A DNA stretch of 64,000 nucleotides, taken from the NCBI RefSeq assembly GCF_963921235.1, contig NC_086097.1:41790001-41854000 (forward strand). Direction: 5' to 3'. The notes under the pieces are model-generated. The model had not been told where the DNA came from. It made no database searches and was given only the letters and a program-made list of their open reading frames with translations. The translations under genes and the position numbers were made by a program. The stretch is from Mobula hypostoma (taxonomy: Eukaryota). This document shows, piece by piece, positions 1-64,000 of this stretch. Within the stretch, counting starts at the first letter, position 1, and each line of letters starts with the position of its first letter.

Positions 1-1408
1 TACAATTGCTGCCATGCAGATAAATGAACCACATTCACCTGTGTACTCCTTTGTGCCTCTTGGTGTCAGAGCACTCTACAAAGATTATTTTAGTTAGTTT
101 GTGTAGCATGTCTGATGATCATAAAATTCAATTAACTGACCCCTAGAATCCATTTCAAATCGGAAATGCACGTTCTTTTGGATGCAGGAACAGCTAGTTA
201 TCCTGTTTTGTTGTGAAGTGCTCTGATTCAGAGCTGTTTTCAGCCATTATCATGCTCTCATCTTTACTACATACTCTATTTATTACTGTGACTGTTTGGA
301 CAGAGACTGGTGTCAGCTTTTCAGCTCAGCTCTTCACTACATCACTGGAATAATCACTTCTTATTTATAGTTTCAGTAATACAAAAAGGCAGCTCATTTG
401 TCAATGCTGCTATATAGTTATGAACATGCACATTTTTTTAGTAAATAGGAAGAAGATTCAAAAAGCACTACTATTCACTGGAAGTCAAGAAGAGAAATGA
501 GGGTCACATAAACGTGTCTAACGGTTGTCCTACATGCTTCAAAGTATAATATCTGATCTTGGCCATTATTTGCATTAGAAAGGAAAATGCAATTCAATTC
601 AAGTTGTGCAGGTGCTGTATGCTATTTGATAACCTGACCTTCATTTCAGTCTTGAAATAGTATTGTAATTGCGCAGAGAACAGAAATGAAAGGAAGTGTG
701 CTGGCTGCATTTAATAGCATCACCTGCATTAGTGAATCAATATATCTTTAAAAAGATGGCACCCTCACCCCATTTGTCACTCTCCTGAGTTTGTTGTACT
801 TAACAAATGTCAGCGATAAGCAATATTCCTTTTTCTGGTGCACAGATCCTTTCATAGTGCTCTGGGTAATTGCCAGGAATCCCATAGCACAAACACACAT
901 TGAATATGACAAGTGACAGTGATCTGATAACATTATTTCACAAAACAAAATGCACAGCTTCTTCATTGTTCCTCTGCCCCACTCTGGGGTTGTTTGTTGA
1001 ACTGAAGCATTGCAGTCGAGACAACGGAAACAAGAACTGGACCTGGCCTTTAACTTGAGGTTGGACAGAACTCCTTGAAGCCCACACTTGACAATGTTAA
1101 TGAGCAAGGAATGACAAAAAGCATATTCTTTAACTGCATTTCAGACACTTATCCAAACTAGAATAGCTATAGCAATCTCTGGTACTGTTGCTGCAGTTGA
1201 AATACCACGAGCTTCTCTAAGTCATTGAATGTGTTTGGTTGGACATGCGTTGCCAGTTTGCCTATTCTTGTTTGGTCAGATCTTTGAAGTGCCTCCATAA
1301 TACTATTCTAGATGTGCAGATTCAGCCACTCAGACACCCTACAATGATAAGGAGGTAAGTGATTAGTGCAAGACACCAGTGGCTCACAGTACTTACATGG
1401 AGCCTAGT

Positions 1409-1660
1409 TAAACACAGAGACACAAAAGCAGCAAATAATCTGCTGGAGGAACTCAGTGGGTTGATCAGCATCTCTGGGGGTAAAGAAATTACTGATATTT
1501 GGATTGAAACTCTACAACAAGACATAGACACACAGGAGACTGAAGATACTAGAATCAGGAGTGAAAAAAAAGCAAATGCTGGAGGACGTTAAGTCGACTG
1601 TTCCTTTCCCTCCACAGGTGCTGCCTGACCCCTGAGTTCCTCCAGCGGTTTGTTCCTCAT
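1409..1660. mobile_element. Degenerate Penelope pseudo-LTR-derived remnant (inverted halves)
   Basis: 'ctgctggaggaactcag' on one side and 'gtcgactgtt...tgctgcctgacccctgagttcctccagc' on the other. Both resemble the terminal repeat at 16880-16945. Confidence 0.5.
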
Positions 1661-1926
1661 CCAAGTCCTTACCCAACTTGCAATTGTTGCTGGTTTCTCT
1701 CGTAGTTTAGCCAGACTGCTCCAGTGGCTGATACACCATTCAGAGTTTCACCAGTGCTGAAGCCGACTTCTTTAAACAAACTCATGATTTTTGATTTTAA
1801 ATATATGCTGGAGATATTGGTCAACTCACTTGATCACATGTCCACATACAGTTTTAAGAGGGTTTTAAAGGCATCATAGGTTATGTCATAAATTTGCCCT
1901 GCAAAATTTTTGGAGTTCTTTTAGCA

Positions 1927-2000
1927 CAGGAGTTCTCAAACTTTTTTATGCTATGAACCCTGACCATTAACTGAGGGATCCGTGGATGCCAGGTTGGTTG
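1927..2000. mobile_element. Short degraded hAT-type MITE
   Basis: Starts 'caggagttctcaaactttttt', resembling hAT-Charlie TIRs (CAGGGGTTCCCAAC). The right end 'caggttgg' is decayed. Confidence 0.35.
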
Positions 2001-2239
2001 GAGGAATACTCTGTTTTTTTGTGAGAAAAAAACATCATTGCAATGTTGAGCTTAGCCACATAGAATGAAGATCAAATAAATAATGGTAAATTAATCAAAG
2101 ACATAATTCACCATGCAGATCTTAGCATGATTTTGGGTGCTCCATTCTAAAGCGACTTTATTCTGGAGCATGAAGCAACTCTCCGGAATAATGTCACAGA
2201 CGGAAATCTATCCTTGAGAGCAGATCCTTGAGACAGTCA

Positions 2240-2580
2240 AGCAATTTCCATTAGAGCGGAGACGTCCTGGAGTAGAATGAATGAAGGTTTTTAACATGAT
2301 GAAACGTTTCAGTGGAATGAATAAAGAAAGAGCTTTTCCTCTGGTTGAGGAGTTGGCAATTTAAAATTGTCACTGGAGAGAATTAGAGAAAAGCTTAAGA
2401 GAAATTTCTTTATCTAGAGAGTTGCTGGAGCATAGAACACTTTGCCACCAAGCATAGTTGAGAGAGATTACATTGTACCTATTAATAGAAAAGAAGATAA
2501 ATAACTGAAGCTGAGGAAAACATAGGGCCACAGGGAGCGTGTGAGCAGGGTGACTGCTTCTCTGTTGCAAAATTCTATAC
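2240..2580 (+). mobile_element. Old CR1 LINE 3' fragment
   Basis: Degenerate match to the CR1 RT C-terminal and 3'UTR region seen in younger copies in this window. No ORF. Confidence 0.4.
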
Positions 2581-3319
2581 CTCATTCTCTCATTGTTTCA
2601 CAAGCAGCAGCTGGATTGCTGGCCAGAAGCAATTTCAAGTAGTTTTATTATTTTAAGCAGCCACAAATAAATCTTGTCATTGCTTTACAATGCATATAAT
2701 AGTATCCCTTTATTCAAAGAAGAAACTGTTGTTTGTGCTGAATGAACAGTGTCCTGCATCATTGATCCTATATCCTCCTATTCAAGGGTTTAAATGAAGG
2801 CCTCAGTTCTGTTGTGTGCAAGCTCTGGGCTTGTTTATTGGTACCACAGCCTTTCTGTGCCCTCAGTCCCTCAGTCACTGCCTTGTTCAATCTTGTCAAA
2901 CAGTCTGCTTCGCTACAATTATTTGTAGCTGGAGTCCCTTGTCATCGCATCGAATATTCAAGTAATCTACTGGAATTCCTCTGTTTTTCCATTGAGAAGA
3001 AAGAAAATACATTTGAGTGTCACATGTTAAGTGCTTGATTGCACTTCTAGCTCAGTGCCCTCTTTGGTAGCCATTAAAGCTTACGTAGAAACTGAGAACT
3101 TCTATTGGCTGCTGTCACTGTAGTGTCTGTTCTTTGAATCAAAGAGATTCATTCCTTTCACTGATTTATTCAATGTTGGGACCAATTAGGACTTATTGAT
3201 TACATTACTCATTCTAATGTCTTACGTTGGCACCATCGGATCTAAAGTCACAAAATTGTGGGTTCTTCTCTGTCCTCTCCATCCAGTGAAAACAAAAAAT
3301 TATCTCAGCTGAAAATCAA

Positions 3320-3440
3320 AAACTGAAGAGGATGTCAATCTGAAATAAAAACGAGAAGGGATTTCAACCTGAAACATCACCACTGTTTCTCTTTCACATA
3401 GCTACTACTGGCCTACTGCATGTTTCCAGCAGGTTCTGAA
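3320..3440 (+). mobile_element. Degenerate Penelope pseudo-LTR with decayed hammerhead core
   Basis: 'gagaagggatttcaacctgaaacatc...tactggcctactgcatgtttccagc' is similar to 16855-16930. Confidence 0.45.
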
Positions 3441-3474
3441 AATGCTGTAGTGCAGTCAGGTAGAATGCTGCGCC

Positions 3475-3780
3475 CGGCTGCACGCTTCGCCCTGCTAATA
3501 TGATGAACAGAATACCAAGGCTTTGGGCCTACTGCGGGCTGCTCCAGGGTTTTCAATCTAAGGAGTCAATTTGGTTCGGAATGCTGTTGTTGCTGCTTGA
3601 TTCTATTGTTTTGATTTTTCCTCTTTCTCTGTGGGCACTGGGGGTTGGTCTTAATTTTATTTTAATTGGCTTCTTTCAGGTTCTTTGCTTTGTGACTGCC
3701 TGTTAAGCAAACATTTCTCAAGGCTGTGCCATTTATACATTTGTTGACAATAAATACACTTTGAATGTTTGAATCTTGAA
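3475..3780 (+). mobile_element. 3' end of a LINE-derived non-coding element with (TTTGAA)-like tail
   Basis: Ends 'gacaataaatacactttgaatgtttgaatcttgaa', the same tail type as at about 8900, 51090 and 56120. Confidence 0.45.
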
Positions 3781-5093
3781 CTGCTGACCAGATCATTGAA
3801 ATGCAGTAATTCTACACTTCCAAAGGATCCTATTTTGAAAAAGGCCTGGGACACTGGCCTGGCCACAATTAAACTCTCACAATGACCTCACCTCTTTTCT
3901 TTATTGCTCTGAGTATATTGGCTGCCTTCTTTCCTATGGTACAGTGGCCACAACATGACATAAATAATTAATTTGGTACAAAGTTGAAGCTGTGAAAGGC
4001 AATGTGTGAAGCCATTAATTACGTCTCCTCTATTCCTTCTCTACCATAATGGTGAAACACAATAAGTAACATGTGTTTTGCACATGCCCTCAATTGTGCC
4101 TTTCCCATCTTTTCAAAGACATACTAAAACTTTTTATTGAAGATATAAATAGCTTTGTTGAACTGCATTGGCACATGTTAATGTACAGCAAAACAGCTAT
4201 TCACTTCATTTAATTTCATTCCTTTCTTTGAAAGGTTGGGAAATAGGAAACTGTGCTCTTTCTTGTTTCTGTATACAGCGTACATATCTAGATCTATGTT
4301 TAAATTCACGAGCTTGCCTCTGCTTCAGAGATTCATGCATAACCCTTATGGTGTCTAATAATCTTCATACCTTTATATTGCAGTGTCTGTTTTCTTGTGT
4401 TTCTAACCAGGCTATAAATAGACTCAGCATAATTAATATTATGATACTAAATAGTAAAATTAGCTATTTCTTTCTCTCCCTCCATTGACTAAACCATCCC
4501 ATACTCCACCACTCCACCGGTTTAAAAGAAACATATCCTACTATTTTCAAAATAATGGAAGTTACATAGATAGTTGGCTTCAGGAGATGACCTTGGCTAC
4601 ACATACAAAGCACTTCACTTCTCTTTTAAATCTCATGTTTCCATTTCCGAACATCTTTCCATTACGAAACTAAATCAACAATTGAAAAACATGAAAGAAC
4701 CATTTAAAAGAACTTATTTGTACTAATTCTTTTATTTTTAATAATTAATTTAGTTGTAAATTGAATAACTGTCTACATCAAACTTCATTGCTACTTAATC
4801 AATCCTTTAGAATTCTGTTGCTTTAATTGAAATATTTCATTTGTGCATGAAATCAGGATTGTCTTCTCTGATGCCACTTTTAACATCAGCTGAATTACCT
4901 CACCCATACCTTTTCTCGGTCAGTCCTATGGAAGTATGTTCTGCATTATATTTCCTGCTTAAGTCACATTACTAAAGAAAATGTAGAAAACATTTATATG
5001 GCCATTTGTCTGTTACTATCCTTTAAATTTTAGATATTTCTCAGCATATCTAAAACAACTGGAGTTTTATTCAGACAAAAGTTACGAAAAAAA

Positions 5094-5775
5094 CAGGGCA
5101 GGATTTGCACAGTAAAAGACAGGGCCCTGAGGAATGTTGTAAAACAGAGAGAGCAAGGGGTACAGGTACATAATTACTTAAAGATGACAACACAGGTAGA
5201 CGGAGTGGTGAAGAAAGCATTTGACATGCTTTATTTATCAATATCAGTCAGGATGTTGAATACCGGAGTTGGGACATCATGTACAAGACATCGCTAAGGC
5301 CTCATCTGGAGTCATACATTGCTTTCTGGTCACCCTGATTTAGAAAGAATGCCATCATACTGAAAAGGGTACAAAAAAGATTTATGAGGATGTTACTTGG
5401 TCTGGGTTTATAAAGAGTGGCTGGGTAGGCGAGGATGTTTTTTTCTTACAGGATAAGAGGGTGAGGGGCATAGATAATGTGAATAACTAGTCTTCTTTCC
5501 TGCAATAAGAGTCCAAAATTAAAGGGTTTAGCTTTAAAGTGAGAAGTAAAAAGTGAGCTGAGGAGCAACTTTTTCATGCAGAGGGTCATGCATATATACA
5601 ATAAGCTGCCACAGGAAATAGTAGATGCAGGTATAATTATGTAACTTAAAAGACATTTGAACAGGTACATGGACGGGGAATGTTTAGAGGGGGATGGGTC
5701 AAGCACAGGCAAATGAGACTATTTCTGTAAGGCACTTTTGTCAGTATGGACAAGTTGGGCTGAAGGTCCCATTTT
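5094..5775 (+). mobile_element. CR1 LINE 3' fragment (RT C-terminus and 3'UTR), degraded
   Basis: Homologous to the RPHLEYC.QFWSP and 'NFFTQRVV' regions of other CR1 copies, followed by a CR1-type 3'UTR. Confidence 0.8.
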
Positions 5776-6629
5776 CCAGTCTACTGAATTCAATCAGGAG
5801 CTTGTCAAACTCGTGTGGACACAGGCTACAGGTGAGGTAGAGGCAGTCAGTGTGACTTATTGTCAACACTAGGGTTCTCTGGACCTACTGTGTGGCCGAG
5901 CTTGACATTGTGAATTTGTGTAAAATGTTATCAAAATACTAAAACCCATCCTAAAATAATCATGATGTTTAGTTAAAAACTGAGTGCTATGTAAAGTGGG
6001 CTGCAGGTTAGTTTTATGCTATCATAAAAAAAAAACTGAAGCTTACACCCAAATTGCATATTTTCAGGAAGGGTCAAATTGTGGAGAAACTAAATGGAGG
6101 GATGAAAAGTTCAACAATGTTCCCGGTGCCCTTGCAAGAATTAGAAAATTAGTCTGCGAGCTGTTCCATTAGTATCACCACGATTGTCAGTACTCATTTT
6201 ACTGCCAAATAAAATTGTCCTCAGCTTCTAATGACTGCCCACACGCATTAAACACGGAAATGATGGAGTTACTGTCAATGATAACCTGTGCCACCTCAGG
6301 GTGAAGTCTTTGCTAACAAAATCAAAAGTGGAATACCTATTTAAGGAGTGAATTTAATTTAGTTAGCAGCACCCCACCAAAACCAAAGAAAATGTAAATC
6401 TTATTCAATTATGAGAAATTGAGATTTTAATATCAGAGTCGGTCATAATTTGTTGCTCTGATTAAATTTCTGTTTTAATTCCATGGAAGTGTTCCAATCA
6501 CCATCTTATTTTCAATGTAATGAGCTAAACCTTTTCCAATTGACTGTTTTCCCAAGAGTGTAGAAACAATAATCTGATTGGTTTGTCAGCAGCCTGCCCT
6601 GTTCCTGAAATCTATAGATCGAAAATTAA

Positions 6630-7245
6630 TATCATGTTTGTTATCACTAACATCTGTCATGAAATCTGTTGTTTTGTGGCAACAGTGCAGTGCAAGACAT
6701 AGAAGATACTATCTGTAACAATAAGAATATTAATAGTGCAAAAGAGGAACGATGAAGTTGTATTGATGAAATCTGATGGTGCATGGGAAGAAGCTGTTCC
6801 TAAAACATTGAGTATGCACCTATACCTCCTCCCTGATGGTAGTAATAAGAAGGGGGCATGTACCAGACGATGAGACCTTAATGATAGATGCCCCATTCTT
6901 GATGCACCTCCTCTTGAAACTGTTTTTGATGGAGGGGAGGCTTGTGCACGTGATGGAGCTGGCTGTGTTCTACAACCCTCTACAGCCTTTTTCGATCCTG
7001 TGCATTGGAGGCTCCATAGCAGGTGGGGGTAACAGCAGTCAGAATGCTCTCTATGGTACGTTTGTAGACATTTGCTAGAGAATTTGGTTATAAACCAAAT
7101 GTCCTAAAATTCCAAATGAAATATAGCCACGATCATGCTTTCTTTGTGTTTTTCTCAATTGTAATGGACACAACGTAGATCCTTTGAGATGTAGACACCC
7201 AGGAACTTGAAGCTGCTCACCCTTTCCACTGCGGGCCCTTCAATG
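6630..7245 (-). mobile_element. Rex1/Babar-like LINE 3' fragment
   Basis: The minus-strand ORF contains 'FLLLPSGRRYR', the C-terminal motif shared with the RT element at 46580-47635. Confidence 0.75.
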
Positions 7246-7352
7246 AGATACAACATATGACTTGGATTACGATGATCTCTGTTGGACTACATAATAAATG
7301 TTTTGTGTGCTATTTTACATTACCACTGACCCACAAATTACGAACCAAATTA

Positions 7353-7425
7353 AGACCATGAGATATCGGAACAGAATTAGGCCATTTATCCCACTGAGTC
7401 CACTCTGCCATTTCATCATGGCTGA
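7353..7425 (-). mobile_element. CR1 3'UTR fragment
   Basis: Reverse complement of the 'tcagccatgat...aatggc...ggcctaattctgttcc' CR1 tail. Confidence 0.5.
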
Positions 7426-8579
7426 GATGGCAGAGCAGGTTCGAAATGGAAATATTATCAATTACTACGCAGAAAAGAGAAATACGAAGTGCATGCTAGG
7501 AAAAAATGAAACTCCCTCATAATGTGTGCTACATAAGATAGGCTACATTCATTTATTTTATTATCTATAAGGGGTAATTTTTCTCACATTGCAGAATTTA
7601 AACTGCACTGTTGGCCTAACACCCATTTGTGGTTTCAGTAATTAATAGCCATGGGTAGATCTATTGAAGCGATTAATACTAATCAAAAGAGCTTGAGACA
7701 GTATTCAAACTCTTTGAAATACGGAATCTGAAGCTGGTCAAATCATATCAGTGACAGGAAAAGAGGAAAACCAAGACTTGTTGCCAAAAGTTCATGTTAA
7801 AGAAGTAATGGGGTGAAATGTAAACACAAAAGGATAATTATTTATACCAGCACTAGAATAATTTTGAACTATATACTGTATGCCACTATATACTGTATTT
7901 TGCAGGTTATATTTTATCCATGTACAGTTATTAATGTTAATGCTATGGTTTCAAGCGTAGAAATCTGCAGATTAAAAGCTTACACATTGTTTTTTTTTAA
8001 TATTATGTCGTTCCAAGGCACAAGTCCCAATTCTTATTATGGAGATAAAATACAATAGATGCTGTGGGTTGATATTCAGCCTAGTAGGGATGAAGGCATA
8101 ATATATAGTTTGGAGAACATGACTGCATACCATTAGTCCCAAGATGATGATACCGCTGTTCTCATTCAATGCAATTTTACTCACTGAGCTGATGATAAAT
8201 TAAGAGGCTGCAGTCAATGCAGAACAATGATAGTCATATTTAAGCAGCTAAGCAGGAAGGCACTTTTTTTCCTGTTAATTCAGATCTGAGTTATTACACG
8301 TTGATCCAGTGAAGATCTAATAGCTGCATCACAGGCAGGATGCTTAGAGAAGCTGCTGGCACTGGCAGTGAACCACAAGTATCAAAGCCGTGGAGCTAAA
8401 GGATAGCTGAGGAGGAAGATATATAGCAAAATGACTTCAGCCTCTAAAAATAAATTAACCTCTTCAAAACTCAGTAACCATAAAGGAAAAGATCAAGATA
8501 AATTCTGAATTTGTGCAACAGCATGTGGCGGATGATAGTGTTTGTAGTCAATAGCAAAACAATTGCTAAGATATAAAAC

Positions 8580-8925
8580 AGGCGAAGACAGGTTCAACCA
8601 GTATGGATAACTTCACTCACCTCAATTCTGAGCTGATTCCACAACCTGTGGACTCACCTTCAAGGACTCTACCACTTATGCTCCCAGTATTATTTATTTA
8701 CTTATTTAGGTAGAACATTACAGCACAGCAGAGGCCCTACAGCCCACAATGATTTACTTTTTATCATTTGCACAATTTGTTCTTTGTCAGTCTTTTTACG
8801 TATAGTCTTTCATTATTTCAATTGTATATCTTTATTTTCCTGTAATGCCTGCAAGAAAATGAATCTCGAGGCAGTATATGGTGACAAATCTATTCGATAA
8901 TGCATTATTTTAAACTTTGAACTTT
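8580..8925 (+). mobile_element. LINE 3'UTR fragment (Rex1-like tail)
   Basis: Ends 'gcctgcaagaaaatgaatctc...aactttgaacttt', a tail type shared with other elements in the window. Confidence 0.45.
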
Positions 8926-9349
8926 CTATGCTATTGCATCAGAATACAATTTATGTTCAGCTCTGTTATTCTATCGCAAATTATAATCAAGATCCCCACC
9001 TGACTTGACCATGTTAAGCCAAATTATCTAATATAATTACATGTCTTATTCATACTGAAATAGTATACCACAGGGAAGCTTGGCCATGAAGAAACTCTTT
9101 GAAAGCAATAAGAAAATCAACAGGGTTCTTTTGTTCAAATCAGGCAGGAAATGCTCCATATTCTTAAGGAGGAACAACTGCAGCAATTTTTTGTTAAGCT
9201 ATTCAAGTATAATATATCTTTTGGCAGTAGCTACACTGATAAAATTTTCAGAGTAATTTATAGTCAAATTTGCACATGGTGGAAATATGAAGCGTTGCAG
9301 CTAAACTTTGAAGGGGCAGTGATGGTGCAGCAGAGGTTATATTTTATTG

Positions 9350-9840
9350 AAACCAAATGAATACTGAAAGACTAGATAGGTTGGATGTGAAAAGGATGTT
9401 TCCAATAGTGGAAGGGACAAGGACAAGGGGGCACAGCCTCAGAATAGAAGGACATCCCTTCAGAATGGGGAGAAGGACGAATTACTTTACCCAGGAGGTG
9501 TTAATTGGTTGCCACAGATGTCTGTGGAGGCCAAGTCTTTGGGTATATTTAAAACAGAAGTTCATAGGTTGTTGATTAGTAAGGGTGCCAAAGATCATTG
9601 AACTGAATTGACATCCTTCACATACAAGGAGTAAAAATCTGCACGGAGGCCAATTCTCTGGATTCTTTCAAGAAAGAGTTTGGTAGAGCTCTTATAGATA
9701 GCAGAATCAAGGGATATGGGGAGAAGGCAGGAACAGGGTACTGATTGTGGATGATCAGCCATGATCACAGTGAATGGCGGTGCTGGCTCAAAGGGGCAAA
9801 TGGCCTGCTCCTGCACCTATTGTCTATTGTCTATTGTCTA
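9350..9840 (+). mobile_element. Two CR1 3' fragments; the second ends in a (TATTGTC)n tail
   Basis: ORF 'MFPIVEGTRTRGHSLRIEG'. The segment 9645-9840 is nearly identical to 38977-39165, including the microsatellite tail. Confidence 0.85.
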
Positions 9841-9842
9841 AA

Positions 9843-10305
9843 TGTGCAATATGCAATTTATTGTAATTTATAATACATAGTATGTACAACAGTACAGTCA
9901 ATATAACATAGAAATACAATTGTATCAGCATGAATTAATCAGTCTGATGGCCTGGTGGAAGAAGCTGTCCCGGAGCCTGTTGGTCCTGGCGTTTATACTG
10001 CGGTACCGCTTCCCGGATGGCAGCAGCTGGAACAGTTTGTGGTTGGGGTGACTCGGGTCCCCAGTGATCCTTCGGGCCCTTTTTACATACCTATCTTTGC
10101 AAATGTCCTGATTAGTGGGAAGTTCACAGCTACAGATGCGCTGGGTTGTCCGCACCTTTCTCTGCAGAATCCTGTGATTGAAGGGAGTACAATTTCCATA
10201 CCAGGCAGTCATACAGCCAGTCAGGATGCTCTCAATTGTGCCCCAGTAGAAAGTCCTTAATAGTTGGGGAACCATACCAAACTTCTTCAACCACCTGAGG
10301 TGAAA
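9843..10305 (-). mobile_element. Rex1/Babar-like LINE 3' fragment
   Basis: ORF 9925-10290 reads 'FYWGTIESILTGCMTAWYG...LFQLLPSGKRYRSI...RLRDSFF'. It is a close sister of 54700-55055. Confidence 0.85.
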
Positions 10306-10649
10306 GGTTGTGCATTTTGGGGAGAAGGCAGAAAAATGGTGCTGAGAAGGAAAGTAAATCAGCTATGATTGTATGTGGAGTAGACCCGATGGGTGAATTG
10401 ACTTAATTCTGCTCCAATATCTTACGGTTTTATGGTTGTATGATGGAGATTCAAAACACATGAATTCCAATCCTATCCTGGTAGATGCGGAATTTAAACC
10501 TGGCAATCATCTGGAAATTAAAGGAATAAACAATCATAATCATGATGGAATCTGAAATATCGGATTGTCTTAAAAATGGCTAGTTCACTGAAATAACTTA
10601 ATAGCCAATTGACCTAGGAACCAAGTTCAGACATAGTAGAGTAACACCA

Positions 10650-11750
10650 AGTCTGATATACATAGTTAGGTCCTTGTCACTAGCAACAGGGTACTGATGT
10701 TTAACTGGAAGACCTGCCCCACAAACTAGCATAGCAATGGCCTACCACCTCAAAACTGACCATCGGCAAGGTGCCATGACCATTGGAAAACCAGTATGAT
10801 CACCATTATGATATATCCTCATTCCCCCACTCTAAAATTACTTTCAAGACAGAGCATTTACTGAGGAGTACAGATAAGAATATTAAGAGCAGCACAGGAT
10901 AATTGTCCAGGGATGCTCCATTCACAGAAGCAGGGACATGCCTAATTTGGTGCCATCATCCGCTCTCCATCAAAAGCAGAATCAAAAATGAGGATTTCAC
11001 CAGGATCACTTGAGTTCAGACTTCAGACTTGGTCAAAACGTTGACTCCAGATCTGAATTCCAGATTCAGGATGAAAGTGACATCAAGGTGGCATTTGGTC
11101 AAGTGTGACCTCAAAGAGCCATGTCAAGTAAATGAACATCAAAGAGCCATGTCAAGTTAATGAACATCAAAGAGTAAACAATTCAGTGACTGGAGTCACA
11201 GGTGGACAGCGGAAGATAGTTGTGGTTGTTAGTCAGACACCACAATTGAGAACATCACTTCTATTCAATTCCCCAAGCCAGTGCCCTCAGCTCTACCATA
11301 TTCATATAGTCCATAAATAACCCGCCTTCAAACATAAATTTAGAATGGGCAATTGCATAATGGTCAATTTCATTTGCATTTTTCTGGAAATGAGTCCATG
11401 CCTGCAAGCAGAATGACCTAGATTTGATTTGCTCTTATCAAGAAACATTAATGCCACCAAATTGCCAGACAATAAACATCCCTAAGAAGTTTTAGCTACT
11501 AAAATGGACATTCAATATCATTGACACATTCTGAGGGTCCTCATCAGCCAGATACTCAAATGGACCTATTGCGTAAGTACTGTGCCTTTCACGCCCAGCA
11601 GTTCTCAGTATCTTGTGGCAAGTGACTAACCTCTTGATTCCACAAAGTTTTTCTACCATCTACAGGGAACAAGTCAGGGGTGTGATGGGATACTCTCCAC
11701 CACTATGGAAGGTGCACCACCAAAAACAAATCAGGAGTCAGCCTGTCAAA
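10650..11750 (+). mobile_element. Ancient CR1/L2-group LINE RT relic
   Basis: Decayed motifs 'DIKVAFGQV' (DIxxAFDxV) near 11079 and 'TIYREQVRGVMGYSP' near 11655. Confidence 0.6.
11111..11174. repeat. 28-bp tandem duplication (about 2.3 copies)
   Basis: tcaaagagccatgtcaagt(a/t)aatgaaca twice, then tcaaagag. Confidence 0.9.
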
Positions 11751-12414
11751 GCAGGACTTTGGTAGTAGAAGGATCTACTCAAGGTATTGATAAAATACTA
11801 GGAACTGGAAGTTAGGAGTTAAAAGAGGCCATCCACCCTGAGAAATACACACTGGTAGACTGTAAACAGTTGAACCACAGTTTGCTTTAGGGAAACAGCA
11901 AACAGCTTTGTGGCTGTAATTGAATTTTTAGTTTACTCTGTATTAAATAATGTTAAAAAAGTATTGTATGGTTTGAAACTTTTTCTGTACTTATACTGGA
12001 TCGATTTAATATGCAACTAGGATGTACAGTTGGTAAATCTTTGGGCAAAGATTGCAATCATCAAATATTTCAGCTTTCTCTTCCTAATCCTTACAGAAAT
12101 CAAATTGGAGATTCCTTCTAATGCATTTACACAACTCTTGGGAGATTTGAGAAAGGTTGCTTCATCTCAGGTTAATGAATTGAAGAGGATGCTGCACAAT
12201 CTCACTTATCCACACAATCCCTTCCACCCATGCCTCCCATCGCAGAAGCAAGTAATTCAAAGAATGATTTGTACAAATGCACAAGAAAGGAGTGCTTTGA
12301 CTCCTCCACCATGAACACAGCTTCTACTTAGAGATCTATACTTGGATATTTCCCTTTTCTTCCAAAGATTCATTTACAAGAGGAAACCTGAAGGCCACAG
12401 TTTGGAATATAGAT

Positions 12415-12857
12415 ATTAAATTAACATGATAATGGTTGTGAAAGAAAATATAGATAAATGAATCATGAAATTTGTTAACTTTGTAGCAGCAGTACAATGC
12501 ATGCATGATAATATAGTGAAAGATAAATAATCTACGGTAAATATATATATATTTCTCTATATTAAATAGTTAAATTAAAAATAGTGCAAGAACAGAAATA
12601 ATAAAAAAAGTGAAGTAGTGTTAATGGGTTTAATGTCCATTTTGAAGAAGGTGAAGAAGCTGTTCCTGAATCGCTGATTGTGTGTCTTCAGGCTTCTGTA
12701 CCTCCTTCCTGATGGTAACAATGAGAAGAGGGCATGTGGGTTATGGGGGCCCTTATTAATAGACGTCTGATGCACCACTCCTTGAAGATGTTACGGATAT
12801 TACGGAGACTATTACCCATGATGGAACTAACTAACTTTACAACTTCCTGTAGCTTCA
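12415..12857 (-). mobile_element. Rex1/Babar-like LINE 3' fragment
   Basis: ORF 'HALFSLLPSGRRYRSLKTHNQRFRNSFF'. Confidence 0.8.
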
Positions 12858-14396
12858 CAGTATATTCAGATGTTTTCCATTTATTAATCTACCTGACTTG
12901 AAGTTTCCATATGGGTCAAGATATTTCAAGTCATTCTGAAACTTGTAGCTTTGAATAGTTCATCCCTTTTGTAGACATACAGGACTCCTGTTCTTATGTG
13001 CTGAATAGAGGATGTGGTAAATGTGGTGGATTACTTTGCTGTGGAATGAGCATGGTACAATTTTTTCAAACCTTAAGGGGAACTTAACTTAAGAGGAAGT
13101 GGGGAGCAGATGTTCTTTTGGTAAGGTTGGGAGAGCAAGTGGACTTCAGCAAGAAAGGTCAAGAGGCAATATCTAGTCTAAGTAAAATGTGAACTTTGAA
13201 TTGATTGCATGCATGCAATTGAATAGAGTGTGCAGATTTTGACAGTTATCTTAGAGCAAGTGGAACCACAGATAGAACCCAAATAAATTATTACAGCAAA
13301 TAAACTTTCACTCTTCATGATCTTTCATGTGAGCAGCCCATTTTATTTTGACTTTTAAGCAAATCTCTTCTTTATATTCCATTGAAAGAAATACAGAAAG
13401 GTTATGAAGGTGAAAATTGGCTCCTTATCATTTGATGGGCTTTACCAGAACAATTGGATCTTTATTTCAAGTTAAAAAATCTGAAAATTGCTGTCAGTAA
13501 GCAGGATGTGCTAGAATGCAGAAGCTAGCCTGGATAAGAAGCTGCAGGATGCTGCAGGAGTGGAAATACATCTTTATATACAAAAGGCATTTGGCTACAA
13601 AACTGAAGGTTAAAAGAGCAGTGCTCAAACTGGAGTCACTCAGACTGCGACAGGGATGAGTACAGGGGAGCTCGGTCATTTCCAATCTACATTTATGATT
13701 TGATCTTAGAAATTGAAAGTACAATTTAAAAATTTGTAAATAACAACAACTCTTCTGAGTATTGAGCCTAAACAAAAAATGCCATTAAACCCCCATTCTG
13801 CAAATTTGTTCGTTGATACGTTTATTTACAGTACCTATCTATGCACCGCATACGAGGTGGGGCAATTCTGGAGAAAGGGTCCAGAGAACACAGAGTGCTA
13901 GCTAAACCTGCTGAGCGGGTTTGAGAAAGAGTGGTCACACGTCATTAAAAATGATTATACAAAATTCTATGTTGTAGAAGACTAATATTGAGTCCTGTGC
14001 AAAACAGCAAGCATGTTGCCTCAGCTGAGTCGATATGCTTAGAAAACAAAGCTGGTATACATTATTCTCTGCAAACTGGAAGATGGAGGAAAACGCGGAG
14101 GCAAAACGCTTTGTCCTCAGTAAGGCAGAGGCAGAACGTTCTGTCCTCAGTAAGGCGGGGGAAGAACGCTTTGTCCTCAATAAGGGCCTCACCTTTGTCC
14201 CCCTTCGCCCACACCTCAGCGAGTTCCGTGTTCACCATGATGGGGAACTCTTCTTCCGCTGTCTCCATCTCCGAGCCTACTTCTTCGGCAAAGACTCATA
14301 CACCCCCACCGATGACCCCTTCTCCCGTCTACAACCCTCCTCCTCTTCATGGACACCCCGCTCTGGTCTTCTGTCTGCTCTGGATCTCTTTATCCG

Positions 14397-16552
14397 GAGG
14401 CAGAATGCTCTGTCCTCAGTGAGGGCCTCACCTTTGTCCCCCTTCGCCCACACCTCAGCGAGTTCCGTGTTCGCCATGATGGGGAACTCTTCTTCCGCTG
14501 TCTCCGTCTCCAAGCCTACTTCTTCGGCAAGGACTCATCCACCCCCACCAATGACCCCTTTCTCCCGTCTTCAACCCTCCTCTTCTTCATGGACACCCCG
14601 CTCTGGTCTTCTGCCTGCTCTGGATCTCTTTATCGCTAACTGCCGACGGGACATCAACCGTCTTGACTTCATCGCACCTTGTTCCCATTCCAACCTCACT
14701 CCTTCGGAATGCTCTGCTCTCCAATCCCTCCGCACTAATCCTAACCTTATTATTAAACCCACCGATTAGGGGGGTGCTGTTGTAGTCTGGCGTACTGACC
14801 TCTACCTTGCCGAGGCACAGCGACAACTCGCGGATACCTCCTCTTATTTACCCCTCGATCGTGACCCCACTAAGGAGCACCAGGCCATTGTCTCCCACAC
14901 CATCACTGACTTTATCCGCTCAGGGGATCTCCCATCCATTGCTACCAACCTTATAGTTCCCACACTCCGCACTTCCCATTTCGACCTCCTACCCAAGATC
15001 CACAAACCTGCCTGTCCTGGCCGACCTATTGTCTCAGCTTGCTCCTGCCCCACCGAACTCGTTTCTGCATACCTCGACACGGTTTTATCCCCCCCTTGTT
15101 CAATCCCTTCCTACCTATGTTCGTGACACTTCTCACACTCTTAAACTTTTCAATGATTTTAAGTTCCCTGGCCCCCACCGCTTTATTTTCACTATGGATA
15201 TCCAGTCCCTATATACTTCCATCCCCCATCAGGAAGGTCTCAAAGCTCTCCGTTTCTTTTTGGATTCCAGACCCAATCAGTTCCCCTCTACCACCACTCT
15301 GCTCCGTCTAGCAGAATTAGTCCTTACTCTTAACAATTTCTCCTTTGGCTCCTCCCACTTCCTCCAAACTAAAGGTGTAGCTATGGGCACCCATATGGGT
15401 CCTAGCTATGCCTGCCTTTTTGTTGGCTTTGTGGAACAATCTATGTTCCGTGCCTATTCTGGTATTTGTCCCCCACTTTTCCTTCGCTACATCGACGACT
15501 GCATTGGCGCTGCTTCCTGCATGCATGCTGAGCTCGTTGACTTTATTAACTTTGCCTCCAACTTTCACCCTGCCCTCAAGTTTACCTGGTCCATTTCCGA
15601 CACCTCCCTCCCCTTTCTAGATCTTTCTGTCTCTGTCTCTGGAGACAGCTTATCCACTGATGTCTACTATAAGCCTACTGACTCTCACAGCTATTTGGAC
15701 TATTCCTCTTCTCACCCTGTCTCTTGCAAAAACACCATCCCCTTCTCGCAATTCCTCCGTCTCCGCTGCATCTGCTCTCAGGATGAGGCTTTTCATTCCA
15801 GGACAAGGGAGATGTCCTCCTGTTTTAAAGAAAGGGGCTTCCCTTCCTCCACTATCAACTCTGCTCTCAAATGCATCTCCCCCATTTCACGCACATCTGC
15901 TCTCACTCCATCCTCCCGCCACCCCACTAGGAATAGGGTTCCCCTGGTCCTCACCTACCACCCCACCAGCCTCTGGGTCCAACATATTATTCTCCGTAAC
16001 TTCCGCCACCTCCAACAGGATCCCACCACTAAGCACATCTTTCCCTCCCCCCCCTCTGCTTTCTGCAGGGATCGCTCCCTATGCAACTCCCTTGTCCATT
16101 CGTCCCCCCCATCCCTCCCCACTGATCTCCCTCCTGGTGCTTTTCCTTGTAAGCGGAACAAGTGCTACACATGCCCTTACACTTCCTCCCTTACCACCAT
16201 TCAGGGCCCCAGACAGTCCTTCCAGGTGAGGCGACACTTCACCTGTGAGTCGGCTGGGGTGATGTACTGCGTCCGGTGCTCTCGATGTGGCCTTCTATAT
16301 ATTGGCGAGACCCGACGCAGACTGGGAGACCACTTTGCTGAACACCTACGCTCTGTCCGCCAGAGAAAGCAGGATCTCCCAGTGGCCACACATTTTAATT
16401 CCACATCCCATTCCCATTCTGACATGTCTATCCATGGCCTCCTCTACTGTAAAGACAAAGCCACACTCAGGTTGGAGGAACAACACCTTATATTCCGTCT
16501 GGGTAGCCTCCAACCTGATGGCATGAACATCGACTTCTCTAACTTCCGCTAA
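14397..16552 (+). pseudogene. Penelope-type reverse transcriptase / GIY-YIG endonuclease, disrupted
   Basis: RT motifs MDIQSLYT, GVAMGT.MGP.YA and RYIDD; Cys linker CKRNKCYTC; VMYCVRCSRCGLLYIGET..EH..H. There is a premature TAG at 14767-14769 (in xDKGG), a frameshift at the C-run near 15090 and probably others near the 5' end. Confidence 0.9.
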
Positions 16553-16848
16553 TGCCCCACCTCCCCCTCGTACCCCATCCGTTATTTATTTTTATACACA
16601 CATTCTTTCTCTCACTCTCCTTTTTCTCCCTCTGTCCCTCTGAATATACCCCTTGCCCATCCTCTGGGTCCCCCCCCCCACCTTGTCTTTCTTCCCGGAC
16701 CTCCTGTCCCATGATCCTCTCGTATCCCCTTTGCCAATCACCTGTCCAGCTCTTGGCTCCATCCCTCCCCCTCCTGTCTTCTCCTATCATTTTGGATCTC
16801 CCCCTCCCCCTCCCACGTTCAAATCTCTTACTAGCTCTTCCTTCAGTT

Positions 16849-16884
16849 AGTCCTGACGAAGGGTCTCGGCCTGAAACGTTGACT
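16849..16884 (+). ncRNA. Minimal type I hammerhead ribozyme motif
   Basis: AGTC-CTGACGA-AGGGTCTCGGCCT-GAAA-CGTT-GACT: stem I AGTC/GACT, both core boxes, a stem II hairpin and a palindromic ACGT stem III. Confidence 0.85.
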
Positions 16885-17084
16885 GTACCTCTTCCTAGAG
16901 ATGCTGCCTGGCCTGCTGCGTTCACCAGCAACTTTGATGTGTGTTGTTAGATGGAGGAGAAAGTTGGCTGATATTTTTCAGAAAATGAAAGGGGTTCATA
17001 GGAAAAGCTTTGAATTCTGGGTAGTCCAAAACTAAATGTGCTAAGTATAAAATCAGGGCTAACAAATCAGATCGGTAATGCCAA

Positions 17085-17268
17085 CACAAAATGCTGGAGG
17101 AATTCAGCAGGCCAGGCAGAATCTATGGAAAAGAGTGAACAGTCAACATTTCAGACCAAGACTCTTCATCAGAACTGGAGAAACAAAGATGAGAAGTCAG
17201 AGCTAACTTTCATCCAGCATTGTGTGTGTGTTGTTTGGATTTCTAGCATCTGTAGATTTTCTCTTGTA
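17085..17268 (-). mobile_element. ORF-less Penelope pseudo-LTR mini-element with decayed hammerhead (17141-17176, minus)
   Basis: The minus strand reads AGTT-CTGATGA-AGAGTCTTGGTCT-GAAA-TGTT-GACT. Flanks are ggtaatgccaa (17074-17084) and ggtaataccaa (17269-17279). Confidence 0.75.
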
Positions 17269-17665
17269 GGTAATACCAAATAAATTTCTTTGTCAAAAAT
17301 GCAGTAGGAATATGAACGGAGTTACCTAGAAGAGGCATATGAAAGGAAGTGTATGTAAATTACAGAGGATTATTTAGTCCATCACCTTCACTGAGGAGCC
17401 CAGTTAGTTCTGAATGTCTTCCAGGCCCTCTTTTCTACAGTTTTCATATTGAATTGTTTGTCAGATGCCCTTGTGAAGCATTTTAAATCTCTGCCAATTG
17501 TTGTCTCTCAGTCAATGCATTGATAACCCCCTCCATTCATTGTCTAGGATATTTGTCTCTGATTCTTTGCCAATAACCCTAAATTACTGGTGCCCTTAGA
17601 TTAATAGAAACAGTTAATCTTTATTTTCTTTATCTAAGTGCTTCATGAATTCAAATGTCAAACTC

Positions 17666-18200
17666 TCAGATTTCTACTGACGTACCATGGAGAGCATTGT
17701 GACTGGTTACATCACCATCTGGTATAGAGGGGCCAATGCACAGGGTCAGAAATAGCTGCAAAAATTTGTAAACTCTGCCAGCTCCATCATGGGCACTAGT
17801 CTCCCCCGCATCGAGGACCACTTCAAAATGTAATGTCTCTAGAAGGCAGCATCCATCATTAAGGATACCCCTCTCCCTGAACATACGCTCTTCTCATTGC
17901 TACTATCAAGAAGGAGGTAGAGGAGCCTAAAGCCAAACACACCCAACATTTCAGGAACAGCCTCTTCACCTCGGTCATCAGATTTCTGAATGGACATTGA
18001 ATCCATGCACACTCTCTCACTATTTTGTTTTCCTCTCTTTTTGCACTACTTATTGAATTTAACTTTATAGAATATATTTCTTATTGTCATTTATAGCTTT
18101 TTTTAAAGTATATATTGCAATGCACTGTCGCTGCAGAACAACAGATTTTACCAACTATGGCAATGATATTAAACCTGATTCCAATTCTGATCCTGATCCT
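17666..18200 (+). mobile_element. Rex1/Babar-like LINE 3' fragment with (CTGATT)-like tail
   Basis: Homologous to 47320-47870 and ends 'attaaacctgattccaattctgatcctgatcctg'. Confidence 0.8.
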
Positions 18201-19417
18201 GTTTCCATCATATTCCCTCTCAGATTTTGCTGTCTGATGGTATATTATTCATGATTTTCAGTTTTTCCACAGGACTCTAATAATGCTTCACATCAAAATC
18301 ATATTATGAAATTACTTTTTGCACCCTGTCTATAGCTTGCGTGTGTGGTGCCCAGAATGTAACACAGTACTGCAGCTTTGACTGATAGTACAATAACAAG
18401 AACAATCGGGGCAAAGGATGAGAAACGTCTGCTAACAGAATTGGATAAAAAGCATGAAAGGCAGCTTTTACACACACTTGGAGTCAACAATTGACTTTTA
18501 CAGGGTAATATAAAGGTCATTACAGGGACATTTTTGCATTATAATACAGGAGATGGAACAGAAAAGGGATTGGCAGAAAGACTTTGGGGAATGCAGGTGG
18601 GAAAGAGAAGAAAGGAAAAAAAGTTGAACAAATTAAAGGAAAGAATAATATATAAAAAGAAAGAGGAAAGAAGTAGCAGAAAGCCCAACCGGACAGAAGG
18701 TTAACAGAATGTTAAGGTAAGAATTGCAATGGGAACTGAGGATGAGACGAGAGGTAGTGATTAATGGAAGAGGGGGAAGAAGGAGGGCAAGAGAAGTGGG
18801 GAGAAGGCAAGAGGCAAGCCACAACTAAGATAGAGAGGATAACGGAAAAGAAATTACAGAGAAATGACACACAGAAAATTCAGGAGGAACTCAGAGGCCA
18901 CACAACATTAATGGAAAAGAGGAAACAGTACATTTGTGCTGCAAAGTAACACTATAGCTATGCTAGCCATCTTGCTTGTCAATACTAATCTCAATTTCCT
19001 GTATTCATTCCACATCCCTCTATGCCTTGCTTACTCTATTCCCTGTTAGGGTGCCTCTTAACTGTTGTTACTGTTTCTGTATCCACCACTTCCTCTGGCA
19101 GCTCATTTCAGATACCAACTACTCCTTGTGTGAATGATCTACCCCTTGGATTTCATTTTACCCTCAGATCTCCTGGAGACAAGAAGAGAATGGCGGAGGA
19201 GGAGAGAAGGGGTGAAGTGAAGACTGAAGGTTTAGTGAAGAAGAAGGAACGATTTAGTAAAAAGAGGGTGGACAATTAGAAGTAAATTCATGCGAAACAG
19301 TGAGAGGATGGTAAGAGAATAATTTTGACAGGGTGGAGGCTTTTATCAAAGTTAATGTGAATGCATCATCTGTAGGGAAAATCATGGTGTGTTTATTTTT
19401 GGTAAGTAGAATGACAT

Positions 19418-20292
19418 GGGGAGTCAAGTTAGGAAAAGGGGAAGTACAACGAGATCTAGGTGTTCTTGTACATCAGTCACTGAAAGCAAGTCTGCAGGTA
19501 CAGCAGGAAGTGAAGAAAGCTAATGGCATACTGGCCTTCATAACAAGGGGGATTGAGTACAGGAGCAAAGAGGTCCTTCTGCAGCTGTACAGGGCCCTGG
19601 TAAGACCACACCTGGAGTATTGTGTAAACACAAAATAATGATGAAGGGTTCCGGCCCGAAACGTCGACTGATCTTTTCCACGGATGCTGCCTGACCTACT
19701 GAGTTCCTCCAGCGTGTTGTGAGTGTTGCTGGAGTATTGTGTGCAGTTTTGGTCTCCAAATTTGAGGAAGGACATTCTTGCCATTGAGGGAGTGCAGCGT
19801 AGCTTCACAAGGTTAATTCCCGGGATGGCAGGACTGCCATATGTTGAAAGATTGGAGCGACTGGGCTTGTATACACTGGAATTTAGAAGGATGAGAGGGG
19901 ATCTGATTGAAACATATAACATTATTAAGGGATTGGACACGCTGGAGGCAGGAAGCATGTTCCTGCTGATGGAGGAGTCCGGAACCATAGGCCACAGTTT
20001 AAGAATAAGGGGTAGACCATTTAGAACGGAGTTGAAGAAAAACTTTTTCACCCAGAGAGTGGTGGATATGTGGAATGCTCTGCCTCAGAAGGCTGTGGAG
20101 GCCAAGTCTCTGGATGCTTTCAAGAAAGAGATGGATAGAGCTCTTAAAGATAGCGGAATCAAAGGTTATGGGGATAAGTCAGGAACTGGATACTGATTGT
20201 GGATGGTCAGCCATGATCACAGCGAATGGCGTGCTGGCTTGAAGGGCCAAATGGCCTACTCCTGCACCTATTGTCTATTGTCTATTGTCTAT
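19418..20292 (+). mobile_element. Young 5'-truncated CR1 LINE interrupted by a mini-element
   Basis: ORFs 19333-19638 and 19723-20196 are the same-frame CR1 RT C-terminus. The sequence is very similar to 38420-39165 and ends in a (TATTGTC)n tail. Confidence 0.92.
19626..19728 (+). mobile_element. 103-bp hammerhead-bearing Penelope-derived insertion
   Basis: Perfect 14-bp TSD CTGGAGTATTGTGT at 19612-19625 and 19729-19742. Contains TGATGA-AGGGTTCCGGCCC-GAAA-CGTC-GACT. Confidence 0.9.
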
Positions 20293-21559
20293 ATGAGCAG
20301 GAGATGGAGTTGTTGGAGTCTCAGTTGTAGGAGGAATTTGTTAGCTGGAGAGACATTGGAGACTGGTGGTGCCATAATGCCCAAGAGAGAGTAGATGGGA
20401 AAGTTATAACTGCTCTCATCTCGAAGGATGTATCAACTCAATATCTACTCAGTAGAGATGTTAATTAGAGGAAATTTAAGAGACTGGGGAAGGAAAATTG
20501 AAGGCACAGCTGCCATCGCAATTAAAATTGGGAAGTACAGGCACCTGGGAAGATTTTTAGATTGAATTGCCAAGAATAAATTCTCTCAAAATTGCTTTGA
20601 AAGTCTGTTGTGTTGGCATAGAGGAGAGAATTCTACTCAAGCAGATGCTTTCTCCAATTCCTGATTTGTTAATCATGATCTTTTGCTCATTGCTATAAGA
20701 TAGACAGATGTATTTAAACCATTGGGTGCATCCTTATAAGCTGGGTAAGATATCTGGCTTGAATTTTCTCCGGAGAGCTGTAACTCTTGAACATTCTTTA
20801 TGAGTTATAACCATAATTTAAACAGAATGGCAGCAATTTTCTATCTTAACTGCATGAATAAGAAACAGTATTCCATAAAGTATGTTGGAAATTGCTGCAT
20901 TTTAATGCATAAATTTAATGTAGTGACCATAAGTTTCAATGGTTCAAAGCATTGTATCAGGTTGAAATAGAAAATGAAATCAAATAAATAAAACCAGAAA
21001 TGGACATTCCCATAAAGATGTTCAGGAATAAACTTTAGTGATAATGCTGTACAATGGATTCATTTCAGAATTATCCATTACTTAAAGCTAAATGCACAGT
21101 TTTTTTTTAATCTAATGGATTTCTACTCTTAAAATGTTCCTCTGTCTCGTAGATATTGATTCTTCTTCAGTAGTCATCCAGCAGCTTGTCCACAAAGCCA
21201 ATGGTTATATTTGAGCCCAGTGGTAATTGTAAGAAACTATTTGATCACCAGGGACCAATTCAATAGACACCTGTACATTTCCCAGCGGGGGTCTTCACAA
21301 AGGTGAGCCACACTTTCCCAAGTTACGTCAAGAATAAGGCCTCTCAGTTGGATGGCATACCAAAAAGGTCACACATGTTAGCATTCCGTCAAGGAGATGC
21401 TGTTTTTAAGCTCTGTTGAAAATATTTCAATCAGCCCAACATACATGCAGTTGCAGATTCAAACATTGCTGGTGAGCTGTCATGCCTTTTGGCTGGTCTA
21501 GATCTTGCTATATCAGAAAACTGAAGAAGGATTCACAGAAACATAGTACAAAGGAGATC

Positions 21560-21840
21560 AGGATCTGGGTACTGCAGTTATATTGCTTCCCAAACCTGCA
21601 ACCTCTGTCATCAAGATGTACAAGGAGAGCAGGCATACTTAAACATCACCATCCTGACTTGGTAATGCACTGCTGCGTCTTCATAAACATTGCATATAAA
21701 TTCCCAAATTCCCACATAACAGCACAATACAATATCTTTACAAAAGGACTCCAATAGTTAGAGAAGGTGGCTAATTGCCCCCTTTTCAAAGGTGTTTAAG
21801 AATTGGGATGATGTCCAGATATTACAAATGAATAAATAAA
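21560..21840 (+). mobile_element. Ancient CR1/L2-group LINE 3' relic
   Basis: Decayed LINE-type 3' region ending in 'aaatgaataaataaa'. Recognition is weak. Confidence 0.4.
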
Positions 21841-22182
21841 AGCAGCCAAGACCACGGTGGATCACAGCGTTGTGTGGGTACCTGGAGGGGCAGAGGCAGT
21901 GGCTTCAGTCATTAGAGTATCAGATAAGATGACATTACCAACTGTACGATACAGTTTTATCTAAGACCAAGGTTAATCCACTTGCAGCCCAGAAACAGGC
22001 CCTTTGGCCCATCTACTCTGTGCTGAACTATCAGTCTGCCTAGTTCCATTGACTGGCACCAAAACCATATCCCTCCATACCCCTCTTATCCACGTACTTA
22101 TCCAAACTTCTCCAGACTCTGATCATCCTCTGAGTGAAGAAGCTCCCCCTCATGATCACCTTAAATACTTAACTTTTCACCA

Positions 22183-22704
22183 TTAACACCCTGGGAAAGG
22201 TTTCACTGCTAATGTAATGGTCGTTTTGCAGAAGTAGTGTTTGGGTTACGGTTAGAAATAATGGGTGATTTGGAATGTAAGCTGGGGCATTTGTTCGGCA
22301 AGAGAGGAAGAGAGAAGACACTGGAGAGAACTGGTCATAGGATTTGACCCAATGGGGGACCGTGATTTGATGGAGCAAGGTACCAGGGTGTACACAGGAC
22401 TGGTGAATATGTGTGACTTTTGAAAGAGTTGAGCACCAATTTATGCACATTTGACTGTTTAATTATAAAGGGCCCTTTTTGTTTTTTTTTCTTTCTTTTC
22501 TTTACTAATCCTTTAGTTAAGATTCATAAATATAATTCCTTTAATTGTATGCAGTGTTCTGTGTTTTATTTCTTGGCTCTGAGTTTTAACAGGGCAGCAA
22601 ATCACACAAGGCAGGGTTTGGGTTGGGAGAGCTCTCTCAATCTCAGGGGTCTGGCGGGACCAGGGAGTGTCTTCCCCAGACTTACGCAGCCAATGGTGTT
22701 CACA
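22183..22704. mobile_element. Probable solo LTR inserted in the CR1 3' region
   Basis: About 520 bp interrupts the CR1 sequence 'ttttcacc...cccttaacccatga'. The termini TAACACC...GGTGTTCACA resemble TGTAACACC/GGTGTTACA LTR ends. Confidence 0.55.
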
Positions 22705-24379
22705 CCCTTAACCCATGATCTCTAGTTGTAGTCCCAGCCAACCTCAGTGGAAGAAGTCTGCTTACATTTACCCTATCTATACCCCTCATAATTTTGTACA
22801 CCTCTATCAAATCTCCCTTCAGTCTTTTACATTCTAGGGATTGAAGTCCTAACCTGTTCAATCTTTCCCTATAACTCAAGTCCTCAAGTCCCAGCAACAT
22901 TCTTGTAAATTCTCTCTTTCAATCCTATTGTCATCTTTCCTGTAGGTCTGTGACCAAAACTGGACACAATGCTCCATCATCCTCTTCTTGTAAAATTCAC
23001 CATCATCTTGTAAAATTTTGACATAACACCCAAGACTTGTACTCAATACATTGATTTATGAAGGCCAATGTGCCAAAAGAGTTCTTTATGATGCTATCCA
23101 CCTGTAGTACTACCTTAAAGGAATCATGGATCTGTATTCCCAGATCCCTCTGTCCTACCACACTCCTCAGTGTCCTACTCCTCAGCATCCAAGTCTTTCC
23201 TCAGTTGGTTCTCCCGAAGTGTAACACCTCACACTTGCCATTTGCCATCTTCCATTATTCATCCCATTTCACTCGCTGATCCAGACCCCGCTGCAATCTT
23301 TCCCGTTTCCACTGCACTCCTTTCTAGGATGTTAGTCTTCCTCCGGTTCAGGTGCAAACCATCCCTTCTGTGTTGGTCTCACCTTCTCTGGAACAGAGCT
23401 CATTGTCCAAAAATTTGAAGCGTTCCCCTCTGCACCAACTCCTTAGCCATGTGTAAAACTGCATAATCTTCCTGTTTCTGGCCTCGCTAGCACATGGCAC
23501 AGGTAGCAATCCTGAGATCATAATCCTGGATGTCCTGTCCTTTAATTTAGCACCTGACTCCCTGAGCTCACTTTGTAGGACTTCATCATGCTTCACAGCC
23601 AGGTTATTGGTACTAACATGGGCCATGACCTCTAGCTGCTCACCCTCCCACTTAAGAATGCTGTGGACTTGATCCAAGATGTCCCTGACCCTGGCACTCG
23701 GAAGGCAACAAACCATCCAAGATTCTTGCTTTTGACAACAGAACCTCCTTTCTCTTCCCCTAACCAATGAATCCCCAACCACTACAACTCACCTCTTCTC
23801 CCCCTTTCTTTTCTGAGCCTCAGAGTCAGACTCAATGCTGAAGCCCTGACCACTTTCCTCTGCTAGGTCATTTCCCCCAACAGTATCCTGTCATTGGGGG
23901 AGGGGGGGAAATGCCCACAGAGTTACTCTGCACTGGCTGCCTATACCCTTTACCCTTCCTCACGGTCAGCCAGTTACCTGTGTCCTGCACATTCGGTGCA
24001 ACTTGCTCTCTGTATGTCTTGTCTATAAATCCTCAGCCCCCGAATGTTCTGGAGTTCATCCAGTTTCAGTCTGTTAGAAGCTGCAGCTGGATGCATTTCC
24101 TGCAGGTGTAGTCATCATGCACACTGGGTGTCTCCTTGTCTTCTCACATCCCACAAGAGGAGCATTTTAGTATCCTATCAGGCATCCCCTCTGTTCTAAA
24201 TGTGCAAAAAGAAATTTTTAGAAAGGGTAAATAACAAACAAAAATAATCATCTACCTGTGGCCTAGCCTCTCCTCGATGAACCAAGGCTTACTCAAACAC
24301 TGGCCCCTCTGCTTAAACCTAACTTCTTTATATTGGTCTTGACCAAGTGACAGATTATGCACAATTCAATATCTCCTCG

Positions 24380-24570
24380 GGTCTGTGGTGCACAAAATGT
24401 GCTGACTGCCCCCACTTGCTTTTTTTTAAACTCTCTCTTCCTCCAAGCAGTCCTGTGTCTCCCCAGGACAATGGTACGCAAAATTATGCCGACTGTTCCT
24501 GCTCGCTTCTCTTAAACCCTCTCGCCCTCCAAGCAATCCAGTGTCAGGACTGTGGTGCACAAAACGAGTG
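24380..24570. repeat. About 81-86-bp imperfect tandem monomers at the CR1 5' end
   Basis: Units start at 24380, 24466 and 24547 (ggwcWRtggtRcRcaaaa). Confidence 0.75.
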
Positions 24571-25914
24571 TCTTGAAAACTGAAGAGTTGTTTTGAAGGG
24601 GATTCATATTCACAGGCATCAGCAAATTAGGAAATTACTCACCTTCAGAAGAGCAGACACTCAGAATAAAAAGGTAATTCAGGTGACCCAAGAGAAACGC
24701 TCACAGAAAGAGCAGCTTGGTGAATTAAACTGTCATTAAATTCTCCCTACCCATGAAGAAAACTGAGGACAACAATCAACTGGCTTTCATGTTCAGATTA
24801 AAGCCAATAAACATCAACCTGAACAGATGGCCAGGAAATTTTATGATTTTGATTTAGCTAAAGCCAATATGGTAAGGCCTGACCATGAGGATCCACATTT
24901 GTCCTGTCCCAGCACTTTCAATATTGGTAATAAAGCTGACATCATCAAATTACTGTAATTTGCAAAAAGAACTGTAGAATTGAGCATAGAAAAATCAATA
25001 GTCAAATATAAAAACTCAACCATAGTAATACTAGTGGGGTTTCATTTGCATTCATGGAGAATGAAAGTCAGGAATCATTACCTTCCTCCCTGACACATCT
25101 GTGTAGTTATGAAAAGCTGCTGCAAAATGTTAGCTGCCATTTTTCAGACGGGGCATCACATGAAAGTCACTTGCTGTGTCAGGTCACCCAAAGGAGACCA
25201 ATAAAGTTGCCCTTTACTTACCTCTTAAATACTACTTCTATAACAAACCTGATTACATTGACATTTTCATTTTGCTATTTGTGAGATCTTACTTTATGTA
25301 AATTGGCTGCTATAAATCTTAACTCACAGAATAATTGTACTTCTAAAACAATTAATTGACTGCAAATCACTTGAGACATACTGAAGGAGATATTAAAGGG
25401 ATTATTTACAGTTGTCCACAGCAAGTTTAACATAGTGAGGATGAGCTATAGTTTCCATTTACTTTGAGTCACAGCGTTCCTTTATTTGCCAGCCTCAATG
25501 TAAATTTGAACCAAGTCTGATTACATACCTTGGCTCCTTTCTAGATGGGCAACTCTCCAGGTAAAAACAGAGGTCATGAATGAGTCAGAAGCCAGTGGAG
25601 CTAATGATAACAGGAGGGTACATTCTGGACTTGGGTGCGTATAAGGGTGGCTATACAAATGTGATGCAAGAATAGAGATCTACCCTGAGGTGATGGTTAA
25701 AGATCCAGAAGAGACTGATCAGTGACCCTGATGAGGAGAAACATGTTAGTTGAAAGTTCAGAATGCCTGGAGCACCATATGTGCTGGAGAAGTACAGTAC
25801 TTACTGGCTCCATTCAGATGCCATTTATCTGTGCTTCCTCCTTTAAGACTTAGCCAGGGTTGAAGGCTGGAAGACAGATAAAATATGAGGCATCCAGCAC
25901 TTTATCATTTAAAT

Positions 25915-26112
25915 CAGCGGTCCCCAACCTCCGGGCCGCAGACTGGTACTGGGCCGCGAAGCATGCAGGGGTGCAGTGGTAGCCGAAACGCACCCAGCAT
26001 GTCTTTAAGAAAAAAGCCGAAATTTTGGCTTTTTTCTTAAAGATGTGCTGGATGGGTTCCGGCTACCGCTGCACCCCCGCATGCTTCGCGGCCCGGAGTT
26101 TGGGGACCACTG
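25915..26112. mobile_element. Palindromic hAT (Charlie-like) MITE
   Basis: 8-bp TSD ATTTAAAT at 25907-25914 and 26113-26120. TIRs CAGCGGTCCCCAA / TTGGGGACCACTG. The body is almost fully self-complementary. Confidence 0.92.
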
Positions 26113-26282
26113 ATTTAAATGACCAACCAAACTTTCATAGACCACGCACCATCTCACCTGCATTGAAGCTAGAAGTGGGTAAGTTGGAGGTATGCTGTTG
26201 TTGGGATTTAGGTTTCTAAAAGGTATGCATCCCACCTGATCCAAACACTTTTGTGGAGATATTTCAGCATGTGTAGGTAGCA

Positions 26283-26480
26283 AATGCCAGAAACACTCAG
26301 CAGCTCAGGTAGACTTTGTGTAGAGAAAAACAGTTCACATTTTAGATCGAAAACTCTTCTTTAATTTTGATGAAGGTTCATCAACCTTTAACATTTAGTC
26401 TATTTTCTTCTCTCTCCAGATGAAGCCTGATGTGTTTAGTATTACTACATTCTCTTTTTTTAAATTTGTTCTCAGGTGTC
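26283..26480. mobile_element. Old inverted Penelope pseudo-LTR remnant
   Basis: 'aaatgccagaaacactcagcag...' followed by 'ttgatgaaggttcatcaacctttaacat', a decayed hammerhead core. Confidence 0.5.
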
Positions 26481-27239
26481 CAGTATTTGCTTTTGGCTTT
26501 TAATCTACTTCATACCCAATATTACATTGCCAAGGGACAAACTTCAGAGAATGATAGGGGTTGAAGGTCAGGGGGCAAAGGCATGGAGTTCCCCAGAAAG
26601 TTTGCAAGGGTGAACAAAAATATCACTGAGAGAGACGCTAGAGCTTCAATTAGTGAGGTATGGCCATTCCCCCAAAATGGTCAGTAAAGTAGAAAACTGG
26701 AAATTCATAATAAATACTCACAAGCATGCATCACACTGGATGTTATTGGCCCATACCAAATAATGGTGAGAACCTGTTACCACCATCAGGAGAATCAGTA
26801 AACAGATCATGCAGTTATAAAATAATTGTCCACTCACAGGAGAGTGAACTGTCTTTCTTTTCTTTTTACATCTTTTTATTGAATAAGTATACAAAAAGGT
26901 AAGCCATATAGGCACTAATACACTGTAAGAATATAATAAAATTACAGGAGATATTAATACAGAAAAAAAATGATACAAACAATGTAATTTAAACATAACA
27001 TACTAAGGTAACATAATAGTATACTAATTTATATATATATATATATCAATAGAAAAAAGGAAAAAAAACCCCAAAAAAAACCCACCGTGCAACTAAACTA
27101 AAAGCAAAGCAAAGCAATGGGCTAACTTGGAACCAAGTAGAGTTAAAGAACTTAAAATCACGTCCTCAAACCATTAAAAACAGTAAAAAAAAACAAGAAG
27201 GGTATATAAATATGGAGCAAAAAAGAGAAGAAAAAAAAA

Positions 27240-30200
27240 TTACATTAAATGAAAATATTGAATAAAAGATCTCCAGGTCTGTTCAAATTTAAGTGAGGAA
27301 TCATAAAGATTACTTATAATTTTCTCCAAATTCAAGCATAATATCGTCTGAGAAAACCAAAAAAAGGTGGTTGGAGCATTAAGCTCTTTCCAATGTTGTA
27401 AGATACATCTTTTCTCTGCCACAGCAAACTGTTGAGGCCGGTTCATTGGCTATGTTTAAGAGGGAGTTAGATATGGCCCTTGTGGCTACAGGGGTCAGGG
27501 GGTATGGAGGGAAGGCTGGGGCGGGGTTCTGAGTTGGATGATCAGCCATGATCATAATAAATGGCGGTGCAGGCTTGAAGGGCCGAATGGCCTACTCCTG
27601 CACCTATTTTCTATGTTCTATGTCTATGTCTATGTTTTCGCCATTAAAGTAAGAAATGCAATCATTCTACGGGCTGAAGGAGAAAGATTACTGGAAATTT
27701 TAGGTAGTCCAAAGATAGCAGTAATAGGGTGAGGAGAGATAGCTATATTCAATACCTTTGAGATAATATTAAAAATGTCTCTCCAAAAGTTTCCAGAGTA
27801 GGACAAGACCAAAACATATGAGTTAAAGAGGCTATCTGCCCCGGACATCTATCACAAAAAGGATTAATATGAGAATAAAAGCGAGCTAATTTATCTTTGG
27901 ACATATGTGCTCTATGAACAACTTTAAATTGAATTAGGGAATGTTTAGCACAGATAGAGGAAGTATTGACTAATTGTAAGATCTGCCCCCAGTCATCCAC
28001 GGAAATGATAGAACCCAATTCCTGTTCCCAATCTACCCTAATCTTATCAAATGGAACTTTCTTAAGTTTCATAATAATATTATAAGTCATAGCCGATGTA
28101 CCTTTCTGACATGGATTAAGGTTAATTATAGTATCTAAAATGTATGTAGGAGGAAGCATTGGAAAGGAAGAAAGTATAGTACTTAGGAAATTTCTAACTT
28201 GTAGATATCTAAAAAAATGTATTCTTGATAAATTATATTTGTTAGATAATTGTTCAAAAGACATAAGGGAACCATCTAAAAATAAATCCGAAAATCGTGA
28301 AATACCCTTAGTCTTCCAAATTTGAAAAGCACGATCTGTAAAAGAGGGAGGAAAAAATATGTTACCTAAGATAGCCCAAATTGGTTAAGATCAAAAAATT
28401 TTCTGAATTGAAACCAAATACGTAAGGTATATTTAACTATCGGGTTAGATACCTGTTTGAGGTGTTTCAAATCAAAAGGAAGAGAGGAACCTAAAATAGA
28501 GCCAAGTGTATAGCCCTGAACAGATTGTAATTCCAATGCTACCCATTTGGGAATGGATAGTATATCCTGGTCAAGTAACCAAAATTTCATATGTCGAATA
28601 TTAATTGCCCAATAATATAATCTAAAGTTAGGTAATGCTAAACCTCCATCTCTCTTAGATTTCTGTAAATGTATTTTACCCAGTCTCGGGTTTTTATTTT
28701 GCCAAATAAATGAAGAAATTTTTGAGTCAACTTTATCAAAAAAAGATTTTGGAACAAAAATCAGTAATGCCTGAAATATATATAAAAATTTTGGCAGAAA
28801 AAACATCTTAACTGCATTAATACTACCAATCAAAGTTAAATATAAAGGAAACCATTTAGATGAAAGTTGAATAATATGGTCAATTAAGGGTAAAAAGTTA
28901 ATCTTAAATAAATCTTTGTGTTTACAAGTAATTTTAATCCCAAGATATGAAAAATAATTATTAATCAATTTAAACAGAAAGTTATGACATAAGGGAAGTT
29001 GTTTATTAACCGGGAAAAGTTCACTCTTACTAAGATTTAATTTATAACCTGAAGAGAAACTAAATTGTGCTAATAACTCTAAAACAGCAGGGATGGATTT
29101 TTGAGGATTAGAAATATATAAAAGTAAGTCATCAGCATAGAGTGATATTTTATGGGACTTTAAGCCCCGAGTTATCCCAGTAATATTTGGAGATTCTCGA
29201 ATGGCAATTGCAAGAGGTTCTAATGCAATATCAAATAATAAAGGACTAAGAGGACAACCTTGTTGAGTACCTCGAAAAAGAGGGAAAAAAGGTGAGCTTA
29301 AAGAGTTAGTACGGACCGAGCCCACAGGAGAATGATATAACAGTTTGATCCAGGATATAAATTTCGAGCTGAAATTAAACATTTCAAGCACCTTAAATAA
29401 GTAAGGCCATTCTACTCTATCAAAAGCTTTCTCAGCATCTAAAGAGATAACACACTCAGGAACATTTTGTGAGGGTGTATAAACAATATTTAACAGTGTG
29501 CGAATGTTATAAAAAGAGTAACGACCTTTAATAAAACCCGTTTGGTCTTCCGAAATAATAAAAGGAAGTACTCTTTCTAATCTGTTTGCTAATAACTTAG
29601 AAAAAATTTTAGAATCAACATTTAATAAAGATATTGGTCTATCAGATGCACATTGAGCAGGATCTTTATCCTTCTTTAATATTAGAGAGATTGACACTCT
29701 ATTGAAAGATTCGGGAAGTTTACCAAGTTTTAATGAAGCCTCGAAAACCCTACAGAACCAAGGGATTAATGAAGGTGCAAAACATTTACAAAATTCTGCG
29801 GTAAACCCATCAGGGCCAGGAGCTTTCCCCAGATTCATAGAGGAAATAACATTCTTAATCTCATCAGTGGTAATTGGAGTATCTAGCATAGAAGACATAT
29901 CCTGTGAAATCTCAGGGAAGTCTAGGTTATCTAAAAAATCATTCATATATTTAGAGTCTCGAGAAGACTCTGATTGATGTAAGGAAGAATAAAAATCAAA
30001 GAAGGTTTGATTAATCCCCGCATGATCAAGTATCAGTCGATCATTTTGATTATAAATCTGATTCATTTGAGATTTAGCATAATTAGACTTCAATTGGTTA
30101 GCCAACAGATTGCCAATTTTGTCACTGTGTACATAAAATTCACTTCTCGTTTTCCTTAATTGGTTTACAATCGAGGACGAAAGTAATAAACTGTGTTCCA

Positions 30201-31219
30201 TTTGAAGTTCAGTTCTTTGTTTATATAACTCCTCAGAGGGAGCTGTAACATATTTCTTATCAATTTCCTTAATCTTATCCACAATTACCAACTCCTCCTG
30301 CTTCAGCTTCTTCCTCAAAGCAGCAGAATACAAGATAACCTGACCACGAATATAAGCTTTAAAAGTATCCCAAAGAATGTTCACAGAAATATCCTCTGTA
30401 TAGTTGATTGTAAAAAAAAGATCAATCTGTTCATTCATAAATTTAACAAAGTCCGAATCCTGAAGCAACAGCGAATTAAAACGCCATTGTCTATTATTTT
30501 GTGTATTGGCCTGAATTTTAATAGAAAGCTTAAGTGAAGCATGATCCAAAATGGTTATAGAGTCATAATCACATTTAATCACTGAAGAAATAAGATGAGA
30601 GTCAATAAAGAAATAATCAATTCTTGAATAGGAATGGTGAACATGTGAAAAAAAAGAAAAATCTTTTTCCTGAGGATGCAAAAAACGCCAAATGTCCGTC
30701 GACCCAGAATCAGAGAGGAATGAATTAATCAAAGTTGCAGATTTATTAGGTAAGGTCCGTAGAGGAGCCGAACGGTCCAAAGCTGGAGACAAGCAGGTAT
30801 TAAGATCTCCGCCCCAGATCATTCAAATTCGGGAACTGATTGAATAATGATTTATAAAATTCCAGATAGTCCATATTGGGAGCATAAACATTAACCAAAA
30901 CTACCTTTTTATTAAATAGTAGACCACTACCCAGTAGAAATCTACCATTCGGATCAGAGATAATATCATGTTGTATAAAAGTAACTGAGGAGTCTATAAA
31001 AATAGAGACGCCTCGAATCTTAGCATTAGAGCTCGAATGAAACTGTTGTTCCTTCCAGAATTTAAAAAAACGTAATTTGTCCCCCCTCCGCACATGGGTC
31101 TCTTGTAAAAATAGAATTTGTGCTTTAAGTCTCCGGAACACTTTAAAAACTTTTTTCCTTTTAATAGGATGGTTAAGACCATTAGTATTCCAGGAGACAA
31201 AATTAATAATAGACTCCAT
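27240..31219 (-). pseudogene. L1 ORF2 (APE endonuclease, RT, C-terminal Cys-rich domain), frameshifted
   Basis: SWNTNGL, LQETH, GGDLN, SRIDYFF, SLDAEKAFD, QGCPLSP, YADD, C..C....H.FW.C. It is split over several frames and interrupted by a CR1 insertion. Confidence 0.93.
27415..27634 (+). mobile_element. CR1 3' end inserted into L1 ORF2
   Basis: CR1 tail with (CTATGT)n. It splits 'LTLMAK|RCIL', with TTTTC repeated on both sides. Confidence 0.85.
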
Positions 31220-31923
31220 AAACCCTAAAGTCAACCCGCAAAAAGGAGGATTGACGATAGGCTCGACCCACGAACCCGGAAAGGGAACAGAACAAATAAG
31301 AGATACCGGGAAGGAGAACGCAACCAATACTTCAATAGTGTACATAGCCCAAGAAGAAAGAAACTAAAACGTGAAGCCCCTCCCACCACCCCCTACCCCA
31401 TGACCTCAAGGCTAAATCTAAAACAGACCAGCCAGAAAGAAGCAAGCACTAAAACTACCCCCATGACTTCCGATAGACGCTCCCTAAAAAAAAGTGTAAA
31501 TATAAAAAAGATCAGCTAGTTATAAAACAGTAAAAGAATAAAAAAAGTAAATCAATTAAAACAAACACTTAATATAACAAAGAAAAAGCCAGAAAATATA
31601 AAAAAAACGCAACAAACCCCAGACCCTATGAATAAACAAAAATAGAAATGAAAATATTAACATAAACTAGCTATGAAAACCTACAAAAAAAAGATTTAAA
31701 AACTACAAAATTTAAGGCCTCAAAGGAAATACGTAGAATGACGTTGAGGGAATAACCACCCAGAATCCCCTGGGAAAAAGAAAGGAATGACGCAGATAGA
31801 AAGAAAGTTTAGCAGCCATATTAATTAATCAAAAATAAACTTTTCTGCCCATGTAAGGCAAAAAAAAATTAAGGCCGACAGATTCACAACCTCCGATCAA
31901 ATGGAGATAGTTAAAAATTACGA

Positions 31924-32769
31924 TTAAGATGTTGAAGGTGAAAATTGATCCAGATAACTCTGGGCATCCGATGGAGATTCAAAAAAACGGAGGGCTCCAT
32001 CCAACGTACGGATCCTTAGACGTGCTGGGTAAAGCAGCGCTGGTTTTAAATCCATCTTGTAGAGTTCCGACATCACAGATCTGTAACGAACCCGTTGATC
32101 CCGAATTGGTTTACTGAAATCCTCCACGAATCGGAAACTAAGATCCGAAAAATCAATGTAACCTTTAGATCGAACCAATCGAAACAGTTTCTCCTTGTCT
32201 TGAAAGTAATGAAAACGTAAGATGACATGTCGAGGTTTATCTGACTTAGACGAGTTTGATGGAACTCTGTGAGCCCGATCCAATAACAGTGGTTGGTCAG
32301 GAAATACAGTAGGAAATGCATCTTTTAAAAGTTGAGAAAAAAACTTCATAGGGTTGTCAGATTCCACAGCTTCACGCACACCAATCATTCGAAGATTCCG
32401 CCGTCGCATTCTGGATTCTAAGTCAGAGTTTTTAAAGGTCAGAAAGTCAAGTTTTTCTTCATTATAGTAATTGTTTCTTCAATTTTCCCCATCTTGAGTT
32501 CATTTTATTGCGTGGATTTTTGAAGATTAGATATAGCCGACTGATGTTCCGTAATAGATAATTGTACTTTATCGATTGAATCGGCAATTTTCTGGAAATT
32601 AATTGAAATTTCCGAACGAATCAGTTCCGTAATAGAGGTTGAAATTTCCCTTTGAGTTAGATCCGATATAGCTTTCAGAGTCAAAGGTGGTTCAGTCGGG
32701 GGGGAGATCGGTACCTTTCGGTCTAACTGGAGGTTTGCCGTCTTTCCCATTTTTTCCATTCTTAGACAT
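31924..32769 (-). pseudogene. L1 ORF1 (coiled coil plus RRM/CTD, Transposase_22-like), disrupted
   Basis: 'SRMRRRNLRMIGV.E', 'DRAHR', 'PRHVILRF', 'LLYPARL'. A heptad-like region lies upstream. Frameshifts and a stop are present. Confidence 0.88.
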
Positions 32770-33878
32770 AGCAGACCTTAAAAACATCCGATTATCGAAG
32801 AGCCCAATTTGTTTCAAAGTATTGTAAAAGTCGATGCCTTAATGGTTAGTTAAAATATAGCTGATCATAAGAAAAAAACTCAGAGGTAATGGAGCAAGTC
32901 AAGAACACGACTTCACTCCATGAGCTCTACCGGAAGTCCCGAGAGTGAACTGTCAGGGAAGGTTTCTATATAGTAAATTGCTTTAATACAAATGCAATAC
33001 ACAAAAGAGAAATGCTTAAAAGCACGTTCATTATATGCATGAAAAGGAAAACTTAGCAATTATGAGGAAACAGCCTGTGAATGTGATTAATTGGATGATT
33101 CCTTCAAAGATCTGGACAAGGTGCAATGTAATGAATCCTCTTCTCCATATTCAGGATGGATACAAATGGAAGACTGAGCACAAACCCCGAATCCTTGGTT
33201 TCAGTCTGTTGATGTTATTTTACATAATATGCTTGCCTGAAATACTCTTATGGAGATGAAAGACCAAAGCAAATTGATCTGGACAGGAGTAATTTCAAAC
33301 AACAATTAACTGGCCCTACATTTGGGTTTGGGACACTGGCAACTAATGAAAGGATTTTAAGCCTGGCAAGCAGGATTACAGAGATTCCCAACGCATTTCA
33401 GGTAGAGCAAGAGAGCAGATTGGAAAAGGGTGGTTCGTTTCAAAGACAATAGAGGGAGGTTATGTATGGAGTCAGAGGAAGTAAATGAAGCCCTCAGTTA
33501 GTACTTCACATCATTACCGACCATGGAGAAGGACATTGATGATGATGAGATTAAGGAGGATGAGTTGAGATTCTGGGCCATGTTGATATTAAGGGTGGAG
33601 GCATCACGTGTATTGAGAAACATTAAGGAGAAAACTCGCAAGTACCTGCTGGTATCTAGCTCAGTACACTGAGGAAGGTGAAAGAGGAGATTACTGTGGA
33701 TCCCCATTTCTCTACCTATAGGTTAGGCACTGGAAGACTGGAAAATAACCAATGTTATTTCTTTGTTTAAGAAGGTTAACAAAGGTATTCTCCTGAATAT
33801 CCTCTGAACCTTCTCCAATGTCAACATATGTTCTTTTAGTGAAGGGATCCAAAACTGTTAACAATACTGTAGTATCAT

Positions 33879-34393
33879 AAACACAAAAAAACCTGCAGAT
33901 GCTGAAAATTCAAGCAACACACACAAAATGCTGGTGGAATGCAGCAGGCCAGGCAGCATCAATAGGAAGAAGTACAGTTGACGTTTCGGGTTGAGACCCT
34001 TCGTCAGGACTAACGGAAAAAAGAGATAGCAAGAGATTTGAAAGTGGGAGGGGGAGGGGGAGACCCGAAATGATAGGAAAAGACAGGAGGGGGAGGGACG
34101 AAGCTAAGAGCTGGGAAGTTGATTGGCAAAAGGGATAAAAGGCTGGAGAATGGGGAGTATCATAGGACAGATGGCCTTAGAAAAAAAGAAAACGGGAGGG
34201 GAGCATCAGAGGAAGATGGAGAACAGGCAAGGAGTTATTGTGAGAAAAAAAGAGAGAAGAGGAAGAAAAAAATAAATAAATAGGAGGGATGGGGTAAGAA
34301 GGGGAGGAGGGGCATTAACGGAAGTTAGAGAAATTAATGTTCATGCCATCAGGTTGGAGGCTACTGAGACAGAATATAAGGTGTTGTTCCTCC
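33879..34393 (-). mobile_element. Penelope-like element 3' fragment (end of endonuclease plus pseudo-LTR)
   Basis: Reverse complement of 16474-16945, plus the extra terminal segment 'gcatctgcagg'. Confidence 0.88.
33976..34011 (-). ncRNA. Minimal type I hammerhead ribozyme motif
   Basis: The minus strand reads AGTC-CTGACGA-AGGGT-CTCA-ACCC-GAAA-CGTC-AACT. Confidence 0.8.
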
Positions 34394-35165
34394 AGTACTC
34401 TATTGCAGTCTGACCAATGCCTTATAAAGTCTCAGCATTACATCCTTGCTGTTGTATTCTAGAACTCTTGAAATGAATGCTAAAATTGCATTTGTCTTCC
34501 TTACCACTGACTAAGTATGCAGGTCAACATTCAGGGAATCCTCCACAATTAAACTCAAGTCATTTTGCACCTCTGGTTTTGAATTTTCTCACCTTAGAGC
34601 AAATAATCTAGTTTTTATTTCTTCTGCCCGAGTGCTTGCCCATACACTTCCCAAGATTGTATTCCATCTGCCACCTCTTTGCTCATTCTCCTAATCTGTC
34701 TAAGTCCTTCTGCTGACACCCTGCTTCCTTTGCACTTCCTGTCCCTCTGCCTATCTTCATATTGTCTGTAAAGTTGGCCTCAAAGTCATCAATTCCATCA
34801 TCCAAATCATTGAAATATAACCTAAAAAGAAGCAATCCCAACACTGACCCCTGCAGAATGCAAAAGTTTCCCATTATTCCCACTTTTTGCCTCTAGCCAG
34901 TCAGCTGAACTTCTGTTTTTTCTGTTGTTTTCAGAAGTAGTTGATTTTAAAACCGGTCAGGACCAGCCTGCAACACATACTTTCAAGGTCAGCAGAAGTG
35001 CAGCAAGTGAAAGGAATTAGTCAATTTATCAGCCAATATAAGCAAAGTTGCTTTAGGGGAGCAGCCTTGTGAGAAAAGTGCAAGTCTTTGGCTCGAGAGT
35101 CTTCGGCAAGGAGGCTGAGGGAGGAGACTACGCCACAGTTGGAGAGGGTGAGAGGTGGTGAAGAA

Positions 35166-36096
35166 ATGACAGGTCAACTGATTCAGTGTGCTGCTTGCAT
35201 GATCTGGGAGGTCAGGGACGCTGATGGTGCCTCTGGCTGCTACAACTGTGAAAAGTGTATCCAAGCTCAGCTCCTGAAGGACCGTGTTGGGGCACTGGAG
35301 AAGCAACTGGATGACCTCAGGTTCACCTGGGCAAACGAGAGTCTTCTGGATAGGACCTACAGCGAGATCATTACATCAAAGATACCGGAAGGCGGGGGGG
35401 GGGGGGTTTGCGACGATGAGGAAGGGATTGATGCTTGGAGTACGGGAGACCCTGTGGGGTGTACCTCTTGAAAACAGGTTCACCCTCTTGGAAGCTGCTG
35501 GGACAGAAGACACTGCCAGTCTGAGAGGCGGACAGGTCCGTGAGCCAAAAATTGGCGCTGAAACAAAGCCGAGGAGACAGAAGTCAGGCAGAGCCATGGT
35601 AGTAGGGGACCCCATAGTGAGAGGTATAGATAGGGGTTTCTACGGCAACAGGCAGGATTTAAGGATGGTGTGTTGCCTCCCTGGTGCCAGGATCAAGGAC
35701 GTCACGGACCGATTGTAGGGCATCCTCAAGGGTGAAGGTGCAACCGGAGGTGGTGGTGCATATCGGCACAAATGACTTCGGGAGGATGAGGAAAGAAATT
35801 CTGCAGCGTGACTTCAGAGAATTCAGAAGAAGGCTGAAAAGCAGGACCTCCAGGGTGGTTATCTCTGGTTTGCTTCCAGTTCCTCATGCTGGAGAGGGCA
35901 GGAACAGGGATATAGGGGATCTGAATGTATGGCTGAGGAGCTGGTGCGGGGAGCAGGGATTTAGATTCTTAGACCACTGGGATCTCTTTTGGGGCAAGGA
36001 TGAATTGTACAAAAGGCACGGGTTGCACCTTAACAGGCGGGGGACCAGGTTCTGGCAGGCAGTTTTGCCACTGCTACACAGGTGTGTTTAAACTAA
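35166..36096 (+). pseudogene. CR1 ORF1 (Cys finger/leucine zipper plus SGNH esterase-like), frameshifted
   Basis: CAAC..CEKC, 'VVGDPIVRG', 'CCLPGA', 'VVHIGTND', 'ISGLLP', 'GLHLN'. Confidence 0.85.
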
Positions 36097-36263
36097 GTAG
36101 TGGGGGGTGGGGAGGAGACGAACTGGAATAAAAGAATGGAGTTAAAGAGAAAGAGAGAATAAGAAAAGTTTAAAAAGACAACAGAATTAACAGGGCAGGA
36201 AGCTCAGGAAGGGATCAGAGAGCATGGCTACGTGCAATGGGAATCGATGTGAAAGGTGAGGGG

Positions 36264-39076
36264 AGTAATGGATTAAAAGTATTCTATATGAATGCACGAA
36301 GTATAAGAAATAAAGTGGATGAGCTTGAGGCTCAGTTGGAAATTGGCAAGTATGATGTTGTAGGAATAACAGAGACATGGCTGCAAAAGGACCAGGGCTG
36401 GGAAATGAATATTCAAGGATATATACGCCCTATCGGAAGGACAGACAGGTGGGCAGAGGGGGTGGGGTGGCTCTGTTGGTGAGCAATGAAATTCAGTCCC
36501 TTGCAAGGGGTGACATAGGATCAGGAGATGTAGAGTCAGTATGGATAGAACTGAGAAATTGTAAGGGCAAAAAGACCCTAATGGGAGTTATCTACAGGAC
36601 CCCAAACAATAGCCTGCATATAGGGTGCAAGTTGAATCAAGAGTTAAAATTGGCATGTCGCAAAGGTAATGCTACAGTTGTTACGGGTGATTTGAACATG
36701 CAGGTAGACTGGGAAAATCAGGTTGGTACTGGACCCCAAGACAGGGAGTTTGTGGAGTGCCTCCAAAATAGATTCTTAGAACAGCTTGTACTGGAACCTA
36801 CCAGGGAGAAGGCAATTCTGGATCTAGTGTTGTGTAATGAACCGGATTTGATAAGGGAACTCGAGGTAAAGGACCCATCAGGAGGTAGTGACCATAATAT
36901 AAGTTTTAAACTACAATTTGAGAGGGAGAAAGGAAAATCGAAAGTGTCAGTATTACAGTTGAACAAAGAGGACAATGGAGCCATGAGGGAGAAGCTGGCC
37001 AAAGCTGACTGGAAAGGTACCCTAGCAGGGATGACAGTGGAACAACAATGGCAGGTATTTCTGTGAATAATACAGAAGGTACAGGATCAGTTCATTCCAA
37101 AGAGGAAGAAAGATTCTAAGGGGAGTAAGGGGCGACTGTTGCTGACAAGGGAAGTCAAGGACAATATAAAAATAAAAGAGAAGTATAACATAGCAAAGAT
37201 GAGCTGGAAGCCAGAGGATTGGGAAACTTTAAAAGAGCAACAAAAGATAACTAAAAAGGCAATATGGGGAGAAAAGATGAGGTACGAAGGTAAGCTAGCC
37301 AAGAATATAAAGGAGGATAGTAAAAGTTTCTTTAGGTATGTGAAGAGGAAAAAAATTAGTTAAGACCAAAGTTGGGCCCTTGAAGACAGAAACGGATGAA
37401 TTTATTATGGGGAACAAAGAAATGGCAGATGAGTTGAACAGGTACTTTGGATTTGTCTTCACCAGGGAAGACACAAACAATCTCCCAGATGTAATAGTGG
37501 CCAGAGGACATAGGGTAATGGAGGAACTGAAGGAACTTCACATTGGGCAGAAAATGGGGTTGGATAGACTGATGGGACTGAAGGCTGATAAATCCCCAGG
37601 GCTTGATAGTTTGCATCCCAGGGTACTTAAGGAGGTGGTTCTAGAAATCGTGGATGCATTGGTAATCATTTTCCAATGTTCTATAAATTCAGGATCAGTT
37701 CCTATGCATTGGAGAATACTAACGTTATCCCACTTTCTAAGAAAGGAGGGAGAGAGAAAACAGGGAATTATAAACCAGTTAACCTGACATCAGTAGTGGG
37801 GAAGATGCTGGAGTCAATTATAAAAGATGAAATAGAGGCATATTTGGATAGCAGTAACAGGATCGGTCCGAGTCAGCATGGTTTTATGAAGGGGAAATCA
37901 TGCTTGACTAATCTTCTGGAATTTTTTGAGAATGTAATGACGAAAATGGACAAGGGAGAGCCAGTGAATGTAGTGTACCTGGACTTTCAAAAAGCCTTTA
38001 ATAAGGTCCCACATATGAGATTAGTGGGCAAAATTGGAGCACATGGTATTGGGGGTAGGGTACTGACATGGATAGAAAATTGGTTGGCAAACAGCAAACA
38101 AAGAGTAGGGATTAATGGGTCCCTTTCAGAATGGCAGGCGGTGACTAGTGGGGTACCGTAAGGCTCACTGCTGGGATCACAGCTGTTTACAATATATATT
38201 AATGATTTAGATGAAGGGATTAAAAGTAACATTAGCAAATTTGCCGATGACACAAAGTTGGGTGGCAGTGTGAAACGTAAGGAGGATGTTATGAGAATGC
38301 AGGCTGACTTGGACAGGTTGGGTGAGTGGGCAGATGCATGGCAGATGCAGTTTAATGTGGATAAATGTGAGGTTACTCACTTTGGTGGCAAGAACAGGAA
38401 GGCAGATTACTATCTGAATGGTGTCAAGTTAGGAAAAGGGGAAGTACAACGAGATCTAGGTGTCCTTGTTCATCAGTCACTGAAAGTAAGCATGCAAGTA
38501 CAGCAGGCAGTAAAGAAAGCTAATGGTATGTTGGCTTTCATAACAAGGGGAGTTGAGTATAGGAGCAAAGAGGTCCTTCTGCAGTTGTACAGGGCCCTGA
38601 TGAGACCACACCTGGAGTATTGTGTGCAGATTTGGTCACCAAATTTGAGGAAGGACATTCTTGCTATTGAGGGAGTGCAGTGTAGATTCAGGAGGTTAAT
38701 TCCCGGGATGGCAGGACTGTCATATGTTGAAAGATTGGAGCAACTGGGCTTGTATACACTGGAACTTAGAAGGACGAGAGGGGATCTGATTGAAACATAT
38801 AAGATTAAGGGATTGGACACGCTAGAGGCAGGAAACATGTTCCCAATGTTGGGGGAGTCCAGAACCAGAGGCCACAGTTTAAGAATAAGGGGTAGGCCAT
38901 TTAGAACGGAGTTGAGGAAAAACTTTTTCAACCAGAGAGTTGTGGACCTGTGGAATGCTCTGCCTCAGAAGGCAGTGGAGGCCAATTCTCTGGATGCTTT
39001 CAAGAAAGAGTTAGATAGAGCTCTCAAAGATAGTGGAGTCAAGGGATAGGGGGAGAAGGCAGGAACGGGGTACTGA
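36264..39076 (+). pseudogene. CR1 ORF2 (APE endonuclease plus RT), disrupted
   Basis: YMNARS, ITETW, GDLN, GSDH, QHGF, YLDFQKAF, SGVP, KFADDTK, RPHLEYC. Multiple stops and frameshifts. Confidence 0.92.
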
Positions 39077-39169
39077 TTGTTGATGATCAACCATGATCAC
39101 AGAGGATGGCAGTGCTGGCTCGAAGGGCCGAATGGCCTACTCCTGCACCTATTGTCTATTGTCTATCCA

Positions 39170-39735
39170 TGTAAGTATCTTTCGTGTAATACCATGGGCT
39201 CTTAACTTGATAAGCACTCTCATGTGCAACACCTTGTCAAAGGCCTTCTGAAACTACTAATAAACAACATCTACTGACTTTCAATTTTCTATCCTGCCTG
39301 CTATTTCCTCAAAGAATTCCAACAAATTTTTTGGCTAGATTTCCCCTGAAGGAAACCATGCTGACTTTGGCCTATTTTATCATATGCCTTCAATTAATTC
39401 CTAAATCACTGCCTCCTAAAATTTCCTTTACTTAAGCTCCCTAATCAAATTGGAGTCATTACATTGCACCCAATCCAGAACTACTATTCGTCTAGTGGGC
39501 TCAACCACAAGCTGCTCTGAAAAGCTGTCTCGTATGCATTCTACAAATTCCCTCTCTTTACATCGAGCACCAACAAGACGTGTCCAATCTACCTGCATGT
39601 TGAAATCACCCATGACTATTGCAACAGTTTCCAATTTAGCTGTTAGAGTCAATTGTTAAGGACGAAGTGATGGAGTACTTGATGACACAGGACAAGATAG
39701 GATAAAGTCAGCATGGTTTCCTTAAGGGAAAATCA
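39170..39735. mobile_element. CR1 fragments, mostly minus strand
   Basis: ORF 39428-39652 'IVMGDFN...EQLVVEPTR' and an RT QHGF region. Confidence 0.7.
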
Positions 39736-39954
39736 TTCATCTACTTCCCCATATTGCATATATTTAAATATAACAATTTCAGTCCTGTATTTATTACCTC
39801 TTTAAATTTTGGTCCCCTGTTACACTGGGTTGGAGCTTGTGGTTGTAGATCCACATTTCAGATGTGTCCCTCACTCTATATGGATCTGGTAGGAATGTGA
39901 AGTTCACATATTCCACTTGGTTGGCACTAGAGTAGGAAAGGATTCTCAATATTC

Positions 39955-42656
39955 CTGGATTTCAGTGCTTAAAAGGGATAGAGAAGACGGAAAAAGGGGA
40001 GGAGGGGTGGCATTACTGGTCAGGGATATTATTACAGCTACAGAAAGGGTGGGTAACGTAGCAGGATCCTCTTTTGAGTCAGTATGGGTGGAAGTCAGGA
40101 ACAAGAAGGGAACAGTTACTCTATTGGGAGTATTCTATAGGCCCCCTGGTAGCAACAGAGATACCGAGGAGCAGATTGGAAGACAGATTATGGAAAGGTG
40201 CAAAAATAACAGGGTTGTTATCATGGGTGACTTTAACTTCCCTAATATTGATTGACACCTGATTCGTTTCAATGGTTTAGATGGGGCAGAGTTTGTTAAG
40301 TGTGTCCAGGACGGATTCTTGTCACAGTATGTTAACAGGCCGACTAGGGGGAAATGCCATACTAGGTCTAGTATGAGGTAACGAACCGGGTCAGGTCACA
40401 GATCTCTCAGTGGGTGAGCATCTGGGGGACAGTGACCACCACTCCCTGGCCTTTACCATTATCGTGGAAAAGGATAGAATCAGAGAGGACAGGAAAATTT
40501 TTAATTGGGGAAGGGCAAATTATGAGGCTATATGGCTAGAACTTGCAAGTGTGAATTGAGATGATGTTTCTGCATGGAAATGTACTATGGACATGTGGTC
40601 AATGTTTAGGGATCTCTTACAGGATAAATTTGTCCTGATAAGGAAGATAAAGAATGGTAAAGTGAAGGAACCATGGGTGACAAGTGAGGTGGAGAATCTA
40701 GTCAGGTGGAAGAAGGCAGCATACATGAGGTTTAGGAAACAAGGATCAGATGGGTCTATTGAGGAATAGAGGGTAGCAAGAAAGGAGCTTAAGAAGGGGC
40801 TGAGAAGAGCAAGAAGGGGGCATGAGAGGGCCTTGGCGAGTAAGGTGAAGGAAAATCCCAAGGCAATCTTCAATTATGTGAAGAACAAAAGGATGACGGG
40901 AGTGGAGATAGGACCGATTAGAGATAAAGATGGGAAGATGTGCCTGGAGGCTGTGGAAGTGAGCGAGGTCCTCAATGAATACTTCTCTTCGGTATTCACC
41001 AATGAGAGGGAACTTGATGATGGGCAGGACAATATGAGTGAGGTTGATGTTCTGGAGCATGTTGATATTAAGGGAGAGGAGGTTTTGGAGTTGTTAAAAT
41101 ACGTTAGGACGGCTAAGTCCCCGGGGCCTGACGGAATATTCCCCAGGCTGCTCCACGAGGCTAGGGAAGAGATTGCTGAGCATCTGGCTAGGATCTTTAT
41201 GTCCTTGTTGTCCACGGGAATGGTACCGGAGGATTGGATGTAGGCGAATGTTGCCCCTTGTTCAAAAAAGGTAGTTGGGATAGTTCGGGTAATTATAGAC
41301 CAGTGAGCCTTACGTCTGTGGTGGGAAAGTTGTTGGAAAAGATTCTTGGAGATAGAATCTACGGGCATTTAGAGAATCATGGTCTGATCAGGGACTGTCA
41401 GCATGGCTTTGTGAAGGGCAGATCGTGTCTAACAAGCCTGATAGAGTTCTTTGATGAGGTGACCAGGCATATAGATGAGGGTAGTGCAGTTGATGTGATC
41501 TACATGGATTTTAGTAAGGCATTTGACAAGGTTCCACATGGTAGGCTTATTCAGAAAGTCAGAAGGCATGGGATCCAGGGAAGTTTGGCCAAGTTGATTC
41601 AGAATTAGCTTGCCTGCAGAAATCAGTGGGTCATGCTGGAGGGAGTACATTCGGATTGAAGGGTTGTGACTAGTGGTGTCCCACAAGGATCGGTTCTGGG
41701 ACCTCTACTTTTTGTGATTTTTATTGATGACCTGGATGTGGGGGTAGAAGGGTGAGTGGCAAGTTTGCAGATGACACAAAGGTTAGTGGTGTTGTGGATA
41801 GTGTGGAGGATTGTCGAAGATTGCAGAGAGACATTGATAGGATGCAGAAGTGGGCTAAGAAGTGGCAGATGGAGTTCAACCCGGGGAAGTGTGAGGTGGT
41901 ACACTTTGGAAGGACAAACTCCAAGGCAGAGTACGAAGTAAATGGCAGGATGCTTGGTAGTGTGGAGGAGCAGAGGGATCTGGGGGTACATGTCCACAGA
42001 TCCCTGAAAGTTGCCTCACAGGTAGATAGGGCTGTTAAGAAAGTTTATGGAGTGTTAGCTTTCATAAGTCGAGGGATAGAGTTTAAGAGTGGTGTGGTAA
42101 TGATGCAGCTCTATAAAACTCTGGTTAGGCCACACTTGGAGTACTGTGTCCATTTCTGGTCACCTCACTATAGAAAGGATATGGAAGCATTGGAAAGGAT
42201 ACAGAGGAGATTTACCAGGATGCTGCCTGGTTTAGAGAGTATGCATTATGATCAGAGATTAAGGGAGCTAGGGCTTTACTCTCTGGAGAGAAGGAGGATG
42301 AGATGAGACATGATAGAGGTATACAAGCTACTAAGAGGAATAGATAGAGTGGACAGCCAGCACCTCTTCCCCAGGGCACCACTGCTCAATACAAGAGGAC
42401 ATGGCTTTAACGTAAGGGTTGGGAAGTTCAAGGGGGATATTAGAGGAAGGTTTTTTTACTCAGAGAGTGGTTGGTGTGTGGATTGCACTGCCTGAGTCAG
42501 TGGTGGAGGCAGATACACTAGTGAAGTTTAAAGGATTACTCAACAGGTATATGGAGGAATTTAAGGTGGGGGGTTATATGGGAGGCAGGGTTTAACGGTC
42601 AGCACAACATTATGGGCGGAAGGGCCTGTACTGTGCTGTACTGTTCTATGTTCTAT
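39955..42656 (+). mobile_element. 5'-truncated CR1 LINE (second subfamily), ORF2 disrupted
   Basis: GGGVALL, MGDFN, QHGF, YMDFSKAFD, KFADDTK and RPHLEYC across ORFs 39917-42495. Tail (TGTTCTA)n. Confidence 0.92.
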
Positions 42657-44403
42657 ATCCTTGCATGGGCCATGTGCCAGAATCACGATCTTGGATTCGC
42701 ACTTGATCTCCATGCTTCAGGACTGGTAGGTTTTTCACAGTCTTTTCACTGTTTCTGTTTTTCTTTCCCTTTCTCTTTAGCCAATTTGACCTTGTGTGCT
42801 CCTTTATATGTCTACAGGTTTTTGTGCACTGGAAGGGTAGTGCTTATGCATCGATCCATCAGAATTTAGTGCACTTCTGTAAATCAACAGAATTTTGTGG
42901 AAGTCCTCTCATCCATGTTACCCTTTCTTCATGAGACCCTTCACCCTCTTGACCAAACTCTCCGTGAGGCTATTAGATTTTGGGTGATGTGGCTTGAAGT
43001 TATGCGTTGAAACACCCAATCATTGGCAAATGACTCAAATTGTGGACCGTTGTCTAATACTACTTCACATGAAGCCCCATGCCTCACAAACACAACTTTC
43101 TGGAAGGTGATGACTGCTTTGCTGCATGTTGATTGCAGAGTTGCAACCTCAGGGTAATTGCAAAAGTAGTTGTTACAACAGTATGACTTTTCCCATTACA
43201 ATCAAACAAATCCACTCCAACTTTGAAGTACGGCCTATCTGGTACAAGTTGTGGTGTAAGGGTTTCTGCTTACTGCTTTGGTCTGTAGGCAAGACGGATC
43301 TCACATGAAACAGTGGTCTGGCTGATGTCCTGGTTCATTCTTGGCCAGTACATCTCTTCACGAGCTCTTCATTTACATTTTTTCTTCGCCAAGATGCCCT
43401 TCATGTGGCTTCTGGAGAATTTCCTTACACAGCAACAGTAGAATCACAAACCAGTTCCCTTTGAAGACCATATCTTCCACTACTGACAGTACAGCTCTGC
43501 ATGCCCAATAGTTCCAAATGCAGCAGGGACAGTCATTCTTAGTTGTTGGCCATCCTTTCTCTACTGTCTGTTCAAGTACTTTCATTGTTTCATCTGTCCC
43601 TGCTGCTGTCCTAATCTTCTCTGTCCTATCGGGAGATACTGGAATGGAGGTGACAATCATGTCAACATAGGCCCATATATCCGCATTAATCTCTTGGTAA
43701 TTTTTTTTTCTCCTCTTGTTGACTGCTCAAGACAATGTATCAGCAGAAATTGTATATTTTCCCAGTACCTAGATCATTTTCACGTAGATTACTTTCACGT
43801 CATATTTTTGCAGTCTTATCAACATGCCCTGTATCCTCATTCAAAGATTTGTACATAATTGAGACCAGTGGTTTATAGTCTGTCTCCACTTCAAAAGCTT
43901 GTCCATAGATGTGCGGATTGAACCTTTCACATGCAAATGTGCTGGAGAGAAGCTCTTTTGCTATCTGTGCATAGTTGGCTTCCGCACTTGTTAAAGCCCT
44001 TGATGCGTAGACCACAGGTTACCATGTTATCATGCTGCTTCAGTAGTACTGCTCCAGGACCTATCAGCCAAGATCCTCGTACAGCCTTCCGGATCATAAA
44101 ACTTCAGCATGGGCACTTCAGTTAGCATTCTTTTCACCCTCTGGAAACACTCTTCTAGCTCGTGAGACCAAATCCACTCATTTTTCTGCTTAAGGAGTGA
44201 CCTACAGCAGTTAGTGCTGACAGTCAAGGGATGAACTTAGCCAGGTAAGCCACCATCCTCAAGAAATATCTCACCTCTTCCTTGTTTTGGGGCCTCTCCA
44301 TGTTTTCAATGGCTGGCATATTTCTTCGGTCAGGCTTCACTCCCTTTTCCAATATAATAAAAGTCAGTGTCTTAACACCAAACTCACATGTCTCTTTATT
44401 TAA

Positions 44404-45064
44404 GAGAAGACACAGTGCGCAGCAGCCACTCCAGTGAATGATATCTGTTATCTGTCAAGTAGGGTGCCGTGCACAATCCTGATTTGATGGAGACAGACAT
44501 GAGATCAGACATGGAGGAACATCTGGAGAAACTTCGGAAATGCCTTCTTCGCTGCTGCTGCTACTGTGTGATCCAGAATCTCCAGAGGAGAAGGCCCCGA
44601 GTCCTCGGCTTTGCTTGTTGCTAGGTGGCCGGGGTGGGGTTGAAGTGTTCGGCAGAGGATGGTGCTCGGGAGGCTGTATCGGAGGGGCTGGTCAGAGACT
44701 CGAATTTTTTGGGTGGACTCTGAGTCGGCTGTGGTCGGGTGCTTCCAATGCATCGGCAGTTGTCGGCACCTGGAGGTTTATGGCAGGGAGAGTTTCTCCC
44801 TTTTGCCGCCTGCTATTGGGACTATCAGGAGTCGATAAGAACTTTGAGACTTTTTTTTACCTTGCCCATGGTCTGCTCTTTATCAAATTATTGCTTTCTA
44901 CTGCTGTAATTATATGTTATAATTATGTGGTCTTGTCAGTGTTAGTCTTTGGTTTGTCCTGTTTTTTTTGTGATATCACTCTGGAGGAACATTGTATCAT
45001 TTCTTAATGCATACATTTCTAAATGACAATAAACGAGGACTGAGTGTCCTCATAATCTAATCTA
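44404..45064 (+). mobile_element. Non-LTR element 3' end with (AATCT)n tail inserted in the Gypsy RT
   Basis: Interrupts 'NLKLN|KETCEFG'. ATTTAA is repeated at 44398-44403 and 45065-45070. Ends 'aataaa...ataatctaatcta'. Confidence 0.7.
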
Positions 45065-45894
45065 ATTTAATTTCAAATTGATATTTTGAGTCATGTCAAG
45101 CACCTGTCTCAGTTGTGCATCATGTTCATCCTTGGTGGACCCCCAGGCAAAGATGTCACCCATTATGGTCTCAACACTAGGTATGGTAGATTCCTGGTGT
45201 GGACGGAATCCCATATGATAGCCGAAGAAAGCAATATCTGCCATCTGGTGTGGAGAAAAGTATACAGTCTCAAGCTTGCCTCATCAAGCTTCATCCGCCA
45301 AAACCCAAACAATGCCTCGAGCTTGCTAAACCACTCGGCACCTACATACTGGACATGATCTCCTCCCATGTAGGCAATTTAAAAATGTTCTTTTTTGATG
45401 GCTTTATCGACATCTCTTGGGTCTAGACATATCCGTAAGCTCTATTTATCTTTTGCAAAATGACCAGTGAGCTCACCTAGTCTGCTGGTTCTTCAATTTT
45501 CTGTATGGCATTCATCCATTCCATGTGTGCTAGTTCTTGTTTAAGTTTGCCTCTAAGTGGAAACAGAACTTTCCTGCATGCATAGACACCAGGAGCTACT
45601 GTCACATCTATATGGATTTTGTGTACACCAGGTAAGCATCCGCGCCCCTCAAAGACATGTGTATATTCTTCTATGAGTGAAGTGTAGTCATATTTCATCT
45701 GTGAAGCCACTACAAAAACTCTTTCCAACAAGTTGAGCTTTTCACATGCACTCAGACTTAATAGTGGCTGTACTTTCTTTTCTACAACCAGTAGTTATGC
45801 CTTTAGGTGCTGTCCCTTGTGCTTGAAGGTCACTATACAGCCCTCTTTTACTGGTACGTTCTTTCCAGTATAGCCCGTCACTTTTAATTCTTTC

Positions 45895-47870
45895 TCTTTA
45901 CGGCTCTAGACAGGCTCTAGATGATCTGAGCAATGGGATCAACGTGAATGAAACAGCACACCCTGACACATTCACCATCATTTTGGGGGATTTTAACCAG
46001 GCCAGCCTGAAAAAGTCACTAAATAGTTACCATTAACAAGTCACTTGTAATACCAGAGGAAACAACACACTGTGACACTACCATCAAGAATGTTTACTGT
46101 GCTATTCCATGCCTTCACTTTGGATTTGTCTGATCACCTGGCTGTATTTCTGCTCCCTGAGTGTAGGCAGAGACTGCACCTAGTAATGAAGCACTGCTGC
46201 CATTCATGCTATTGGGTTTCACTTTGTAGGAAGTATTATCTTGCAAACCTTCCAGAGTTGATGTGGATTCAATGTCGCCTCCAACCCTGCTCGGAATTGT
46301 TTCTCCGCACATCATACCTGGTTTTCTTGCACAGACTCGGGTCACCAGACGAAAATGCCACAGATCTAGCCATCAGCAGACGACGTACTTCCTGGTCATC
46401 AATGGCTTTTGGCTTGGGAATGCGAAGCAAGTTTTCATAGGCACACACTCATCCACACGTTTCAATGAAATCAGTAACAACTGTGACGTACTCATCCAGA
46501 CTGAATCCCTGAATACAGTCCAGACCCCCAATTCAAAGCAGTCCTGTAGGTTCTCCTGTGTTTCCTTGTCCATACCTTCTTGGACCCACTGCAATTTGCC
46601 TATCACCATAATAGGTCTACAGCAAACACAATCTTAATGGGTCTGCACATGGCCTTAGATCATCTGGACAATACAAACACCTATGTCGGAATGCTGCTTG
46701 TTGACTATAGCTCAGCATTTAACACCATCATTCCCACAGACCTGATCAATAAGCAACAGGGCTTCTGTACCCCCTTCTACAATTGGATCATCAACTTCCT
46801 AACCAGAAGACCACAATCTGCACAGAATGGTGATCATATCTCATCCTGGCTGATGACCAACACTGGTGCACCTCAGGGGTGTATGCTTAACCCCCTGCTC
46901 TATTCCCTTTATACCCATGACTGTGTGGCTAGGTATAGCTCACATGCCATCTATAAATTTGCTGATGATACAACCATTGCTGGTAGACTAAAGCAGCAAT
47001 GGAGACGAGGGGGCATACAGAGACAAGGTATACCAGCTAGTGGTGTGGTGTTGCAGCAACAATCTGGCACTCAATGTCAGTAAGACAAAAGAGCTGACTG
47101 TGGACTTCAGGAAGGGCAAGATGAGGGAACTTGAACCAATTCTCGTAGAGGGATCAGAAGTGGAGAGAGTGAGCAGTTTCAGGTTCCTGGGTATCAAGAT
47201 CTCTGAGGATCTAACCTGGTCCCAACATACCGATGCAGCTATAAGGAAGGCAAGACAGTGGCTATATTTCATTAGGAGTTTGAAGAGATTTGGTTTGTCA
47301 ACAAAAACACTTGAAAACCTCGAGATGTATTGTGGAGAGCATTCTGACAGGCTGCATCACTGTCTGGTTTGAGGTGGGGCAACGCTACGGCACAGGACCG
47401 AAAGAAGCTACAGAAAGTTGTAGAATTAGTCAGCTCCATCTTGGGTACTAGCCTCTGTAGTATCCAAAACATCTTCAACGAGCAGTGCATCACAAAGTCA
47501 ATGCCCATTATTAAGGACTCCCATCACCCAGCACATGCCCTCTTCTCATTGTTTCCATCAGGAAGGAGGTACAGAAGCCTAAAGGCACACACTCATCGAT
47601 TCAGAAACAGCTTCTTCCCCTCTGTCATACAATGACTAAAAGGACATTAACCCATGAACACCACCTCACTTCATTTTCTTAATATATTACTTCTGTTTTT
47701 GCACTATTTTAATATAATCAATATACATATATAGACTTACTGTAATTAATTTACTTGGTTATTTATTTATTTTCTTTCTACATTATCATGTATTACACTG
47801 TACAGCTACCGTTAAGTTAACAAATATCAAGTTAACAAATATGCCAGTGATAATAAACCTGATTCTGATA
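45895..47870 (+). mobile_element. Rex1/Babar-like LINE (endonuclease part plus RT) with internal inversion
   Basis: ILGDFNQ near 45980; 'DPLQFAY', 'DYSSAFN', 'GAPQGC', 'KFADD'; tail 'aataaacctgattctga'. The segment 46180-46579 is on the opposite strand. Confidence 0.88.
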
Positions 47871-48941
47871 CCTTGAGAGTCTTGTAAAAATCTATGGATA
47901 ACAGATTTACCTGGGTTCCAGTGTCAATCTTGAATGGAATTACTGTCTCATTCACAGTCACTGGAACAATCCACTCCGTTTTACCAACACCAGCAGTCTA
48001 TGAAGATTCTGCAAAGACTTCCTCCATTTCCTCAGCAACCTGTGTGCACTTTCACTTAGCCTGCCCCAGCTTTGCAGCACTTTGCAAAATGATTCTTCCT
48101 CCCACAGTTATTGAAGAACTTTCCATAAGCAGGACACTTCTTTGGGATGTGCCTACTTCCACATTTGCTTCATTTACTGTTTGAGGCTATCCCCGATCTG
48201 CTGTTGCCTTGGGAAATGCCTTGTGCTCTACCCCTCTGTTTTCACAGTGGGCACTGTTGTTTCTGCTTTGTGCAGCTCCTTAGTTTGAGATTGTGTGGTC
48301 TCCACTGCCCTACTCATATCTACAGCCTTTTCTACATTAAACTTTTTTTTTCATGGAACAGCTTTTTTTGAGCCCATTATCTGGGATTCCACTAACTATT
48401 TTGTCTCTGACTAGTGAGTCTTTCAAATCTCCAAACTCACAGGGCATACTCAGTGTGTGAAGCTCAGCTAAGTAACAGAAACACCTTGTTTCTGTTCATA
48501 GGAAAATAATTTATATCTTCCAAATGTGATGCATACCTCAGACAAAATACTCCTCATATTTTTCCTTTGGAGTGTCCAATGTCAAGGCTGTCTCATCAAT
48601 TTGAAGGCTGCTATAGATGTCCATAGCATCTTCACCAATTACATGTAGAAAAATAGACATTTTCAGTTTTTCCTCAGCCCCTCTGGCTCTACTGGCCACT
48701 AAATATATATTGAATCGCTATTTGAAGCTTTTCCAGTTATCTGATAGAGTGCTAGTAAACTGCATGAGTACGGGTGGACTTAGGTTATCCATAGCAGAAT
48801 TTTTCGTGCTTCTCTCACCTAAATCTCGTGGTGAACTATGAGACAGCGTGCTCTCTTGCTGGCTGGTCTCTGTCAGAGCCAGCATCTCTTTTTTAGTTGC
48901 TCACGGTATTCATTTACGCTTTGTATTTAGAACTCACACTG

Positions 48942-48954
48942 ACTTCTGACACAA
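48942..48954 (-). promoter_or_regulatory. Primer binding site (tRNA-Leu-like) of the Gypsy element
   Basis: The minus strand reads TTGTGTCAGAAGT, one mismatch from TGGTGTCAGAAGT. It sits just inside a putative LTR (about 48957-49153) and upstream of gag. Confidence 0.65.
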
Positions 48955-49154
48955 TATGTTTGCTCTTGGTAAAAGACAAAAGTTTGTCTTTTGCATGAGA
49001 TTAAATGCTAATACATTTATTAACAGTCATGGCTTCCAGATCAGCACTTTTCGCGCACTCCCATTTCACCAACGTCTTCCCAGTTCCAGCTGAAACGCCT
49101 GCATTTCACATTAGGAACGGAAGTTCTTTATTATGTACACACATAATAACACAC

Positions 49155-50260
49155 TGCTCCCTGCACCAGTTTTACAGCCACACAGTCATCTGCCAAATCA
49201 TCCTATTCTTACCCTCGCTAGTATGTGGCAGAGGCAGCAGTCTACAGATTACTACTGTGGAGGTCTCTTCAGGATGTATTCTCTTTTCCTACCTATGTTG
49301 TTAGTACCGATATGCACCATGACTTCCGTTCTCACTCTCACTCTCCCCTTTAGATTACTGTGGACCTGATCCAAGACATTAATGAACCTGGTACCTGGGA
49401 GACAACATATCATCCAGGTGTCTCTTTCTTGTCTACAGAATCTGCTGTCTGCTTCTGAATATGGAATCCCCTATCATTACTGAACTTCTCTTCTACCCAC
49501 TTCCATTCTGAGCCACAGAGACAGATTCAATGCCAGAGATCAGATTGCTGTGGCTTCCCCCAGTAGGTCATCCCCTCCCAACTGTATCCAAAGTGGTATC
49601 CCTATTACTGAGGGGAACAGCCACAGGTGTACTCTGCACTAGCTGTCTATTCCCTTTATGAGCCAAAGGTCATCCAGCTGCAACTCCAGTGCCTTAACAC
49701 AGTCTCTAAGGAGCTGCTGCTTAATGCTCCTCATGCAGATGTAGTTTTCAGGGAGACTGGGGGTCTTCCAAAGTTTCTACATCTCACACAGGGAACATAC
49801 CCTTAACTCTGGACCCATTCTCAGCTCACCAACTATGCACTAACAAAAAAAACTTACTAAAAACTTACTTACAACCTCTGCCTGTTCTTGCCCAACCCTG
49901 TTGAGCCAAAGCCTGACAACTCTAACACTGTTCACTCACACAATAGCCACTCTGCTTATATACACCTCGTTTTTTTTTGACTGTCTCCTGCCAAGTGCCT
50001 AATAGATTATTATGATTGCATCCACCAAAAAGTCCAGAAAGCACCCAAGTTCTTTTTAAATCTCACACTGTCATCAACAAATGTTCCCTTGCACTGAATT
50101 CAGCCCGCTGAAAAGTCCCAAAAGCACCTGGGCTCTTTTAAAACCTTGCCCTGCGTCACTAACAAGCAACCTCTCCCACTGATTGCAGCCCGACAATAAG
50201 TCCTGAGAGCACCAAAGCTCTTTTCAAATCTTGCACTGTGCTGATGGCAGCCTGCCCACT
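49155..50260 (-). mobile_element. CR1 5' part (5'UTR plus decayed esterase ORF1)
   Basis: Minus-strand remnants 'VMIGDS', 'MICCLPG' and 'EVMVHIG'. Confidence 0.75.
50014..50260. repeat. About 82-85-bp imperfect tandem monomers (three copies)
   Basis: Units start at 50014, 50096 and 50181 and share 'aagtcc..aaagcacc...ctcttttaaaYct'. Confidence 0.75.
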
Positions 50261-50329
50261 TTAGTTAAATATTTGAAAAGGTACTTCATGCTGGGCTAGT
50301 CTGCATGATTAAATCACATGGTATACAAG

Positions 50330-52530
50330 TTAAGTTAGTAAGTTGGATCCAAGAGTGCTTTGGTCATAGAAGGTACGAGGCAGTGGTGATGAAGTGTTTC
50401 TCTTGCTAAAATTCGCTGCACAAGGATTAGTGTTGTGACCTATGTTTTCCATGATAAAAATAAGGTTTGAATGAGACGTGGTCTGATTCGTAAATTTGCA
50501 GAAGACACAAAGATTGGTGAATATGCGGACAGTGTGAAAGATTGTCAAATGGCACAGCAGGATGTAGATCAGTTTGAAATTTGGTAGAGAAGAGGCAGAT
50601 GGAATTAAATCTGGACAGTTATGAAATGGTCCATTTTGGGAGGTCACTTGCAAGAGGAAAATATATAGTAAATGGCAAGAGTCTTAAGGGCATTGATGGA
50701 CAAAGGGGTCTTGAGGCACAGTTCCATTGCTCTCAATGAAAGTGGATAGGATGGTAAGGAAAACATACAGCATGCTTGTCTTCATTGGTTGGGATGTTGA
50801 GTATAAAAGTTGGGAAGTCTTGTACGAAACTTTAGATGACCACATTAGGAGTATTGTGCGTAGGTCTGGTCACAGCACTATCGAAAGAAGTTGTTCTCCA
50901 GAATGTTGCCTAGTTAGTATTAGCTATGCGGAGAGATTGGTCAAACCTGGATTGCTCTGTCTAGAACAATAGCGGCTGAGTGGTGACCTGATGGGAAGTA
51001 TATAGAGTTGTGAGAGGCAGAGTCTTTTTCTCAAGGTGGAAATGTCAAATATGAGGGGACATATCCTGAAAGAGCAAAAGGTTCTAAGGTTCAAAGGTTC
51101 ATTTTACTGTCAAAGTATGCATGTACAATATAACTCTGATAACTGTCTACTCCAGATAGCCATTAAATACATGGGTGTAGTTGAAAGAAAAGACATCAAC
51201 TCACCCTCAACCTGCATGAAAAGGAAAAGAAACAAAAACTCACAGGCCCCAAAATCCAACCCCCCCCCCGCCTGCAGCAAAAACAGGCACAAAAACAATC
51301 AACAATCTTCTACAAAAACATCCCTAACTCTTTCACTGGCAGAAAAGAACACTGATTTTATCAAACATTGAAATTATGTTGTGTAGAAAATGCCCTAGTT
51401 GAGTTGGAAATATTAATTACCATCTGTTCTCTTAAAAAAAAGAAAAGAACAGCAGCAGTAGCACCAAATCCCCCAACACCCTTCCCCCCCCACACACACA
51501 AAAAAACTCGCCAGTCAACCACAAGAGAGAAAACACAGAAAAACTGAAGGACACCAAAATACAGTCCAATAGTCAGATAAATCTTAGAAACCACATCGTA
51601 AAGAGTGACTGCTGACCTGGGCCCCAGCGCCGCCCACCCAGGGCCAAACCACGCCAAACTGGATCAGAATGCTGACTCGGGGCCAAACGCACCAATCCGG
51701 CTGCCGACTGTCTCGTGCCAAGTCATCGCTGACCCCCTTGGCATTCACCTCAATCTTCCTCACTGCCTCAAGTTATTCATAATCCCTCACTGGTCTCTGG
51801 TCTTTTCCACAAAAGCAGCTAACAAATGCTTGGTGATGAGGCAGTGGTAATGGACTTAACGTGTGAATTTTTAGTCATTCCATGCTGAATTTTTGGACTA
51901 AACTAAATGTAACATGGAAGATAGAACAGTACAGTGCTGGAGAACAGTACAGAACAGTGCACAAATCAGCTTGTGTTCTCAGGCCTTTTTGTGGAGCAGA
52001 CTCAATGAGCCAAATGGCCTAATTATGCTCCTAAACCTTATATCTTATGGCTTTTTCGGCTCCATGTCTCTGATCTCCACGAGACAGCTCTCCTGACACA
52101 GCACAGCGCTGGATCCTTTGATGGAGATTGAAACTGGACGTCACCGGCTTCCAACAATTTCCTTAACACAAGCAAGACAAAAAGAACAAGCAGAAGGCGT
52201 AGAAAAAGTGAAATAATTGGAAAAGGTCATCTATGGAAGATGTCGCCCGAAGAATCGTTCGCTGGCGCCATCTTGACCGGAAGAGGGAAGTTTAAGGGAG
52301 ATTATTGAGGCAAGCATTTTACACAGAAAGAGTTAGGTACCTGGAATGTGCTGCCAGGAGAGCTGGCAGAAGCAAATACAATTGTGACAATTGAAAGGCA
52401 TTTAAACATACATATGAACAGGCTTAGAATAGAGGGAATGGATCACATGAGTTAAATTGGCATTGTGGTTAGCACAGGTGTGGCAGGCTGGAAGGAATTG
52501 TTCCTGCACTGTCCTGTTCTATCTTCCATG
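50330..52530 (+). mobile_element. Old CR1 RT/3' fragment interrupted by 51087-52283
   Basis: Decayed KFAEDTKIG near 50495 and the RT C-terminus. The CR1 sequence resumes at 52284. Confidence 0.75.
51087..52283 (-). mobile_element. ORF-less non-autonomous retroelement
   Basis: The 5' end is CTTCCGGTCAAGATGGCG and the 3' end is 'tactttgacagtaaaatgaacctttgaacc'. It is nested in a CR1. Confidence 0.65.
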
Positions 52531-52899
52531 TTACATTTAGTTTAGTCCAAAAATTCAGCATGGAATGACTAAAAATTCACACGTTAAGTCCATTACCACT
52601 GCCTCATCACCAAGCATTTGTCAGCACAGTACACTGCCTCTTTAATAGACGTTGTAGTGCATTTCACAAAAGGAATGAGAAAATAGTTTTCTTTTTAGAT
52701 CCTGCAATACTGGATAAGAATTTCCACCTTGTTGATTTCTTCCTATCTCACTATCTATGCTTTCTCTGTGTAATCATCTAACTTAATTGACTGATCTCTC
52801 TTAAAAATATGCAATGGATTGAATTCCTAGTCTATTTGATATATGTCATTGTGACTCAGAAGAAAGTTTTCAGTCTATCAGCTCTATGCTGAATTTCAA

Positions 52900-53165
52900 C
52901 AATCCTGTACCTCACTTATTTCCCTGCAACCTGTTTTCTCTCACACCCCCTGCAAACTCCCAACAACCACTTCCCCTACCATCCAACGACACCGGAGGTA
53001 GTTTGCAATCACCAGTTCATCTAAATACCAGCTCGTCTTTGGCATCCAGGAGGAGATGGGATGACACCAGAGAGAAATCCATGCACTCACATAAAGAGTG
53101 TGCGAACTCCACAAAGAAAGTATTGGAGGTCTGGAGCTGTGAAATGTCAACACTGCATGTACCAA
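52900..53165 (-). mobile_element. Degraded V-SINE (HE1-like) fragment
   Basis: The minus strand 'tgtggagttcgcacactct...gcatggatttctctctggtg...ctcctcc...ccaaagac' resembles the V-SINE core. Confidence 0.55.
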
Positions 53166-54364
53166 CTTGTCTCTTCTAAGTCCAAAATATGCTAATATAC
53201 AATGAAGTTATAAAAAACATCTTAAAGATTTTAGGCACCATCAAAATTTGGAAGGACTTTCAGATTAAATCCAATAAAATCTTTTTTATAATCCACTGAA
53301 TCTAGGACATACACTATCCAAGGGCATTTACTTTTGCAGAATGTTTCGTCCTTAAGCACTTCCATAGTCATTTGTCATGCAATGCATTTTAAAATCATCT
53401 CCTTTGCTTGAAGTAAATGTAAATCACCTTGCATTAGTCCTTCAAATTGTTACCTTTTATAGAAATGCGTCAGTATGGATATTGAAAAATGAACTTTATC
53501 GTCAATACGTTTTTACCTTTGGGATCAGAATATACACCCACGGACCTTCACTGGTGCATACTCTTGTAAAATTCAGACAATTCCAATGCTGATAACAAAT
53601 GAAAAATTTTATGACCAGGATATTACAGAAATGAATCAAGCAGAATTTTTATAAATAGTTAATGCCCCATAATTTGTAATAAAAAGAAACACTGAGGCTA
53701 AAGAGGGAATCAGGCTGTGGTACAGAGTGGTTACACATGGGCAGTTAATGGCTCAAAGCAGAAAGTTTCAGTCTGAATAGCTGTGCTACTTCTGAAAATT
53801 TGCATGAATAAAATCTCAGTTAGGACAGATTCCTTACAGTTCAAGTTATTTTTACTGATGTGATATGTCTCTGGATCTGAATATTAACCTTTACTAGTCT
53901 CAGGTTACATTCCCACAGCTTTAATTACAGAACTAAACCTCTTGTTTCAAACATTCCATGTCCATGTGACCTTCGCAAATCCCTCAACCTTCTGAATTGG
54001 CAAGAATTGATGATGTTGACATGTTTCAAACCAAATTTTTGGTCTTCTACTGTACATTTTCTTCAGTCTGTCTCTATGGAAACTAGATAAACAGCCTGTC
54101 TACATAACACAAGAAGGAGAAGCAGGAGACAGCTTTATGACCCACCGAGCCTGGTCAGCATTCAATAAGAGCATGGCTGATCTAGCAGTAGACTCAGCTC
54201 CACATACCTGCCTTTATCCTATAACTCTTAATTCCCCTGCTATGCAAAAAATCTATCTATTTGTGTCTTAGATGTATTTATTAAGGTAGCTTTTAATGTT
54301 TTCTGGGACAGAGAATTCCACAGATGTACTACTCTCTGGGAAAAGAAGTTTCTCCTTATCTCCT

Positions 54365-55060
54365 TAGCTCAGCCCCAATCTGCTAATTAAATTTGTTGAT
54401 GATACTACGTTAATTGGCCTTATCTCAAATAATAACAAGGCAGCCTACAGAGAAGAAGTCATCACCCTGACACAGTGGTGTCACAAATCCATTCCCTCAA
54501 TGTCGCAAAAACAAAGGAGCTGGTTGTGGACTACAGGAGGAATGGAGACAGGCTAACCCCTATTGACATCAATGGATCTGTGGCTGAGTGGGTGAATAGC
54601 TTTAAGTTCCTTGGCAGACACATCCCCAAGGATCTCATGTGGTCTGTACGTAACTGCTGTTTGGTGAAAAAAGCACACTTTTCTCTTTCACCTCAGATGG
54701 TTGAAGAAGTTTGGTATGGGTCCCCAAATCCTAAGAACTTTCTACATGGGCACAATTGAGAGCATCCTGATTGGCTGCCACACTGCCTGGTATGGGAACT
54801 GTACTCCCCTCCATTGCAGGACTCTGCAGAGAGTGGTGCGGACAGCCCAACGCATCTGAAGTTGTAAACTTCCCACTATTCAGGATATTTACAGAGACAG
54901 GTGTGTAAAAAGGGCCCAAAGGATTATTGGGGACCCGCGTCACCCCAGCAACAAACTGTTCCAGCTGCTACCATCTGGGAAAAAGTACCGAAGCATAAAA
55001 GCCAGGACCAACAGGCTCCGGGACAGCTTCTTCCACCAGGCCATCAAACTGATTAATTTA
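54365..55060 (+). mobile_element. Rex1/Babar-like LINE 3' part
   Basis: KFVDDTT, 'LNVAKTKELVVDYRR', and a C-terminus matching 9925-10290. Confidence 0.85.
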
Positions 55061-55494
55061 ACATCCCTGTTCTTAAATTCAATCCCTCTAGCAATAAAGC
55101 CAGCATTCCATTTGCCTTCTTGATAACCTGTTGCACATGCAAATTAACCTTTCATGATTCATGCATAAGCAACTTCCAAGTCCCTCTGCACAACAGCATG
55201 CTGCAATCTTTCACCATTTAAACAATAACAATCTGCTCTTTTATTTGTCCTTCCAGAGTTGATGACTTCACATTTACCAACATAGTCCATCTGCTAGACC
55301 CTTGCCCACTCACTCACTTAACCTAACTCTATCTCTCTGCAGACTCTCCACATTCTTTGCTTAATTAGCTTTTCCATGCAATTTAGTGTCATTAGCAAAC
55401 TTAGATAGAATACACTCTGTCTACTGTCCCAAGTCATTAATGTAGATCATGAACAGCTACAGGCACATCATCATCCCTATGGCGATAACAGCAA

Positions 55495-56146
55495 CTTCTG
55501 GTAAGATGGTGGCTGCTTACAAAACTGCTTCGGTTGACATCTGGATAGGTCATGAAATCATGTATTTCATTTATTTTATGTCTTTTACATTTGTTTTTCA
55601 TCTTCAATGTGAGATTGGAACTATTGGAGCCTGTGATTTGCAGTTTGAAGATCGTTTGGGTATTTTAGCGCTCTGCAGTCTCTGAAAGGATTCTGGGAGA
55701 CAGAGGCAGTGTGAGGGAGCCTCGCGGCAGAAAGGTTGCAAGCCGATGTTCGACTCCATTTTGCTGATTAAAGTGACGAGGGAGTCTGAAACTCTGTCTC
55801 CGTGCCTTTTTATCGCTGGGGAGATCGCTCTGCTACGGAGAGGGAGAATGTCGCCCAGGTTTTCTGCACTTTCGATGTGGACTTGGACTGTTTTCAGTCT
55901 TACAGGTTTTTTTTGTATTCTGTACTTTTAACGTGATCTTTCTTGTTTTCTTGTGTTCAGGGGAGGGGGATTTTGGGATTGAGGTGCCTTTTCCGTTTTT
56001 GCTCAGTTTCTTTTATGCGGAGCGGAAGGATTTGGTGGTTGATGCTCCCGCTGCCGTTCTTTTCTTTCCTGATTTCATGGCTACCTGGAGAAGAAGAACT
56101 TAAGAGTCGTATACTTTGATAATAAATTAACCTTTGGAGCTTTGAA
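55495..56146 (+). mobile_element. ORF-less non-autonomous retroelement
   Basis: Starts CTTCTGGTAAGATGGTGGC and ends 'tactttgataataaattaacctttggagctttgaa'. The ends match those of 51087-52283. Confidence 0.6.
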
Positions 56147-56327
56147 TCTGCTCACCACTGGCCACCAACCAGAGAAACAGCAATTATTCAACTCTCTGCC
56201 TTCTGTTGGTTAACCAATCCACTATCCATGGTAATAATTATCCTCAATTCAATGCATCCTTATCTTATAGATACAGTAAGACTTTTAGGTGGCACAATGG
56301 AATGCCTTCTGGAAATCCAAGTTTACA

Positions 56328-56824
56328 GAATCAGAATCAGGTTTATTATCGCCGGCATGTGACGTGAAATTTGTTAACTTAGCAGCAGCAGTTCAATGCA
56401 ATACATAATCTATCAGAGAGAGAGAGAAAATAATAATAAGTAAAATAAAACATAATAAATAAACAAGTAAATCAATTCCATATATTGAATAGGTTATTAA
56501 AAATGTGCAAAAGCAGAAATACTGCATATTAAAAAAGTGAGGTATTGTCCAAAGCTTCAAAGTCCACTTAGGAATTGGATGGCAGAGGGAAAGAAGCTGT
56601 TCCTGAATCGCTGAGTGTGTGCCTTCAGGCTTCTGTAACTCCTACCTGATGGTAACAGTGAGAAAAGTGCATGCCCTGGGTGCTGGAGGTCTTTAATAAT
56701 GGACGCTGCCTTTCTGAGACACCGTTTCCTAAAGGTATCCTAGATACTTTGTAGGCTAGTACCCAAGATGGAGTTGACTCGATTTACAACCTTCTGCAGC
56801 TTCTTTCGGTCCTGTGCAGTAGCC
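56328..56824 (-). mobile_element. Rex1/Babar-like LINE 3' end with (CTGATT)n tail
   Basis: 'ATAQDRKKLQKVV'; the tail appears as 'gaatcagaatcagg' on the plus strand. Confidence 0.85.
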
Positions 56825-57959
56825 ACATCCACCTGCTGTGTTCTCTCCACTGTCCTTATTATTTTCATTAAGAACTCCAGTAAATTTCTCCAACAGGACC
56901 TGCCCTTCATGAATCCATGCTGTGTTTGCCTGATGGAACCACTTCTATCCAGGTGACTCAGTATTTCTTTCCTGATGATAGTTCCAAGCATTTTTCCGAT
57001 CACATACATTAAGCTAATCGGCCTGTAGTTGCTCTCCTTTTGCTAAGATCCTGCATCCTTTTTTATACAGTGGCATGATATTCACTGTCTTCCAATCCAT
57101 TGGGGCCTACCCAGAGTCCAGAGAATTTTGGGAAATTATCACAAAAGCATCTACTATAACTTCAGCTATTTTATTCAGTACCCGGGGGGTGTCACATTGG
57201 GACCAGGGGACTTGTCTCCTTTAATGTCCACTATTTTGTTCATCATTTCCTCTTTCATGACAGCAATTATATCAAGGTCCTCACCTCCCATTGATTCCAT
57301 AACATCTCCCTTGGGCATGTCAACTGTGTCCTCCACCATGAAGATCAACACAAAATAGTTGCTCAAGGCTTTGGCCATTTCCACATTACCCAATATTAAC
57401 ATTGAAGGCCAATGACATTCATCAAAATTGAGAAAAGTTAATAATCAAAAATGCTGTAAGTTTCATAGATGTGGAGAGGTGGAGAGAATGAAGGCGATGA
57501 CTGTAATGGGGTGGAAACCCAAAGAGACATTTGAACATACAGCCTAGGAGCAGGAGCAGGCAACTCTGCCACTTCCTAACATGGTTGATCAAGATCAATC
57601 TTAAGTCCACATTCCTGTCTATCCTTCTTAACCTTTCATCCTTATACTCTATCTTATCTAACACCATCTCAAAAATATTAAAAAAGCTCTCTTTCCACTG
57701 CTCTTTAGAAAGAGGATCCTGGTTCTCAATCTGCTCCAATCTTGCCCGTAAAAACTCCTTAAGATCTTGTATATTTCAATCAATTCCCTGTTAATAAATT
57801 CCAGTTAATTAAAAAGAAGTTTGTCCAAACTTTCCTGATGACATAAACCCCACTCCACCCCCCATTCCAGGTATTACGTTTTCATATTTCTCTCTTCCAC
57901 TTGCTTTAAAGTCAATGCTGATTCTCAAGCAATCCCAGTCCCCCATCTCTGGCCCTCTT

Positions 57960-60100
57960 GCTCACATTGTCAATCAAACCCCTCCCCATACTCCTATCAC
58001 CAACCAGTTTACAATCCTCAGTCCTATGTCCCTAGTGAGTTCCGCACCCGCCATGATGGTGAGTTCTTCTTCCGTTGCCTTCATCTCCATCCCTGCTTCA
58101 TTGGCAGCCCACTCTGATGATCCCTTCTTCCAGATTCAACCCTCCTCCTCTTCCCGGACAGCTTGCTCTGGTCATCTGCCTTTTCTGGATCTTTTTATCA
58201 ATAATTGCCCACAAGACATCAATCACCTCAGCTGTAAAACTGCTCTCTCCAATTCTAACCTCACTCCCTCTGAATGCACTGCTCTCCACACTAATCCCAA
58301 CTTCTCCATCAAACTGGCAGATAAGGTGGGGGGAGGGTGCTGTAGTAGCCTGGCTAACTGACTGCTACCTTGCTGAGGCCCAGCAACAATTCTCAGACAC
58401 CTCCTCTTACTTACCCCTTGAAAAGGACCCCACTAATGAGCACCAGGCCATTGTCTTCTGCACCATCATCGACCTGAATGACCCTGGGGTCTTCCATTCA
58501 TTGCATCTTAGTTGCATTTTTTCCAGCATCCCGTACCTGTTTCTACCTCCTACCCAAGATCTATAAAACCACCTGTTCAGGTCGCCCCATTGTTTCTGCT
58601 TGTTCCTGCCGCACTGAACTTGTGTCTGTATACCTCATCTCTGTTTTATTCCTCCCCACCCCCCCCCCGCCCTGTTTCAATCCTTTACTACCTACATCCA
58701 TGACAGTTCACACGCTCTTGATATTTTCTTGGCCCTGATTGTCTCATTTTCACTATGGACACCCAGTCCCTATACACCTCCATCCCCCATCAGGAAGACT
58801 TTAAAACTCTCACTTCTTTCTAGACAACAGACCCAACCAATTCCCCTCCACCACCACTCTCCTCCATCTGGTGGAACTGGTCCTCACTCTCAATACTTCC
58901 TCTTCGGCTCCTCCCACTTCCTTCAAAGCAAAGGTGTAGCCATGGATACTTGCGTGGATCCCAGTTATGCCTGCATTTTTTTCGGCTACGTGAAGCAGTC
59001 CATGTTCCAAGCCTACAGCAGCATGTCCTCAACTCTTCCTACACTAGATTGATAACTGCATTGGTAATGCTTCCTGCACCTATGCTGAGCTCATCGACTT
59101 CATCAATTTTGCCCCCAGCTTCAACACTGACCTCAAATTTACTTGATCCATTTCCAATACCTCCTTCCCCTTTCTTGATCTATCTGTCACTGTCTCTGTA
59201 AACAGTCTATCTACTGATATTTTTTATAACCCCACTGACTTTCACAACTTCTGGATTATACCTCTTCTCATCCTGTTACCTGATAAATCTCATCCCTTTC
59301 TCTCAGTCCCCCCTTCTCCACTGCATCTTCTCTCAGAATGAGGCTTTTCATTCCAGAATAACTGAGACATCCTCCTTCTTCAAAGAAAGCAGTTTCCCTT
59401 CCTTCACCATCATCGCTGCCATCACCCGCATCTCTTCATTTTTAACGCACATCTGCCCTCGACCCATTCTCCGGCCGCCTCACCAGAGAGAGGGTTCTTC
59501 TTGTCTTCACCTACACATCCAGCACATAATTCTCCATAACTTCTCCCATCTCCAATGGGATTCCACCACCAAACACATCTTTCCCTCCCCCCAACTACCT
59601 GCTTTCTGCAGGAATCAAACCCTACACAACTCCTTTGTCCACTTGTCACACCTTGTTGATCTCCTTCCTGGTACTTCTCCTTGCAAGCGGAACAAGTGCT
59701 ACACCTGCCCTTACAACTGCTCCCTCACTACCACTCAGGGCCCCAAACAGTCCTTCCAGGTGAGGCAACACTTCACCTGTGAGTCTGTTGGGGGTCATCT
59801 ATAGTATTCAGTGCTCCCGATGTGGCCTGTTGTATATCGATGAGACCCGAGATAGATTGGGAAACTGCTTTGCTGAGCACCTTTTCTCCATCTGTCAGAA
59901 AAAGCAGGATCTCCTGGTGGCCACCAATTTCAATTCTACTCCCCATTCCCTTTCTGACATATCAGTCCATGGCCTCCTCTTCTGCTGCAATGAGGCCACA
60001 CTCAGGTTGGAGGAGCAACATCTTATATTCTGTCTGGGTAGCCTCCAACCTGCTGGCGTGAACATCGATTTCTCAAACTTCTAGTAATCGTCCCACCCAT
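57960..60100 (+). mobile_element. Older, heavily mutated Penelope-like element (RT plus GIY-YIG), pseudo-LTR missing
   Basis: Collinear with 14450-16555: LADKVG, YLLPKIYK, GRPIVS, GVAMDT, 'VIYSIQCSRCGLLYIDET', 'EEQHLIF'. Confidence 0.9.
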
Positions 60101-60969
60101 CTGATGAACATCAGACCACATTTTATGAGTAATTAATATAGAAAAAAAGGTAAATGTAAAGGGTTCACAATTTTTTTTTGCAACTACAGGTTCTCTTGAA
60201 CATCAACATTACCCAATTACTTCAAAAGTTCTCTGCTTTTTGGAAGTGGATGACTTTTCATTTTTCCGTATTCTGATATTTTCGCCATATACTTGCCCAC
60301 ACACTCCAGTTGTCTGCTTCTCGTTGAAGCCTCTTGGCATCCACTTTTAAATCCCAAAGTGGACTCAGTTAGTGAATTGGTCGTACTCCAAAATTTGTAC
60401 TCTTTATACCCTTCTCCAATAATCCCAAGGGAAATCACTTGGATTGCATGATCACAAGTGTATTTATGAACTAATTGCTGTAAAATACTCTCAAAATATT
60501 GAGCTTTGGTGCATGAGAAGCTTTTAATGGCAAACTAATCCCTAATTATTACTTATCAAATTATCTAATGCATACACAATCCTTGTAATAGATATAGAAG
60601 GCAATTGTTTAACAGTCCTTCTATATTTAATGGCTTTTAAAAACAAAATATTTTAAAATTTTCAGCTTCTATCTAAATGATATGCATTATTGCAATCTTT
60701 AATTGGCTGCCCGAAAAATGTTTAAAACTTTAATTAAAAAATAATGGTTCACTGCATGTGGAAACTCTTTAAAAAGTCAGATGATTGGCTGGTTTAACAG
60801 CTGATGGACAATATTATCCGGTTGAACTAACATCTGATATAAGTAGGAACTGGTAAAGGCAAAGTTTAGAGTCCTCACAAAGATCAGCAGCAAACACTGT
60901 TGATAAATTGCTGCTCACACACTTTAGGCCTTCATGATTTCTTTTTTTGATTTTGGATGGTCTAAAAGA

Positions 60970-63187
60970 AAAACATAAGAACATAAGAAATAGGAGCAGG
61001 AGTAGGCCATCTGGCCCGTCGAGTCTGCTCCACCGTTCAATAAGATCATGGCTGATCTTTGCCATGCAGTCATCTCCTCCTACCTGCTTTTTCCCCATAA
61101 TCCTTAATTCCCCTACTATGCAAAAATCTATCCAATCTTGTCTGAAATATATTTACTGAGGTAGCCTCCACTGCTTCACTGGGCAGAGAATTCCACAGAT
61201 TCATCTCTTTGGGAAAAGCAGTTCCTCCTCATCTCCTTCCTAAATCTACTCCCCCAAATCTTGAGGCTATGTCCCCTAGTTCTAGTCTCACCTACCTTTG
61301 GAAGCAACTTTCCTGCCTCTATCTTAAATATCCCTTTTATGATTTAATATGTTTCTATAAGATCTCCTTTCGTTCTTCTGAATTCCAGCCAGTACAGGCA
61401 CTGCTGATTCAATCTCTCCTCATAGTCTAACCCCTCCCCCCCTCCATACTCTGGAATCAACCTGGTGAACCTCCTTTGTATCACCTCCAAAGACAGTATA
61501 TCCTTCCTCAGGTATGGAGACCAGAACTGCACGCAGTACTCCAGGTGCGGCCTCACCTGTACCCTATACAATTGCAGCATAACCTCCCTGCTCTTAAATT
61601 CAATACCTCTAGCAATGAAAGCAGGCTGCAATATTTTACCATTTAAATAATAATCCTCTCTTCCATTTTTCTTCCAAAGTGGATGACCTCACATTTACCA
61701 ATATTGTACCCCATATATCAGACCCTTGCCCACTTACTTAACCTATCTATACCTCTCTGCAGACTCTCCTGCACAATTTACTTTTCCACTCAATTTAGCC
61801 TCATCAGCAAACTTAGATACACTTCACTCGGTCTCCTCTTCCAGGTCGTTAATGTATATTGTGAACAGTTGGGGGCCAAGCACCAAACCCTAGAGCACAC
61901 CGCTCACCACTGATTGCCAATGAGGGTAACACTAATGTATCTCAACTCTCTGCTTTCTATTAGTTAACTAATCCTCTATCCATGATAATACATCACCCCC
62001 AACTCTATGCATCATTATCTTATGGATAAGTCTTTTATGCGGCACTTTATCGAACTCCTTCTGGAAATCCAAGTAAATAACATCCATCTGTTCCCTTCTA
62101 TCCACTGCGCTCATTATATCCTCAAAGAACTCCAGTAAGTTTGTTAAACGGGGACTGCCTTTGCTGAATCCATGCTGTATCTGCCTGATGGAGCCATTTC
62201 TTTCTAGATGCCTAGCTATTTCTTCTTTAATGATAGCTTCACGCATTTTCACAACTACAGATGTTAAACTAACTGGCCTATAGTGACCTGCCTTTTGTCT
62301 ATATCCTTTCTTGAACAGTAGTGTGACACTCAACATCTTCCAATCCACTGGGACCTGCCCAGATCCAGAGAATTTTGATAAATTATCACCAAAGCCATTT
62401 CTGCCATTTCTTTTAGTGCCCTGGGATGCATTCCATCAGGACCAGGAGACTTATCTATCTTCAGGCCCACGTTTGCTCAGCACTACCACTTCAGTGGTCC
62501 TCGTTTCCCATCGCATCCGTAACATCTCTCTTTGACATGTTAGACATATCCTCCACTGTGAAAACCGACACAAAATAGTCATTCAAAGCTTCTGTCATTT
62601 CCTTATTACTAAATATCAATTCCCCATTCTCACCCTTCAAGGGACCTACACTCACCTTAGCCATCCTTTTCTGCTTTATGTAATTATAAATCTTTCACTA
62701 TCCAGTTTTATACATTGTGCTAGTTTATTTTCATAATCTTTCTTTCCTTTTTCTATTGCTCACTTAGTGGTTCTTTGTTGCTTTTTAAAGTTTTCCCAAA
62801 TTTCCAGTTTCCCACTACTCTTGGTGACTTTGTATTCATGAGCTTTTAGTTTGATGCCTTCTTTTATTTCCTTAGTTATCCAAGGCTGACTCACCCCACC
62901 TTTACCGTCCCTGCTTTTAATTGGAATATACTTTTGTTGAGCACCATAAAAAATCTCTCTGAAAGTCTTCCACTGTTCCTCAACCATTCCACAATATAGC
63001 CTATGTTGCCAGTCTATACTAACCAAGTCCACCTTCACCAATTGTTTAGGCATAGTCTCCACTGTTTAGGCATAATACACTGTTTTTAGATCGAACTATT
63101 GCACCCTCCATTCGTATAAGAAACTCAATCATACTATTATCTTCCAAGAGGATCCTTAACTACAAGATCACTAATTTTACCTGTCTC
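60970..63187 (-). mobile_element. 5'-truncated CR1 LINE, disrupted
   Basis: ORFs 61344-61631, 61968-62348 and 62760-63062. The tail is seen as 'aaacataagaacataagaa'. Confidence 0.9.
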
Positions 63188-63189
63188 TG

Positions 63190-63330
63190 TGAGAGCAGAA
63201 GAAGAGTTAATATTTCAGGTTGAAAATCCTTCACCAAAACTAGGGAAGAGAGAAAACAAATTAGTTCTAAGTTGCAGGTAGGGTGGGTGAGGGATAGATG
63301 AATAAGACAAAAGGAATACTTCAGATATAT
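63190..63330 (-). mobile_element. Old Penelope pseudo-LTR remnant
   Basis: The minus strand reads 'agttttggtgaaggattttcaacctgaaatattaact', a decayed hammerhead-like module. Confidence 0.45.
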
Positions 63331-64000
63331 AGAAGCCAGTGAAATAAGCTGTACAATAAGTCACCTGATTTTCATTCCAGTGTAGTCAGTTGTTTTGGTT
63401 TTCACTTCCAATACTTTGTCTGCACAATGTTCTTCTCTATGAAGGATTAAGAAAAATAAAGAGATCAGATAACAGATCAACAGAAAAACATTAACAAAGA
63501 CATTAAAGTACCATTGCTAGTAGTTGATATGATCTTAACTTCTTGCACTGCGAATTGTAGAAACTTCAATATTAAACCAAGGTGTCCTTGCAATGGAATA
63601 TGTAGGAAATTGGTAGGATTCCTTGGAGTAGGCCTGAATAGTCCCATAAAATAACTATAAAATTATAATTTCACACAGGCCTCATTCCACACCTTTGAAG
63701 GATGACACCCTCAGAATAATTCTCACCATACAGCTAGTACAATATTTGGAAAGTTATTAAAGCAGACTGCTCTAATAAAGGGGACATAAACATACCAAAC
63801 TTTCTAATATATTTTATCTTCCCTACTTTCTAATCTTAGTCCAGATCTATGAATTGAGAACTCAATTCATTATAAAATCATTTCTTGTGGTAACTGCCAG
63901 AGTTCTGATAAAACAAACTCATAAATAATTATTCTACTTCTTAAAACTCCGGGTATTAGCCAATTTACAAAGAAGGCAAAGACAAACTTTTTAAAAAGAA

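Follow-up and report, generated by a model that had tools for sequence, protein, structure and literature searches.

A predicted minimal hammerhead motif in a Neptune-type Penelope-like element of the ray Mobula hypostoma

At a locus of Mobula hypostoma, a hammerhead-like motif follows the reading frame of a reverse transcriptase (RT). It bears on what the hammerhead ribozymes of Penelope-like elements (PLEs) do, a question that this one locus does not decide. We analyzed the motif, the element that carries it and the related copies in a stretch of 64,000 nucleotides of contig NC_086097.1, referred to here as the window.

Anatomy and identity of the motif

The motif occupies 36 bases on the plus strand (16849-16884) and consists, in order, of a 4-nt strand of stem I, CUGACGA, AGGGUCUCGGCCU, GAAA, CGUU and the second, complementary strand of stem I. 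It begins 296 nt downstream of a TAA stop codon (16550-16552). An earlier note had given these letters, which were exact on re-reading, at about 300 nt after the stop, and had listed two catalytic boxes, a 4-bp stem I and a stem III reduced to palindromic ACGU, all of which are present. The short stem II that it reported exists as well, with 4 bp, but pairing starts at a G that follows an unpaired extra A. The cleavage bond predicted after U16880 agrees with the descriptor geometry, which places it between U16880 and G16881.

The two boxes alone discriminate weakly, with 12 matches in the window versus 7.9 +/- 2.7 expected (9 of 100 shuffles reach 12). The full descriptor combines the boxes with a stem II of at least 3 bp, a palindromic 15.2-16.2, UH, and a stem I of at least 4 bp. 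It matches one site in the 64-kb window, the focal motif, and none in 600 dinucleotide shuffles, so that the focal motif is not explained by chance. Relaxing the descriptor to a 3-bp stem I produced one match in the shuffles.

The focal copy contains CUGANGA, GAAA, U16.1 and an H at position 17 (here U), and its helices I and II, of 4 bp each, are free of mismatches. With the A after CUGANGA left unpaired, helix II pairs in the copies at 33977 and 19638, for which this is the sole possible register; in the focal copy, it is favored over the alternative (-6.0 versus -4.6 kcal/mol). The palindromic ACGU lies at 16876-16879, and there is no loop 3.

Folding energy of the 36-mer is no better than for shuffles (z -0.12). 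The lowest-energy fold of the monomer retains helices I and II, but the core pairs with the palindrome, which is an inactive form, and the lowest-energy folds of the homodimer differ from a double hammerhead. The homodimer result fits the low activity and the requirement for helpers reported in PMC4209133. The Rfam check suggested in the earlier note came out negative, with no hammerhead family among 5 and 2 covariance model matches at E-values up to 10, and exact-pattern scans of metagenome contigs and of viral contigs found 0 loci each.

Judged by its letters and predicted pairing, the 36-base segment is a genuine copy of the minimal type I hammerhead motif known from PLEs. The earlier note was right about this identity, but overlooked the decay at the G10.1-C11.1 pair and at C17, and also that the kind, with fish Neptune elements among its carriers, was already published in 2014. 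Cervera and De la Pena (2014, PMC4209133) reported minimal hammerheads (min-HHRs) in the pseudo-LTRs (pLTRs) of metazoan PLEs, including Xena, Poseidon and Neptune of fishes, with an extra nucleotide, a G10.1-C11.1 pair (highly conserved, not invariant) and the palindrome among their traits. The focal motif shares with them the core boxes, the 4-bp helix I, the unpaired nucleotide between 9 and 10.1, the palindromic 15.2-16.2 and the missing loop 3. As in that set, where copies are mostly solitary, it sits alone on a truncated element. Opposite-strand pairs 100-700 bp apart are described in the same paper, and here two cores are separated by 258 nt. The focal copy departs from the min-HHRs by its G-U at 10.1-11.1, its U17 and the lack of an upstream pLTR; its helix II has 4 bp, versus 7-8 bp in the Schistosoma min-HHR, and its host is a ray. 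Shark, skate, Callorhinchus and Leucoraja gave 0 matches in supplement file 2 of PMC4209133, and our literature search found no paper describing the present ray family. The focal motif adds a cartilaginous-fish example to the kind published in 2014, in the form of a decaying relic.

Table 1. Parts of the focal motif and its host element, and related insertions (window coordinates)
Feature	Position	Strand	Evidence or remark
Helix I, 5' strand	16849..16852	+	Sequence and descriptor; AG within is a candidate splice acceptor
Core box C3-A9 (16853-16859) and unpaired extra A (16860)	16853..16860	+	Descriptor, copy comparison
Helix II, 4 bp, with 4-nt loop	16861..16872	+	First pair G-U in focal copy, G-C in family
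G12-A13-A14, palindromic ACGU (16876-16879), N17 = U16880	16873..16880	+	Predicted cut 16880/16881
Helix I, 3' strand	16881..16884	+	Sequence and descriptor
Target-site duplication, left, 10 bp	14081..14090	+	Exact match to 16949-16958
Target-site duplication, right, 10 bp	16949..16958	+	Pairs with 14081-14090
Truncated 5' end	14091..14394	+	Short restarts and 239-nt ORF duplicate (14156-14394, 93% to 14395-14634); self-BLAST, tblastn
Broken RT / Zn-linker / GIY-YIG ORF, Neptune-type PLE	14395..16552	+	N-terminus missing
3' non-coding stretch, 296 nt	16553..16848	+	79% pyrimidine, three AG dinucleotides only
Element downstream of cut, to short 3' end	16885..16948	+	Other copies carry a further 30-40 nt tail
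Small insertion, related subfamily	17084..17267	.	Minus-strand decayed motif (core 17142-17172) head-to-head with plus-strand long-tail piece; 11-bp duplication, 1 mismatch
Small sister insertion	19627..19728	+	Inverted tail of 12 nt, motif truncated at C3, short end; exact duplication of 14 bp
Sister 3' fragment	33880..34394	-	Motif core 33977-34007, helix I closing pair broken, long tail
Older decayed family ends	1426-1523 (-), 3355-3438, 18865-18936 (-), 26280-26359 (-), 63197-63259 (-)		

The host element and its clade

The focal element spans 14091-16948 between its 10-bp duplications, and an equally good 10-bp match was found in 2 of 5000 random 50-nt windows. The 5' junction (14091) falls inside the ORF, and neither an upstream pLTR nor an inverted tail was found in the 5' end (14091-14394). 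This segment shows several nested restarts near one ORF position in addition to the duplicate, which could reflect template jumping or later duplication.

The locus was searched for the two pLTRs of a full PLE, but direct repeats flanking the ORF are absent and there is no upstream motif-bearing copy. The earlier note had placed the motif in a 3' pseudo-LTR. This is apt in so far as the motif lies in the terminal region, which would be the pLTR of a would-be tandem copy, but the focal copy lacks the upstream repeat. Within the terminal non-coding region, the motif is located 66-68 nt before the 3' junction.

Damage to the ORF includes an in-frame stop (14767-14769) and changes of frame around 14550 and 15100. 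In the frame 14957-16552, an RT with YIDD is followed by a CX4CX2C linker and a GIY-YIG-type end, with weak Pfam matches for the focal ORF (RVT_1, E-value 1e-5, below the cut-off; GIY-YIG, E-value 0.082). The linker is found at residue 398 of protein P0001, and 96 of 121 collected proteins fit the pattern of linker and GIY-YIG. The nearest named proteins are from Mobula (87-92% identical) and Hypanus (78-89%), followed by sharks (62-70%). According to PMC8557442, a CX2-5CxxC linker lies between RT and endonuclease in Neptune and Nematis and is absent in Poseidon, and Li et al. (bioRxiv 10.64898/2026.07.22.740005) report only Neptune and Poseidon among the vertebrates sampled. From the encoded order of RT, CX4CX2C linker and GIY-YIG, which matches the Neptune/Nematis definition, the focal element is classified as a Neptune-type PLE. 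The earlier note had reached the same assignment; of the two clades with the linker, Neptune is the one present in the vertebrate sampling of Li et al.

Non-LTR retrozymes (PMC7229834, Cervera and De la Pena 2020; Li et al. 2026) also contain a type I motif, and are derived from or moved by PLEs; Li et al. report them in the one chondrichthyan sampled. While retrozymes consist of tandemly repeated non-coding units, the focal locus has one motif, joined to an RT-endonuclease ORF, and no tandem non-coding units were found there.

A second, older element, 74% alike, is present at 58034-60097; it ends a few bases past the stop, without 3' region or motif. Pieces of the element are also contained in the ray or shark gene models P0002, P0005, P0016 and P0122, with P0016 and P0122 translating through the motif region. 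These four models are probably annotation chimeras.

Family copies and the cut site

About ten motif-bearing family pieces are found in the 64-kb window. Relative to the family, the focal copy has two CpG-type changes, C11.1 to U and C17 to U. The 10.1-11.1 pair is G-U in the focal copy and in the copy at 17142, and G-C in 2 of the 4 copies. We also used assembled contigs from four sequencing runs, in which C replaces U16880 in 94, 93, 61 and 71% of the contig depth (among the rows listed). Position 16872 lies outside these rows and was read from the loose-end consensus (at 17136, from two runs), which has C at both 11.1 and 17. The earlier statement that sister copies have GUC applies to 33977 and 19638, two of the three further well-preserved copies in the window, and to most of the contig depth in all four runs, but the copy at 17142 has GUU. 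As both family cytosines precede a G, CpG decay would be a simple cause of both changes.

Core-over-flank conservation, a check suggested in the earlier note, was analyzed for the window copies. Across ten of them, core bases differ from the column majority in 11 of 85 cases, compared to 125 of 500 in the tail (p 0.018). The four best-kept copies show the contrast (0 of 43 versus 36 of 223, Fisher p 0.002), whereas the six older ones do not (11 of 42 versus 89 of 277, p 0.48). Because the four copies that carry the signal were originally picked by motif pattern, which biases toward a conserved core, the conservation is suggestive only. Such a pattern would be expected if parents were selected and inserted copies decayed. 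In all 4 copies folded, the tail is no more stable than its shuffles (z -0.24 to 1.03), which gives no sign of a second structured RNA there.

The predicted cut is not where the copies end. The earlier note had proposed that cleavage defines the RNA ends of the element. In fact, all 10 window copies that cover the cut site begin upstream and continue across it, and the 3' end of the focal copy lies 66-68 nt past the predicted cut. Contig depth is high up to 16947 and then drops more than thousandfold, with loose ends at 16946 that run into further tail. Most 3' ends of window copies are found at about +57 to +70 or at +99 to +104 from the cut; two old pieces lose alignment earlier (+12, +38), and two alignments extend into the flank (+76, +91). 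The 5' starts are at -23 or further upstream in 8 of 10 copies, and at -1 and -3 in two old copies, which cannot be told apart from a start at the cut itself. Since all ten copies run across the cut, their templates had either been left uncut or been re-joined. Cleavage does not set the 3' end of the copied template, which fits the internal priming on uncut RNA proposed in PMC11167929. The ribozyme may have a role in making an RNA 5' end or a circle.

A similar geometry is described for PAc, a Poseidon element of Anolis carolinensis (Frangieh et al. 2024, PMC11167929), with the motif upstream of the 3' ends, two end positions 30-40 nt apart, and copies that span the cut site. PAc belongs to another clade, without Zn linker by PMC8557442, and its ORF starts in stem II; the window contains no full-length copy of the ray family for comparison.

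Three insertions (17084-17267, 19627-19728 and 1523-1653) join inverted and forward pieces of the element end, one end being long-tail and one short. Two of the three have duplications (11 and 14 bp), and no target-site duplication was found for 1523-1653, nor for 33880-34394. The three seem to record priming on both DNA strands. For PLE insertions, PMC8557442 describes this pattern of tails and inversions, and PMC11167929 explains it by two internal start sites; both DNA strands are extendable in PAc, which fits the small inverted-plus-forward insertions in the window. The ray family is useful for asking what PLE hammerheads do, being very abundant and having small insertions in which both priming sites are preserved, as are 5' stop points around the cut.

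Two family insertions (19612-19742 and, on the minus strand, 33835-34440) occupy nearly the same position within copies of a LINE-like repeat, which we take to be CR1. The two cases could reflect a target preference.

Possible roles of the motif

The focal motif is probably a copy from a high-copy Neptune-type family of rays, in which motifs cut each other as dimers while priming takes place downstream, on uncut or re-joined RNA, and the focal copy would be a passenger of that family. In active parents, the motif would sit in the terminal region, which becomes the pseudo-LTR when copies are arranged in tandem. A single motif would be off for want of a stable helix III. Two motifs would pair through ACGU, possibly aided by the protein of the element, and each would cut the other after C17, as suggested by published work (for hammerhead dimer cleavage, see Lunse et al., as cited in PMC6765202). 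Reverse transcription would begin 60-100 nt downstream of the cut, and such priming on uncut or re-joined RNA would account for DNA copies that carry the whole motif. The focal copy would have arrived by one insertion, truncated at its 5' end and flanked by a 10-bp duplication, and would have lost two CpG cytosines (11.1 and 17).

The focal copy is most likely a passenger that would cleave little or not at all, in view of its dead ORF, its two decay changes and the lack of a partner. No intact same-strand dimer partner was found in the 64-kb window, where the plus-strand copy at 19638 lacks C3 and helix I, and the copies at 17142 and 33977 are on the minus strand and damaged. Loss of the G10.1-C11.1 pair costs more activity than the GUU change. 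Some activity of the focal copy is still conceivable, as GUU is a cleavable triplet, although GUC and AUC are best (PMC3138052, PMC9217987). It is scarcely credible, however, that the focal copy acts as a ribozyme within a host or read-through transcript, for instance when paired in trans with another family copy. Such activity would agree with the focal copy alone in the window fitting the whole descriptor, with G-U and GUU being tolerated changes, and with the great abundance of the family in four sequencing runs, but the missing partner argues against it, as do the two changes, both being CpG-type decay away from the family state.

The geometry of the copies also bears on a different proposal, that the cut yields unit-length RNAs with both ends made by cleavage, which are circularized and then copied, so that the ribozyme defines RNA ends even though DNA copies span the site. 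A cut-and-circularize route was proposed for PLEs in PMC4209133, circular RNA would likewise give cDNA spanning the joint, and the two old fragments starting at -1 and -3 would suit it. We consider it unlikely, given the more distant starts of the other 8 of 10 window copies, the anole element, in which ribozyme core mutants left insertion unchanged and no RNA-seq reads ended at the site (PMC11167929), and the lack of cleavage for 8 of 9 Xenopus dimers in Li et al. Alternatively, cleavage may be vestigial or absent, and the family may retain the motif for protein binding, promoter function or splicing. Minimal motifs are weakly active in vitro, with other functions possible (PMC4209133), Naiad elements thrive without the motif (PMC8557442), and in the ray family a pyrimidine tract and AG overlap helix I. 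This is nonetheless very improbable, as all 11 catalytic positions are kept in the best copies together with helix II pairing and the palindrome, and the anole motif does cleave with the protein that it needs, an activity abolished in C3/G8 mutants (PMC11167929).

The sequence before the motif raises one more possibility, quite unlikely in our estimation, namely that a retained intron consists of, or ends with, the pyrimidine-rich stretch that follows the ORF stop. Its acceptor AG would make up the outer half of helix I, and splicing would shorten or replace helix I and thereby switch the ribozyme. In Drosophila virilis Penelope, as described in PMC4209133, the intron terminates where helix I begins on its 5' side, and here the pyrimidine tract and AG overlap the corresponding strand; the D. 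virilis motif has a 2-bp helix I, a bulged 6-bp helix II, a small helix III and a known intron, whereas in the ray family an intron is only suspected. In each of the three copies examined, pyrimidines make up 73-80% of the 30 nt before helix I, and two sequencing runs have loose ends at 16849 that are pyrimidine tracts too; the ORF strand itself is 64% pyrimidine. A joint from 16547 to 16852 was seen in one contig of run X4, among 15 listed of 605 joints; it is one base off a clean acceptor and ambiguous, and does not count in favor of an intron. Of 21 candidates in a protein search with a frame through the motif, one matched, P0122; this Mobula gene model begins within the motif and continues through the long tail, and is uninformative on splicing. 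If true, the overlap of intron and ribozyme would extend to a second clade and to vertebrates, which would suggest an ancient control common to PLE RNAs that a high-copy family makes testable.

Two observations were made on the same region. The segment 16553-16850 is an AG-poor pyrimidine tract that ends in two close AGs at helix I, 16845-16846 and 16849-16850, and the Hypanus gene model P0002 departs from the ORF where its stop codon lies, as if a donor were there.

Elsewhere in the window, an 818-codon open frame on the minus strand (28366-30822; RVT_1, E-value 6.5e-37) belongs to a different, better-kept retroelement, and a near-perfect inverted repeat at 25905-26122 (35-nt outer arms 94%, 72-nt inner arms 89%) resembles a small non-autonomous DNA transposon.

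Follow-up and report, generated by a model that had tools for sequence, protein, structure and literature searches.

The 64,000-nucleotide stretch of the Mobula hypostoma genome analyzed here (the window) carries, inside a truncated LINE, a 103-bp insert flanked by an exact 14-bp duplication and made up of two oppositely oriented pieces of a Penelope-like element (PLE). The features of the locus are as follows.

19420-20292, forward strand: 5'-truncated 3' fragment of a CR1 LINE, the host, ending in (CTATTGT)n (paralogues in the window, tandem end, family depth and variants)
19612-19625, forward strand: left copy of the target site duplication (TSD), over the CR1 codons L-E-Y-C-V (exact repeat, single occurrence in a paralogous CR1)
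19626-19638, reverse strand: inverted arm, the last 13 nt of a PLE tail (12/13 to the tail end at 33879-33891)
19639-19728, forward strand: direct arm, the 90-nt 3' end of a PLE pseudo-LTR, which stops at the tail start (identity to three copies; contigs that run on into the tail)
19639-19669, forward strand: remnant of a minimal type I hammerhead within the direct arm, from U4 onward, with stem II, GAAA, CGTC and the 3' strand of stem I (alignment, folding)
19729-19742, forward strand: right copy of the TSD, the first 2 nt of which (CT) match the tail start

Target site and host element

The 14-mer CTGGAGTATTGTGT is found exactly at both 19612-19625 and 19729-19742, cannot be extended on either side, and encloses the insert (19626-19728). 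A paralogous CR1 at 38420-39166 (ca. 90.5% identical) contains the 14-mer once and lacks the insert, and in the contigs of four public runs the CR1 family reads straight across the insertion point. The duplication is therefore a real TSD, as the initial annotation had proposed. The duplicated 14 nt encode L-E-Y-C plus two bases of V, and the CR1 frame (...VRPHLEYC / LEYCVQFWSP...) is open both before and after the insert, which confirms the duplicated codons that had been described there. Loose contig ends at 19625 and 19729 show that the CR1 family is normally continuous at these positions; none of the 24 loose ends listed (1135 more exist) falls at 19626, a weak negative result, and no listed contig of runs X1, X5, X9 and X15 spans the insert at this site. 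The 3' boundary can be placed only to within 2 nt because the CT that opens the right TSD copy could equally be the first 2 nt of the tail. Joints in the contigs that skip 115 to 124 nt were considered as an empty allele and dropped, because the same join arises from paralogous copies of the CR1. Likewise, a resemblance of the TSD to the tail, as would be produced by an endonuclease target preference, was rejected because 20% of random words score equally.

The host LINE, which is assigned to CR1 by family motifs and not by a database match, differs from the family majority in run X1 by at least 10 positions in 388 bp (ca. 2.6%), a figure that comes from the variants listed, with 50 more variant rows existing. 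Its unique left flank was found in contigs from organisms A, B and C; the contig from organism B extends 25 nt into the CR1, while that of organism C (run X9) departs at 19424, the CR1 start, with 36 unlike letters. The CR1 thus probably inserted after C had split off and before the split between A and B. As a side observation, the presence or absence of this CR1 may distinguish C from A and B.

The PLE stub is younger than the CR1 that hosts it. It retains 6 CpGs in 90 bp, as had been noted at first sight, compared to 4, 3 and 0 in the three pseudo-LTR copies of the window, and it keeps the CpG at 19681-19682 that is lost in ca. 42% of the family depth; at least one change (19698) is private to it. 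The insert is young in a relative sense only, and the initial description of a recent move holds to that extent. A perfect TSD was rejected as proof of a very recent insertion, since it would survive with a probability of ca. 0.48 even at the age of the CR1.

The direct arm and its hammerhead remnant

The stub is 80% identical over 70 bp to the neighboring pseudo-LTR (16854-16923) and 78% and 76% identical to the copies at 34006-33915 and 17171-17085, respectively. These values bear out both the divergence from the neighboring pseudo-LTR (16849-16948) and the assignment to a Penelope-mobilized piece that had been made from the letters, as one of the three copies follows an ORF with reverse transcriptase (RT) and GIY-YIG domains. 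At its 3' side the arm stops where the tail would begin: contigs continue past 19730 into the tail of the subfamily (209, 153 and 99 in runs X1, X5 and X9, respectively).

Hammerhead positions were numbered from established knowledge of the motif together with the available part of PMC4209133, according to which minimal type I hammerheads occur in metazoan PLEs. The remnant resembles those in the extra base between positions 9 and 10.1, the G10.1-C11.1 pair, the palindromic 15.2-16.2, the missing loop 3 and the short stem I, and differs from those described there in lacking C3 and the 5' strand of stem I. In intact copies the sequence is AGTC-CTGAYGA-A-stem II-GAAA-CGTY-GACT and stem I forms (AGUC with GACU), neither of which holds for the insert; an A (19638) stands in the place of C3. 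Alignment to intact copies thus upheld the initial observation that the insert starts inside the ribozyme core. An active minimal hammerhead has a complete core with C3 and a formed stem I, both missing here, and the remnant is predicted to be a passenger, incapable of cutting in cis. The predicted cleavage site (19665/19666) lies 27 nt to the 3' side of the junction at 19639, and the RNA that served as template must consequently have been uncleaved at that site. The C3-less start is probably not the norm of the family, since 12 contigs of X15 (a run guessed to be RNA) continue upstream of 19639 with an intact AGTCC.

The folding z-scores of the insert and the pseudo-LTRs (-0.97 to 1.14) were unremarkable, and an Rfam search of the sequence did not detect a hammerhead and returned only two weak unrelated matches. 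Co-folding of two hammerhead segments did not yield the expected dimeric stem III, and this result was set aside.

The inverted arm

The 13 nt at the 5' side of the insert match the tail end at 33879-33891 in 12 of 13 positions, although that copy belongs to another subfamily. Their local score against the tail end is matched by 0.08% of 5000 random window words, and 13-mers within one mismatch of the arm occur at three places on both strands of the window, the arm itself included. The motif ATTATTTT of the arm is also present in the contig consensus of the tail of the insert's own subfamily. This consensus is cut at 30 letters, at an agreement of 0.42 to 0.44, and the last 6 nt of the tail are taken from a copy of another subfamily; the version from X5, at an agreement of 0.44, contains CTGCAGATTATTTT. 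The reverse complement of 19626-19639, ATTATTTTGTGTTT, matches the tail consensus over 8 nt. The consensus match, the identity to the window tail and the rarity of the score among random words together identify the piece as an inverted tail end and connect the insert with the two-armed pattern described for PLEs. The inverted terminus reported earlier at this end is thus inverted indeed, but it derives from the end of the PLE tail and not from a pseudo-LTR terminus. Base 19639 (T) fits both arms, so that one base is shared at the inner joint, compared to two (CT) at the 3' joint.

Other PLE copies and repeats in the window

Three further PLE copies in the window serve for comparison.

14094-16948, forward strand: autonomous-type PLE (RT and GIY-YIG), 5' truncated and frameshifted, with a tail-less 3' end
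17085-17268: second two-armed PLE insertion, with a tail-less arm on the reverse strand (17204-17085) and a tail-bearing arm on the forward strand (17208-17268)
33879-34394, reverse strand: 5'-truncated PLE 3' end with a full pseudo-LTR and a 36-nt tail, the tail reference of the window

The large PLE at 14094-16948 has a candidate TSD (14081-14093 / 16949-16961, 12/13) and an ORF (14957-16552) upstream of its pseudo-LTR with an RVT_1 match (E value of 1e-5, below the Pfam cut-off), a cysteine-rich linker and a GIY-YIG-type end, the latter motif read by eye. The linker of P0001 contains CKRNKCYTC, the criterion for Neptune/Nematis in the accessible text of PMC8557442, and by this feature of its sequence the element appears to be of the Neptune/Nematis type. 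The closest named relatives of the protein are from Mobula hypostoma (87 to 92%) and Hypanus sabinus (78 to 89%) among the 120 matches listed of 627. For P0002 and P0005, RefSeq ray models of host genes (divergent protein kinase domain 1C and chitinase domain-containing protein 1) hold long stretches of the PLE ORF, either an annotation artefact or exonization. At the 5' end of the large PLE, a 30-bp unit is present ca. three times (14098-14185) and a 239-bp segment is tandemly duplicated at 93% (14156-14634), which suggests repeated template jumps.

The insertion at 17085-17268 is flanked by an 11-bp TSD (17074-17084 / 17269-17279, 10/11), and its arms measure ca. 120 and 61 nt. It shares with the insert a TSD, a tail-less arm and an opposed arm with tail sequence, with other breakpoints. 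The tail-less ends at 19728, 16948 and 17085 correspond to the same point of the element, beyond which the copy at 33879-34394 continues with its tail (33879-33914); window PLE copies thus display two fixed 3' ends bounding a tail of 30 to 40 bp. That the direct arm of the insert ends exactly where the large PLE and the 17085 arm end supports its reading as part of a two-armed PLE insertion. Three more two-armed candidates (1528-1656, 26280-26430 and 3290-3438) are older and decayed, were read by eye and show no clear TSD; a search for TSDs around the copies at 33879-34394 and 1528-1656 gave no convincing candidate. A profile built from the window copies detected 11 arms at E values up to 0.05 and none in the shuffled or reversed window. 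Among the window copies the outer ends are fixed and the inner joints variable, as would be expected from ordinary PLE integration.

A second, older PLE ORF (57891-60097, forward strand) is 74% identical to the first and stops just past its stop codon; a pseudo-LTR 3' end was not detected after it. At 3313-3374, behind a probable inverted tail, a 29-bp tandem duplication resembles two decayed hammerhead cores. Viral, metagenome and prokaryote collections were scanned for the motifs of the insert subfamily, and no locus matched.

The window also contains a MITE-like element (25916-26111), presumably of the hAT type judging by the length of its TSD (8 bp, ATTTAAAT). Its terminal inverted repeats are 25 nt long, it encloses a hairpin of 72 bp, and it explains a weak Rfam match to mir-559. 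Apart from this, there is an L1-clade LINE on the reverse strand (27749-32478), broken into four frames, with ORF1 (Transposase_22), an endonuclease, an RT frame open over 818 aa and zf-RVT, and a pair of 124-bp inverted repeats (51818-51941 / 52502-52625) that are 97.6% identical and ca. 560 bp apart.

A minimal two-armed PLE insertion

The combination of a TSD, an inverted 5'-truncated copy and a tail at one side only is a described PLE pattern, of which the insert is the smallest form; its homology to a pseudo-LTR, its inverted 5' copy and its TSD are traits of endonuclease-positive (EN+) PLEs. We consider it very probable that it represents a single, dead-on-arrival insertion of an abundant EN+ PLE of the ordinary two-armed type. 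The extreme 5' truncation initially offered as one reading agrees with a direct arm of only 90 nt that begins inside the hammerhead. According to the accessible sections of PMC8557442, PLEs show an inverted 5'-truncated copy with a one-sided tail of 30 to 40 bp, the tail being ascribed to endonuclease-mediated resolution, and the part of PMC3846280 at hand gives the same architecture in a rotifer, with 8- to 10-bp TSDs and self-priming as the proposed origin. Compared to the insertions in these two sources, as far as their available text goes, the insert has the same head-to-head arrangement of an inverted 5'-truncated copy, a tail at one end only, a TSD of similar size and another retroelement as target, while it is much shorter, with arms measuring 13 and 90 nt, has no ORF, and its inverted arm consists of tail sequence only.

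The data support target-primed reverse transcription as the origin of the insert. On the geometry of the arms, we lean slightly toward a twin- or dual-priming step from both nicks. The PLE protein would make a staggered cut in the CR1, with nicks 14 bp apart. One nick would prime cDNA synthesis at the RT start site located at the beginning of the tail, where 2 nt (CT) match, and this cDNA would copy 90 nt of uncleaved RNA, reaching into the hammerhead. The other nick would prime at the end of the tail and copy 13 nt. Each nick would thus use one of the two RT start sites, both cDNAs would end early, and they would be joined head to head over one shared base, with the loss of ca. 22 nt of tail. 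The template could be one RNA (twin priming) or two (dual priming).

Precedents for these steps can be found in other systems. In PMC11167929, the only paper on topic among the PLE mechanism literature found from 2023 onward, the protein of the PLE PAc (Poseidon of Anolis carolinensis) cuts both target strands and extends them, RT starts at two sites bounding the tail, and hammerhead cleavage is not required, uncleaved RNA being the main template. The insert agrees with these results in the two fixed 3' ends around a tail of 30 to 40 nt and, under the proposed mechanism, in the cleavage and extension of both strands and the use of uncleaved RNA; PAc belongs to the Poseidon clade, whereas the linker here is of the Neptune/Nematis type, and the target here is not AT rich. 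TSDs, twin priming and inverted insertions do not appear in the main text of that paper, as far as it was available. For L1, PMC2837659 describes the same geometry from twin or dual priming, with a very short tail arm; there, as here, a TSD-flanked inversion-deletion has one arm of a few bases from the 3' tail of the RNA (5' poly(T) in L1), TSDs average 14 bp and microhomology at the inner joint is little or none. L1 differs in that it primes on poly(A) and also at internal sites that vary, and not at fixed tail boundaries.

Alternative origins

The alternative that survives best is a refinement of the two-armed insertion, in which the inner joint is not random because the hammerhead fold, the self-complementary stem I or cleavage acts as a hotspot; we regard it as possible but rather doubtful. 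Six of the 11 window arms start at model columns 154 to 181, inside the hammerhead (153 to 189), and none starts between columns 190 and 223, which gives a P value of ca. 0.01 for 6 of 10 long arms under a constant stop rate, the short tail-bearing arm (column 227) being left out. However, only two of the six well-preserved long arms start in the hammerhead (P value of 0.40), decayed arms that are short easily escape detection, and the profile derives from the same window copies. The starts are scattered over 28 nt with none at the cut site, and the direct arm of the insert begins at the base of the predicted hairpin, on its 5' side, a position at which, by the fold prediction, the RT had already passed the hairpin. 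Of the early suggestion that the RT stopped at the ribozyme fold, what stands is the weak hint from the 6 of 11 arms, while the hairpin itself was read through. Run X5 adds joints from 19672 and from 19713 to 19639, with 1 or 6 letters between; the first, with 6 letters between, has a depth of 144 versus 46.5 in the unique flank. These come from the joints listed, 57 more rows existing, and the joint from 19672 to 19639 could represent the hammerhead core in a 40-nt tandem or, alternatively, a connection through stem I in head-to-head orientation.

A good deal less probable is a short, SINE-like nonautonomous family of ca. 130 nt (hammerhead, 3' pseudo-LTR and tail) mobilized in trans by PLE proteins, with the insert as one of its products. 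The stub is ca. 20% different from the pseudo-LTR of the neighboring PLE, the summed contig depth over it (which is not a copy number) is five orders of magnitude above that of the unique flank, and pseudo-LTRs alone can act in cis for trans-mobilization according to the available part of PMC3846280. Against this, contigs carry on upstream of the hammerhead into pyrimidine-rich sequence that resembles a pseudo-LTR, 4 of the 11 window arms extend upstream of it as well (two of them into the ORF), and most of the tail is missing from the 103-bp unit. The 5' ends of the 11 window arms vary, and the two X5 joints at 19639 are ambiguous.

It seems very improbable that the 13-nt piece is filler, either untemplated or made by fold-back synthesis on the 3' end of the target before a plain 5'-truncated copy: the left TSD end and the piece can form a short hairpin (ACACAA against the reverse complement of the TSD end, 7/12 at the best offset), but the 12/13 match is to the tail end of another subfamily's copy and near-matching 13-mers are as scarce in the window as given above.

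The least probable origin, with hardly any weight in our assessment, is a non-LTR retrozyme, the insert then being one monomer copied from an RNA, linear or circular, that had cleaved itself. According to bioRxiv 10.64898/2026.07.22.740005, the non-LTR retrozymes of vertebrates originate from PLE pseudo-LTRs and occur in the sole chondrichthyan sampled, and one of the X5 joints could be a 40-nt tandem of the core. As defined there and in PMC7229834, however, such retrozymes consist of units in tandem and contain two or more complete hammerheads. The insert resembles those described in the same texts in being ORF-less and hammerhead bearing, in its PLE pseudo-LTR origin and in its long TSD, but the core of its only hammerhead is broken, none of 22 tandem-repeat rows places an array at its site, and it contains an inverted arm, whereas a cleaved monomer would begin at 19666 and not at 19639, and a copy of a circle would be a circular permutation in one orientation, without an inverted tail end. 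A retrozyme origin of the insert is therefore unlikely. Nor do the data support the retrozyme or SINE-like unit that the initial annotation had offered as one of two readings, together with the tandem arrays it suggested looking for: the single hammerhead is dead, the scissile bond lies 27 nt beyond the junction, and family contigs extend further upstream with an intact AGTCC.

Implications for PLE integration

Taken alone, the two-armed insertion described here is one dead copy of an abundant element, and its value is that of a clean minimal example: as the empty site is known, the two arms and the three joints can be resolved base by base. If twin priming holds genome-wide, it would link the two start sites and two-strand extension observed in vitro to the hitherto unexplained inverted structure of PLEs. 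A broader proposal, which we advance only tentatively and hold to be improbable as a whole, is that PLEs routinely prime both nicks, one per fixed tail boundary, with the hammerhead as a hotspot for the inner joint; such a combination is unstated for PLEs in the literature found, which did not cover subscription papers. Were it true, the tiny two-armed copies filling ray genomes would be an in vivo record of both-nick priming, the inverted repeats and the one-sided tail of PLEs would be explained by one mechanism, and the ribozyme would gain a role in ending the cDNA.
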